A DNA stretch of 63,537 nt, the filler included, from Licmophora abbreviata (Eukaryota), in assembly GCA_900291995.1 (NCBI GenBank). It is 33 parts of 33 records of this genome, joined end to end, with 100 filler letters (N's around TTAATTAATTAA, not from the genome) between each part and the next. Parts side by side here need not be neighbours in the genome. Positions count along the whole stretch, not along the records: positions 47,229 to 49,047 come from OLMU01006487.1; 32 more parts are not named here. The stretch is one strand, 5' to 3'. A program made the position numbers and the translations under genes. The notes under the pieces were generated by a model. That model did not search any database. It had not been told where the DNA came from and was given only the letters and a program-made list of their open reading frames with translations. This document shows, in pieces, positions 1 through 63,537 of the stretch (its first letter is position 1; each line of letters opens with the position of its first letter).

Positions 1-381
1 GTCAATGTGTCCCTCATGCGCCGCAATGTTAAGAGGTGTCACTCCATTCTTATTAGGTTGGTCCTTGTCGGCCCCGTTCTCCACCAAAACCTTCACCACG
101 TCAATGTGTCCATTGTGCGCCGCAATGTAAAGAGGTGTCGTTCCATTGTTTTTAGGTTGGTCCTTGTCGGCCCCCTTCTCCACCAAAACCTTCACCACGT
201 CAATGTGTCCATTTTGCGCCGCAACGTAAAGAGGTGTCGCTCCCCATTTGTCATCCTGCGCATTAATATTAATATCCGTGCCCTTGCTGACAAGCTTGCG
301 CACGGTGGATAAATTGCCATTCCGGCAAGCGTTCCAAAGCTCCGTTTCCTTTTCCTTTTGGCTCTTTTCGCTGGAAGACAT
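1..381 (-). CDS. Ankyrin-repeat protein, 3'-truncated
   Basis: ATG at 381: MSSSEKSQKEKETELWNACRNGNLSTVRKLV...GATPLYVAAQNGHIDVVKVLVEKGADKDQ; 99-bp/33-aa repeats with TPL..AA..GH consensus. Confidence 0.9.
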   Translation of the reverse strand, partial: MSSSEKSQKEKETELWNACRNGNLSTVRKLVSKGTDININAQDDKWGATPLYVAAQNGHIDVVKVLVEKGADKDQPKNNGTTPLYIAAHNGHIDVVKVLVENGADKDQPNKNGVTPLNIAAHEGHID

Positions 382-949
382 GCTGTTGGAGCAGAGTGCT
401 GATACAGAAATTAGATCAAAGTGAAAGAATCCAAGGAAAGTGAAAGAAGAAATTGTGTTGTCTTGGATCCGAATGAATCCATCCATCCATTCCGAAAGTA
501 CTTAATACTTCTAATCTTCCGAACGCAGTTGCTCGTACAATAGTACGCCAAAGCATACTATCATAATTCCTACGTGTGTACGTGACGCGACGACGGGCCG
601 GCGTGAAACGCGACTAAAAGCTCAACTAGATCGCGGATCGCGCGGGGCATTTTCAATTTCACTCGATCGTTACAGTCACTGTTCGTTTGTGACAATGACG
701 AGGTGGTCGTCGAACGACAAACGAGGCGGAAATAAAAGGAATGGCTCTCTTTCTTGGACTTGGACTTCGTTGGGTCTCGAATAACGAGCAAACAGTACAA
801 TCAACTCGTCCTGTCTCACCAGCGGAAGCTTCCTCCCGTCACGAGACCCCTCCGGGTACCGAGTCATATGCGCGTTGTCAGTTGACGAGGTCAGGGCGAC
901 GACAACACCTTCCGGCACAATGGTAAGGAACTTACTCACTTCCCTCTGT

Positions 950-1345
950 AGATGAGGACGAAAACGAGAATGCCGATGACTTCTTCGGCGCCTCTGTCTC
1001 CTTGTCATCTGATGGAACCGTATTGGCTGGCCTTGGGTGCGTACTCGAATGATGACAATGGGGTTGATTCCAGTCGTGTGCGGGTTTTCCGGTTGAGCGA
1101 ATCAATCTGGCTCCCCCTATGCCAGACGCTTTTCGGGGAGAATGCATTTAATTGGTTTTGGTGGTTCCGTTTCCTTGTCGGCTGACGGCACCAGGTTGGC
1201 TGTGAGATTAGAATGGAATGATGACAATGGAGCTGATTCGGATCATGTATGCGTCTTCCAGTTGGTCAACGGTGCGTGGGCGCAAGTTGTTTGTGCCCTT
1301 CCCGGCAAGCAAGGGCAGTTCGGATCGCTTTGGCACTTCATTGCT
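950..1345 (+). pseudogene. FG-GAP/beta-propeller-like repeat fragment, frameshifted
   Basis: Two repeats, FFGASVSLSSDG..LGAYSNDDNGVDSSRVRVF and FGGSVSLSADGTRLAV..NDDNGADSDHVCVF, split over different frames. Confidence 0.6.
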
Positions 1346-1736
1346 TAGCCCTGTCGTCTGATGGATGTGTGACTTCTTGAGAGCCTGTCAACCCCTCCTC
1401 GCTGCCCTCTTGGCGAATCGAGAAGGGCGTGCGAGGTGCCATGCAGTCGTGTCGGATTTGCACTACAATATCTGCATGTTAGTGGCTGAAAAGCACCGGT
1501 CAGTATTTGGTAAGCTTGATCCGCCGGCCGCGTTCGGAAACAGAGAGTTTGATTGCGGCAGCCTGTCACCTGATAGGAAAACACTGGAATCGATATCAAT
1601 CCGACCTGGCTATCGAAGTCAAGCCGATGGCATGATGCGTTACATACCGACAATTTAGCAAGAATCATATTTACACTTAAGGTTAGGTTCGATCCAATGA
1701 ATTCCTCGTTCAGTGTGCTCCATATCGACCGAGAGT

Positions 1737-2077
1737 CTACCCCGCAAAGACATCCGACAGGCATCCTCCGCAGCAGTCATCACATCCATCACAAACGCAG
1801 CAATCATCGCATTCTCCACCACCACCAGTGCCCGCGACTGCAGCTCCCACAACTGCCAATCCCAGATTAGGTTGGTCCTTGTCGGCCCCCTTCTCCACCA
1901 AAACCTTCACCACGTCAATGTGTCCATTTTGCGCCGCCATGTAAAGAGGTGTCACTCCATCATTCTCAGGTTGGTCCTTGTCGGCCCCGCTCTCCACCAA
2001 AACCTTCACCACGTCAATGTGTCCATTTTGCGCCGCCATGTAAAGAGGTGTCGTTCCATCATTCGTAGCTTGGTCCT
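1737..2077 (-). CDS. Second ankyrin-repeat gene fragment, 5'-truncated
   Basis: MAAQNGHIDVVKVLVESGADKDQPENDGVTPLY repeats nearly identical to those at 1-381; the repeat breaks off near 1866. Confidence 0.8.
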
Positions 2078-2177
2078 NNNNNNNNNNNNNNNNNNNNNNN
2101 NNNNNNNNNNNNNNNNNNNNNTTAATTAATTAANNNNNNNNNNNNNNNNNNNNNNNNNNNNNNNNNNNNNNNNNNNN
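2078..2177. other. Artificial contig linker N44-TTAATTAATTAA-N44 (first of 32)
   Basis: The same 100-bp spacer, with stops in all six frames, recurs every 1-2 kb; genes are cut at these points. Confidence 0.98.
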
Positions 2178-2430
2178 AAGAATCATACAAATATAAAAAC
2201 ACATGCTACGATCACGTACGTAGGAAGAAATTGAGCGTTGCACTGTGTTTTCCGCGCCAACTTCTTGCAAGCGAGGTGCTGGGAAGCGCCGCGAGGATGA
2301 TGGCGCATTACACAGAGACCTCCGCCCGTTCGTCTCTGCCAGTGTCGCTCCATGCGATTGAAGGGAAGAAGCTAGCTTGCTAAAACGACAGTTCTTCGAT
2401 ACCGCTGTGCAAAAGAATTGAGCGTCAAGA

Positions 2431-3199
2431 ATGCGGGGAAGCATGATGGCGCGCATAAACATTATATTCGTGTTTCTTGTACTGACGTCGATGCTACGTT
2501 CGCAGGTGCGAACTGCCGAGGCCTTCACACAAGGCTCCCAGTTAGCATCTCGGAGACCACTCGCAGTACCGTCGCGAGCTCATGCGCCGATGCGAATGGC
2601 GGCCTCGGGCGACAAGGATGAGAAGTTCTCTTTTGGACAGAGGATTGAATCGGTCAAGTGCGTTGTGGTCGGCGCCTTATCGGGTGGAGTCGCATTGACT
2701 CCAGTAGCGCTACCTCATGATGCGCTATTCAACCAGGGTCTGGTTGGAAATGGTTTGGCTCAGTGGGAGTTTGACACTGATATGGGCTCTTTAGAGGCGG
2801 CACTGTTTGCCATCGTGTACAGGTATTGTATTCGGGAAGACGACAATCCAATGCTGAATCAAGGGGTCTTGGGTGCCTTTGTTCTTGTAAGGTCCCTTTC
2901 ACGAATCCAGGTTCCAAGCTACTGCTCGTTCGCTCCTCTAAGTTGTAAGTTTGGTGGTACTCAACGCGTTACGATAGACAACGCCGTGTTCTGCGTCAAG
3001 CTGCCTCGAAGTTTGGTCTGACACAACGTTTCTTCTCTGTATAACGGGTAAAATAGGTGGAGCTCCTCTGGGATACTTCAACTGGTCCATGGTACTCCAG
3101 GGGATCTGGAGTGGCGCAGAAAGTGTGGCGCTGTTCGGCGGCGCAGCATATGCTATGGACGTCTGCTTTCGAAAAGGATGGATATCCAAGTTTCCGTGA
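2431..3199 (+). CDS. Probable plastid-targeted membrane protein, join(2431..2944,3057..3199)
   Basis: Signal peptide plus AEAF ASAFAP-like motif; GTAAGT..TAG intron restores ...[15 protein letters not shown]...[25 protein letters not shown] motif resembles uncharacterised cyanobacterial/plant proteins. Confidence 0.75.
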
Positions 3200-3289
3200 C
3201 AACACCTATACGCAATCATACGATGCTTCCGGCGTGATAAAGAAATTGTCTAAACGTGTGCCAGACTTGCGCTCTCCCACGCCTGCTGT

Positions 3290-3640
3290 TTAGTAATCGC
3301 CATCGCCCCCATCTCCTCCGAACATGTCCATACCACCGCCAATCTCGGCCTCTTCCTCTTCTTCTTTCTCTTCCTCCTTTTCTTCTTCCGCTCCTCCGCC
3401 GCCACCGGCTCCGCCACCTCCTCCTCCGCCGCCGCCACCTCCTCCAAACTTGGCCAGGAGTTCCTTTCCTTCCGACATGAGTTCTCCCACATCCTTACCC
3501 TCCAAATCACCAATCAGTGCAGAGAGACGCTCGTCGTCGACCTCGACACCGACTTTGGACAATGAAGCTTTCACGTCAGCCGCTGAAGGCGAGTCGTTTC
3601 CGCCCAATTTCAACAAGAGGTATGCTGCCAAGTGTTTCAT
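3290..3640 (-). CDS. RPLP2: 60S acidic ribosomal protein P2
   Basis: [24 protein letters not shown]...[10 protein letters not shown], Gly hinge and acidic tail. Confidence 0.95.
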
Positions 3641-4443
3641 TGTGTGTGTTTGTGTAGTCTGCACAACAACAAGGAGTAAAACAGCAAGTGAGTGTCTCCG
3701 TTATGGTCATAGTACTCAGTTCACGTAGCCTGTACGACGCGACCACCTGGGATCGGGCGTCGCATCTCAAATGTCGCCATGTGGTGAATTTTTCACTTTC
3801 TTCTTCCACATCAGGCATCCCATGGGACTTCTACACGCATTCAAGCACTTACTTTTGTTTTTCGCTGCTGTGAATGCCTTACAAGCCTGTTTAAGCCGTC
3901 ACGAGAGTCAAGCCGCAAGTAAGTAAGCACAAACAGGTAAACACGCGCGCTGATGATTGGGCGGGCATTCGAAAAATCGTACGGTGTCCAGAGCCGGTGT
4001 CTGGCAGTCGCTCCATACCTCTTCGATGATTTGCGGTGTGTAGGTCAGAAGTCAGACCTCAGCAAAACAGAAAAAACCACAAAACAAGCTCGACCATGAG
4101 GGCCTTGGCATCGTCGTTTCGCACTCGCTTCCGGCGCAGTGTGGAGACCCGCACGGCCCAGTTGGACTCCAATACTCGACACGAGCTAGCAGACGAAATC
4201 TTGGATTCGAATGAGCAGGAACAAGGGGAACTNNNNNNNNNNNNNNNNNNNNNNNNNNNNNNNNNNNNNNNNNNNNTTAATTAATTAANNNNNNNNNNNN
4301 NNNNNNNNNNNNNNNNNNNNNNNNNNNNNNNNGTCACGCCTCACGGTCTCGCGCCTTGCTCCAAGCTGCCTCCCTTCGTAATTCTGCGGCACGTCGAGCA
4401 GTCGAAGAAGAAGCAGCAGAAGAGAGTTTGGTTCTCAAGGGCG

Positions 4444-5586
4444 GTGACGGTCAAGGCGATCATAAGCTGCAAGACGTGTTCCGATGCAGAGTACGAGTCA
4501 AGCTGCTGGCGGACGTCGGGTGCGATTCAGGCAATGGCAAAGAAGAACGAGGATGAGGTCCGGATAGAGAATGCGCTGCTCGATTTTTCCCGTCAGTCAG
4601 CTCTTTCGGTCCCTGCTATGTCTATGGAGGGGAGCGTGGTCCAGGGTGGTGACGTCGTCGACGACGGAAGTGTCGTTGCTGAAGGTGCTTTGTCGTCGTC
4701 TGCTCCAATAGCTATCGTCGCGGCTCGCCCCGAGGCACGCCGCGTAGAAGCTTCTACGAGCAAGTTGGACATGCCTTTCGAGCCATCGATCTATGAGCGT
4801 TACATCGGGCGTTACATTGGACGTCCTTTGCTCTCCCGCTTACCTTTTACCCGAACCGATTCCTCGATCGACTCTCTGTTGCACGTCGAAGACGAAGCTG
4901 AGATTGCTGCTGCCTCTGAGAGTGTCCCGTCGATCGTATGTGTGGCGCCGATCCTCGTGACCGGTGACAAGGCTCGTCGAAAAGGCCGCACTGTTTCCTT
5001 TGTAGAGGACAACATCCGATCACCGAAGGTCCGCCCCATTCCAGGTCTGGAAGACTACACTGATAAAGAGCTGAGCAAGGTATATCGTTCATGCGCGGAA
5101 ATTGCTGAAATGAGCGAGGTTGCCTACGACGAGCAGGAGTACGAAGACTCTGATGGCAACCATAGCAATGCCATCGAAGAATCGGAGTTTTATCGGTGTC
5201 CCGAGACGGCGGAGCTCTACCACCCGTATCATGCCCTCACCGATGCCTCGACGGGCTCATACTATCGCTTGGACAAAAAAGGGAAGAGATGGGGCCTTCT
5301 CCCTCCTTCTCAGTCTGAAGGCTGTGACGACGACAGCTGCGTCTCTTGCCCGGACAACCGAGACGATGACGAGATTGCTGCTGACGTTGTGAGTCCCCCC
5401 TCGACTGATGGCGATACAGAGCTGATGGATACAGAGCCAGAGGTCTTGTCGGCTCGCAGTGTCACACGAACTCGTTCGGTTCCAGTGAGACGATCCCCTC
5501 GGAATCACCCAAGCCCACCCCTCCGCCGATCTCGACGTATTGCTGAGTTGCACTCGCGCAAGGGACGCCCCAACTACAAGGACTAG
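4444..5586 (+). CDS. Hypothetical protein (acidic, basic RRSxR tail), possibly TE-derived
   Basis: 380-codon ORF with no recognised domain. Confidence 0.4.
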   Translation: MTVKAIISCKTCSDAEYESSCWRTSGAIQAMAKKNEDEVRIENALLDFSRQSALSVPAMSMEGSVVQGGDVVDDGSVVAEGALSSSAPIAIVAARPEARRVEASTSKLDMPFEPSIYERYIGRYIGRPLLSRLPFTRTDSSIDSLLHVEDEAEIAAASESVPSIVCVAPILVTGDKARRKGRTVSFVEDNIRSPKVRPIPGLEDYTDKELSKVYRSCAEIAEMSEVAYDEQEYEDSDGNHSNAIEESEFYRCPETAELYHPYHALTDASTGSYYRLDKKGKRWGLLPPSQSEGCDDDSCVSCPDNRDDDEIAADVVSPPSTDGDTELMDTEPEVLSARSVTRTRSVPVRRSPRNHPSPPLRRSRRIAELHSRKGRPNYKD

Positions 5587-6568
5587 AGAGGTTTCGTACT
5601 GCCGCTGACACAAGAAGGTATGTCTTATATTCTCTTGCTCGTGACCGCGTGCTTGCCTGTGTGATTGTTGTATTAGTCTGCCACGTCGGCTACGAATGTC
5701 TCATCGTCGGCTGTCTTTGTGCACTTTGCCCAGGTCATAGTCTGCTGCATTCGTTTCGACACGAAGCGAGTTTCAATCAAGGTGTGCAAGAAGACAGACA
5801 CCTCCACGAGTTTCAAGATGCATCCAAGGTCCGCTCCTCCGATACTATACATGCATCCATTCTCCACCGACGAAGTTTCCAATGTCCCCCAAGGTTCCCG
5901 AACACATTCAATTCGCTGTCATTGACTGTCGAGCAAAGCAGCCGTCTTGCATCCCAAGGAATTATGAGAGTCGTCCATCACCTTCGAGTTAAGCCTCCTA
6001 TGGCTGTAGAGTACTGGGGTTCTCTACTAACTGTCATCCGTGGCATGAACGTCCCCCTACGATGTGTGATTGGACTCTCTAATTCTGCAAGACGCTCTGT
6101 GGACACTCGCGGCCGTGACATGGTCAAGTTCAGCTTTCCATCTAGGAATACTGGGCATTTCCATTGTTGGCACCAATACTATTTTATCGATGTATGCAGT
6201 CGCGCACTGTTTCGACGGTCGCAACCGCAGCATCACCCACCCCGCCCCGATTCTCAAGTTCAAGTTCTTCGCCTCCATGTCGATTCCGTTTCATGTTCGT
6301 CGTGTCCCATTCCCTTTCGTCCGTGTCCACAAGTCAAGAAGCCATGTGCCTCATGTCGCTTCCAAGTCCAAGATAATCGTCTCGTNNNNNNNNNNNNNNN
6401 NNNNNNNNNNNNNNNNNNNNNNNNNNNNNTTAATTAATTAANNNNNNNNNNNNNNNNNNNNNNNNNNNNNNNNNNNNNNNNNNNNTCGACGCCACGGTGT
6501 ACCCGTACACAATTTGTGTCCCCCCACATAACATCCCTCCATTTCCATCCCATTTCCACCCAAATACC

Positions 6569-7426
6569 ATGCCTCCACCCCCACCCAACAGTAAACGTGC
6601 TGCAGGGTATACTGATGCAGAAACGACCACAATGCTTGATGACATCAAGCTCGTTTTGCCCATTTCAGGAGTTGAATGGGAGATGGTTGAGGTGCAACAT
6701 ACGGCCAAGTGGCCGGAGAAGGCCCGGACTACTGAAAGCATTCGTCGTAAGTTTCAGAGTCTTTATCGCAACAAAATACCAACTGGTGACCCGAAGTGTC
6801 CCCCGACTGTTAGGGAAGCAAAGCGGATCAGACACGAGATAATTAAAAGGGCAGATTGTTCCGATGGAGAAGATGAAGACGACGTCGATCCATTCGACAC
6901 TGATAGCGAGGAGGATGCTCCTGATGCCCGTGCAGTCGACAATTCCGATGGTGTCAATCAAGTTGATTCATTTGCCGTGAATCAAATCAACGAAAATGGG
7001 GCGGCGGTGGATGACGGCAGCAGACCTGCCAGTCGTGCGAGCAACAGCAACGATCGTCAAGTTATAGTGGAGAATGTTCCCACGGCTGCACCTGCTTCAG
7101 CTTCCACTTCTTCTTCTTCTGGTAGAAAGAGAAAGACTTCATCCTCCATTTCCATCACTCGTCGTCGAAATTCCCATAACAATACTGACGATGATGACTC
7201 CTTCAATCTGAAGGAGTACATGAAGATGATGATGATGGAACGAATGGCTGAACGGGAGGACGAGAGGGCCCGGCGAGAGATTGAGAGAGAGCGTAGAGAC
7301 GACGAATGTCGAGAGCAGCAGCGCATGCAACAGAATGCCATGATGCAACAAAATGCAATGATGATGATGATGATGTCTGCCTTTGGTCAGAAGAAACAAA
7401 AAGATACAGAGGGAGACGACGACTAG
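6569..7426 (+). CDS. Harbinger accessory Myb/SANT-like protein (DUF6818-like)
   Basis: YTDAE..MLD....LPISGVEWEMV...H....P..ARTTESIRRKF..LY..KIPTGDPKCP; convergent with a DDE_Tnp_4 gene. Confidence 0.75.
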   Translation: MPPPPPNSKRAAGYTDAETTTMLDDIKLVLPISGVEWEMVEVQHTAKWPEKARTTESIRRKFQSLYRNKIPTGDPKCPPTVREAKRIRHEIIKRADCSDGEDEDDVDPFDTDSEEDAPDARAVDNSDGVNQVDSFAVNQINENGAAVDDGSRPASRASNSNDRQVIVENVPTAAPASASTSSSSGRKRKTSSSISITRRRNSHNNTDDDDSFNLKEYMKMMMMERMAEREDERARREIERERRDDECREQQRMQQNAMMQQNAMMMMMMSAFGQKKQKDTEGDDD

Positions 7427-7505
7427 AGTAGTTTAGATGTATTAGCCAACAGTACAGGTGGTAAACAAAAAGATACAGAGTAAGACTAGAATAGTTTAGA
7501 TGTAG

Positions 7506-8536
7506 TTAAACTATAGGTGTTACATATGTTGCATTGACATCCGTCTGTAGATGTGGCATGTAGGTATTCCGAATTTGATTGATGCCTACTTTTCTTGCAC
7601 GAAAATTGTACAGTAAGACAATTGACTTCAAAATGAGACGTCGCTCGCCTACTTCTTCGTAGTGTACCCTGTCCTTCAGTCGGGGAAAAGATGCTTGTAG
7701 GGCTCGCATTCCCCATTCTGCAGCCTGCCGCATACTTGTCGCCTCTTGGTTGACAAGCAAGTCTTCTGGCAAATCTGAGACAGGATCGTTCTGCGACGAT
7801 TTGATCAGATACGGTGCAGCTTTTCAACAAAACGCCGAGTCAACAGTGCACTGTCCGCCTGTTTCCGAAAAGACCCTCTCAAGTTTTTTGTAGATATCGC
7901 CCCACTCCGCAATCAAGCTGTCATGCACTGCTCCTGGAACGTTGTAGCATGCAATTGGAATGGTACCATCTGGACAAAAAACAAAGACAGAGGACACATA
8001 ATGGTCGTGGGTCCATCCGTTGTAGAACATATTCTGGATGATGGCGTTTGGCGATTGCTCCAGATACAGTTTCAGGCCATCCATGGTGCACCAAACATTA
8101 GGGAGATTAGGGTGCCGATCAGCAATTGTCTTCTTGAATTCGTCGATTGTTTCTTGGCTCGGGATTGTGACTTGAGCCGATGGTCGGTCTTGCAGAATCT
8201 TGACTACAAGACGTCGAGCGAACCTGAGATAAACAGAGACAGAAGTTCCTGGCATGCCAAAAAGCAAACTGAGCACCATGTTTGACCCTCTCAAACGTGT
8301 CCATGATAAGTACATTGCCAGACAAGTGGCGGCTGACATTAATCTTGGCCGTCCTCGTGGCATTCCCGACAGGCGGCCGAGATATCCGTTTTCGGTATGC
8401 GGCGTGTACGTTGTGTACAGTGCCTCAAAGTCGAGCAGTACGTCATGAAACGAAGCTCGATCCAAGCCTGTGAAAGTGATCATTGCCTGATCACAATTTG
8501 ATGCGTAAAGCTTTTGCCAGGCGCTCTTATTTGGAT
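7506..8536 (-). pseudogene. PIF/Harbinger DDE_Tnp_4 transposase with an in-frame stop at 7824-7826
   Basis: WCTMDGLK, FYNGWTHDH, PGAVHDS, VDSAF, RQAAEWGM motifs; one frame reads VDSAFC*KAAPYLIKSSQ. Confidence 0.9.
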
Positions 8537-9905
8537 NNNNNNNNNNNNNNNNNNNNNNNNNNNNNNNNNNNNNNNNNNNNTTAATTAATTAANNNNNNNN
8601 NNNNNNNNNNNNNNNNNNNNNNNNNNNNNNNNNNNNATATATACGAAATGCAATTTAGAATTTGCAGATGCCGCATTCGCCTTTTCACCCTTGTTTACGG
8701 CCATCGTCCATATCTCGGTTCGTTTCGCCTCTGCGACGGCTCGATGGGTCCGTGCGGACGTATCAGTGACAAAGAAAGGATAGGACAAAGCATTCGGACC
8801 GGAAGCGAGTTACAACGTTGAAATGAAACTCGAAATTGTCATCGAGACGCCAGATTCGAAACTGTGGCGGCCGCGGCATCCTCATTTTTGATCATTACGA
8901 CCCTATCATGTCTCCTTTTGTCTCATGAAGACTTCCATGGATCCCTACGGCTACAGCGGTCATGATAGGCAGGAACCGGCGGAAAACCTGAACTGGATAG
9001 GGCTATGGTACTGCTAAAAAACAAGCGAAGAAATCCTCGTCAAGAAGAACCCAGCCACGCACGGCGCGCAGGACGATGCGACAACGGATTACGACGCCCA
9101 AGAGTGTTGGAAAAGCATGAAATCCAATGCCACGAATCGACTTCACTCCGGATGCATCTAGAGTACCCCTCTCCCATGGCATTCCATTGCTCTCGCGTCG
9201 TGTCGTCGTGATGCAGTCGCTTATCTCCTTCGGCAGAGCTCCTCCCCAGCGGCTGGATTAGCATCCGAAATGTGGCAAAGCACGTGGCTTTTTTCTAACA
9301 AATACACGAAAAAGCGAGTACGCCAGAAATCTCGCTTAAATTACAAACAGCGCCCGGGAGTATTTCACGTGGCTTTTGTACCTATGCCTACGCAAAACTC
9401 GAAACCCGTTTGGAACGGGCGCGTGAGATGGAGAGGTTGACCAATTTAGGCACCTCGCAAAAGGAGAGAATGTTTCGATGTAAGGACAATCACGAGAAAC
9501 GATGCGCCGATGACTAGTCAATACTTAAAATGCGAACTAGCTACGTGTTGGTGTGCATCCATGTCCTCAAGAACTGCAGCCAATAGGCGATGTGAGATTG
9601 GCTGCTTTTGACTTTTCGTAGCTAGTAACGTCCCATCAGCCCCCAATGATCACGATCCTTTCTGTATTCAATATGGTCATACGCCCATGGGTGCGGTTGC
9701 ACCCCTGCTGCCTCAGCGAATGATCTCCGACTAGCTGCTCAATAAGCTGATTAACTTCCCAGCTAAAAAGCAAGTGCAAGAATCTGCCAAAGGCACAAAT
9801 GAAATGAAACGAAACGAGAACGCCTTGTTCAGGAGCATTCTAGCTCTGTGAACTCGACATTTCGGAACAAGATTCCAAAGGCAAACTCACTACGCGATAG
9901 GCTCG

Positions 9906-10667
9906 TCACTCCTCGCTCTCTTCCTTCTTCTTTGGGTTCATCTCGAACGTGTCAAAGTCGCTTCCAATAACCACAGCAGTGGAATGATACGTGGGCTCCA
10001 CAGCTTCCTGAACACAGAAGTGTGCGCAGTCCAGTTTTGACATGTCGGGTCCGAGCTTGTCCTGGTATTTCTTGGTCTGCACCACCCATTCATTCACGGG
10101 AGGCCGATCCTCTCCAAGTCCCACAGGACGTACCAATAGATAATCGGTAGTGTACTCGTTCTTTCGAATGGCATCTTCGGTCTGACAGAGATCCCTGTAG
10201 GGCTTGCGGGCCAGTAGAATAAAGATCCATTTCAAGATCCCTCCCGCCCAATGGAACTCCATCGGCGGATAGTCCTCATTGCAGCCGACAGACGTGATTG
10301 ATACCAAACGAGTGAAGTGATGGTGCTTCATGGCCTTCATCAAGTTCGCAGTGCCCTCGTGTCCCACACAGTCACCGTAGAAGGGCTGTCGATTGCCAAG
10401 TCCCGAAATGATGCTCCCTACATTCTCCAAATGCGGTGTCAGATCGTCCTTGACGACATCGACTTGTCGAATATCCAGTCGTCGATCGTTCCTATCAATT
10501 TTGTGAGGACACGCACAGTTCCAGTTCGTCTCGGTCAGCAGTGTCGTTTCAGGATCGCTCGTCAAGACGCGAATCGGTCCGTCGTACCGGTCCAGAGCGA
10601 CTTGGACTGCATGTCGGCCCACGTCGGCTGTGCCGCCCGACGAATACAGAATGCAAAGCACCTTGTT
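9906..10667 (-). CDS. NAD(P)-binding Rossmann protein (NAD_binding_10/flavin reductase-like), 5'-truncated
   Basis: GGTADVGRHAV, GTANLMKAM, RLVSITSVG, DYLLVRPVGL, MSKLDCAHF. Confidence 0.75.
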   Translation of the reverse strand, partial: NKVLCILYSSGGTADVGRHAVQVALDRYDGPIRVLTSDPETTLLTETNWNCACPHKIDRNDRRLDIRQVDVVKDDLTPHLENVGSIISGLGNRQPFYGDCVGHEGTANLMKAMKHHHFTRLVSITSVGCNEDYPPMEFHWAGGILKWIFILLARKPYRDLCQTEDAIRKNEYTTDYLLVRPVGLGEDRPPVNEWVVQTKKYQDKLGPDMSKLDCAHFCVQEAVEPTYHSTAVVIGSDFDTFEMNPKKKEESEE

Positions 10668-11197
10668 NNNNNNNNNNNNNNNNNNNNNNNNNNNNNNNNN
10701 NNNNNNNNNNNTTAATTAATTAANNNNNNNNNNNNNNNNNNNNNNNNNNNNNNNNNNNNNNNNNNNNCACCAGTTTGGTACCAGGTACAGTACCGGTATT
10801 ACAGTACTCGTAGTCGTCTTGTGAACAGATGTTCAAAAAGTGAAAGGATGGATGACGACACTAAGCAATCGTCCGAGAGTGATGTTAGGTCGGTGTGGTC
10901 GGTGCGGCTAACGCCGCTTCGGCTAGTCCGTGTTCCCTCGCTTGGCCAAGCAGGGGTAAATAGGTGGGGTGGTCAAAAAGGGAAACCCTATACAGCCCCC
11001 CAGTCGACGTCAGCAGTCTGTCTGCCAGTAGGTCTCGTGTTCATCGCTCGTCTCTCTTGGCGCGCCATATTTTCGAAACAAGCGCGAGTTCGAAAAAATG
11101 CCGAAGGCAAACCGACGAGCAAGCATCGCGACCGCTATTCACTTTCAATTTAGAATTTAGTTCATTCACTCTCGCTTGACCTTCACACCCTACTACG

Positions 11198-12794
11198 ATG
11201 GACCGCGAATGGAGAGTACAAATGCAGGCCTTGGACGAGGAGCGAAGGGCTCCCTGGACCCCCAAAAGCATTATCGTTCCGGCAGAACTCCGCGATGGGA
11301 CGGGGAATAACATTGAGATCAAGTCGATCAATCTTATCGATTACATCGGAGATGACTCTCCCATGAACAAGACGATAAAGACAGATCATTGCGCGAAGCT
11401 CCAAGGGCATGGTGCTCCCATCGTTTTCCCCTCCATTCGAAATTGGGGAGCGGAGTCGCGTGACGAAATAACACGACACTTGGTCCGAGCGTGCGCATCT
11501 GAAGAGGGCTTTGCGTTGGTTTGCAAAGGATGGGAGAGGCAACGCAACCGTGTTGTGTATAAATGTGCGCGAGGAAAGCTTCACCAGGCCCACGACAACA
11601 AGTATGATGAAAAGGCTGGAGAATGGGGGTCCCAAGTCCGACGTACAAAAACAGCACTACCAACATTGACAGAGGACCTATGCGGATTTCATTTCAGCTT
11701 CAGGTTCAACCACGAATGCAGATACTGGTACTTTGTCACCGGAACTGGGTCAAGGGCTCATGAAAATCACATTCAGAAACGGCCTGGGGAGATTCGATCC
11801 AGTTTTGCTCTGATGCGTGACAAAGAGCACAAGCTTGCCAGGTCCACTGTTTCTATCAATGCACCGCCCCAAGCGGTGCAAGCCCTCATGCAAACCCATA
11901 CTGGTCTATCTCTATCTTCCAGACAGATTGAGCACTTAGCAAGAAAGATGCGGGATGGTGACGCTGTCGTTGAATCGGGAAGTAGGGGGCAAACTGCTGC
12001 AGACAAGCTACTCGAATATCTCCGAGGCGACTCGTCAATTAGTTTCGTTGCTGTCTACGACGATGATCCAGAGTCATCTCTACTGTCCGTGAAGAACAAG
12101 GGACGACCCAAACGATCTAATTCAAGAAAGAAGCGCAAGTCACCTGTGAAGCACCATTCGAGTGCAAGCAAGTCCCGGATTTTTGTCGCCGTTCGAGAAT
12201 CTGGTGTCGACGAGGAAGAGCAGCTTGTGCGCAACATTGACACGGCAATCTGGAACGACGAGGTGGAGTCAGCCGAGCAGTATGCCACACGAGTACGCAA
12301 ACAGATGAAACTAGGTAATGGCAAGTTGCTACTTGCGGTAGCTTGGGCTACTGACGACGAACGACGTCTTTTTGGTTGCTTTCCAGAGTTCGTTGCAGGC
12401 GACGTAACTTTGCAAACAAATACGGAGAAGCGTCCACTTTTTCAGTTGGCAGGGAAAACTGGCGCAAACAAGACATTCACTGCACTCAAAGCCTATCTAC
12501 CATCAGAAGGGAAGTGGGTTTTCAACTGGCTTTGGAGTACTGCCCTCCCTCGACTCCATATGCAATCGGCTTTAGATCGGGTCCGACTGTGTCTAACCGA
12601 CGGCGACGAGAAGGAGTATATCCCATTGGAAGATGCAATTGAGAGTGGTGTTCTGTATGGCTGCCAACATGCTCTATGTGTTTGGCACAAGATAAATCGG
12701 GGAATGAAGGCCAAGAAACTATTTCGACCCAGCAATTCGATATTGGGAAAAGCTTACTTTGATGTCCTTGAACGGTGGTTGTGGTCATGGACCG
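11198..12794 (+). mobile_element. Mutator-like (MULE) transposase, 3'-truncated
   Basis: FPEFVAGDVTLQTNTEKRPL (first Asp), LCLTDGD (second Asp), HALCVWH (CxxH); N-terminal C..H.NH WRKY/FAR1-like finger. Confidence 0.85.
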
Positions 12795-13304
12795 NNNNNN
12801 NNNNNNNNNNNNNNNNNNNNNNNNNNNNNNNNNNNNNNTTAATTAATTAANNNNNNNNNNNNNNNNNNNNNNNNNNNNNNNNNNNNNNNNNNNNGTGGCC
12901 GCGCGAGAAGTGAAGCGCGCGAAACGGAATCTGGAATTCGGAACTTCATGTCATTCTACGACAGATACTAACGGAATCCGGAATTCGGAACTTTCACCGT
13001 CACTCCCAAATGCCGCACCCAGCTCCCACGACAAGTCCCTTTCGCACTTCCGCAACCAGCTCGACCACCAATCCCCCTTCATGTTTCATCTTCTTTTTCA
13101 TTTCCTTTACCAGCTCCGACCACCAATCCCTTTTGCATGTCCGTTTCTCTTTTGCATGTCCATTCCCCCCTCCAGTTTCATCCCAATTTTCATTTTCATC
13201 CCCCCTTCCTGATTCCCCTTCCAGTTTCATTCACTTTTTCATTTTCTTCCCCCCGCCCTAATCCCCCGTTCCCGTCTTGATCCCGTCTCCCGTTAAAACC
13301 CGAA

Positions 13305-13340
13305 CCCTAACCCTAACCCTAACCCTAACCCTAACCCTAA
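13305..13340 (+). repeat. Interstitial telomere repeat (CCCTAA)6; two further units at 13905-13916
   Basis: Read directly from the sequence. Confidence 0.9.
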
Positions 13341-13774
13341 ATGGAGTCGGGGTGTGAGTATTGATGGAGTAATGGGATTTTGTGAATTGCCACACAAAAT
13401 CCTTACCAAGACTGCTGTTGGTGGGGTGAAGCCAAAGTGTGAACTTGATCAGGTCACAACTTGTTCAATTCTCAATGGACTTCCGTTCTGATTGTCGTAT
13501 CGTCCTCGTAGGGTGATTTCCGATAATACAGGTAAGTGGCTTGTGAGATGGGTCCAAATTGGTAAAGAGATAGAGAAACAAGAACAAGGTCTGTATGTGT
13601 GTTGTGTGTGATGTGTGCTGTGTGGTGTGTGGTGGGTGATCCTTGTTCCTTGTTCCTTGTTCTTTTTTGAGTACAGCATTTGGTGATTGTTGATTCCAAT
13701 ATCATACTCAGTATCATACTATGATATACAACAAACATGACACATTGGATTGGAGTGGGCTGGTCATTTGTCAT

Positions 13775-13835
13775 TCAGTCAGTATGTCAGTCAGTCAGTC
13801 AGTATGTCAGTATGTCTGTCAGTCAGTCAGTCAGT
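13775..13835. repeat. Imperfect (CAGT)n microsatellite
   Basis: cagtcagtatgtcagtcagtcagtcagt... Confidence 0.8.
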
Positions 13836-14035
13836 GGCTGGCAGATTGTTAGGATTAATAGGGGACAAGCTATTTTTTTCCTTCTCAGGCCCTGTGCGGA
13901 GCAACCCTAACCCTAACAGGAGAAAAACCATATATNNNNNNNNNNNNNNNNNNNNNNNNNNNNNNNNNNNNNNNNNNNNTTAATTAATTAANNNNNNNNN
14001 NNNNNNNNNNNNNNNNNNNNNNNNNNNNNNNNNNN

Positions 14036-15938
14036 GGGGTAGAAGCCCGATTCCGTAGGCAAACATGGCAAGTGGATCGCCCTGTGTGACACCTTCCTTA
14101 CTGTGGATGAAGGTGCCTGTGCCGTGGTCGCTGCGGATCACGAGTGTTGCCCAGTGTTTGTAACAATTGAACGTAAACCTGGCTCCTTCAGGCCACTCGT
14201 GTCGAATCACCCACAACATGGTGGTTCGATTCCCTTCATTGAATGCGTTGCGCGCATCAATCAGTAGAAATCCCCATTCTTCTTCGTCCTTGTGTAGTTG
14301 CCACAAATGCTCAACTGCATGGATGGCGCCTTCAATTCCTGCCTCGAGGCCGGCACAAAGCTGGTCTGTTGCGCAGGTTTCTTTTGCGTCTTTTCCACAG
14401 ACTTGAAGAATGGATTTGGCGATTAAACGCCGCCAAGTTTCCCCGACACCAACTGGACGGATGCCAGGCATTTTGTCCAACGCCAGCAAACGACCCGATA
14501 GGAGTGCCCTAATCGCCGCCCAGGGGACGGTGTCGTTTGCCATCCAGCTTCCAAAATTCGCGATCGTCTCACGAAGGTGTTTGCTGGTATCTCCGAATCG
14601 CAACAGCCAATGGGAGACGGCGTGAGCATCTGAACCTCCTAGTCCAGCGCTCCCAGATAGTCGTCGAGCAACCTTTTCGACTGTATCTGCGGTGATGTCA
14701 AGGTCGACGAATTCAGGAATTTCGTCGTATTTGGGGAGTGTAGAGGGGATTCGAGCGTCGGGATGCTTCGCTTCCAATACTTCCTCTACTGTGTCACCGG
14801 TTTTCTCGTCGATGTCATCTGGCATCAACACTCCACCTTTCTCGGTTTCGGTCAAGTATTTGACCGCACCTCGAATGTCGCCTCGAAGCATCTTCGAATT
14901 GAAGATCTTGGCTCGCTGCTCGGCGCTTAGTCCACTTCGCTTTTTAGCAAGGTGTTGTTGCATGTCTCGTTCAGTTGATTGAACAAGCATGGCGAACTTT
15001 CCTTGCTCCCAAGCATTCATCCTCCATTCGAGTCGACTCTTAATGTCCTTTGCTGTCTTCACGTTCTTCGTGCGCTGCAAGATCACCATTTGGACAATCA
15101 AAAATTTCTCGCTGTTACATTTGCGATCCATCGTCTCTTTCAGTATGTTGTTGAGCATTGAAACGAATCGTCGTCCGACTCTTCCTTTCGGTGCGTCATA
15201 CTGATCGGTGGGGTAAACTATTAGGCGGTTGTAATAGTTCTGCCACGATTGGTCATCGGCGATGCCTCCATCCAAGTGCTTTCCGTTGTTCTGATGGACG
15301 TGGTCTCCATAGACTTTGTCCATCATTCGGTCCGTCTCTGTGATGGTGGCACCGGGTAAGTCGCCAATGTTTGTTCGCTCATGTTCTTCCTCCACCTCCT
15401 TTGCCTCTTCATCTTTTTCGTCGTTCTTCGCTGACGAATTTCCTTCAGGCTCCTGGGTTCCCCTAGATCTCTCGTCCTGTTCTCCCGACTGGGACGAGGT
15501 GTCTTTGTTGTAGTTGTCTTCAACAGCTGTCGACGTCGTCGTCTCGTTACAACTCTTCTGCTTCGTCGGTGACACGATTTCGATAACTTCCGATTTCGGG
15601 GCCGACGTTTCGCCATTAGTCGGTTTGGAAGTCTTGATCGGGACACAGTAAGGGTTCTTCAGGTGTGGCTTTCTTGAACACTGTGCGATACAATCACAAT
15701 TGATGCAATCGCGTTCGGCAACAACACACTCGCATCGTTTCGTCTTGCATTTCGACAGTTTGGTGCAGCTACAGCACCGATTTTCATGCAGCAAATTCGA
15801 TGAGATGTTGTTTGGTGTCCATGTAGGCCCTGGAGATCCTTGTTTGACTCTCTTTGGCTCAGGTTTCGATGGAGTGTTGTCGTGAAGACCATGGTCAATC
15901 CTCTTCCGACCAAGGTCTTTTTCGACCGTTGCCATCAC
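14036..15938 (-). mobile_element. Non-LTR retrotransposon ORF, CRE-like RT with N-terminal Cys cluster, 3'-truncated
   Basis: IRPVGVGETWRRLIAK, QLCAGLEAGIEGAIHA, LIDARNAFN, GVTQGDPLAM; no APE domain before the RT. Confidence 0.85.
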
Positions 15939-16147
15939 TTACTCTGGCTTTCTGTATGCTAGATTATTCGCTAGCGTCTAGTCGTGAGTCAAATTCAAAA
16001 TGCCGCATGACGATTTTCAATTTGGTTGCCTTCTCTTTATTATTGTANNNNNNNNNNNNNNNNNNNNNNNNNNNNNNNNNNNNNNNNNNNNTTAATTAAT
16101 TAANNNNNNNNNNNNNNNNNNNNNNNNNNNNNNNNNNNNNNNNNNNN

Positions 16148-16290
16148 GGGGCTCTGGGCTCTGGTTTCGTTGGGGCTCTGGGCTCTGGTTTCGTTGGGGC
16201 TCTGGGCTCTGGTTTCGTTGGGGCTCTAGGCTCTGGTTTCGTTGGGGCTCTGGGCTCTGGTTTCGTTGGGGCTCTGGGCTCTGGCTTAGT
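16148..16290. repeat. 24-bp tandem repeat encoding PTKPEPRA
   Basis: Unit ggggctctgggctctggtttcgtt repeated to the contig edge. Confidence 0.9.
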
Positions 16291-17341
16291 GGGTGCTCGA
16301 GGCGCAGTCGGCGCCTTTGGAGTCTTCGACGCTTTGGTAGTCGGCGCGCGAGGGACAGTCGCTTTCGGTGTTTTGGGTCCCTTGGAAATTGGGGCACGAG
16401 GAACACTCGCCTTGGGTACCTTGGCAGTCGGTGCACGAGGAACTGTCGCCTTGGGCATCTTTGGACTCTTGGAAGTCGGTGCACGAGGGAGAGTCGCCTT
16501 TGGTGTCTTGGAACTCTTGGAAATTGGGGCACGAGGTGTAGTTGGAGCCTTTGGCGTCTTGGGTCCCTTGGCAATGGGTGCACGAGGAACAGTCGCCTTC
16601 GGCGTTTTTGGTCCCTTGGAACTCGGTGCACGTGGCGTAGTCGGAGACTTTGGAGTCTTGGATTTGGGCGCCTTCCCAACCGGGGCTACTCGTTCAACCG
16701 TGGGCACAGGGGTTGGCTTCGGCGTCGGCTTCGGCGTCGGTTTCGGCGTTGGCTGATGAGCAACGAGGGAACGAACAAATGTCAAACCACCTGAGACATC
16801 AATAGATACCGCATCGCGACACAAGCATGTGATTGACTTACAGGAACTCGTACAAGGGTGGGAGCCAACGTAGTTGGGGATGGCGTCGGGTCCGGGGTAG
16901 GCACAGGCGTCGGCTCTGGCGTCGGGTTCGGGGTAGGTGCAGGTGTCGGCGCTGGCGTCGGGTTCGGGGTAGGTGCAGGTGTCGGCGCTGGCGTCGGGTC
17001 CGGGGTAGGTGCGGGTGTCGGCGCTGGCGTCGGGTCCGGGTAGGTGCGGGTGTAGGTGCAGGTGTCGGGTCCGGGGTAGGTGCGGGTGTAGGTGCAGGCG
17101 TCGGTGCTGGCGTCGGGTCCGGGGTAGGTGCGGGCGTAGGTGCTGGCGTCGGCGCTGGCGTCGGGTCCGGGGTAGGTGCAGGAGTCGGGATTGGAGTGGG
17201 CTCTGGTGTAGGGTCAACACGAGGGGCCGTGGGCTGGGGTTTAGGCTTGGAGTCGCGAGTCAAGCTTCTGGGCCTCACGCCTTGTCCATGGGCAACACCA
17301 AGAGCCCATAGGAGCACGGGCGTAACGTAATAGACCTTCAT
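16148..17341 (-). CDS. Secreted Pro/Thr/Lys-rich repeat protein (silaffin-like), intron 16753..16841, 3'-truncated
   Basis: Signal peptide, RSL, (PTPA/PTPD)n, KxxKxxK repeats, (PTKPEPRA)n; GTAAGT..CAG phase-0 intron; 1-nt deletion in a G-run near 17038. Confidence 0.75.
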
Positions 17342-18350
17342 GATGGATGGAACTACCAGTGAAGATCAAGCGAACCCTCAATGAGATGAAGAAATGAGTG
17401 AGAACTCTACTGATATTGCGGTGGCGACAAAGTCTGATAAGATGAGCCGGAGATGTGTGTGCGCTTCTGGGAGTCTTGCGTAGAGAAGCCATCCATCATT
17501 AAGTAATCTTATTATGATGGCTATAGCCATGAAGTACTAATTCAAATTCAATCCCCGACCGACCCGCCTATTCACAGATGATCTGCATTGCAGATGATCT
17601 ATCTTCTATATACGTGCCTTAGTACATATATAATCTCGACCCTTCCCAAGACTGGCTCGACTTGACTCGACTCGACTGAAATAATTGCGAAGTCGAAAAT
17701 AGACTTGAAAGTATTACCGCCGCGGCGAGTGCTTGAATTTGTACTTCGTCTGACGTCTTGAGGTGTTGGCGCCAATACAATGAGGCTTCGTGGCGAGGCG
17801 CTGATCGATGGCAAGATTGCCGCCCGGGAGCTGTGGTCTCCTCGAAGAAGGAGCTATGGAAGTCTAGAGGAAGTGAAGCAACTTAGTAGTATCAGTCACC
17901 GTCGTTGGTCGCTCGTGGTCTAGTACTACTTCTGTACTACTCGTATTGCTCGCCGCAGCAGTCGGTGGTATCAGAGCGACGTTGTCGAGAGATTGACGTG
18001 GATCATGACATTATCAGATTATTGACAACGATTTCAATTGATTGCGTAATTCAATTGGCGGGGCATCATAGCTATCTCAGGGGGGTCTGACTATGAGGAA
18101 GCAAGTAGCTATTGACAAGGAAGACAGCTGTCGGCGGTCTATTACTCTTTTGTATNNNNNNNNNNNNNNNNNNNNNNNNNNNNNNNNNNNNNNNNNNNNT
18201 TAATTAATTAANNNNNNNNNNNNNNNNNNNNNNNNNNNNNNNNNNNNNNNNNNNNTGTCGCGATGGGCATAATGAAAAGCCGATGCTCGCTGCGCCTCAT
18301 CTCATTCTACATGCTGATTGCTATTACCTCTTCTTATTTTAGTCAACAGC

Positions 18351-20243
18351 ATGGAAAAGCGCGTACTTCTATTCCTTCCTTTGTTCGTATGTGTGTTGGC
18401 ACTCTGTACGGGCCGCAATGCATTGAAGGAGATCCAGCAGTTTTATGAACCGTCTGAAAAACGAGGAGAGAGCCAAAGTATGACTGCTGGCATCAACATG
18501 CCTCAATCTCACGATCATCCCTCGCTCCCCACAAGCAGTCAGGAGAAACGTCGCGACCAAACAACCATGACATCTTCTGTCTCTGATCATGATGCACGGC
18601 ACAACTCGACGCTGTCTGAAGCGCACACGAGAAACATACTGAAACCATTTGGAGTCGCGCAGTATCACATTTTCCGCAACTCATCCACTCCCAAAGATAC
18701 ACTTCCCATAGTAATGCTTGTACACCACAGAGAGTTTTACGGTGGGTGTCACACTTTTGAGCGTTTCTTTCATCCCAAATGGGAAACCATCGTTGTCGTT
18801 GGTTCCGAGATGGCGAGCAGATACAGGCTGACGGAGCTTGCCAAACGTTCTGGAAGTCCTGCAGTTCACCTGGCGCTCCTCAATTCTAGCATGTCGGGTG
18901 AGTGGCTGGGAAGACAAATCGCGATGAAGATCTTAAGCCATCAGGATGGGAGCTCGCCCCCATTGATATTGTCGGGTCACTGCGACATTCATCCATTGCC
19001 CGAATGGCATAATCTACACAAGCCCTTCGATCAGATCGTGTCAAGGATGGTCCACGAATTTCTCGAAGAAGACCGACTGAACCAAATGCAGCAGACTAAC
19101 GTCAACGAGTTTTACCACACGTGGACGTCGACACCGCTCGACAAGAACATTTGTGGACCTGTGTTCGACGACAAATATAGACCGCTTCTCGGGGTGAATG
19201 TGGCCATGGTGGAGAACTTGCCATCGACCCAAACGTTGTCGGGCTCCAAATTTCACGGCGTCCAAGTAGGCTTGACGAAGCGGTGGACCAACATGCATTC
19301 GAGACCAGAAGCGCTTCCTACGAACAAACCTTGGATGAGCGATGTATCGTCATGGATGGAGGATCACTTTGCGATCTACAACTACACTCTCCTAGCCACG
19401 ATTGTCGACAATATCGCCCAGGTTTTCCCAACAGTGTCTTCCGGTCCAAAGGTGATACCTTACTTGTTGTGCAAGAAGGGATGGAAAACAGTTCGCCTGA
19501 ATGACGAACCAATGTTCTTTGACATTGCCAAATCTTCGTATCAATCCTTCGGTCCTTCAGGGACTGTTTCATTGTTCGACCCATCCAAATACCCTCCCTC
19601 AGTGCCTCTGGATTGGCTATATCGTCGGACAGTGCACGACCTAGTACAAGTAAACTCCCCCCTGGGCTGTCTGCGCGAACACATGGGACTTCGCGCCAAG
19701 GCCGACATCCACGTGAACGTAGCTTGCATCCTTCGGAGGCACTTCCAACGGAGCCATGTCCCCGCCGAGCTATGGACAGGAACGATTGGGGAGAACGATT
19801 TGCTTATCGAAGCGATCATGCAACTGCATGGATACGAGCTTTTGCGGCGAACTGAAGAGTCTCTGGACTTTATCTCCATCCCAACGCTTAAGACTGTACC
19901 ATTTGACTTGATGCTGGAAGGCCTACTGAATGGCACAAAGGGCATCATCTCGAGCGCTGTGCCCGGCAAAGACGTCAGCTTGATTGGCTTGATACGAAAC
20001 AGCACAGTGACGCCAGCCTCATTCTTTCTAGGCGATCAACTACGCTCGAATAGTATCATCAGGTCTGTTGGCAATAAAAGAAACCATGAGCTGTATGCCA
20101 GCTTCACCCTTCGAGTGTGTGAGCTGTTGAAGCCCTCGTACGACTGGAATGCGACTAGTTTTCTGGTGAAGCGAAGTGACATATTGAGAATCCTCGAGCC
20201 GGTTGCGGACATGTGCCGTTCTGGCTTTGACTGGGAAGCTGCG
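18351..20243 (+). CDS. Hypothetical protein with N-terminal signal or anchor, 3'-truncated
   Basis: More than 600 open codons; MEKRVLLFLPLFVCVLALC start. Confidence 0.7.
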
Positions 20244-20946
20244 NNNNNNNNNNNNNNNNNNNNNNNNNNNNNNNNNNNNNNNNNNNNTTAATTAATTAAN
20301 NNNNNNNNNNNNNNNNNNNNNNNNNNNNNNNNNNNNNNNNNNNAATGCCTTCCTCCGTCGATGCGTAGTATCATTCGCAGTGGTTGTGGTCGTGCTGTGC
20401 TGGTACGATACGATATCATACAGTGCCGCATTGCTTCCCTCTCTCGCTCCGTGTCGGCGGCAAGTTTTCGAACGCGCCGCGCAACGAGAACGGTCTGTGC
20501 ACTGCCCGTATCAAGTGAGAGCACCCGAGCTAATCCAATCTCAAATCGTGCCTATGAATTGATTGATTGATTCATTCGAGAGTCGTTCAGAAAGATACTT
20601 TAGATTCCAATCGATGTTCCAAGCATGATGTTCAAGGTTTCTGTAGTCCTGCTGAGCCTGACGACACTGACTGCAGCTTACAGCAAACACACCGAGGCCA
20701 ATGAAGAAGCGACGAGAGACCGGCATTATCCTCTCACCACGGTGACTCGCCAGAACCAGGCTCTTGGGATCTGCCACATCTGGAAATCCACCCGGCAACG
20801 TCATTGTGTACCAATGGTAGCCATAGCTGCAATGCAAGCGGAATTCAGAGTTGTCGATGAAAGGATTGCAATGGAGAGTGTCTATACGAGTGGTCCCTCC
20901 GCAGCTGTCTACTCTACACCATAGGATCCATCTTTCAATTGCTCTG

Positions 20947-22281
20947 CTAGTATCTATCCACGCACTGAAAAGTCTCGTTACTCAGTTCCCGCACCAGAGC
21001 AATCCCAGTCACGCGAAACGGGTGCTCGCTGTCATTTTGGGTGGGTACAAAGTGCAAGGTCACGGCTCCCGCCTCCACATGTCCCACATAAGCTTGTCGG
21101 TTCAAGTGACAGGCTTCTGTTGCCCTCGGCACCACCGTGACGGCGCTTTCCTTTTGACCATTCAGATACACCCGTGTACTGGGGTATCCAGGGGACCGAC
21201 CATATCGCGGGCCCATCTGCATGTACCACACATAAACATCGCTTGCGGCGTCACTAGACACCGTGAGATGGCCGCTCCCGTCGAACGGCGTCTCCAATGC
21301 ACACTTGTGACGTAGTTCATCAAACTGCACTAGCTCCAAGTTGTGTTCCACTACCTCTGGATTCTTTCCATACTGCTCTTTTGTCTCCACACCCTCTGAA
21401 AGGTAGAACCAGGACACGCATATGTCCTTGCTCTCCTCATCCCATTCTCGTACGTTGTCGTGGCGCTTCAAATCAGGAACATGTGTTAGCAGCAGCTGTC
21501 GGATGCGCGATGCAATCTCCTCATTCCCCGCGTCATTCGGGTGCGACGTGTCAGCTGAAAAATACTTTGCATTTCTCCACACAAACTCTCTAGGATCTTC
21601 AAAGTCATCTGGAAATTGCAATATCAACGTCCCATAACACTGGCGAATCTTCTCTACTCTAGGGAGACGATCTGCCTTCGTCCAGAACTTCCTGGGCGTT
21701 TGCAGGATGCGCTCTCGCAGTCGCTCGTCGTCATCAAGATCGTCAAGGCTGAGATGTTCCGATTCGAGCCACGATTTCAAACCAGTGCCATTGGACACCC
21801 TAACGCTACCAAGGGCCCTAATCTGCAGCAGAATAATGACTGCGGAAGGAAAGCGCCTTCGTTGTCGTGCCACGACCCTCCGTACCGTGTCAATATTTTT
21901 GCGACCCATCGTCTCTTGGACAATGACATCAAAGGTATCATTTCCCAGCATAGAATACAGACAAGCGGCAGGATACTCGGGTGAAGTTGCTCCCATGCCA
22001 AGATTGAGGGAATTTTGTGGAGAAAGAAGCTTGATGAAGGTCTGAACAGCGGGCATGCAGTAATAGAGTAGAGCGAGAGTTTGGTGAGTGTTCAGCTGCA
22101 TATTACTGTATCATAGAAAAACCATGGTCTGCTTTGCTATCTTCTTACCTTGGTACTTCTGTCAGATACTCCTGTTCCCCAGGTACGAGAAGATCCAAAC
22201 GCGACGAAACGAAGGTTCGAAATACTTTTTGTTGTGAGCTTGGACGATTGTTCGCCATCGATGGTACGCCCGGCAAGGAAA
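20947..22281 (-). CDS. SGNH/GDSL-hydrolase-like protein, intron 22042..22148, 5'-truncated
   Basis: Block I FVAFGSSRTWG, block II NLGMGATSP, block V DTSHPNDAG; GTAAG..CAG intron. Confidence 0.65.
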
Positions 22282-22574
22282 NNNNNNNNNNNNNNNNNNN
22301 NNNNNNNNNNNNNNNNNNNNNNNNNTTAATTAATTAANNNNNNNNNNNNNNNNNNNNNNNNNNNNNNNNNNNNNNNNNNNNGCATGTTGAATAAAATTGA
22401 TGTTAAAAAGCAAACTAATTTCGATACGAGACAGAGAGTGTTGACCAGCGAAAGGAACATGAATTGAGTCAGCACCACAATTTCGTGTAGATTTATACGT
22501 TATTGGTCAAAGCTCTCTAGTACTTAAGTCCTCGTAGGTTTCTACGCGGTTTTTGTTCTCGTCCACCTGGACCA

Positions 22575-24309
22575 TGATGCTCTCGACGGCCGCTATGGCG
22601 GCAGGCGACGCACCGCCCCCACCCTGGCAACAGCCACATGGCATGCCCCAAGCCCAGGAAGGTCTCTGGGGAGAAGTCCCCAGCTTTTCGTCCATGAAAC
22701 GGTTCGATACGCCAACACCGACGCAACGAAGCGCGATAAGCCTTTTACGAGTCACGTACCACACCCCTAGGCAGTGCTACCGCCTCTCCACCATCGCCCT
22801 CCTTGCGAGCCTTTGGCAAACGGACCCATCGATGACCATTCTACCCCTGGATCAGAACGACTCTAAAACGTCGGAGATCACAACCAAAGCCAACCTCCAA
22901 CAAATGGACCCCATGCAGCTGGAGAAGTATCTCTCCATTGAAACGCGGTCGGTGAACCGAGGCCAGCAAACCATGCAACTAGGAACAGTACTTTTTCGCG
23001 GACGCTTCCAAAAGAGTTTAGGCCAGATGAAATGGAACAACGGTAGCCCGACCCCCTTCATGTCTCTCCTAAAACAGAACCAAACGATGATCCAAATCGC
23101 CAAAAGCTCGAAATTCGTCGCCACCACGATGGTAGGTTGGATCTATGGTGTTGGTACGGATCGGAAAAAGAAATGCAAGAATGGATCACTCAGCAGTACT
23201 ATGAGAAGCACGGAACGGAAACCTCCATGGACCCCTTTGAGATCGTCGTACGCACTTTCGGAACCCGTAAGGCTGATGGCACAAAAACCAGAGCCTTTGC
23301 CATCTACAGCTCCCCAACGAACGCCACAAATCTTCGCGACAAGATTGGCAACTGCCTCCCAGTGACAAACAAAGAGAGTATCGGTTTTATCCCGCGCAGC
23401 GAAATTACCGATGACATGGAACAGTTGGTATTCACTCATCAGAACTTCATTCTTAGCAAACAACAGGCGGTCCGTCTTGTTGGGGTTACGGATAAAAACG
23501 CAGAAATGATATGGACGAACAATCAAGGTGAATCATACTCGACGACTGTTGAACATGTGCTCACACAGTTGTTTGCGGAACATGCCCCGGAAACCCACAC
23601 GACCATTTTGGAGGGAAAGAGCGGAAACTCAATCCACATTGTGTTCGAATCAAAGGACGAGAAGGAAGCAATGCAGCATAAGCACCAGATAACTCAAGCA
23701 GTTAAGGAACTTACTGTGTACCTCCGTGAAAATCCCACGGAAGCGGAAAAGATCAAAAACGAAACGTCGAAGTTCATCTTCGTCCCCAAAGCCAGCGACG
23801 GACGAGTGTACAGGAAGGAAGATTTCCCTCTGATGACCGGCCTTATGAATACCTTCGGGAATCCACAGTCAAGCGAATCGAAACATCCTCCACCACAGAC
23901 GACTCCGACACACCAGTATCATCCGCGCCACGTTACTCCAACCGGTAACAGGAACAGTGACCACCCCACCTCATACGCACAGGCAGCCGGCAGTACCACA
24001 GCAACACCGTCTTCGCTCACGACTCCAGGGGAATTGGCCGACAAGCACTCCTTGATGGACCGTATGCAGGTACTTCAGGAAGACTCCAACAACAAACTGG
24101 AGGTACTCGAAGCCAAATTCACTAAGCTTATGCAGGACCAAGCCAACGCCAATGAGACTCAGAACCAGAAGGCGCAACAAGAACATCGAGACTGGCAGAC
24201 GGGAATTGAACAAGCAATGGCAACTCAGAACGACGCTCTCCAGAAATGCATGGCGATGATGACCACTCTTCTTGAACAAGCAGAACAGGCATCATCCTTC
24301 TCTCCCGTA
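22575..24309 (+). mobile_element. Probable ORF1 of a non-LTR retrotransposon, frameshift near 23150
   Basis: Two overlapping long ORFs; SYAQAA motif, Pro-rich linker and C-terminal coiled coil; no enzyme motif, so the call is an inference. Confidence 0.4.
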
Positions 24310-24409
24310 NNNNNNNNNNNNNNNNNNNNNNNNNNNNNNNNNNNNNNNNNNNNTTAATTAATTAANNNNNNNNNNNNNNNNNNNNNNNNNNNNNNNNNNN
24401 NNNNNNNNN

Positions 24410-25600
24410 TACATGCCAGCGGGTTGCCCATACGGCGGCCCCAGCGGGGGGCGCATTCCGGCGGGTCCCATCGCCGGAGGTAGCACGCCCGGGTACGGAG
24501 CCATCAAGGAAGCTGGTCGAGGCTGAAGAGGCGATGGAGGCGCATTGTACATGTCTGCAGGACTGGCGTATCCCCACTGCTGCTGAGGAAACAGCGTTCC
24601 ACCGGCACTTAAAGCGCCCCCCTGACCTCCGCTGTAGGGAGAGTACCCGGGATTGCTACCAGAGCTGTCTTGGTGTTCCAGCATGGGTGGCGGTAGCATT
24701 TCATCAAACGAGTAGGATCGACTCGACGGCCTTGAGGCATATGGCTGCGGCGAGGCTGAGTTAGGAGGATAGGAGCTTGGTTGCTGCGCATTTCTGTGTT
24801 GAAGGTGGGTCGTTTGGGGGACAAACGCATGGTTGAAGCGACTCGAGTGTTGAGCAAACTGCCGCACAATTTTGGTACATCACCACTACACCCGCTTACC
24901 TTTCTACCCAAGGCTCGTCCGACGTGGCCGAGCCTGCCCCATTCGAGGCGAAGCTCGACGCAGCGTAGCTAGGATACATTCCACCGAAGCTCCCGCTACC
25001 CTGGCCAGGCGACAAATACGGCAAGCCCGAGGTCGACATTCCCTGCCCGGGCGTTCCAGGCGTCATCAGTGGCAAGCCAGTTGTCGGATCGCTGCCGCTC
25101 GCGTTGCTTGCACGCGGGAACAGTGGCGACGCAGGAGGAACGCTGTTACTCCGAGGAGATAAAGGTGGATGAGGGATTCCACCGTATTGGCCACTTCCAG
25201 GGGTTCCAAACTGCCCTCCAAGTGCAGCGTGCTGTTGAAGGAACGATGACACATCGTACACACCGTGCGGCCCAGCCGGAGAACTCTGTTCCGGAGTAAC
25301 CTGTGCTTGTGGGTAGACCTGCAAGTAGTATCCTGCACCCGGCTGTGGCGTCAGATGAGGAGGATACATCTGGGGATAGGAACCAACCTGGGCATTCGGC
25401 GACAATGGCTCTGCATGTCTGACGCCGCCGACCGGCACAGGGTTTTCAATGGCAACTTCCCCAGTCTGGTTGCGATTTTCTTCGCTTTCTTCTTCAGTAG
25501 AAATGGGCTTGGATGACTCTGGCTGGGTAGTTTCATCAGGTTTTGCTTCTGGCTTTGCATCGTTGACATCATTATCCGTCCCTCCACCGCCAGAGCTCAT
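24410..25600 (-). CDS. Pro/Gln/Ser-rich N-terminus of a probable regulatory or RNA-binding protein, intron 24794..24899
   Basis: GTAAGC..CAG intron joins ORFs 24896..25687 and 24358..24867 in frame. Confidence 0.65.
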
Positions 25601-26435
25601 TGTGCCAGTGTCAGTGGTGGAGGACGATAGGATTGTGCTTCTTGGGGAAGGAATGGTGGCGGTAAAGAAGCGAGACTTACAGCCCACAAGCTCGAAAACC
25701 CTTGATCAGAGTCTTCGTTGCTTCAGGAAGGGGGCATAAGTCTCTGCACTGTAACGCAAAGCGGCAAACGGGTCAGTCTACAAGGATAAGATCGTTTCGA
25801 AAGATACTTCGATTCGGCATATTCCAACAAGTTTAAGTCCATCGTACCTCCCCAAAATGTACAGCGAAACCAGTCTGTCAAGAGGAATATGGTGAAACGC
25901 AAAATAAGTAAACTGCCGTGTGTCTAGTGCCAATAGATGCACGCAAGGAGCAACACAGTAGGTTCCAGGATCGAGCGAGGATACCGGCTAAATCTAAATC
26001 GAAACGATGACCGCTACTTGATTTTGTACCAGAGACTGCGTAGAAACCTAGGAAAAGAGCCTTTGTGTTCTCACTTTGACACACGACAGAAAGATTCAAT
26101 GTTTATCGAACTTAGGATCCAAACCATTTCACTTTTCGCCCGCATACCCTCACGAACAGGCTGGTGCTAATCTTGCAGGTCGGATTCATCAACACTCACG
26201 AGAAATTGGTCAATGGACGCTGTATCTTTTGTCGCAGGAGCCTATGATATAGAGACCCACAGAACAAAAAGCTGTGTCAATTCCAAGTTGAGGTTCCGAC
26301 TGGAACTCCAGTAGACTTTCTACATGCTACAGAAANNNNNNNNNNNNNNNNNNNNNNNNNNNNNNNNNNNNNNNNNNNNTTAATTAATTAANNNNNNNNN
26401 NNNNNNNNNNNNNNNNNNNNNNNNNNNNNNNNNNN

Positions 26436-27502
26436 GAGTGAACCCGATCTCCATCTTTGCTCTTTCCACCTTCACCTTCACGCGCTGGACCATGATTGCG
26501 CACCACGTGTGCCACGGTGGATACGACAAGTGCCACCCACAGAAGGGCCGCTTCAATCGATTCAAGTTTGCGATTGGATCCTTCTGGCGTCGCTTCTGTG
26601 ACTGGCTCGACTGGATGATGCCCGAGGCCTGGAATGTCGAACACAACAACCGTCATCACTACAATTTGTCCGAGATTGATGATCCGGACTTGGTCGAAAA
26701 TAACACGTCCGAACTCCGGGCTTCTTCCGCTCCCATGGTCTTCAAGTATGCCGCCGTTGCCTTCATGATGGCTACTTGGAAGTGGTTCTACTACGCTCCC
26801 AATACCTACAAGGAGCTCAAGCTCGCAAAACTCCGTCGCGAGGGAAGGCCCCTGCCCAAGGGCGTCAACCCGGCCGATGCCATTTCCATCAAGGGCATTA
26901 TGCAGGGAAACAACCCCTTCTATTCCACATGGGAATTGATGACTGTTGTCATTGGGCCCTATCTAGTGATTCACTTCTTCGCCCTCCCGCTTCCTCTCCT
27001 CTTCCTTGGACAATATCTGGGCCTTGAAAGCACTCTCTACTGGAACGCCGTGTGGAACTTGGTCTTTGCCGAAATTCTCACCAACATGCATGCGTTCCTC
27101 GCCATTGTTACCAACCATGCCGGAGACGATATGTACCGCTTCCGCAATGGCTGCCGGCCTTTCTCAGGCTCCTTTTACCTCCGCCAAGTTCTTGCCTCCG
27201 TTGACTTTGCCATGGGAACCGACTTGATTGACTTTATGCACGGATACTTGAACTACCAGATCGAGCATCACTTGTGGCCCAACCTCTCCATGCTGAGCTA
27301 CCAAAAGGCAGCCCCGCAGGTGCGAGAGATCTGCGCCAAGCATGGTGTGCCGTATGTGAAGGAAGGCGTATTTTTGCGACTCAAGAAGACCATCGACATT
27401 ATGGTCGGGTCCGCCAGTATGAAGTGGTTCCCTGAAAAGTACGAGAGTCTGTACTTGGAGAAGGATGCTCTCAAGATGAAGGATTCGCTGACATCAAAAT
27501 AG
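26436..27502 (+). CDS. Membrane fatty acid desaturase, 5'-truncated
   Basis: His boxes HHVCH, HNNRHH and QIEHH. Confidence 0.9.
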
Positions 27503-27595
27503 AGAGGCTACAGATGTAAGGTACATAGAGAGTATGCTTGTGTTTGAGATTTCTAGTGTGACGATAGCTAGAGAGCGGCCAGGTTTCTTCTGCCG

Positions 27596-28341
27596 CTATC
27601 GACTGCTACCGACCCTGAGCGACTCCTCCTCTTCCGCTTCGTCCCTCGTTCGTTTGGAAAGATTGGGCTCCTCCTCGCTGGTTTGTACAGTGGAAGTGTT
27701 CGTAGACGGTTGGCTTGTTTGACTTGCAGCGGCTGCTACTCCGTCGTCGACCATAAGATGTTCCAGCAGTTTGTCGGGCATGTTTCCGCCAAGCTCCATG
27801 ACGCCGCGTTGTCCCGTTGCAACCTTTACATACTGGTAGAGCGTTAACAGAAAAATACAATGTGAATTTGATACAAAGGTGCTCATTCGACAGGCAAGAG
27901 CCTCCTTTGTGAACGCACCTCCTTCGCTTGAAAGTGGAGCTTGGCTCGTTCCTCAGCCGACAAGTCTCGCAGTTTTCGAGCAGGGTTTCCAACCCACAAT
28001 TCCCCAGATGGTACTCTTGTTTTGGGAGATACGACCGCCCCGCCAGCAACAAAGGCTTCCGATTCGACCACGGCCCCTTCCAGAATCATACTTCCCATAC
28101 CAATCAAGGAGTGATCCTTCACCGTCGCTGAATGAATCTGGGCCAAGTGACCGATTGTGACGCCCTCGCCCACAACAGTATGATCGCTTCGAGCAGTCAA
28201 GATACATCCGTCCTGCACATTTGAGTCTTTACCAATGTAAACTCCTCCGCCGATGCCTCGACTCTCGTCAAACTTTTCACGATGCGCTCGATCTTCGTCC
28301 AAGGCCCAAGGTGATTCCTCAAAACTGGCAACATTTTCATT
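27596..28341 (-). CDS. Gamma carbonic anhydrase-like (LbetaH) protein, intron 27833..27918, 5'-truncated
   Basis: YIGKDSNVQDGCI, VTIGHLAQIHSA, LIGMGSMIL, GELWVGNPARKLRDL. Confidence 0.85.
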
Positions 28342-28441
28342 NNNNNNNNNNNNNNNNNNNNNNNNNNNNNNNNNNNNNNNNNNNNTTAATTAATTAANNN
28401 NNNNNNNNNNNNNNNNNNNNNNNNNNNNNNNNNNNNNNNNN

Positions 28442-30330
28442 GCGGATCAGGCGCTGTCTGCCTGCAAGAAGAAATGACGTGGTGGGCGGTTCAGGACTCC
28501 TCTGTCGTCGGAGTTGGAGCCGGACAGAGGTTGCTCGGAACCGCAAGAACCGGAAGGTGGTGGTGGTGGAGAGATGTTGAAAGGGGACCCTCCGGAGTAT
28601 GCCCGGTTGGGAGTCGAGTCGGGGACGATCGAGGCGACTGACAGTCGAGGGGGGATGGGAGTTGTTGCTCGGAGTTTCCCCTGGTCGGGACTCCTCTGTC
28701 AAAAGCTGGGAGTGGAGCTGTCCTGGGTGATCCTTGAGGAGCCTGGCCTGGTGGGTTACGTCAAGAGGACCTGCGGACCGGGTGTGAAGGTGGTAGCTCA
28801 GGGGAGGCGGGATGACTGGGCAGACATGTTGCGGTCTGTGCCAGTGTCTATCCTGGTGTTCAAAGACAGAGGCTTTGGGGAGAACGGGGCGGCGTTGGCG
28901 TCCGCTCCGGGCCTAGAGGGTATCGTCTCGTTCGGGCCGTTTCGGAAGGTCAGGGGATGGATCCCAGGTTGGGAGTCAGCTGAGGTCCCAGTGACCCACG
29001 CTTACGTCGGAGGGGTGACCGCGGGAACGTGGCGCGCTCGGTGCTGGCGAAAGGCTGGGGAGGGACATGCGGGCGGGACCGGGGTTGCGCGGCTGCCGGA
29101 AGTCAGAGGGCGGCCGCGTCAGGATCTACGGTCAATGCTCAAGTTTGGAGGTGAGGGCGAGAGGTGCAGGGCGCCAGACCACGAGCCAATGGAGTCGGCA
29201 CCTAGAGTAGTATGGGCGCGAGGGACCAAGTCCGTCTGGAGCTGGGGACTCTTTCCGGCGGGGAAAGGTGCGCGGACTCAGGTCCGATTGCGACACTTCG
29301 GTCGTGGTTGGGTGGAGCGCGGTTTGACTACGGTGGAGCGGCTCATGATCCTGGACGTTCCCGAGAGTCTCCCCTTGGAGTTCGAGGAGAGAGAGCTTGG
29401 TGTGGCCTTGGAGTCGATTTGTGTGCCACAGAAGGTCAGGCACGCGGTGTTCGAGGCGGTACACTGTTGGTTCTGGCCTGAAGGAGGGGGCCACAAACGG
29501 GACAGGGACCCGGGCGAGGACGAAGGGGGTCTAAGCCATGTTACCAAGCGGATGAAGGGCAGGTGGTCAAAGGTAGAACGGGCGAAGGGACGGAAGCCCA
29601 AGTTTGGAATGCTACAGCACTACACGGAGGTGAAGCAGAACCTGAAAGCTCTGCTGAAATATTCAAGGGCCCTCTAGCTTCTAAGGGGAGTGCCAACGCT
29701 CTATCCTTGGAAGTCTTGCAGAGATCGGGGGCCCATCTCGGAGGGGATCTGGGGGGGGATTCATACGCACCGACAGCCAGCCAAGCCTCATCGGGCGAAG
29801 GTTGCTGTGCCGATAGATGATTGGATCAAGCTTCGGAGCGGAGTGGTGTACGAACTCGTTTGGCGACGAATTAGTACTACCTGGATTTTGAGGACCAACG
29901 CCGGGGTTGACGCGTTGGTTTGAAGTGGCTCTTGTTACGGAGCCAGCGATGGACTTATCCACGCGATCCCCGCCCACCGCGACCCGGACAGGATCCTCGA
30001 GGACTCGTTCGGGCTAATCGCGGAAGATGATTTCGAGCATCTGGGCCGCATCCTCCGACTGGGAGCACCCACAGTATTCCGTGAATACGGAACCCACGCC
30101 GAATTCCGCCAGTACCGCGAGTATGGAAACCACCAGTCCTTGGAAGCGAACATCGGCAAAGTCAGAAAGGCACTTATCAAGGACGACGCCCGGTGCAACG
30201 CCATTTACTTACCTGAATGGGTCACCGAGTTCGTCCCCGACATTATGCTTACTCCCCTGGGCTTCGCCAACGACAGGTTGATTGTTGATTCCTCCTTCCA
30301 AGTGACACCGGACAGCAAACCGTATAATGG
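28442..30330 (+). mobile_element. YR/DIRS-like retrotransposon fragment: C5-MTase-like ORF followed by RT N-terminus
   Basis: 29924-30330 reads HRDPDRIL..RILRLGAP..YGNHQS..PEW..F.P...TPLG...RLIVDSS; same frame as ORF 28514..29677, with stops at 29675 and 29921. Confidence 0.6.
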
Positions 30331-30518
30331 NNNNNNNNNNNNNNNNNNNNNNNNNNNNNNNNNNNNNNNNNNNNTTAATTAATTAANNNNNNNNNNNNNN
30401 NNNNNNNNNNNNNNNNNNNNNNNNNNNNNNTTTTTCGAACTTCTTTCGATTCTTTTTTGAGGGGGCTGAATTCAGGCGGAATTCGGCCCCACTTGCCACC
30501 GGATCGCCCTCGTATATC

Positions 30519-30625
30519 ACCGGCCCAGATTGGGCGTCAGGGTCCTGATCCGGGCCGTTTGCCAGCAAAACAAGCTATATTGACATATATGCCGCCAAGC
30601 ATGGCCTTCGCATGGCGGCATCTGT
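30519..30625 (+). ncRNA. Candidate alphaproteobacterial sRNA (two hairpins); strand uncertain
   Basis: CGGCCCAGATTGGG/CCTGATCCGGGCCG stem, A-rich linker, ATGCCGCCA/TGGCGGCAT stem; CTTGCC..TATAT upstream. Confidence 0.35.
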
Positions 30626-30844
30626 GATCTCTGCGGATGACCCTCCCCTTGGTCGCCACGGCGTCTGCGTCACGCCGGGTCTCGCCCCCCCCTGCCCCTG
30701 CGTCAGGGAGATAAAACGCGATTCGTCTGCGCCCTTGGCGGGCGAATCCCGCGTCGTTGAGGCGACTCAATCCCGACTCGCCAGAGCCCCCCATGCGCAT
30801 CATCAAGCTAGCGCCTGCGCGCACGTCCGCTCTGCGGTCCCGGC

Positions 30845-31309
30845 TCAGCCCTGCAGCACGCCTGGCCAGTTCTCGTCGGCGCTGCGAATCCGTCCGGGAA
30901 TGTCGCGGGCCCACAAGGCGCGCACAGCGCGATTGTAGTTCAGATAAAGCCGCCCCTCATGAATCGACCACGCGCGCGGATCGGTACTCGCAGTGTAGCC
31001 CTGCGAGACCGCATACGCACAATAGCCGCCATATTGCGGCGCATAGGCTTCGGGGTCCGCATCGAAGGCGGCACGATTGGCCTCGCTCGAGAATCGCCAC
31101 TCCACGTCTTTCCAGACCAGCGCATACTCTGCCCGGCCCTCGACCGCCTTGCCTTCGGTGAAATAGGCCACCGGATCATGGCCATTGGCCGCAAGCCCGT
31201 CTCTCAGGAACACTTCGGGTTCCGCGGCATGGGCGGGCTTCCCTTTCATCAAAAGGGCGGCAGGCAGCCCGGCGGCAAGCCCGGCAAGAAGCAGGCGTCT
31301 GGTCAACAT
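30845..31309 (-). CDS. YHS-domain protein with Tat-like signal (bacterial)
   Basis: TRRLLL; GHDPVAYF, WRFSSEANRAAF, YAPQYGGYCAYAVS, LYLNYN. Confidence 0.9.
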   Translation of the reverse strand: MLTRRLLLAGLAAGLPAALLMKGKPAHAAEPEVFLRDGLAANGHDPVAYFTEGKAVEGRAEYALVWKDVEWRFSSEANRAAFDADPEAYAPQYGGYCAYAVSQGYTASTDPRAWSIHEGRLYLNYNRAVRALWARDIPGRIRSADENWPGVLQG

Positions 31310-31416
31310 GGTCTATCCTCCGCAACCACTGAACGATGCACGTAACATGCCCCGCCCTGACCCCCTGCAAAAGACCGCCCACGGCGAAGTGATCGCCCGT
31401 GACGCCGCCGCTTGGG

Positions 31417-32311
31417 TCAGAAACTCAGCGTCGCTGCGACGGCACGTTGCCAGGCACCGTATTTGCGCGCCCGTTCCCCCGCATCCATCGCCGGGGTGAA
31501 CTGCCGCTCGAGCGCCCATGTCCGGGCGAAGTCCTCGCAGCCGGGATAAAGCCCGATCTGCATCCCCGCCAGCCACGCCGCGCCAAGCGCCGTGGTTTCC
31601 AGAACCTCCGGGCGATCGACGGGCGCATCTATGATGTCCGACAAAAACTGCATCGCCCAGTCCGACGCGCTCATCCCGCCATCCACCCGCAAGGTGGCAA
31701 CCTGTCCCTCGCCCGCCTGCGCGGCCCAATCGGCGCGCATCGCCTCGAGCAGATCGCGCGTCTGGAAGCCCACGCTTTCAAGGGCGGCGCGGGCGAGTTC
31801 CTCGGGCCGCGAGTTGCGCGTCAGGCCGAACACGGCGCCGCGGCATTCGGCATTCCAATAAGGCGCGCCAAGCCCGGTGAAGGCCGGCACCAGCACCACG
31901 TTCTGCGCCGGATCGGCGTTTTCAGCCAGCGGCTGCGTTTCGCTTGCTTCACGGATCACTTTCAAGCCGTCACGCAGCCATTGCACCACGGCCCCTGCAA
32001 TGAAGATCGAGCCTTCCAGCGCATAGGTCGGCTGGCCATCCAGCTGATAGGCGATCGTCGTCAAAAGCCGATTCTGCGACGCAACGGGCACCTGCCCGGT
32101 ATTGAGCAGGGCAAAGCACCCCGTGCCATAGGTCGATTTCATCATGCCCGGCGTGAAACAGGCCTGCCCCACTGTCGCCGCCTGCTGATCGCCCGCAACA
32201 CCCCGGATCGGGCGTCGCAGCCGAAAAGATCGGCGCGGGCCACGCCGTAATCGGCGGCACTGTCGCGCACCTCGGGCAACATCTGCATCGGGAATNTCCA
32301 GCAGCTCGCAG
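31417..32311 (-). CDS. glpK: Glycerol kinase, 5'-truncated (bacterial; low-quality 5' end)
   Basis: [43 protein letters not shown]. Confidence 0.95.
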
Positions 32312-32411
32312 NNNNNNNNNNNNNNNNNNNNNNNNNNNNNNNNNNNNNNNNNNNNTTAATTAATTAANNNNNNNNNNNNNNNNNNNNNNNNNNNNNNNNN
32401 NNNNNNNNNNN

Positions 32412-33008
32412 CAGCACATGGGCGCGATAATAGGCCTCCAGCGTCAGCACCCCGGTCAGATCCTTGGTCGTATTGGCCCGCGATCCCGGGCCGATCACCA
32501 GCGCGTTGATGGTGATCCCGTCAAACTCCGCGCCGCGCAGATCGCCGGGATGCGGCCCGCGATTGGCCGGCCCGTCGCCCGAGATATCCAGCGTTTTGGA
32601 CCAACACTCTGCCTGCTGACCCAACAGCATCGCGCCATGCAGCATGGCCGATCCGATCGCCGTGGCCGGATCCTCATAGACCGATTGCGTGGCCTCCAGC
32701 CGCCGCGCCACCGCCTCCAGATCCTGTGCGCTGTCGATGCGGCGCCAGCCCGCCAGACGCCGCTGATCTGCGAGCCCCGCCCATTCGAACACCAAAAGCC
32801 GCACCGGCGCCTGCGGCATCGCCAGAAAGGCCCGCTGCACCTGTGCATCGCGCAGGGCTGTGGCCAGCCCGTCCAGCTGCAGCCGGTATTCGCGCGCATC
32901 GACCGATCCCGACACATCCAACCCAAGCGCGAGCGCCTGCCGACAGGCCGCCTGCGCGCCTTCGGCCAACGCCGCGCACAGCCACAGCGCCGCCAGCGCC
33001 GTTCTCAT
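32412..33008 (-). CDS. DUF1194 (vWA-like) protein, 3'-truncated
   Basis: ACRQALALGLDVSGSVDAREY, TAIGSAM, LDISGDG; ATGA overlap with the upstream gene. Confidence 0.9.
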
Positions 33009-33706
33009 CCCGGCCCGTTTCCGTCGTCACGGGGCAGGGCGCCCAGCATGATATCGTTGATTTCCCGAAACAGCTTGCGGCTCATCGCCCGTTCGAAATC
33101 CTCGAACCCCTCGGCCACCTCCAGAAAGGCGTTCTGCCCCCGGATCACTTCCTCGCGGTAAAACCTCACCACCTCCGGATCGCCCTGCAGCACCACCAGC
33201 CCGTTGACCGTCACCTCGTCCAGCGGGAAATGCTTGTAGGCCAGCAGCGGCCCGAACCCCTCGTTGTTCAGCCCGTCGCCCGAGATGTCGATCACCCGCC
33301 GCGTGCAGTCCGGCCCGCGCCGCAACGCCCCCGCCGCATAGCCTAGGCTATAGCCCATCGCGGTGGGAAACTCGCTTTCGCTGCGCGTGGCCCCCGCCAG
33401 CGTCGCCACCGCCCGGTCGATATCGCCCGCGTCTTGCAGCGCCGTCCAGTCCAGCACCACGCTCTGCTTGCGCTTGCCGCTCCACTCATAAACCATCAGC
33501 GCCACATGCCCCTCGCCCCCCTCGAGGATCGCGTGACGGATCTCCGGCGCATTGAGCGCCGCCGCCAGCCCGGTGCGCTGCAACCCGTATTCCACCTCAT
33601 CCACCGATGAGGACACATCCATCGCCAGCACCAGCGCCAACCGGCACGCCGCCGCGGCAGGGCCAGCCAGCCCTGCCATCAGCATCAGCGCCAGCGCCGC
33701 CCTCAC
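33005..33706 (-). CDS. DUF1194 (vWA-like) protein
   Basis: CRLALVLAMDVSSSVD, IDISGDGLNNEG, RKLFREI; GTGA overlap with the gloA stop. Confidence 0.9.
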   Translation of the reverse strand: MRAALALMLMAGLAGPAAAACRLALVLAMDVSSSVDEVEYGLQRTGLAAALNAPEIRHAILEGGEGHVALMVYEWSGKRKQSVVLDWTALQDAGDIDRAVATLAGATRSESEFPTAMGYSLGYAAGALRRGPDCTRRVIDISGDGLNNEGFGPLLAYKHFPLDEVTVNGLVVLQGDPEVVRFYREEVIRGQNAFLEVAEGFEDFERAMSRKLFREINDIMLGALPRDDGNGPG

Positions 33707-34131
33707 CAATGGCCTGTATTCTCCATGCTGGCCCACGGCTCCTGCGGCGGCAGCGGCTCGCCCTCCTGCAAAAGCTCGATCGAGATATTGTCCGGGCTGC
33801 GCACGAACGCCATCCGCCCGTCGCGCGGGGGCCGGTTGATCGTCACCCCATTGGCCTGCAAATGCGCGCACATCGCATAGATGTCCTCCACCGCATAGGC
33901 CAGATGCCCGAAATGCCGGCTGTCCGAGGGCAGCCCCTCATCGCCATCCCAGTTCCACGTCAATTCCACCGGGCACGCGTCTTGTCCCTCGGGTGCCATG
34001 AAGACCAGCGTGAACCGCCCCGCCTCCACATCCGTCCGCCGCGTCTCCTTCAGCCCCAGAAGCGCATAGAATTTCATGCTTTCTTCCAGATCCTTCACCC
34101 GGACCATCGTGTGCAGATACCTGATGCGCAT
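33703..34131 (-). CDS. gloA: Lactoylglutathione lyase / VOC family protein
   Basis: YLHTMVRV, ELTWNW, FGHLAYAV, MAFVRSPDNISIELLQ; GGAGG RBS. Confidence 0.9.
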   Translation of the reverse strand: MRIRYLHTMVRVKDLEESMKFYALLGLKETRRTDVEAGRFTLVFMAPEGQDACPVELTWNWDGDEGLPSDSRHFGHLAYAVEDIYAMCAHLQANGVTINRPPRDGRMAFVRSPDNISIELLQEGEPLPPQEPWASMENTGHW

Positions 34132-35840
34132 GTCTTCCCTCCATATGTTGCGTCGCCCCACAGGATAGGCCCATTCCCGCCCCTGTCGAGCCTTCTGCCA
34201 TCCCACCCGATATTGTCGTTTTCACGCCCCCCCTCCGCAAGATATAGTAAAGCCGACTCGGAACAGCCCCCGCGCAGCGAAANNNNNNNNNNNNNNNNNN
34301 NNNNNNNNNNNNNNNNNNNNNNNNNNTTAATTAATTAANNNNNNNNNNNNNNNNNNNNNNNNNNNNNNNNNNNNNNNNNNNNCAGTTCTGTATCCGTCAT
34401 GACACAGCGCTGCGACGAAGCGCGTCCAACAATAAGGAGGACAGCCAGCAGAAGATGCTGCAGGGAAAGTCTGGCTGGGGAGGACGACGATGGCATGGTA
34501 AAAAAGGAGCTTCAGATTGGTGGACTCTAGTAGATTCTTGATGTTTGTGCGGTTGCGAAATTCGGACCCGTCAACAAAATTGTGAGTTTGTGTGTTTTAA
34601 CGGCGGTAATACCATCAATCCAAGTTGAGGGCCGCGGAATCAATCGCGCCAAAAAAGGAAAGTCCCGATTATTTCGTTCTTCTTTAGCTTCACGATAAGA
34701 CTGTACGTTTTACGGATGATAGCGGAGTACTTCAGCAACAACTAAATTGAGTTGTGGAAAGTTTTAGGGGTTCACGCCCCGGTGTGCGCTCTCAGACGGT
34801 CTTTTTCATCTCCTCGTCACAAATTTTTCGAATTCATTTCTTTTGTTATTGTCTTTTATAAAGGATAGACGGACATGTATTATATTTAATCGATTCAAGT
34901 CAATCGACGCTAACCATACTACGTACCTTTCGTGAGAACACGGTGACTTGACTTACCGGACGGCACTACAGACGAGTGCAGAGCGTACTGTGACTTAACT
35001 GTACCTGTATCTGCACCTTTCCTTATCACACCGGTGCGGGACACAATTATGTACACATCATGTACAGGCGAGAGCAGGATCTCTTGGCTATCAACCGTGC
35101 TGTCGAGAAGAATGAACTGGATTTTTTTCCTTACGCTAATCTAGTCTAAAGACCAATGCCTCGTTGCAACGCACTTTTTGTAGCTCATACTATACCACTT
35201 CTAAGACCTATCCTGTCGATCTTCACTCTTTTCCATTATCGAGCCGTTCGCGAAGATTGTTCAGTCCGAGGAGCTCCGTTGCGTCCTTCCGAATATCGCT
35301 GTGGAGCTGCGGAGTTTCCCTTGCCTTTAGTACAGCAGATCTTCCAGTCGAGCCTGCATGTACTCGTATTCCAATTTCATTTTCTTGTTCAAGTAAATTA
35401 GGACCTTGAGCGGCAATCTTTTGTCAATCATTTTCTTGAAGGCGGTCTCATCGACGAAAGGTTGCCGCGAATCGCGTGCGAGAGCCGCCAGAGCGCCAAT
35501 TCGACCACCACGATTCCGATGACGACCGCCAAGACGATCCCTTTTGCAAGCTGGACTTGACGGTTCCGCTTGTCGTGTTTGTCATCGAGTTCACCTCTTT
35601 TGACTGTCGAGGGAGCCATGGTAAAGCAGCTTTTCAAGTTAGATCTAGGATGCTCGAACCAGTGCCTGAGCCAAACGACGTTGTGTGTCAACGGCGGGAC
35701 GAATTCTTTCAGATCAAATTTCTATCTCTAATGTTAAAAGTGCATTGCATGAGGGGAAACGGGTAGCAGCTCAATCCAGCCTTCAAAGCAACCGTGTCTA
35801 CCTTCCACTACTGCTTTCACGTAATCGTATCAAGCATCTC

Positions 35841-36235
35841 TCAAAACGTGTAGGCGAACCAAAGACACGTGTTCAAAATGGCCAAAAGGATCATGCCAGC
35901 AGCAGCAGAATGGCCTGCCACAGCTGCATCCGAAGTAGCACTGGGCAATTGACCCTGCTCAAACTGTTGTGCAATGTCAGGCGGCGTAGGAGGTGAGAGA
36001 GTGGGTGCTTGAGAGGGCACAACCGACGGAGGGGTCGAGGGAACACTGGACGGAGAGGTCGAACTTGTAACCGACGGCGAGGCCGATGGCACGCGCGACG
36101 GAGAGGTCGAACTTGTGACCGATAGCGAGGCCGATGGCGAACTAGAAGGAGCAATCGTTGTACTCACCGAAGGGAAAGTCGTCGGACTCTCCGCAGGTGC
36201 ATCCGTGCTTGGAGGCTGTGCGGTCCCGACAAACG
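35841..36235 (-). CDS. Ser/Pro/Thr-rich C-terminus with hydrophobic tail (cell-surface protein)
   Basis: PSxxPS repeats ending AAAGMILLAILNTCLWFAYTF*. Confidence 0.55.
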
Positions 36236-36405
36236 NNNNNNNNNNNNNNNNNNNNNNNNNNNNNNNNNNNNNNNNNNNNTTAATTAATTAANNNNNNNNN
36301 NNNNNNNNNNNNNNNNNNNNNNNNNNNNNNNNNNNCCAAGTTTTCAACTCTCACAGCCAAGATTACAATGGAGTCTGCCTAGGGGGGTTCATGCAGAACA
36401 GTCAA

Positions 36406-38186
36406 CTACTTTCCGAAACAAGGGAATTGAATCCCCCATGTCGCGCCGCATTCTGGCTCGTTGCCTGCCACCATTGAGTCGCTGAGTATCGCTTCCTTTC
36501 CGTATTGGTAGTCAACCGTGTACAGCAGTATCGCCATGGGTTGACCGACAACGCAGAACGAAAGCCAAAATATGACGTTTCCCACGCTCCCAGGGTATCG
36601 ACGGCCCAAGTTTTTGGTAATGAAGACCAGCGGCAATTGCATCATTATGCCAATAAACGACCAAGGCTTTATCATGTGAAAAGGGACACTTATAACGACT
36701 TCGTGCAGGATAGCAGAGAGTAAGAAGACAACGAAAGTCCCCATGGTTCGCGAGAGGCCTCGTCTAGCACACGGAAAATACACATGTCGAACCAGCCAAT
36801 AGTGAACCGGCATATTCCTACAGCACGGAGAAGATAGCACGGTTTGAATCATGAACGGTCGCAAAAACACTCAAAACATCGCCGTGGCTACGTTGTACGT
36901 ACCACAGACGCCAGTATGACGATACTTCCGACGCGTTCCTACGTGTTACCATTCCAGCGTTAGCAACAAAGAGCCAGTTGTTGACAAGATCATGATCGAT
37001 GATGACTTACCACCAATCCTTGTAGAAAACTCGGTCGCCAAACCGAAGTATCTCGGCAAAGAGGTTGAGGTAGAGGTGAAAGTAGAAATAGAAAATCAGA
37101 AGCCAAGCATACGTATTCGTAAGCGACAGCTTTAGCCCGTACTCTGCGAGGATCGGCGCTGTGAGCACCCCGTTGGTAGCTTCCAGTTCTTTCGCCAGAT
37201 TTTTGAGGTTCGGACCAATAGACTGAGCGACGAGGAACATGAACAGCGCAAACGTGATACTCATGCGCAGAAGGATACTAGCAATCTTCCACAATCTCAC
37301 TCGAGGAGTACGAGGGAAGGCAATCTGATACGTTAGCGTTGGGGCACACACAAAATAGTAAAGATTCGGTAGAGTAATATTCCTGTCGAAGTAGGAAAAG
37401 GGGCATAAGAGGAAGAGCAGAGCATGAGAGGAAGAGAAAAAACCCAAAAGATCAAATGTTATACGTCGAATCCCGAAACTTACTGGGGGTATGATATCTC
37501 CGATGCGCCTGGGTCCAGGTTTTCGACAATTGCGAGAGTTGCGTGGTGCATGTCGAGGTTCCCCGATATCCGATAATCTTCATTTGCCAGGACGTAAGAT
37601 AGTAGCTTCATCCAGTATATTAACGATGCCATCAGTAGGATCCCTCCTTTTGCCGGATTATCCACGAAGTTCCACACGATTGCCATCTCCGCCGCCAGGA
37701 ACAAGTGTATGTTAACGTGGTGTAGGCACATTCCCATCTTCTCGGGCAGGCGCTTCTTGCACAAGGCCCACTCGATGGCGAAGCAGATTAAGATGAACTT
37801 CTGCATCAGGACGAAACCTGAAAAAACTGGAAAGTCAGCCCATGGGTCATCTTGGGAGCCAAACGACGGCAGATACTGATGAATGTGCGCGACGAAGAAC
37901 CCATGTTGCCTGATAACACCCAGCAGAATTCGAAAGTTGGATACAACGAGCAATATCATTCCAAGATTGAAGAATCCGCGATAGTTCTGTAGAGGTGCAT
38001 CGGGACTGAGGTAGGACGGAGCAGACGATCGATGCATGGGTTTCGAGGGAGGGTACCCCTTGGTCGATCGACTTTCTACGTTTTCAGCGTTCAAGTTGCC
38101 AGACTTCGTCCGATAAAGGCGCGGCTTCGACATTTTGCTTCCGGAAGGCACTCGTTTCAGTCTCGGGGGCGGGGGGTGCAAAATAG
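36406..38186 (-). CDS. DGAT1: Diacylglycerol O-acyltransferase 1 (MBOAT); exons 37484..38186, 37011..37382, 36903..36938, 36406..36817
   Basis: Spliced product reads FGDRVFYKDWWNASEVSSYWRLWNMPVHYWLVRHVYFP; APTLTYQ; SAILHE. Confidence 0.95.
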
Positions 38187-38286
38187 NNNNNNNNNNNNNN
38201 NNNNNNNNNNNNNNNNNNNNNNNNNNNNNNTTAATTAATTAANNNNNNNNNNNNNNNNNNNNNNNNNNNNNNNNNNNNNNNNNNNN

Positions 38287-40134
38287 GTCCTCATTGATGT
38301 TGAACAGGTGTGATGCAGCTGGAGTAACAGCCTCTCCAGACATGTCGTCCGGGGCTTCTTCGATGATGGAGTTGACATAGTCTGTCATAATGAACTTCAC
38401 TTTGCCCGGTAGGCTGTAGTCGATGGTCATTCCCAAGTATTCGTGTACGAGTCCACGCTGTACGGTGAGCGGAGCTTCAATGCCGTACTTCGCGTTGAGC
38501 TTCTTCACGATCCATTCCAGCACCGACTGTTTAACGTGAGACAGTTTCAAGTCATCGACATGCCACACGATAGTGCATTGTTCGCCGTCTATAGTCTTGT
38601 TGGCGACGCATGCGTCGTAAGGGTTCAGGGTAAAGCCTAGCTCATCCACAAGGAATCCTGATAGGTTCTTCCAGAACAGTATTGCTCCCTGCAGAGTCCC
38701 ATACAGAGCCTTCTTAAGCTCCACATACAACACTGGCTTGCCACCCTCGTGAGTAAGGTATTTTCGGTATTTCTTTGGGTCTACCCTGGTCAGCAATTCC
38801 GCCATTGGACCTTGTAGTCGCACGTGTACCAGCTCGTCCATATCTGATTGCATAAATGCACCTGGGATGTCGACAGTGACTATCTTTCTCTGCTGTTGAG
38901 AGTCGATGACTGACGTAAGGAATAGTGCCTCGCTACTGACAGTGGGAGAGCTGGTCTCCTCCTTGGATTTATATAGTCTCTGTTTCCGGCCATCAGCACA
39001 TCCCCTGGCTTTGATCCGACCACAACGCTTCCGCTTCAGGTACATAAGGTACTGCAGTGATCGACGTTTCTGTTCGCGGGTGAGGTCCTTCGCATCCCTA
39101 GGTTCAATAGCACGCCGATAGTCAAGCTGTTCCATTTCGGCAACCACTGCATCTGCTCCAGCTTTTCCAAACAGTTTGAGTCCCTTCTTGAGTGACATCT
39201 GCTCCGTCTGGAATAGATATCCGAATGGCTGATCGATTTTTCCATCTAGTCGATATAGATGCGAGAGTGACGTATCTTTCGACTGTAATCCTCGAGTCAT
39301 CTCATTCATCTCGTCTCGATGCCGATGTTGGTAGCTTCTCGGTCTCCTATCGCGTAGGTCACGACCATGGGTCCTTGCTCCGTATCGGTTATCCATTTGT
39401 TCCGAGATATTTCCTCCGTCATGGCCGATTGTGTCTTCAGCGATGCCATTGTCATCGATTGTGTTCTCCGTGGTGTCATCATCATCAGGGTCACTGCCGT
39501 TCACTCCTGCATTTCCGATGCGGATTGCATCATCCACTCCTGTGATTTCACGATTAACTGCATTTCCCACTCCTGTGCTCGCGACTGGTGTCTCGGCCGT
39601 GCGACCTCGCTGTGCGGTGCTATCTTGTGTCTGTGGTGGTGCAATGGTTGCATCTCTGACATTGATTGTATCAGGTCCAGTATTTTGGTTGTTGTACTCA
39701 CGGATGGCCTCTTCCAGGTCGCGTTGTTCCGTATCGTGCTGATTGGTGGGTTGATCTCCTTCTTGATGCTCTTCCGCATCGCTATCATCATTATGATTCT
39801 CATCCGCGGCCCTGTCTGCGTCCTCATCATCTGAGTCCTCGTCATCCAAGTCTTCGGCGGCGTCCTCATCCGCGGCCCTGTCTGCGTCCTCATCATCTGA
39901 GTCCTCGTCATCCAAGTCTTCGGCGGCGTCGTAGTAGTTGTGAGTGCCTGATGGGTTCACTCCTGCGGGCTTCGGCGGTGCAGCCGATGGGCCGTAATTA
40001 CTATCATCATCATCGAAATCATCATCGGAATCATCATCATTATCACTGTCACTGGTAGAGCTGGCATCCGAGGGATCATACGCGGAGTCGTGATCATCGT
40101 CGACATCGTCATCATAGTCAGGAAGCTCGTGACC
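38287..40134 (-). mobile_element. Ty1/copia retrotransposon RT region
   Basis: IKARGCADGRKQ, VDIPGAFMQ, KALYGTLQ, WHVDDLK, EYLGMTI; 66-bp tandem duplication at 39799-39930. Confidence 0.95.
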
Positions 40135-40234
40135 NNNNNNNNNNNNNNNNNNNNNNNNNNNNNNNNNNNNNNNNNNNNTTAATTAATTAANNNNNNNNNN
40201 NNNNNNNNNNNNNNNNNNNNNNNNNNNNNNNNNN

Positions 40235-41339
40235 CCGTAGGTCACGACCACATCTGACTCTCCCATCAAATACCAGTCGAGATAGGCCTCGGCAAAATCT
40301 GCTGTTGACGGCCTTCGAAATGTGCGTGTATGTTGACCACGCGACACCGTGGTCAGCACGGTTCTTGGAAGTAGTAGTGATGATGACCTTGGATGTTGGT
40401 CACCATGATATTCTGCAGTGATCCACTCCTTGACCTCAGTCGAGTCGGAAAGTACCATCCACACGACACGAGATACCGGTGTATTCCAATTCTCCTTCAA
40501 AAACATGTTTTCAATCGAGAGAGCACCCCTCGCCGCTCCTCTCGCCCATTTCAGCTGCTCTTCCTTGGTGAAATGACGGCTGTTTGGTAGAGTATCGTTC
40601 CCAGCCTTCTCTATATCAGCCATGTAGTCTGCCATTCCGGTTCGAACGTAAAGCGCCATGACGAATGTCTCTTTGTCTTGTAATATAGGGAGAATATCAG
40701 TAAATAAGCCTGGCTGGAACGAAGCTGCCCTGGGCGACAAGTGAAAGAGGGCCCCCAGCGAGCAGGCCATACCCGTCTCCAACACAAAGCCTGGCAGTGC
40801 GTCTTGCAAATGGCGAAACGAGCTTTGATTCAGCCAGTATCTCTCAGCATCATGATAGGCGAATCGATATGCTGGAACGTCACTAATGTTGGCCTGGTGC
40901 TCACTCATGTTCGACAGCCGCTGCTCTACGCTTTGAAAGGGGGGTCTGAAACATGACTTGTCTTTGGAACATGTGAATTCCAATGGAACAGTCCAGTTGT
41001 ACAACGGTCCTTCCGATAGGAGCCCGGCGGAGGTCTCTTGCGATAGTGGTAGCGAGGAAGAAACTGGGACAAGAACACTATGGATATCAATAGCTGGACC
41101 ATAATCGAAGACCAATTTGCATCCCGCTTGCACAGCGATAAGGGACGCAGTCACGATATCGGCAACCCACATGCCGATGCCTTCATTGCTTCCGGGCCTT
41201 GGCCGGCCGAACACTGTGCAGTTCAAGGGAGCCGCCGCATGTCTCTTCGTCACCACCCAGGGACATTGTTCTGCGAAGTCAGCTGTACCATACTTTGGAA
41301 ATCTCGAGAGTAAGCGACCTTCCAGAGTCCATCGAGACC
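40235..41339 (-). CDS. Fucosyltransferase-like glycosyltransferase fragment
   Basis: ALYVRTG, VLSDS and AYLDWYLMGESDVVV resemble alpha-1,2/1,6/O-FucT motifs I-III. Confidence 0.55.
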
Positions 41340-41439
41340 NNNNNNNNNNNNNNNNNNNNNNNNNNNNNNNNNNNNNNNNNNNNTTAATTAATTAANNNNN
41401 NNNNNNNNNNNNNNNNNNNNNNNNNNNNNNNNNNNNNNN

Positions 41440-42667
41440 AAGCTTTTTGCAAAACATTGAACCTCCATCCGTCGAGCTCCATGTGACCTCAGTGAATACG
41501 ACTACCAGCGTAGTTGTCGAATATCCTGTTGGAACGATCTTTCTACCCTCTGTCATGGTTGATCCCGACAACATCACGATAATTACGTTGCCTAGTCAGG
41601 CTGCGCAAGCTTGGGTTCCGGGCTCCGGCAATACAAACTCAGTCAGAGTTCGAGCAGCCGACGACTTCTTTGTCTACATGATTAATCGCCTTGGCTTTAC
41701 GTCCGATGCTGCCCTTGCATTCCCCGTCGTCGCGCTCAATACCGAATACATTGTCGTGGATTACAATGGCTTTCCAGGGCAAGGTTTAGCGGCTAGTATA
41801 TTTGTTGTAACCGCTGTGTTTGATGGCACTGTGGTGACGATCACTCCGACGAATGACATCTTTGGCCATCGTGCTCTCGATGGTGCCTTTAGCGTGACGC
41901 TGGACTTTGGCGAGTCATACTATGCGCGTGCCACCCTAGGTGGGCCAGTCTCATTGACGGGATCCACCATTGTGGCATCGCAACGTGTCACCGTGACCAA
42001 TGGAGTGGTGTGCACACAAGTTCCCTCGGGTGTTGCGGCTTGCGATCATTTGTTCCAAGTGGCCCAGCCAGTGCAAACCTGGGGCCGATCCATCGCAGTC
42101 GCCAACCTCCCCCAGCGCCCCTCTGGGTCTGTGTACCGTATCGTTGCAGCAGAAGACGACACTTCGGTCACTCAAGATGGCGCCTCACTGGTGACTCTCA
42201 ACAAAGGAGAGTTCTTTGAGACTGCACAACTGCCGGGCAACTACTTACTGGAGGGCGACAAACCAATTTTCGTCGTACAGTTCATGACTGGAAGTGAGTC
42301 GACAGGATCCGGTGGCCTTGGAGACCCGGCTATGGGAAATATGATCCCTACTGATCAATTCCTCAATGAATACACCTTCTCAACTGTCGGTGGTAGCCAA
42401 TTCAGGACCAATTATGTGACCGTTATTGCCGACGACCGGGACGTGGCAATGGGAACCGTGACTTTAGACGGAGTGCCGGTCGCAAGCTCAGAATTTTCTT
42501 CGATTGGGTCCAGTGGGCTTTCAACGGCGACACTTCTCCTTGTAGAAGGCGTACACGCCACGGAGTCCCAAACTGCTGGGCATGGAATCTATGTCATGGG
42601 GTTGAATTCTTTTGACTCCTACCTCTATCCAGGTGGTGCCAAAATTGCGACGTTGACGCCGCCCTAG
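41440..42667 (+). CDS. IgGFc-binding (FCGBP N-terminal) domain protein, 5'-truncated
   Basis: TSDAALAFPVVALNTEY, LTGSTIVAS, CDHLFQVAQPVQTWG, KPIFVVQF, GDPAM..IPTDQF, SYLYPGG. Confidence 0.8.
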
Positions 42668-43372
42668 ATTTGTACCATTCCGTCGGCTGTCGGCCGCAGC
42701 CTCGAGTCATTTCGTTTCCTGTTTGTATCAACGTGAACCAACGAATGCAGTATGAATCTACGTTTTGAGTTTGTGTGTTTTGTACCTTGGATTGTGGTGC
42801 TGTTTGTTGAATTACACCTGGTAGACATACATACCATAGATATGTTGCTCCCGGGCTGTTGCTCTCGAAGGGCGGTTGCCTGGAGCGCCTCGTTGCCTAA
42901 CAACAACGGTGTAGCGTTACTAGAGAATCGTGTTAGTATTACTGAAAAGAAGATTCTAGCATGAGGTATCACTAGCGGGAAAGCGTTGGAAGCAGCCAGC
43001 GATAACTACAGTAGTAGCTAGTATACCTGCTGGTGGTACTGGGACCAGGTACACTCTAGATTGGCAACCACTATTGTATATACCCCCACCCACCCCACCC
43101 AGCACCGAGGCCGGCTGTGGCCCCTGCGTCTTGCCCCAGTGATAGCGATGAAATGAAGCATCAGACGAAGTGTTGTTGGTCGAGGATGGATCCGATGAAG
43201 AGAGTCGAGTCGAGTCAGTCGAAAATAGCGTGTTGCGAGCATCGGAACGTGTTCAGTTATGGATTGTGACACNNNNNNNNNNNNNNNNNNNNNNNNNNNN
43301 NNNNNNNNNNNNNNNNTTAATTAATTAANNNNNNNNNNNNNNNNNNNNNNNNNNNNNNNNNNNNNNNNNNNN

Positions 43373-44639
43373 ACTGAATGCGCATGCGCACAAAACTTTA
43401 TTTCAACTGTCGTGTGGGTGGCGGTACAAGTGCCGGCTGATTGCGGCCGTCTTGACGCATCCAAATTGCCTGATCATTGACGAACCTTCATTTCTGGACA
43501 GTGCGTCACTAAAATGGCTGATGGAACAGCTGAATCGCCTGGCGAAAGTTGAACAATGCATGGTTCTGTTGATTTCTCATAAGGAGGCCCTGTTGGAGGC
43601 CCTGTGCGATCGCATCATTCACATCAATTCTGCGAATCAAACATTGACGACGTACAATTGTGGATACGCTGCCTTTCGTGACGTTCTCGAAACAGAAATT
43701 CAGCACACATCCAAGCAGTTGAACGAGACCAAAGACCATGCAGAAATAGCCGACAAGTGCCTGAAAAAGATCCAAGTAGCGTGTAAAAAGCGTGAGGCCA
43801 ATTTTCACAAAATTTCGGAACACCGCTCCATCGACAAACGATTCATCAAAGGAAAGAACAAGGAAGCCAAGCAAAATGCAGACCGATCGGCGGCTTCAAA
43901 ACTGAAAAAGGCGCAGCAAGCCGTCAGAGATGCGGAGGAAATCAAGCACAAGGCCAAGAGAGAACGCGTGAAACCCATACACATTGAAGGCATCCCATCT
44001 TCTCACGGAATCCTAGTCTCGATGGAGAATGTCGGACTCAAGTACGAAGACGATGAAGACTGGGTATTTCAAAACGTGGATACTTCTCTAGAGGCAAATG
44101 ATAGAGTCCTTCTTCAGGGAACCAACGGTTGTGGAAAGACTTCCTTGGTCAAGATGATCCTCGGCGAGTTGGAGCCAACGGAAGGAACCATCCATCGCTC
44201 TATCCAGAACATCCTGTACTTTCCACAAACCGCACTGTACCAGCTACTTCGTCAACATGGCAACGATACTTCCATGGAGTTTCTACAATCTGCCAAGAGC
44301 CTGACGGAAACCAAAGCGAGACACCACTTGGGAAATTTGGGTTTGAACAGGGACCTTGCTCTCCATAAAATTAAGACCCTTTCGGCTGGACAAAGAGTGC
44401 GCGTGTGGCTGGCGCGACAAGTTTTGTTACACCCCAAGCCATCACTGCTCATTTTGGATGAAATGTCGGAAAATGTCGACGTCGAGACTCGAAAGTCCTT
44501 GGAGGAGATGCTAGCTTCATTTCAAGGAGCCGTCTTGGTCATATCTCACGACCCTGATTTCTGCGGCTCTTTTTCCAAAAGCATGACGAAAACTTGGAAG
44601 CTGTGGCATCATGGGCTCCAAGTACAGTTTCAAGAGTAG
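43373..44639 (+). CDS. ABC-F-like ATPase, 5'-truncated
   Basis: IIDEP..LD and ISH; GTNGCGKT, LSAGQ, LLILDE, ISHD; no transmembrane segments. Confidence 0.85.
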
Positions 44640-44924
44640 CCAAGAGTATAAGAGAACGTAATGAGTAGAACTTTGTCTAGGAAAGACCGAGATGACTAAT
44701 CGAAGTGCGAGCGTTTTCGCCAGATCAAGTCTTGCGGGACTGACACAAAGAAAGGGGTGCGGGTGAAGGTCAGACGGAAAGGTATCTTTGAAAAGTCGAG
44801 AACCCATCAACTTCAAATCGAACAAGGGCGACATCAAGACATCACCCATCAACTAGGTCTTCGAGGCGAAGGCATTCATTATGCAGCAACAAAATCAAAT
44901 AAAAGATCGTTCCGTATTGCCACC

Positions 44925-45205
44925 ATGAAGTCGGTTTTCGCTCTCGCTCTCTTGGCATCTGCCACCGCCTTTCAGGCTCCACTTCCCCAGCCTCGTGTCG
45001 CAGCGTCTATGACGGCCCTTTCCATGGCGGATACGAAAAGAAACGCAGCGGCAGCAACCCCATGGGAAACTTCCATCGCAGTCTAACCGGCAACTTTGAA
45101 CCCATCCATGGACATGATAGTCTCGAGAATAACCTCCAAGATCAGTGGGAAGCGCAACAAGAACTTTTGGCCAAGCGTCGTGCCAACCATTTGGACAAGA
45201 GTCAC
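44925..45205 (+). CDS. Small plastid-targeted protein N-terminus, apparent frameshift near 45035
   Basis: MKSVFALALLASATAFQAP bipartite presequence. Confidence 0.55.
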
Positions 45206-45305
45206 NNNNNNNNNNNNNNNNNNNNNNNNNNNNNNNNNNNNNNNNNNNNTTAATTAATTAANNNNNNNNNNNNNNNNNNNNNNNNNNNNNNNNNNNNNNN
45301 NNNNN

Positions 45306-46684
45306 AGTTAAATCGATGTAAATCCGGTACAGTGGCACGCAGAGTTCTCGAAGAGGCCTTGGGAATATCTACGAGTGTGTCCGGTGGCGATAATGGTGGT
45401 CCTCTTTATGGTTCGATATCCATCCCTCGGGGGGCTTCTGATCGGGCCCTATCTGACGGTGATCTTGCCATTCAAACCAAAGTTCGCAACAAAAAGTATG
45501 GAATCATGGAGTTGATTGAATTGAGTGGCGACAAGGATGCCGATCGAGCCAGTCTCGCCGTGTTTTGCGTTATGGTCAGCTGCACTATCTCCGCGTTGGT
45601 GGCTAACCAGAATCTACCAGGACCAGAAATTCTACGATTTGTCGTGGTATGGATCCTAAGCTTTGCACCGCTGGCCTTTGTAGGATATGGAATTGCGACA
45701 CCAGAAAAACTACAAACGCTTCTGGTCTTGGTTCAACGCAACGTATTTCCGACATACCGCAAACGCATGATTCAACACGAAGCAGGACATTTTCTCATGG
45801 GGCATTTGCTGGGCCTACCTGTCAAAGGGTACGCGACGAATGCCGTCAAGAATGCTGTTGAGTTTTATCCTTTGAGCGACCCTGATGTTGGCCGGAACCG
45901 CGCTGCCTTGCTGGGGTTTGATGGGACGATCCGTCCCGATGCTTCAGGCATTGCTGGTCCAACGACATCAGTAGACTCTCCTTTCTTTAGCAAAGATGGG
46001 AAAGGCGCCGATATTGTCCGGGACCAGTCAGTCTTTCGAAAAAACAAGAATTACACAGACAATCCATTTCTGAAGTTGCCTTCCCAAAACGAACCGTCCA
46101 ACTCTTGGCCTTTCAGAGGATTCGACGACGAGACTGTGGACAAACTCACAGTGATAAGCGTTGCCGGAGCTTGCGCTGAAATTCTGGCGTATGGAAATGC
46201 TGAGGGTGGGTACGCCGATTTCAGTCAGCTAAAGCAGATATTCAAAAGTGCCGAGCCCGAGTTGGATGATCGCAGCCAGGAGAATCGAGTTCGATTCGCG
46301 CTTGGGTACACAATGAGTCAGTTGCGCGGTCATCTTGGCGCCCTAGATGCTCTTGCCGAAGTGATGGAACGCAGCGGAAGTGTTGCAGAGTGCGTACTGG
46401 CCGTTGAATCTTGCTCGAGCGTCTCTGGACAGGATGGTATCATTGGAGACTACGAGCGTCGGAGAAGGGATCGATTCCGATCGGATCAAGTCGGGCTAAT
46501 AGAGAAAGTATTGCTTGGCCAGAAGACCGCCGACACGGAAGAAGATCGACTCGTTGAAGGTAAGGGCGGAGGTTATCGGAACGAGGGTTTTCAACTGACA
46601 GGAGATGACCCTCTTTATGCAGCTCTTGCAGTAGCAATCGCGTTCTTTCTCTGGGCGACCTCTGGCGGTCTAAGTCTACATTGA
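45306..46684 (+). CDS. M41/FtsH-protease-domain-like membrane protein (VIR3-like), 5'-truncated
   Basis: Two TM helices, RMIQHEAGHFLMGHLLGLPV, VAGACAEILAYGNAEGGYAD. Confidence 0.8.
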
Positions 46685-47228
46685 AGAGCCTCTATGAGAG
46701 TTAGTTGAGGTTTTCGTATTTTCAGTTTATTTTTATATGATCTTTTGTATGGCTTCTCAATCTCTCCTGAATGCATCCATATGTCTTTGATCAGCAGTGC
46801 TCGCTAGTTTTCGTTTACAGCATCTGCCGATTAGCGATAGACATTCAAAATAGGACGCAACCCCCGACGCCAACATGCAAAAGTAATCGCACACTCCAAG
46901 CATGCGACTCCGATCGAATGGAGAGAGAGTTCCAATGTTTCATACCTTGATATAATGTGGTCTACCGTCTCTACTGCTGTAGAATGGACAGGACCTTCGT
47001 GCTGCGGGAGTTCTCGAAGTGATCACGCACCGCTTCCCATTCGTTCGTTTCAAACTTGTGCGTCGGCTTGAGGAGGAGCGCCTTCCAGCAGCGTTCGCTC
47101 TCGTGCTTGTCAAACCGTTTCTTGTGACNNNNNNNNNNNNNNNNNNNNNNNNNNNNNNNNNNNNNNNNNNNNTTAATTAATTAANNNNNNNNNNNNNNNN
47201 NNNNNNNNNNNNNNNNNNNNNNNNNNNN

Positions 47229-49047
47229 TACGTTGCCTAGCCAGTACTATGAGGCATCGGTCCCGCCTGTCAGGGCGGTGGAGGGGGCGCCGACCAACCC
47301 TCCCATCGGCGGTACGGTGGGGGGAAGCGGCCCGACCGAGTCACGATCCAGTCCCGAACGAAACCCGAATCTGAATCCCGCGTATGCCGTGTACGGCGCA
47401 CTCCCGGTCCGAATCACGGAAGTACTAGCCCGAGCTGGAGCGGCCAACCGTCCACCCCGGGCTACCAGTGGATCGGAAGCTTGCTTGTCCTTTCATGTTA
47501 AAGGCATTTGTAACTCCGATTGTCGTCGCCGAGCAGACCACCGCGCCTATACGGAAGCCGAGGACGCCGCGCTTCTAGCATGGTGCCAGAGGTGGTACAC
47601 GGAGGCTCCTGCCAGCTAGGATGCTGGGCGGGGGGGGGGGGGGCTGCGCATCTTTACGCAGTCCCCTCTGACGCCGCCCCCTGTACGAACCATACCTGTA
47701 TCGACCCCGAACACGAACACACCACGAAGCCGAAAACGCAACCACGTATCGATGCAACAGGAACCCCAGGAGGCCGCGGAACATAACCCATTACGTAAGT
47801 ACATGTTGAGAGATTCTCGTCTTTTAGCTAGCCAAGGGTGGCGATCTTTCGTCACCGAACGCCGCCGACAAGGCGACTTTGGAGCCCTCAACATCAATCA
47901 TCCAGCCCAACCTTTACTCCGGTACTTATCGAAGACCGGAGCCCCGGTGATCTTCACAACGCCGCCCTGGGATCCACATCGAATCCACGCAGCCGCCCTA
48001 CGCGGCCCCCATAAGTCGGCTACTGATCACGCCGACTTCCTACGAAACGAAATGGCCGACATGATCCTCCGCCAACAGTGGGTAGTGCTACCGTATGAGT
48101 CGGTTAAGGCACTACCCGGACTGCGTCTCAGTCCAATCGGTGTAGTCCCCCAACGTGACCGACGACCGCGTACCATCGTGGACTACACTTTCCATGGTGT
48201 CAACGACGACACCCTCCGCCTCGCACCAGCCGAAGCTATGCGATTTGGCCAAGCTTTCCAACGCCTTCTGGTGGCCATCGTGAATGCCGATCCACGACAT
48301 GGCCCGGTACATCTATGCAAAATAGACATCGCCGACGGTTTCTATCGGATTAAGCTACGAGCTGACGATATCCCCAAACTGGGGGTGAGTTTTCCGTCCG
48401 AAGTCGCGGGCGAACACGTGGTGGCGTTCCCTCTCGTGTTGCCGATGGGCTGGGTCAGTAGCCCCCCGTGGTTCTGTGCCGCCACCGAAACCGTGGCCGA
48501 CGTCGCCAACCAATTCATCGACCGAGGAGCCCGGCCGCCGCCACATCATCTCGACCGCCTCGCCGAGACCGTACCCATCATGGAGCCCCTTTCGACTCCC
48601 CAGCGCGACGCTAACCTGGCGGTACCGTTGGAACGTACCTCCCCTCTGCCCACAGCCAAACATCGCCGGCCGTTGGGCATGTTTGAGGTGTACATTGATG
48701 ATTTCTGTGGGGTCGCTCAGGGCAGCCGGAAGCGCCGGCGACGTCTTCGACGCATCCTGTTTCACACGCTAGACCAAGTCTTTCGCCCGTTGGCTCCCCA
48801 AGACCCACCAACTCGCCAAGAGCCCATCTCCGTCAAAAAATTACGAAAAGGCGATGGCCACTGGGCCACGCGCAAGGTGATTCTGGGCTGGCTCCTCGAT
48901 ACTGTGGCGGGCACCCTGGAACTGCCTCCACACCGGCTCGAACGCCTCTGGGAGATTCTTGACTCTGTCCCTGCAGAACAGAAGCGAGTGTCGCTGCGCA
49001 AGTGGCACCAAGTCCTAGGCGAACTCCGTGCCATGGCGCTGGCCATA
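47229..49047 (+). mobile_element. YR/DIRS-like retrotransposon copy A: gag 3' end (TAG 47617-47619) plus RT
   Basis: CLSFHVKGICNSDCRRRADH finger; RGPHKS, SPIGVVPQRDRRPRTIVDYT, KIDIADGFYRI, LPMGWVSSPPWF, YIDDF. Confidence 0.9.
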
Positions 49048-49147
49048 NNNNNNNNNNNNNNNNNNNNNNNNNNNNNNNNNNNNNNNNNNNNTTAATTAAT
49101 TAANNNNNNNNNNNNNNNNNNNNNNNNNNNNNNNNNNNNNNNNNNNN

Positions 49148-50967
49148 ACATGCTTCCACCAAGTCAATGGTGGGGGTGTGCGTGTCCCTACAAAGGCGTC
49201 GATCGACCAGGCCTTGGCGGATCCCACGGTGGCTGTGTTCGACGCTCCAGATCCTGCAGACGCTGCCACAGAAGTCGTGCGCGTACGAAATACCGTGCTA
49301 CTTCCGTTTCGGTATGTAAAACTGTTGCTCGCCAGCCCATTGAGCCCTAGGGCGGCGTGGGAGCGAGTGGCAGGGGCCATCACCACTGACGGAAACGAAG
49401 CCGCATGCGCGCCTGTCCTCGATTGGCTACGGGTCGCTTTGGTCCGGGAACCTGGGGCGCCCGTATCGCGTCTAGGGCGTCTATTGCCTACGGTGCCATT
49501 GGTGCTCCCAGCGCTCATGGAACGCCGCTGGGGACTGGTGACACGAGACTTGCCGGCCCTCGGTGCCGGCGCCACCCTAGCGGCGGGGAACGCCATCGCC
49601 GCAGGACTGAACAACTTGGTTGCGGACAACCGCGCCAGTCGACAGGCGGATCAGGCCGCCCGACTAGCAGACAAGGAAAAGACCCCGACCAAGTATTTCG
49701 GAGCTGTCGGGGTTGCCAAGCTGCTGAGGCTGTGTCAGGTAGCGGATGAAGCCGCTTTGCCTGCGGTGTGGCGCGACCTAGCCAGCTCTCCAAAGAAGCA
49801 AGACATTCTGGTCTTGCAACAAGCCTTCAATTCGATGGCACAGGATCAGTTAAGCTTGCCGGGAAGCGATGTCCCTATTACGCCAGACATCGCATCAAAG
49901 CTGCGTAATCTATCATTCGAGATGACGAACGAGGAGGATCTCAGTACCGGAATCCACTGCTTTACGTTCGGCTACCAAAGCGCGGTGGAACGAGCAGCCG
50001 CCTACGAGCTCGTCGAACGCTATCAACTCATGCAACAAGGTCAAGGAGCGCCGAGTCTCGCGGAAGCCGCGGCCTTCAACCATTCGTCGGTAAGCGGTAA
50101 GCTTCCTCAGACACTGACCGAGAGTAGTATCTGTTTCAACAACACCCGTGTGGCTTTGCACGTCTTGTTGTCGAGTGGTCATCCTGTGGTGGTGGCTTAC
50201 GACACTTTCTGGCGTGCCTGGGGATCGAGTCAAGCCCATCTGCTTCATGTGCGACCGCGCAGCCAGGTCTCGTTGCCGGCCCTAGCGGCACGATGGGTAC
50301 AACTCAGGCTTTCCCTCTGGTTCGCCCAGCAGGCGACCACGAACGCCAATGTGGATCCACCGGAGTTCGTGCGCTTGTTGCAGGACATCCGCCTGCAGAC
50401 AGCATGGGAGCCTACGTTGCCCCCTCAGTACTATGAAGCATCGGTACCACCTGTCACGATGCCGGGGGGGTCAGTTAATCCCCCCATAACTGGCGCGGCG
50501 GCGGGAGCTGGCGCAACTGAGTCACGTTCCAGTCCCGAACGAAACCCGAACCTGAATCCCGCGTACGCGACTTACGGTGCACTCCCCGTACGTATTACGG
50601 AAGTGTTAGCTAGGGCCGGAGCGGCCAATCGGCCGCCCCGAGCTACCAGCGGATCGGAGGCTTGCTTGTCCTTCCATGTGAAGGGCATTTGCAACTCCGA
50701 TTGTCGCCGCCGCGCAGATCACCGCACCTATACGGAAGCAGAGGATGCGGCGCTTCTAGAGTGGTGCCAGAGGTGGTACACGGAGGCGCCCGCCAGCTAG
50801 GATGCTGGCGGGGGGGGACTGCGCATTTTTACGCAGTCCTCCCTGACGCCGCCCCCTGTACGCACCACACTTGTATCGACCCCGAACACGAATCAACCAC
50901 GAAACCGAAAACGAAACCACGTATCGATGCAACAGGAAACCCAGGAGGCCGCGGAACATAACCCACT
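49148..50967 (+). mobile_element. YR/DIRS-like retrotransposon copy B: gag (TAG 50798-50800) plus pol start
   Basis: 50410-50967 aligns by eye with 47229-47790, with many synonymous differences. Confidence 0.88.
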
Positions 50968-51253
50968 NNNNNNNNNNNNNNNNNNNNNNNNNNNNNNNNN
51001 NNNNNNNNNNNTTAATTAATTAANNNNNNNNNNNNNNNNNNNNNNNNNNNNNNNNNNNNNNNNNNNNCCTATCTTAGTAGAAAGTGTGCCACAGACTACG
51101 CAACATTCCAATTTGAGATTTATTTGAGAACATTCCAAAATTGAGACACACGCAACGCAGCATGGTGACGAAGAGCACTTCTTCTTAGCCTTGTTGTGGA
51201 TAGATATCTCCTAAAACTTATCGCAACCATTAGTTTGGAAGGCGTTAGCCATC

Positions 51254-52305
51254 ATGTCCAAATCAACCACAGCGCATTCACTGAAGGGAAGGAAACGAAG
51301 CGCGAGCAGTCATAGTCACGGAGATCCTGACGACGACGATCATGACGATGCTGATCCGACTCTGGAAGAGTACAGCGTCATGTCTCGTTCGGAACGAAAG
51401 AAACATCGAGAAAAGAAACGTCGCAAGCAAGTCAATCGAGGCTTTGATGAACTCGTCGCTATCTTGACACAAATTGATCCAACGATCTTTGTCCATAGTA
51501 GTACTTCTACCAATACTACCAACTCTTCTACTCCTCAGAGTGTCATGGAGGAAGAGAATAGGGAGGAAGAGGAGCAATCTAGTACTACTGCAAATGCAAA
51601 GCAGGAGTCCGGTCGTCGTACTAATGAGGATGATGCGAATCATTGTGGAATGAGTCGAGTGGAACTTATAGCGAAGACCGTGCAAGTCTTACGCGGAGTG
51701 CATACAGAAAATCAAAGATTGAAGCGGCAAGTCGAAATGTTGAGGGGTGGCCGTGAAAAAGACAGATCTGCTGCCACTACTACTGCTACCGGCACCACCC
51801 CTTCTAATGCTACTCTTGCTTCTTCTGCCGTGAATATGAAAATGTTGAATGGGCGGGTGAGTAATGGTGGAAGGAGGGGGAATGCGTATCGGTATGTTTC
51901 ACCGTTGCTGACTCGCAAGTACAGTCAGACTCAACGCCCTATCTCTTCTTTTTCTTTTATTCACGCTTCCAGATTCCCTTGCTACTTCCATATTTGACAC
52001 CTTCACCATCCCCAGGTGTCTTGGGCGGCGTCATGCCAGGAGGTGGAACTACCATGAGGAGTAGTAGTAGTGGTAGCAGTAATACTACCACCTCTGACTT
52101 TCTTCCACAACCATCCGCCATGCCATTGACGGCCCCATATTTATATAATGGCAATGGCCCACCATCGTTGGGTATACCGCCGCTGCCTTCCTTTGGTCCC
52201 CCCTCTGCACCGTCGTACGATACTAATATGAGTATGGCACGACAACGACGACGCCTCGCGCCCGAACACACTATCCGTGGTGGTGGCGCGGGGGGAACGA
52301 AGTAA
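51254..52305 (+). CDS. bHLH transcription factor, join(51254..51856,51973..52305)
   Basis: ERKKHREKKRRKQVNRGFDELVAIL ... SRVELIAKTVQVL; GTGAGT..CAG phase-0 intron. Confidence 0.8.
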
Positions 52306-52981
52306 CGGGATGGTTGTACCGCATGTAGTGGAAAGCACACGGCATCGTGCTATAACTACGAACAATGAAATTGGCGCACAGAGTAACTAATGAGCGTGGA
52401 GCAAGTAGAAGAAATATATGGTCATGAAGAAAGACTCAGCAGCACGATGCCATTGTTTGGGAGACCATGTGGCGAGCGTGAATACACCAGGAGGAAACGG
52501 CTTTTATGCTTTTGCAAAGACGGTTTCTACAAGACAAATCCATGCTCTCAAGATTACGAGCGGCTACTTCTTCTCGTCGGTTTGATTCGATTCGATTCGA
52601 TTCGATTCGACTCTAGGAAAAGATGTAGGACCACAAACGGGCCTCCTCTCCTACAACTTGGACGTGCCTCCAGAACGAATGTCCAGGCGGAGACGACATG
52701 TCGGCCGACCAGTCCAGATGTGAAGAGGATATCGCCGTTACGAGGAGAGCTGCAAAGTGCGCCAGGCACTGGCCCATCACCATGGACCCAACGAGCCAGT
52801 AGGTGGGAACCCATGCAGCTATTGAAGAGTAATAATGTCCGGGTACTGCCATGAGAACATGACATAGAATCCAACCGGCAANNNNNNNNNNNNNNNNNNN
52901 NNNNNNNNNNNNNNNNNNNNNNNNNTTAATTAATTAANNNNNNNNNNNNNNNNNNNNNNNNNNNNNNNNNNNNNNNNNNNN

Positions 52982-54797
52982 TGCATAGCGTCACGTGCTT
53001 GTGGTGCTCCAGAATGTGTGACGGCAGTAGACTCGGGATGGTCGTCGGGGCGGGCTTCGGTCGCCCTCTGGTGGTCTTTCCTTTCAACGTAGCCACATCC
53101 GGTCCATATATGATAACAGCTCGCTTCGCGTCCGCGACTGTGATGGGACAGTTGGTGATCATATTCCCGATCAATGCCTTTTCGAAAGTGTCCTGAGATG
53201 GTCGCCCTAGCTTCCGGTACAGTGTCCTGGCTCTGTCCGCTCCTTCAATTTCGGCACGGGTGAAGATTGATTGGTTGGTGGCTACGGATTGGAGAAAACT
53301 GTAGGGGGAAACGGTCAAGTTAGATGTTAAGTCCTGTGTGTCATGATAGTAGAGCCCGCTGGTGTATTCCATGAACGTCATGATGCTCCCGTTTCGGCGG
53401 TGGACATGAAGCGCCGCTTCGACCGCAGTGTCCATAGTAACCCGACACTTCTTCCGGACAGCGGCAAGGGTGAGGATGTTCGCAAGAGACTTTGGATTAT
53501 ACCATACCGGTCCAAGTTTGGGAGATCTCCGATCTCGGTGGAGACTTGGGTACCGCCGTTCGTGAAGACCTTAAGCCGTTGCTCACTGGGACGCACATTA
53601 CGCAGCAACTCGCGGCTGCGAAAAACCGACACGGTCGACTGAGAATCCAGAAGCACCCAAGAACTGGGGATCAGGGTGTTCCCACTCTGAGCGAAAAAAA
53701 ATCCGCCATCCCGGTGCTCTCCGTAGTTCCGCCCTCTCCACTTCCGCCCGGACTCGCGTCACCCCCGCTCATCGCTGCCTGCAGGAGCTGGACGCCACTA
53801 GTCGCTTCACGGTCGGTGGACTCCGCTCCCTCAGTACCGGCTCCCCCGGCACTCGTTCCGCTCCCTGTTCCTGTCGGACACTTGTCCGAATAATGACCCG
53901 TCTTCCCACAAGTGAAACAAGTCACACCGTTTCGCTTGAGGATCCCATCCGTCCCAGCGACGCCGCCTGCCTGTGCGAATGTCATCCCGACGACGTCCCG
54001 CGGACGATGCACTGTGCGCTGGGGGCTTGGTGACTTCCACATGACCAAGTAGTTGTAAGCGGAAGGGAGGTCCCTCGGGTACTGGCCGTTCTCCCGCGAG
54101 TGATGGTTCTCGAGCTCAGTCCACAGGGCCCGGTATCGTCCCGGGTCGGCTCGCTTCAGGAAAGCATTCGCTAACGCCTGGTCTCGCGACGCCTTGCGGA
54201 TCGCGTCCTCATCCGTCGGTGCGCCTGGCTTGTTTGTGATACTGGCTAGAAGGGCCGGATCATGTCCGAACGCGCCGCCGTAGTGCTCGAGTACTTCAAC
54301 CTTGGACTTGAAGTTCTTGAAGTAAGCTGCATTGGTCTCGTGTGGTCCTTGAATGTACAAGAAAAGGGCCGTCTTGGCCTCGTCGATCCGGACGAAAATG
54401 TAGCGCTGACTCTCGAAGTTGCTGGTAATGCCCTTGATCTCCTTGAGAAGCCATGCTAGGTCTTGTTCCCTGCTCCCAGCATCGTACCCACTGGTACCCA
54501 TTAATTTTGACTGCATGGCCTCGCTACACTGTCCCCACACAATCGCGTATAGGGCCTTCATGTTGTTGTCGAGTTGGTCGACCCGCCGGCAATAGGAGGC
54601 AACCGCTTTTTCGAAAATCAGAACCTTTAGCCGGTTGGTTTCCTCTGCCGGTAGGTCCGCTGGCTCGGCGATGGTCGGTTTCTCGAGGTTAACAAAGAAA
54701 CCTGCAATGTCTCCTGGGAAGGACTGCTCCTTGGCCGAATATTCCTTCAACATGTAGGTGGTTCGTTGGAATTGTTGAGGGTCGGTTTGTTCACCGA
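52982..54797 (-). mobile_element. Ty1/copia gag-protease-preintegrase with two frameshifts
   Basis: CFTCGKTGHYSDKC knuckle, LLDSQSTV protease, ARTLYRKLGRPS, IYGPDVATLKGKTTR. Confidence 0.92.
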
Positions 54798-54897
54798 NNN
54801 NNNNNNNNNNNNNNNNNNNNNNNNNNNNNNNNNNNNNNNNNTTAATTAATTAANNNNNNNNNNNNNNNNNNNNNNNNNNNNNNNNNNNNNNNNNNNN

Positions 54898-56703
54898 AGT
54901 AATCGGGTCGACGCCCAACCCAGTGTCTGGATCGCCCTGTTCAGGACAGGAGGAGTTTGTAAACGTTGCGTTTGTGTACCGGATGGGTACGTGGCTCCGC
55001 ATCCTCGGTCCCCACGCACAGAGATTCTGATTGAACTGCGGGCTTCGCGAAAGACGTCTCTCATGTTGGTCACCTTTGACACGTTCCAGGCGCCAAGCGG
55101 CTGATTGAACTCATACGCAGACTGGAACATGTCTCGCAGGCTACGGACCTGTCGGGTGTTCCACTTCTCGATGGGCTGATTGAACTTTCGAGCGCTTCTG
55201 AACATGTTGCGGAAATACCCGCAATTGGAAGTGTCCCAGTCTCCGATTGGCTGATTGAAAGCATTGGCGACCCAGAACATGTTCCTCATGTCATACACTT
55301 TCGAGACGTTCCAGGCGCCGATGGGCTGATTGAATCTGTACGCTTGTTGAAACATTCCAATCATGTCGTAGACGTTGGACACATCCCAGTCCCCAATGGG
55401 ACTGTTGAAGCTTTGTGCTAGAAGGAACATGCCATTCATGTTGGTAACTTTCGATACGTTCCAGACGCCAATGGGTTGATTGAACGACTGAGCCAGGTAG
55501 AACATTTTGTTCATGTTGGTGACTTCGGAGACATCCCATGCTGTGATGTCTTCATTGAACGTAGTTTTCAGCAGAAACAGATAGCTCATGTCTGTCAGAT
55601 TCTTGTTAAAACACCAAGTCTCGATCGGGCCGTACGTGGCCTCGACGATTGGCGACCGATAGTCGTTGATGGCTTCGTCAAGTATTGTGCGGTTGTCAAA
55701 GCAGCGAATCGGTTGAAGCGATGGTACTAGTGATGGTATGCTTGTTGGGAAGAAAGAGGGGTACTGAGAGGGCTGCGTACTAGGTCCAAGAGTGGGTGCC
55801 ATGCTTGCCGTGGGCAACTCACTGAGAGTTCCACTCGGGGATGAGCTAGGGGTAGCCGACGGGGAGTACGAAGGTGCTTTACTCGGCCTTGAGCTAGGCG
55901 CGCCTGACGATGGACTTATCGAATCAGTGGAGGTAGGATGAGTAGATTCCTCGATTGTAGGCGCCAAAGAGGCACGACTCGTCGGTGCATCGCTCAGCGA
56001 TTTGGTGGGCCCGGAGGATGGTACTGACGAGTGCGTGGTTGACGGGCTTTGAGATACCAAAGCTGTAGGCGCCACAGAATCATCTATAGTAGGATGCGGG
56101 CTCGGCATTGTGATAGGACTGAGGGTCGCGTCGGCAACGGGCGTCGCCGAAGGTGGTATTGACGTCGCCGGGGAAGGCGCATCAGTAGGGCTTCCAGCTG
56201 TAGTGGCAACCGAGGACGGTGCAGATGATTGGCTAGCTGGTTGGGTCTTAGATATAGTGGTTGTGGGCGCTGACGAGATAAGGATTGTCGGAGAGGTGCT
56301 TACATCCACGGTGGGACTGGGCCTCGCGTCAACACTCGGGGCAGCACTCGTTGTGGTCGGCCCGCCAGATGGCACATCTGTTGGAATCATTGACGGGAAC
56401 TCAGATCCAGCGTTTACATACGTTGGAGCAGCCGACGGCATTGCATTTCCATTGATTGTGGTACTCGGGGCCAAGGATTGAACGTTGGGAGCAGAAGAGA
56501 CAAGCTTCACTGGAACTGCCGTTGGTGTTCCAAAAGCTTGACTTTGTTCATCATTGATGACAGGAGCGGACGTTGGTGCTTGACTCGTGTTCTGTCCCGG
56601 GCTTATGCTAGGGGATTGACTGAGGCTCGGTGCTGGTGTAATGGCGACAAAATTCGAGCTTGGTTGGGGTTGAAGCGTTGCGGTCATATTGCACATGGAT
56701 GGA
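54898..56703 (-). CDS. Mucin-like Ser/Thr/Pro stalk plus DUF285/BspA-like repeats
   Basis: Repeated FNQPIGxWNVSKVTNMxxMF units; YGPIETW. Confidence 0.88.
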
Positions 56704-56803
56704 NNNNNNNNNNNNNNNNNNNNNNNNNNNNNNNNNNNNNNNNNNNNTTAATTAATTAANNNNNNNNNNNNNNNNNNNNNNNNNNNNNNNNNNNNNNNNN
56801 NNN

Positions 56804-58611
56804 CCGGATCCTGACGTTCCCCGATACTGGACCCGCCGCGGCCCCAAGCACCTCCGCCGATTCCGCCGCCGCTTCCGTCGCAACATCCACTACAAGCCTC
56901 GCGGACCACCGACAACCTCTTCTCGCCAACTAGCGATCCAAGAACGCCGAGCCCAGAACAACAAAGACGCCTACGCCCTCCTGCAACGACTCGGCCGCTT
57001 CGCGCACGAATCTGACGACCTCTTTCGACGCCCCCGGCCTCCAGCCAACGTCGAGCGCCACCCGGTCAGCAGAGGGAGGAACAACCAACAAGAATGCAGC
57101 TGTCACCCTATGCCCATCGACCCCGACCGGTTGATTGTTACGAATGCTCCAAGTCGCCCCAACGTCGCCCACGCTCCGCCACGGCCACCGGCACGACCTC
57201 CGCTTCGCCCCAACAAGTCCAAGCCCCGTCGCCGTCGACGCACCCAGCAGACCGACCGCCGCTCTCTACCCGCCTTTGTTGCCTATCATGCCTCCGCGAC
57301 GATCCGAAACGTCGCCCACGCCATCCGTTCCAGCCTCGTGGCACGACCAGAGACAGCCCACCACCTCGGGCCCCATCGAAACCACATCGTGTGGGACTCT
57401 GGCGCAAGCATCAGCGTCACACACACGGCCTCCGACTTCACCAGTGACATCGACGCAGCTCCAGAGGGAGCCACTCTACAAGGTGTGGGGAAAAGCGTCT
57501 CCGTCACCGGCACCGGCACCGTCACCTGGAAAATTCCCGACACCTCCGGCAACCTACGAGACATTGAAGTACCGGCCCTCCTCGTCCCCGGAGCAACCCA
57601 ACGTCTCCTCAGCACGTCGTCACTCCTCCAACACTACCCCGACGAAACGATCACCCTCGAACACGGTAGATTGTTGTTAAGTGGCTCCTCTGCGAACGAA
57701 AACCAGCCTCTCCGTCACCCAGTTGCCGCACTCATCGATCCAGCCACGAATCTCCCCATCAGCATCTGCTACGACGCCGACGCTGGCTCCAAGATCAATC
57801 GAGCCTTCAACTCGGCTCTCTCCACCGTGTCCAGACGAAACTCCAACCTAAGCCCAGCCGAAAAGGAACTCCTACGATGGCACTACCGTCTCGGGCACCT
57901 CTCCCAGAAGCAGATCCAGTTCCTCATGCGAACTGGAGTCCTCGCCCACACCGAAGCAGCCCGCCGTCTCCAGACCGCAGCAAGCAAGCTAACCGATCGC
58001 CCTCTCTGCGCCGCCTGCCAGTATGGAAAACAGCGCCAACGACCCTCCCCTGGACTCCGCAGCACCGTCGTCAAGGACCGACACGGTGCCCTCCGCGAAA
58101 AGGACCTCTTCCCAGGGCAGAAAGTCTCGGTTGACCACTTCGTCTGCTCCACGCGAGGCCGTCTTCCCCACACCTATGGCAAAGAAGACACCAAGCTCCA
58201 GTTCTCCGGCGGCGCCATCTTCGTCGACCATGCATCCGGCATGATCTTCGTCAAAGAACAAGTGCATCTGAACACGCATGAGACAATCGAAAGCAAGACA
58301 GCATACGAGAAACACTGCCGCGACTTCGGCGTCACACCACAGACTTACCTCTCTGACAACGGATCCGCTTTCACGTCCGCCGAGTTCAACCGACACCTCG
58401 AAACGTTCGCCCAGCACTCTAAATTCGCCGGAGTCGGAGCCCACCATCACAATGGCATCGCAGAACGAGCCATCCAAACCGTCATGTCGATCGCGCGAAC
58501 CCAAATGCTGCACGCCGCGATTCACTGGCCGGACGTCGCTGACGCTCGGCTCTGGCCTCTGGCAGTCCAGCACTCCGTCAACCTCTACAACCACATGCCC
58601 TCCCCAAGCAC
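56804..58611 (+). mobile_element. Ty1/copia protease-integrase region
   Basis: VWDSGAS, WHYRLGH..CAACQYGK, VSVDHF, SDNG, NGIAERAI. Confidence 0.93.
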
Positions 58612-58711
58612 NNNNNNNNNNNNNNNNNNNNNNNNNNNNNNNNNNNNNNNNNNNNTTAATTAATTAANNNNNNNNNNNNNNNNNNNNNNNNNNNNNNNNN
58701 NNNNNNNNNNN

Positions 58712-60514
58712 CCCCGGCGCCCGGGGTTTGTTTAGCCACCTCCAAGCGGCCTTACGCCAGCCCGCGTCTGGTCGCATTCGCGTGTCGCGCCATGTCCACG
58801 CGACACTCGATGACTTTCGTTGGCTGGCTTCCAGCCTCCAGGCCCGTCCTACACGGCTCCAAGAGCTGATAGCATCCGCTCCTGATCTCCATGGCACTAC
58901 CGACGCCAGCGGTGTCGGTCAAGGTGGCATCATACTCTCGCCTCCCAGAACAGTCCGCCGCCGACACCATCATCACCCAGACGCCCCACTCGTCTGGCGC
59001 TCCAAATTTCCTCTAGATGTCGCCTCCCGGCTAGTCTCCTACGCAAATCCATCCGGCACGATCACCAACTCTGATCTGGAACTGACAGCCACCGTTGTCC
59101 ATCATGACATCCTCGCGCGCCACTTTGATGTGCGCGAGCGCACAGTACATACCGGTACTGACAATACACCGGCGTTCTTCTGGCAACGCCGGGGCTCCAT
59201 CTCCACCAACGACCCGGCTGCCTACCTCTTACGACTTCAAGCGCTTCACCAGCGCCACCACCGGTACATCCCTACACACTCCTACCTCCCGGCGTGCTCA
59301 ATTCCATGGCCGATGACGCTTCCCGCCTCTGGCACCTCACTGATACCGACTTGCTCACACATTTTGACTCCTTGTATCCTCAGAGTCAACCGTGGCAGCT
59401 CTGTCACCCGACGTTGTCCATGCTTTCCGCCACGACCTCCGCGCTGCGCAAGCAGCGGCCCGCGCCGGCATCGTTTCTTCACGCGCCGCCGCCGCCGACT
59501 CCCACTGGCGCACCTGGTCCCAGTTTTGCCAGTCCCTCCACCTGGATCCTGCCCTCTCGCAAATTGAAGACCCCATTGCCATCATCCAAGTCTATATGCA
59601 CCGATACCGCGTCGGGCAAATTGCGCCCCGTCACCAGCCTGTCCGAGCTCGAACGGTGGAAGACTCCATCCGTGCCGTGGGCCAAGCCTTTGCGACCCTG
59701 GGGACCCCAGACCCCAGGCTCAACACACACGGCAAGCTGGACTTCCGCCTCCAGCGTCAACTAGCCGGCTACAAGCGACTCGATCCCCCGCCGGATCGCG
59801 TCAAACCAATTCCTCTGCAGATCATCCGGCATGTCCTCCACATTGCCTTCGCCAACGACGATTCTCCTGGCAATCAAGCCATCGCTGACATGATCATTCT
59901 TGCCTTCTTCTTCCTTCTTCGCCCCGGCGAGTATACTGGAACCCCGTCCGACACCACGCCTTTCCGCCTCCAAGACGTTCAACTGTGGATAGGCCAGCAA
60001 CGCTACCAGGCTTCCACCATTCCGATCCTCGACCTCCCAAGGGCTACGTTCGCCACCCTCACATTCACGACACAAAAGAATGGAGTTCGCAACGAAGTCA
60101 TCGGTCTCGGTCGCAGCGGCGAACCCCTGCTGTGCCCTGTCCTCGCCCTCACTCGTCGCGTTGCCCATCTCCGACAGTCCAACGCCTCTCCTGCTACCTC
60201 GCTGGCGACCTACTACAACGCCGGTCGCCGCACCCCCATTGCCCCCAAGGACATCACTGCTGTACTTCGCACCAGCACCGCCCTCGTGGGCCCCACCGTA
60301 GGATTCCTACCTAGCGACGTCAGCGCGCGATCACTCCGCGCAGGCGGCGCTATGGCCCTACTATGCGCCGATGTCGACACGGATCGAATCCGCCTAGTGG
60401 GCCGGTGGCGAAGCGACGAGATGCTTCGCTACCTACACGTACAAGCTGAGCCGCTCATGCGCGACTTCGCCCGTCGCATGCTTCGGGGCGGTTCCTTCAC
60501 CCTACTTCCTAATC
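58712..60514 (+). mobile_element. YR/DIRS-like retrotransposon: RNase H plus overlapping tyrosine recombinase
   Basis: TDASG, NSDLEL, TDNT, NSMADDASR (1-nt deletion near 59290); FFLLRPGEY, QKNG, RSLRAGGA, GRWRSD..LRY. Confidence 0.93.
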
Positions 60515-60614
60515 NNNNNNNNNNNNNNNNNNNNNNNNNNNNNNNNNNNNNNNNNNNNTTAATTAATTAANNNNNNNNNNNNNNNNNNNNNNNNNNNNNN
60601 NNNNNNNNNNNNNN

Positions 60615-62306
60615 TGCACAATCGGCAGTCCATTACAAACTACTTGCCTCTTTCCTTGGTTCCCATCCGTGTCAATACTACGGTATTCCGCTTGGTATTG
60701 AATCTGTTGCTTCCTCTCATTCTCTTTTGGTTGCCACAACTTCACAAGCGGCCATCGCCGAACAACTGCAACCAGCTCGCACCCTATGGCGTACCCTACC
60801 GCTTCGCATCACCTCCGACCATGATATTGTGCGCTTGCTCGGCCTACCAGATGTTCGCTGCCTTGCTCCAGTCCACTCTGACAATACTGCTTTCCCACAG
60901 GCTATACGGTTGGTTTTTATGTCACCCAGGAAACGCTTCGACTCAGCCGCACTCATTCGCTCAGTGAGCTCCTTCCTCGGGACCTTTTGCTTCCGCCGCC
61001 ACCGTCGACCCATTCTGGCGATGTCCCTTCAGTTCCCTCGGAGCGCGAGCCCCGAGCGTCTCTCAAAATACAGCGCTCTGTTCGCTCTGCCAGGTTTGCG
61101 GCTTTCTGCTCAGGCCGTCCTACAACGCCACCGCTTCCGGACGGTGAAACGATTTCTACTGTCTCCACGACATCCGTCTCGGACACGCTTCCGGCTCAAA
61201 AACGCCAGCGCCCTGCTCCCATTCCGGCTGTCAGTCCTGACCGTCCTTCCCTCGATGTCCGTCCTCGTGCTTCTCCTGACATGACCTCACCCACGGCTAC
61301 TTCTGCTGGTGTGTCTGGCGATAGAGCTACCTCTGACTCTCAGCGTCATGACAACGACTTGGCTACCGCCCATTCTACCCGTCCTGCCTCACGGGTCTCT
61401 TCCCCTACACCTGATGACTGGGAACAACGTGCCTCACCCCCTCCCTCCCTTGCTCCCACAGCCTCTCACGTTCCCCGGCATGAGTCACTGAACCGACCGA
61501 CAACTACTGATACCGACATGTGCATACGCGACACTTTCCCACCTGCCTCGATTGACACGCAACCTCCGTCTCCTCCGACCGCTACATCCCGTCCGTTATC
61601 CTCTCTAGCGCGCGCTGTCCTTGCTGAAAGCACTGCTCCGTCGCCCATGGCAGTTGATCTCCCGGACACTGATGACGACGACAACACGGCTCCCACACTA
61701 TCCAATGCGGTTGACCTTTCCAACACCGACGACGACGACCATGGTGCGGATGACATCCTGTCGCCCTCGCCTGATGCGTCGGCTGACCTTCTCTCTGACA
61801 GCGATGCACCGTACACCTACCACTCACCGACCGACGACCCGGATTCTGTCCCGGCCAGCCAATTTACCCAGGAGTCAACCATTGAGCAGCCTTCCCCAGA
61901 ACACCGCCTTCCTATCTCGCTCCGGGGCGGCCACATCCTTGCCCGCGATCGCGCCATCCTTGGCCGACTTCAGGCCCGCATGGAGGCCTCTCCCACACAT
62001 CTTGTATGGTTTCGAACGCTTGCGCATACCGGCACGCACCCCAGAACCACTGAGCTTTTCCCTCTTCCGCATCTACAACATGTGGTAGATGCATTGTATC
62101 CGACTTCCTCTTCCGCTCCTCTGCCTGACCTTGGTGAGACCTCTCAGCTTTTACTGCAATTGGCCCAAAACCCCTCGGTTGCTCCTCAGTTCACGCTTGC
62201 TGATGTCGCCCAGTTCATGGGTGATGTTGCGCGCGTTGCCTCGTCTAATTCCCAGCTACCACCGTCGGCTCTGACAGCCGCTTCAGTGGCAGCGAATATC
62301 GAATGA
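60615..62306 (+). CDS. Low-complexity ORF(s), possibly a retroelement ORF1; frameshifted
   Basis: Overlapping ORFs 60727..61284 and 60987..62306; C/T-rich strand; no recognised domain. Confidence 0.3.
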
Positions 62307-62520
62307 GTTCCTCACCAACCTCCGTCGGGAGTCTTTGTTGTCCCTTTCCCTCCTGTAGGTGGACGACTCCTGACACTCGCCGTTCTGGCCCATCCTCCCA
62401 ACGCACAGAGTGTCTTAAACNNNNNNNNNNNNNNNNNNNNNNNNNNNNNNNNNNNNNNNNNNNNTTAATTAATTAANNNNNNNNNNNNNNNNNNNNNNNN
62501 NNNNNNNNNNNNNNNNNNNN

Positions 62521-63537
62521 TGCCTTCTTCTGGACCACATGAAGAAGAATGGCCGGCGCAAGGTCTGGATGACCTCTAAACTACGCACGACCGCAAACTC
62601 TTCATGTATTGGTGAGCAGACAGAGCTCCCCATAAGACCATGGAGCACCGAGCCGCCTTGCTCAACCCTGCATCTTTGGCGTCCACTCCCACCGATCGAA
62701 GTGTGCCCAGTTTCTTGAAGATTTCCCTGATGATATGCGCAACCAGATCCCAAGCGTCCTTGCTCGAGACCGAGTCCACATCGATCAGCTCACGATAAAA
62801 CTGATCGACAAACTGGGCCATGTCGTCAAAGAATTCGATCGTCTGCCGAACCATCTCCTCGGCCAGATCACGCGCCTTTTCGCCTCCTTTGCCTTGGAAG
62901 GTTGCTCTGATCGACTGCAACGTGGACGACCTGAAGCGACTCGAGTGCGACCGGAGCCGGTGTAGCAAACCTTCCTGACGACCGGGTGAATCCCAGGCTT
63001 CGTGATTTGGCAGAGCAGGCAAATTGGACTCCCCCGGGGTGCCCTTGATTCCGAAGCAGGCAGGGAAGACGATACTGAATGAGGCGGTGAGCTTATCCAG
63101 ATCCGCCCGCTTGGACTTGAACTCTTCGTCAAGCACATCCGACTCATTCCGATTGAGGTTCTGAACTGGCGTCATGAAGGAGACGATGTCGTAAAAGAAC
63201 CGACGTTCCAGATTTGGCACATGATGGGTGACCCACGACTGAGCCTCTGCAAGCGAGCCCAAGAAGAACGAGTCTCCAAACGCGATCCCTTGGGAATTTA
63301 CCCGCTCCAACAGGAGGGAGTTCGTGGCCTGTAGATCCCGGATCGTTGTTTCCGATTCCTCAACTCGTCTGGCAAGCTCCTTCATCTCGGCTTTAACATC
63401 TGCCATTCCCAACGAGTTCTCTACCATGGACTCAACCTTGCCCGGGATTCGTGCTTGACCGCCGGCGACACCCTCACCGACTGGATGACCAAACTTGCCC
63501 TGGTGATTCTGAAACGCTTCCTCCAGACGGGCGTAAA
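62521..63537 (-). mobile_element. Probable gag-like ORF of a retroelement
   Basis: Coiled coil, then ASF...P..FG, LP......W, AW.LV...I..IF, LWGAL.AH..M and frameshifted FRGHP; resemblance recalled, not searched. Confidence 0.4.

What the first reader, a model, noticed from the sequence alone, without database searches (positions are those of the whole stretch)
47590..47790. gag-UAG-pol: candidate programmed stop-codon readthrough in a YR retrotransposon (copy A)
Seen: the gag TAG (47617-47619) is followed, in the same frame and with no further stop, by DAGRGGGGLRIFTQSPLT...HVSMQQ and then the RT ORF. Copy B has the same arrangement. The two gag ends differ at many third positions yet encode nearly the same protein, so the shared TAG is unlikely to be random decay. 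The G-rich spacer differs by exactly 6 nt between copies, preserving frame. A GC-rich hairpin (G-run-CTGCG / CATCTTTA / CGCAGTCCCC) lies just 3' of the stop. Established: MuLV makes Gag-Pol by UAG-G readthrough stimulated by a 3' RNA structure, whereas DIRS-type elements are usually described with separate or overlapping ORFs. Inference: this family makes Gag-Pol by readthrough. I do not know of this being described for YR elements, but could not check the literature. Caveats: long G-runs are error-prone in this assembly, and pol has its own ATG at 47752.
Basis: partly seen in the sequence, partly recalled or inferred. Interest (0 to 1): 0.82.

Follow-up and report, generated by a model that had tools for sequence, protein, structure and literature searches.

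The report
Leaky gag stop in diatom retrotransposons
Two fragments of a diatom-type mobile element carry a stop codon between their coat-protein and copying-enzyme genes that looks built to be read through, and dozens of distant relatives keep the same stop and RNA hairpin.

Summary
In both fragments gag ends at TAG, the frame stays open into pol, and a strong hairpin follows. "Copy A" and "copy B" are separate unplaced contigs joined by N linkers, not neighbours.

Relatives decide the matter. Of 79 metagenome loci, 66 hold the gag end upstream of pol. In 66 of 66 gag and pol share a frame, with a single stop between them.
- The stop is TGA in 46 and TAG in 20, never TAA. TAA ends 19 of 37 pol and 21 of 34 ORF3 genes in the same elements.
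- 63 distinct spacers (14,025 nt) hold 0 stops in frame, against 228 and 299 in the other frames.
- No pol AUG is conserved.
- A stem-loop whose GGC/GCC base starts 6 nt after the stop is kept, while its inner stem sequences differ between lineages.
- ORF3 folds like Cre recombinase.

Best reading, at 0.75: programmed stop-codon readthrough makes Gag-Pol. No experiment supports it yet. In the fungal element Tca2, a stop plus a 3' structure did not suffice in a reporter assay. I found no report of readthrough in tyrosine-recombinase retrotransposons, but key subscription papers were not searchable.

The parts
47230..47616 (+). Copy A: C-terminal 129 codons of gag. The contig starts inside gag. 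It carries a Cys/His-rich motif followed by ...LLAWCQRWYTEAPAS.
   Evidence: Translation. tblastn and blastp homology to gag ORFs of relatives. dN/dS against copy B is 0.05.
47617..47619 (+). Copy A: gag stop codon TAG, followed by G. This is the proposed readthrough site.
   Evidence: Relatives have a single TAG or TGA at the homologous place in 66 of 66 loci.
47620..47625 (+). Copy A: 6-nt spacer (GATGCT) between the stop and the base of the stem-loop.
   Evidence: With the stop as +1..+3, G at +10 in 57 of 61, G at +11 in 61 of 61, C at +12 in 52 of 61 distinct junctions.
47626..47679 (+). Copy A: predicted stem-loop. Base GGGCGG/CCGCCC, inner stem G-run+CTGCG / CGCAGTCCCC, loop CATCTTTA.
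   Evidence: strand folding gives -45.5 kcal/mol, z -4.54, 0 of 200 shuffles as good. The G-run is 6 nt shorter in two metagenome contigs.
47620..47781 (+). Copy A: in-frame linker between the stop and the start of the conserved pol alignment. It has no stop and is Pro/Thr/Ser-rich.
   Evidence: Family-wide, 0 in-frame stops in 14,025 nt. Pooled pN/pS is 0.54.
47752..47754 (+). Copy A: first in-frame ATG after the stop, not conserved in the family.
   Evidence: In 27 of 63 distinct relatives the first in-frame ATG lies at or beyond the start of the conserved pol region.
47782..49047 (+). Copy A: pol, reverse-transcriptase part, cut off by the contig end.
   Evidence: Pfam RVT_1 at E 2.9e-4, below the gathering score. 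430 homologues found, with pol of about 800-850 aa. Alignment A1.
49148..50797 (+). Copy B: gag, 550 codons. The contig starts inside gag.
   Evidence: 32 gag homologues, of which 21 reach the C-terminus and all end 0-8 residues after the alignment.
50798..50800 (+). Copy B: gag stop codon TAG, followed by G.
50801..50806 (+). Copy B: 6-nt spacer (GATGCT).
50807..50850 (+). Copy B: predicted stem-loop. Base GGCG/CGCC, inner stem GGGGGGGACTGCG / CGCAGTCCTCCC, loop CATTTTTA.
   Evidence: strand folding gives -39.0 kcal/mol, z -5.34, 0 of 200 shuffles as good. The G.U pair of copy A is an A-U pair here.
50801..50967 (+). Copy B: in-frame linker after the stop, open to the contig end.

Best explanation
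The two contigs are fragments of a tyrosine-recombinase (YR) retrotransposon family common in diatom-type genomes. Its layout is gag, one stop codon, pol (RT plus an RNase H-like region) in the same frame, then a YR gene that overlaps the pol end in the -1 frame.

Most ribosomes stop at the gag UAG or UGA and make Gag. A minority decode the stop with a near-cognate tRNA and continue through a Pro/Ser/Thr-rich linker into pol, giving a Gag-Pol fusion. The stimulator is a stem-loop whose GGC...GCC base begins 6 nt after the stop. At that distance it would sit at the ribosome's mRNA entrance while the stop is in the A site.

Shown by sequence comparison: the conserved frame, the single non-UAA stop, the open linker, the lack of a conserved AUG and the conserved structure. 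Inferred: the readthrough event itself, its efficiency and the role of the stem-loop.
For: 1. Frame and stop. Of 79 related metagenome loci, 66 hold the gag C-terminus upstream of pol. In 66 of 66 the two are in one frame. In 65 exactly one stop lies between the start of the gag match and pol; L057 has one more, inside gag. Three more loci fit on inspection: L033, L047, L054.

2. Stop identity. The stop is TGA in 46 loci, TAG in 20 and TAA in 0. Among distinct sequences TAA is 0 of 58 at the gag stop, against 19 of 37 at the pol stop and 21 of 34 at the ORF3 stop of the same elements. Fisher p is 4e-14, not corrected for shared ancestry. On a quick pol tree of 65 rows, TAG/TGA changed at least 7 times, of which at least 4 are forced by well-supported branches. 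UAG is followed by G in 20 of 20 distinct junctions.

3. The spacer is coding. 63 distinct spacers total 14,025 nt, with 0 stops in the pol frame against 228 and 299 in the other frames. Pooled pN/pS is 0.54 over 17 sister pairs, and 16 of the 17 are below 1.

4. No conserved start. The first in-frame ATG lies 0-585 nt after the stop. In 27 of 63 it lies at or beyond the start of the conserved pol region, or is preceded by a stop.

5. Structure.
- Stop-N6-GGC is nearly invariant.
- Mean MFE z-score of +1..+90 is -1.77, with 37% below -2. Gag and pol control windows give -0.09 to -0.47.
- The fourth base pair forms a canonical pair in 38 of 61, against 23.0 +/- 2.7 in permutations (0 of 5000 reach it). 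It occurs as G-C, U-A, A-U, C-G and G.U.
- On alignment A3 the covariation score exceeds all 500 shuffles and all slid controls.
- Inner stems differ completely in sequence between lineages.
- The window's own hairpins fold with z -4.5 and -5.3.

6. Gag proteins in the protein database end 0-8 residues after the conserved ...WC....Y.PE motif in 21 of the 21 that reach it. Only 1 weak hit came up among proteins long enough to be fusions.

7. The pattern matches known readthrough signals. Passages of PMC3159437 describe extended stem-loops 7-12 nt after the stop. [quoted passage not shown]
Against: - There is no direct evidence of translation across the stop. No RNA run holds the sequence, and there are no ribosome or peptide data.
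- In the Candida element Tca2 a gag UGA with a 3' pseudoknot did not direct readthrough in a yeast reporter (abstract of PMC2194720). Stop plus structure is therefore not proof.
- The simplest structure statistic is weak. Positions +7..+9 form a stacked helix in 48 of 61 junctions, but also in 147 of 305 shuffles and 70 of 203 pol windows.
- RNAalifold recovered only the 3-bp base, because the inner stems are out of register.
- 15 of 61 junctions have an A.A mismatch at the fourth base-pair position.
- The loci are related to each other, so the counts are not independent events.
- One locus, L067, has 604 open codons upstream of pol with no gag similarity.
- One protein, P0107, has Trp where the stop should be.
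- UGA is followed by A, C, U or G with no single favoured context.
Confidence: 0.75

Rival explanations
1. Pol is made on its own, by internal initiation, termination-reinitiation or a subgenomic or spliced transcript. On this reading the shared frame is a historical accident, and the hairpin serves something else, such as packaging, dimerisation or a junction promoter as in Tca2.
For: Copy A has an in-frame ATG 132 nt after the stop. 36 of 63 relatives have an in-frame ATG before the conserved pol region. The Tca2 junction held a minor promoter, and its flanks did not give readthrough in yeast (abstract of PMC2194720).
Against: This does not explain 66 of 66 shared frames across linkers of 117-438 nt. 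It does not explain 0 in-frame stops in 14,025 nt of linker, the absence of TAA, or the fixed 6-nt distance of the structure from the stop. The ATG position is not conserved, and in 27 of 63 it falls inside or beyond conserved pol sequence. No conserved GT lies in the 9 nt before the stop.
Confidence: 0.13
2. The stop is bypassed, but not by near-cognate decoding. One option is RNA editing of UAG or UGA to UGG (Trp), as at the amber/W site of hepatitis delta virus (recalled, from no call). Another is some other non-canonical bypass, as left open for Tca2.
For: UAG and UGA, but not UAA, are one A-to-G change from UGG, which would also explain the lack of TAA. P0107 carries Trp exactly at the stop position. 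That could be a reverse-transcribed edited copy. A double-stranded structure lies nearby.
Against: The stop lies outside the conserved helix, 6 nt upstream of it. Adenosine deaminases acting on mRNA are, to my knowledge, an animal feature; this is recalled and was not tested. Only 1 Trp variant was seen, against 68 junctions with stops. The 6-nt spacing fits a ribosome-linked role (passages of PMC3159437).
Confidence: 0.05
3. The arrangement has no function. The copies are decaying, and the TAG is a chance nonsense mutation shared by descent.
For: Both window copies are fragments on unplaced contigs, and the G-run length is uncertain.
Against: Strong purifying selection acts on both sides of the stop: dN/dS is 0.05 in gag between A and B, and pooled pN/pS in pol is 0.18. 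The stop is kept across a tree with branch lengths up to about 1 change per site. Database gag proteins all end at the same place.
Confidence: 0.02

Closest known systems
Gammaretrovirus (MuLV) Gag-Pol readthrough
   Same: Gag and pol share a frame and are separated by one UAG followed by G, with a required RNA structure a few nt downstream (passages of PMC3159437; abstract of PMC4178896 in the listing). The window copies have UAG-G.
   Different: MuLV uses a compact pseudoknot 8 nt after the stop. Here the structure is a stem-loop with an internal loop, starting after 6 nt, with apical parts spanning 32 to about 100 nt. No pseudoknot was looked for. Two thirds of the family use UGA. The element has a tyrosine recombinase, and no protease or DDE integrase was detected.
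Extended 3' stem-loop readthrough stimulators of alphaviruses, coltivirus, furo-, tobra- and pecluviruses, and Drosophila hdc/kelch (Firth et al. 2011, PMC3159437)
   Same: A UGA or UAG stop, a spacer of 7-12 nt, a stem of 10-14 bp with asymmetric bulges, loops of variable and sometimes long length, support from compensatory changes, and reduced synonymous variation (passages). Here the spacer is 6 nt, the loops are variable, covariation is present, and synonymous divergence in the linker is lower (pS 0.34 against 0.52-0.55).
   Different: The host and the genetic element differ: a eukaryotic YR retrotransposon rather than an RNA virus or a cellular gene. The invariant GGC/GCC clamp is specific to this family. 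No Rfam family matches.
Tca2 (Ty1/copia) of Candida albicans
   Same: A retrotransposon with gag-UGA-pol in one frame and a predicted 3' structure. Pol is made from the gag-pol RNA (abstract of PMC2194720).
   Different: In Tca2 the flanking sequence did not direct readthrough in a yeast reporter, and the mechanism remains unknown. Here there is no experiment at all, but the comparative support is much broader.
YR retrotransposons with split direct repeats (Ngaro, PAT-like; order DIRS)
   Same: Gag, RT/RNase H and a tyrosine recombinase, flanked by split direct repeats of the A1...B1 A2 B2 kind. This is seen in L012. ORF3 has a Cre-like fold. The layouts are as described in passages of PMC7192593, PMC3783388 and PMC8547959.
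   Different: A term search (readthrough, read-through, stop codon, frameshift and similar) of PMC3266345, PMC3783388, PMC8547959, PMC6681497 and PMC7192593 found no mention of readthrough. The passages it returned describe separate or overlapping, frameshifted ORFs. Placement within Ngaro as against PAT-like was not tested by phylogeny.

Membership tests
Tyrosine-recombinase retrotransposons (order DIRS in the broad sense) | Encodes a reverse transcriptase with an RNase H region | tested here: met
   Pfam RVT_1 hits are weak, at E 2.9e-4 to 2e-5 and below the gathering score. The alignment of 48 pol proteins shows a conserved Y/F-x-DD core and a downstream D..E..D..D-type region. The motif reading is by eye.
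Tyrosine-recombinase retrotransposons (order DIRS in the broad sense) | Encodes a tyrosine recombinase in place of a DDE integrase | tested here: met
   ORF3 of relatives (about 390-400 aa) was modelled at pLDDT 81.5. The nine matches with E up to 0.001 and rank 10 are Cre recombinase chains (best E 4.6e-4, probability 1.0, target TM 0.62-0.70), followed by other tyrosine recombinases. Pfam and a PDB sequence profile gave no hit. No rve or protease family appeared in the pol scans. ORF3 is not present in the window itself.
Tyrosine-recombinase retrotransposons (order DIRS in the broad sense) | Integrated, repeated element of eukaryotic genomes | tested here: met
   L072 lies in a 45-kb contig next to an EXOSC1/CSL4 exosome gene. 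One homologue is annotated in the diatom Mayamaea pseudoterrestris on a 441-kb contig.
DIRS1-like elements in the strict sense | Inverted terminal repeats with an internal complementary region | tested here: not met
   L012 shows split direct repeats (1-127 = 5961-6087 = 6424-6550; 5639-5938 = 6102-6401) and no inverted repeats. Only 3 loci were examined.
DIRS1-like and PAT-like elements | Methyltransferase-like domain after RNase H | tested here: inconclusive
   No Pfam family other than RVT_1 appeared in the 9 pol proteins scanned. A divergent domain could be missed.
Ngaro-like elements | Split direct repeats, gag, RT/RH and YR, without a methyltransferase | tested here: inconclusive
   The layout fits. 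No phylogeny against reference Ngaro or PAT elements was made.
Programmed stop-codon readthrough with a 3' RNA structure | [quoted passage not shown] | tested here: met
   66 of 66 loci, plus both window copies. TAA is 0 of 68.
Programmed stop-codon readthrough with a 3' RNA structure | A conserved RNA structure about 6-12 nt 3' of the stop, supported by covariation | tested here: met
   Stop-N6-GGC, MFE z-scores and covariation at the fourth base pair. The inner stems could not be put in a common register.
Programmed stop-codon readthrough with a 3' RNA structure | A measurable readthrough product that depends on the signal | not testable with these tools
   No RNA run is listed. There are no ribosome profiling or proteome data.

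The most novel reading that the evidence does not exclude
A whole, widespread clade of tyrosine-recombinase retrotransposons in diatom-type genomes makes Gag-Pol by programmed readthrough. The signal is a previously undescribed modular one: UAG or UGA, a 6-nt spacer, a GGC...GCC clamp and a freely variable inner hairpin. This would be the first recoding signal known for YR retroelements and for diatoms. It would also be a natural, tunable readthrough cassette for diatom genetics.
Probability: 0.5. Interest if true: 0.75.

Novelty: new variant of a known kind. Interest (0 to 1): 0.66.

Why it matters
How YR retrotransposons set the ratio of Gag to Pol is barely studied. The papers I could search describe separate or overlapping ORFs and never mention readthrough. 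A conserved leaky stop with its own RNA signal would extend a retrovirus-style expression strategy to a different order of retroelements, in a major group of algae.

It would also give annotators a simple rule for these elements: gag and pol form one readthrough unit. At present gene callers split them, as shown by the varied pol starts.

The family offers dozens of natural variants of one readthrough stimulator, with the same clamp and different stems and loops. These could be tested side by side to learn what makes such a structure work. The comparative case is strong, but the mechanism still needs one reporter experiment.

Tried and rejected
- Whole-genome search for further copies: no genome is held for this window.
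- Other pieces of the family in the window: blastn and tblastx found only A and B.
- Expression: no RNA holder is listed for copy A. The runs laid are DNA contigs that cover only parts of the stretch.
- ORF3 by sequence: no Pfam hit at E up to 0.05 and no PDB sequence-profile hit at E up to 1. Only the fold search identified it.
- RNAalifold on 21 short hairpins predicted only the 3-bp base.
- Choosing the 3' partner by lowest constrained energy was a flawed method, because it favoured long spans. It gave 32 of 61 canonical fourth pairs. I replaced it with pair probabilities computed with the tested position masked.
- The statistic "+7..+9 paired in the MFE" barely separates real from shuffled sequence.
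- Rfam gave no match at E up to 1 over 47229-50967.
- Earlier notes of this scan hold nothing for this genome or sequence.
- Splicing-out of the stop was considered. No conserved GT lies in the 9 nt before the stop, and a donor further upstream would remove conserved gag codons.
- Selenocysteine was considered and rejected, because UAG is used as well as UGA.
- A careful maximum-likelihood tree did not finish in time, so the quick tree is used.
- Pseudoknot potential was not examined.

Full report
**What the window is.** The 63.5-kb window is not a continuous piece of chromosome. It consists of 33 short contigs of about 1.0-2.1 kb, mostly in order of falling length, joined by N44-TTAATTAATTAA-N44 linkers. 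They are independent fragments that overlap by 562 nt at about 83% identity. No other contig in the window belongs to the family.

**The observation.**
- In A, gag ends at TAG 47617-47619. The same frame runs open to the contig end through DAGRGGGGLRIF... into a reverse transcriptase.
- In B, a 550-codon gag ends at TAG 50798-50800. The frame stays open for the 167 nt left on the contig.
- Between A and B, the last 100 gag codons have dS 0.79 and dN 0.04. The 52 aligned linker codons have dS 0.19 and dN 0.06.
- The G-rich stretch differs by exactly 6 nt. Two contigs from marine metagenome runs that bridge it, one like A and one like B, both have the form 6 nt shorter than copy A. So G14 in copy A may be an error or a variant, but the frame is kept either way.
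- The hairpins fold at -45.5 kcal/mol (z -4.5) and -39.0 kcal/mol (z -5.3).

All points of the observation are confirmed.

**Relatives.** Copy A read with TAG as Gln (P0001) found 430 proteins. Most are pol proteins of about 800-850 aa from metagenomes, and one is from the diatom Mayamaea pseudoterrestris. The protein atlas placed the nearest clusters in Bacillariophyta. An alignment of 48 pol proteins (A1) retrieved 79 metagenome loci, many on contigs of about 6 kb.

Their layout is a gag frame of about 700 codons, a stop, pol of 820-930 codons, and an ORF3 of about 390-400 codons. ORF3 had no Pfam or PDB-sequence match. Its model (pLDDT 81.5) matched Cre recombinase and other tyrosine recombinases. 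L012 shows split direct repeats. L072 sits beside an exosome-subunit gene in a 45-kb contig. The family is therefore a YR retrotransposon with a Ngaro- or PAT-like layout, not DIRS1-like in the strict sense.

**The junction across the family.**
- Frame and stop: 66 of the 79 loci hold the gag C-terminus upstream of pol. In all 66 it is in the pol frame. Only one stop lies between the start of the gag match and pol, except for one extra stop inside the gag of L057.
- The other 13 loci: 5 have no upstream sequence. L033, L047 and L054 fit the pattern. L010, L056, L063 and L066 are open to the contig start. L067 is an exception, with 604 open codons that do not resemble gag.
- Stop identity: TGA in 46 loci, TAG in 20, TAA in none. 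In the same elements TAA is the commonest stop of pol (19 of 37) and of ORF3 (21 of 34). It is 0 of 58 at distinct gag stops. Fisher p is 4e-14, not corrected for shared ancestry.
- Switching: on a quick pol tree, TAG and TGA replaced each other at least 7 times, at least 4 of them on well-supported branches.
- Linker: it is 117-438 nt long. Over 63 distinct sequences (14,025 nt) it has 0 in-frame stops, against 228 and 299 in the other frames. It evolves with pN/pS 0.54.
- Start codon: the first in-frame ATG lies anywhere from 0 to 585 nt after the stop. In 27 of 63 it lies at or beyond the start of conserved pol sequence.
- Gag ends: database gag proteins that reach the C-terminus (21 of 32) all end 0-8 residues after the conserved motif. 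A search among proteins long enough to be fusions gave one weak hit.
- One short Logan protein, P0107, reads through with Trp exactly at the stop position.

**The RNA signal.** With the stop as +1..+3, G stands at +10 in 57 of 61 distinct junctions, G at +11 in 61 of 61, and C at +12 in 52 of 61. This GGC pairs with a downstream GCC. Between them lie an internal loop and an inner stem whose sequence differs completely between lineages, with spans from 32 to about 100 nt.
- Windows +1..+90 have a mean MFE z of -1.77, against -0.09 to -0.47 for gag and pol control windows.
- With the 3' partner chosen by pair probability and the tested position masked, the fourth pair is canonical in 38 of 61. 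Permutations give 23.0 +/- 2.7, and 0 of 5000 reach the observed value. The pair occurs as G-C, U-A, A-U, C-G and G.U.
- On a 21-sequence alignment the covariation score exceeds all 500 shuffles and all slid controls.
- In L016 and L017 the third pair changed from C-G to U-A.
- The third position of the GGC glycine codon hardly varies, which points to a constraint on the RNA rather than on the protein. Synonymous divergence in the linker is lower than in gag or pol.

Weaker points: the simple "paired in the MFE" statistic is not specific, RNAalifold found only the base helix, and 15 of 61 junctions have an A.A mismatch at the fourth position. Rfam has no matching family.

**Interpretation.** A single conserved UAG or UGA, avoidance of UAA, an in-frame open linker with no fixed AUG, and a structure at a fixed short distance together form the signature of programmed readthrough. 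Firth et al. describe extended stem-loops 7-12 nt after UGA or UAG in several viruses and two fly genes (passages of PMC3159437). [quoted passage not shown]

The main caution is Tca2. There a gag UGA plus a 3' pseudoknot did not give readthrough in a yeast reporter, and a cryptic promoter confused the assay (abstract of PMC2194720). I put readthrough at 0.75, independent pol expression at 0.13, another bypass such as editing to UGG at 0.05, and decay at 0.02.

**Novelty.** I ran eight full-text searches. I also ran term look-ups in PMC3266345, PMC3783388, PMC8547959, PMC3537659, PMC6681497, PMC7192593, PMC5009743, PMC12440569, PMC13517186 and a Chaetoceros preprint. None gave a mention of stop-codon readthrough in YR retrotransposons. 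The founding papers on these elements are in subscription journals and were not searchable, so an earlier remark cannot be excluded. An unchecked note of this scan proposes a different recoding event, a frame change at the gag stop, in a Naegleria DIRS1-like element. I rate the finding as a new variant of a known kind.

Noticed in passing
whole window: The window is a chain of 33 short unplaced contigs joined by N44-TTAATTAATTAA-N44 linkers, which carry stops in all six frames. Neighbouring features are not neighbours in the genome.
   Followed up: yes
L072:6983-8179 and 33 other loci: The recombinase gene (ORF3) overlaps the 3' end of pol by 337-559 nt and is in the -1 frame relative to pol in 31 of 34 distinct loci. 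Its first ATG is not conserved. How it is expressed is unknown; frameshifting, reinitiation and a separate RNA are all possible.
   Followed up: partly
P0107 (Logan protein, 483 aa): One relative reads from gag into pol without a stop. It has Trp exactly at the stop position, followed by two codons and the Gly of the GGC clamp. This may be a mutated copy, an intermediate between TAG and TGA, or a copy of an edited RNA.
   Followed up: partly
L067:202-2013: One locus has 604 open codons in frame upstream of pol. They do not resemble gag and are rich in short KCL..SP.SP repeats and Lys/Ala runs.
   Followed up: partly
window 47629-47642: The G-run of copy A (14 G) is 6 nt longer than in copy B and in two metagenome contigs that bridge it. 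This is either a homopolymer error or a real in-frame variant.
   Followed up: partly
window 47795-47827: A 33-nt stretch, GTAAGT...TTTTAG, looks like a very short intron. Its length is a multiple of 3 and it is open in frame, so it is probably chance.
   Followed up: no
L072:8203-8480: Three tandem copies of a 93-nt unit lie just downstream of the recombinase gene.
   Followed up: no
window 11180-12793, 38287-40134, 56804-58609: Other contigs hold other mobile elements: a MULE transposase (just below the Pfam cut-off), a Copia-type reverse transcriptase (RVT_2) and a Copia gag-pre-integrase domain.
   Followed up: no
window 26438-27499, 41441-42664, 43374-44636, 54900-56702: Host-type genes lie on other contigs: a fatty acid desaturase, an IgGFc-binding-like protein, an ABC transporter ATPase and a DUF285 repeat protein.
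   Followed up: no
L009, L012, L020, L036, L042, L061, L065: Several contigs of about 6 kb begin and end inside gag or repeat their first bases at the end. The element was therefore assembled as a circle or a tandem, as expected for a multi-copy element with split direct repeats.
   Followed up: partly
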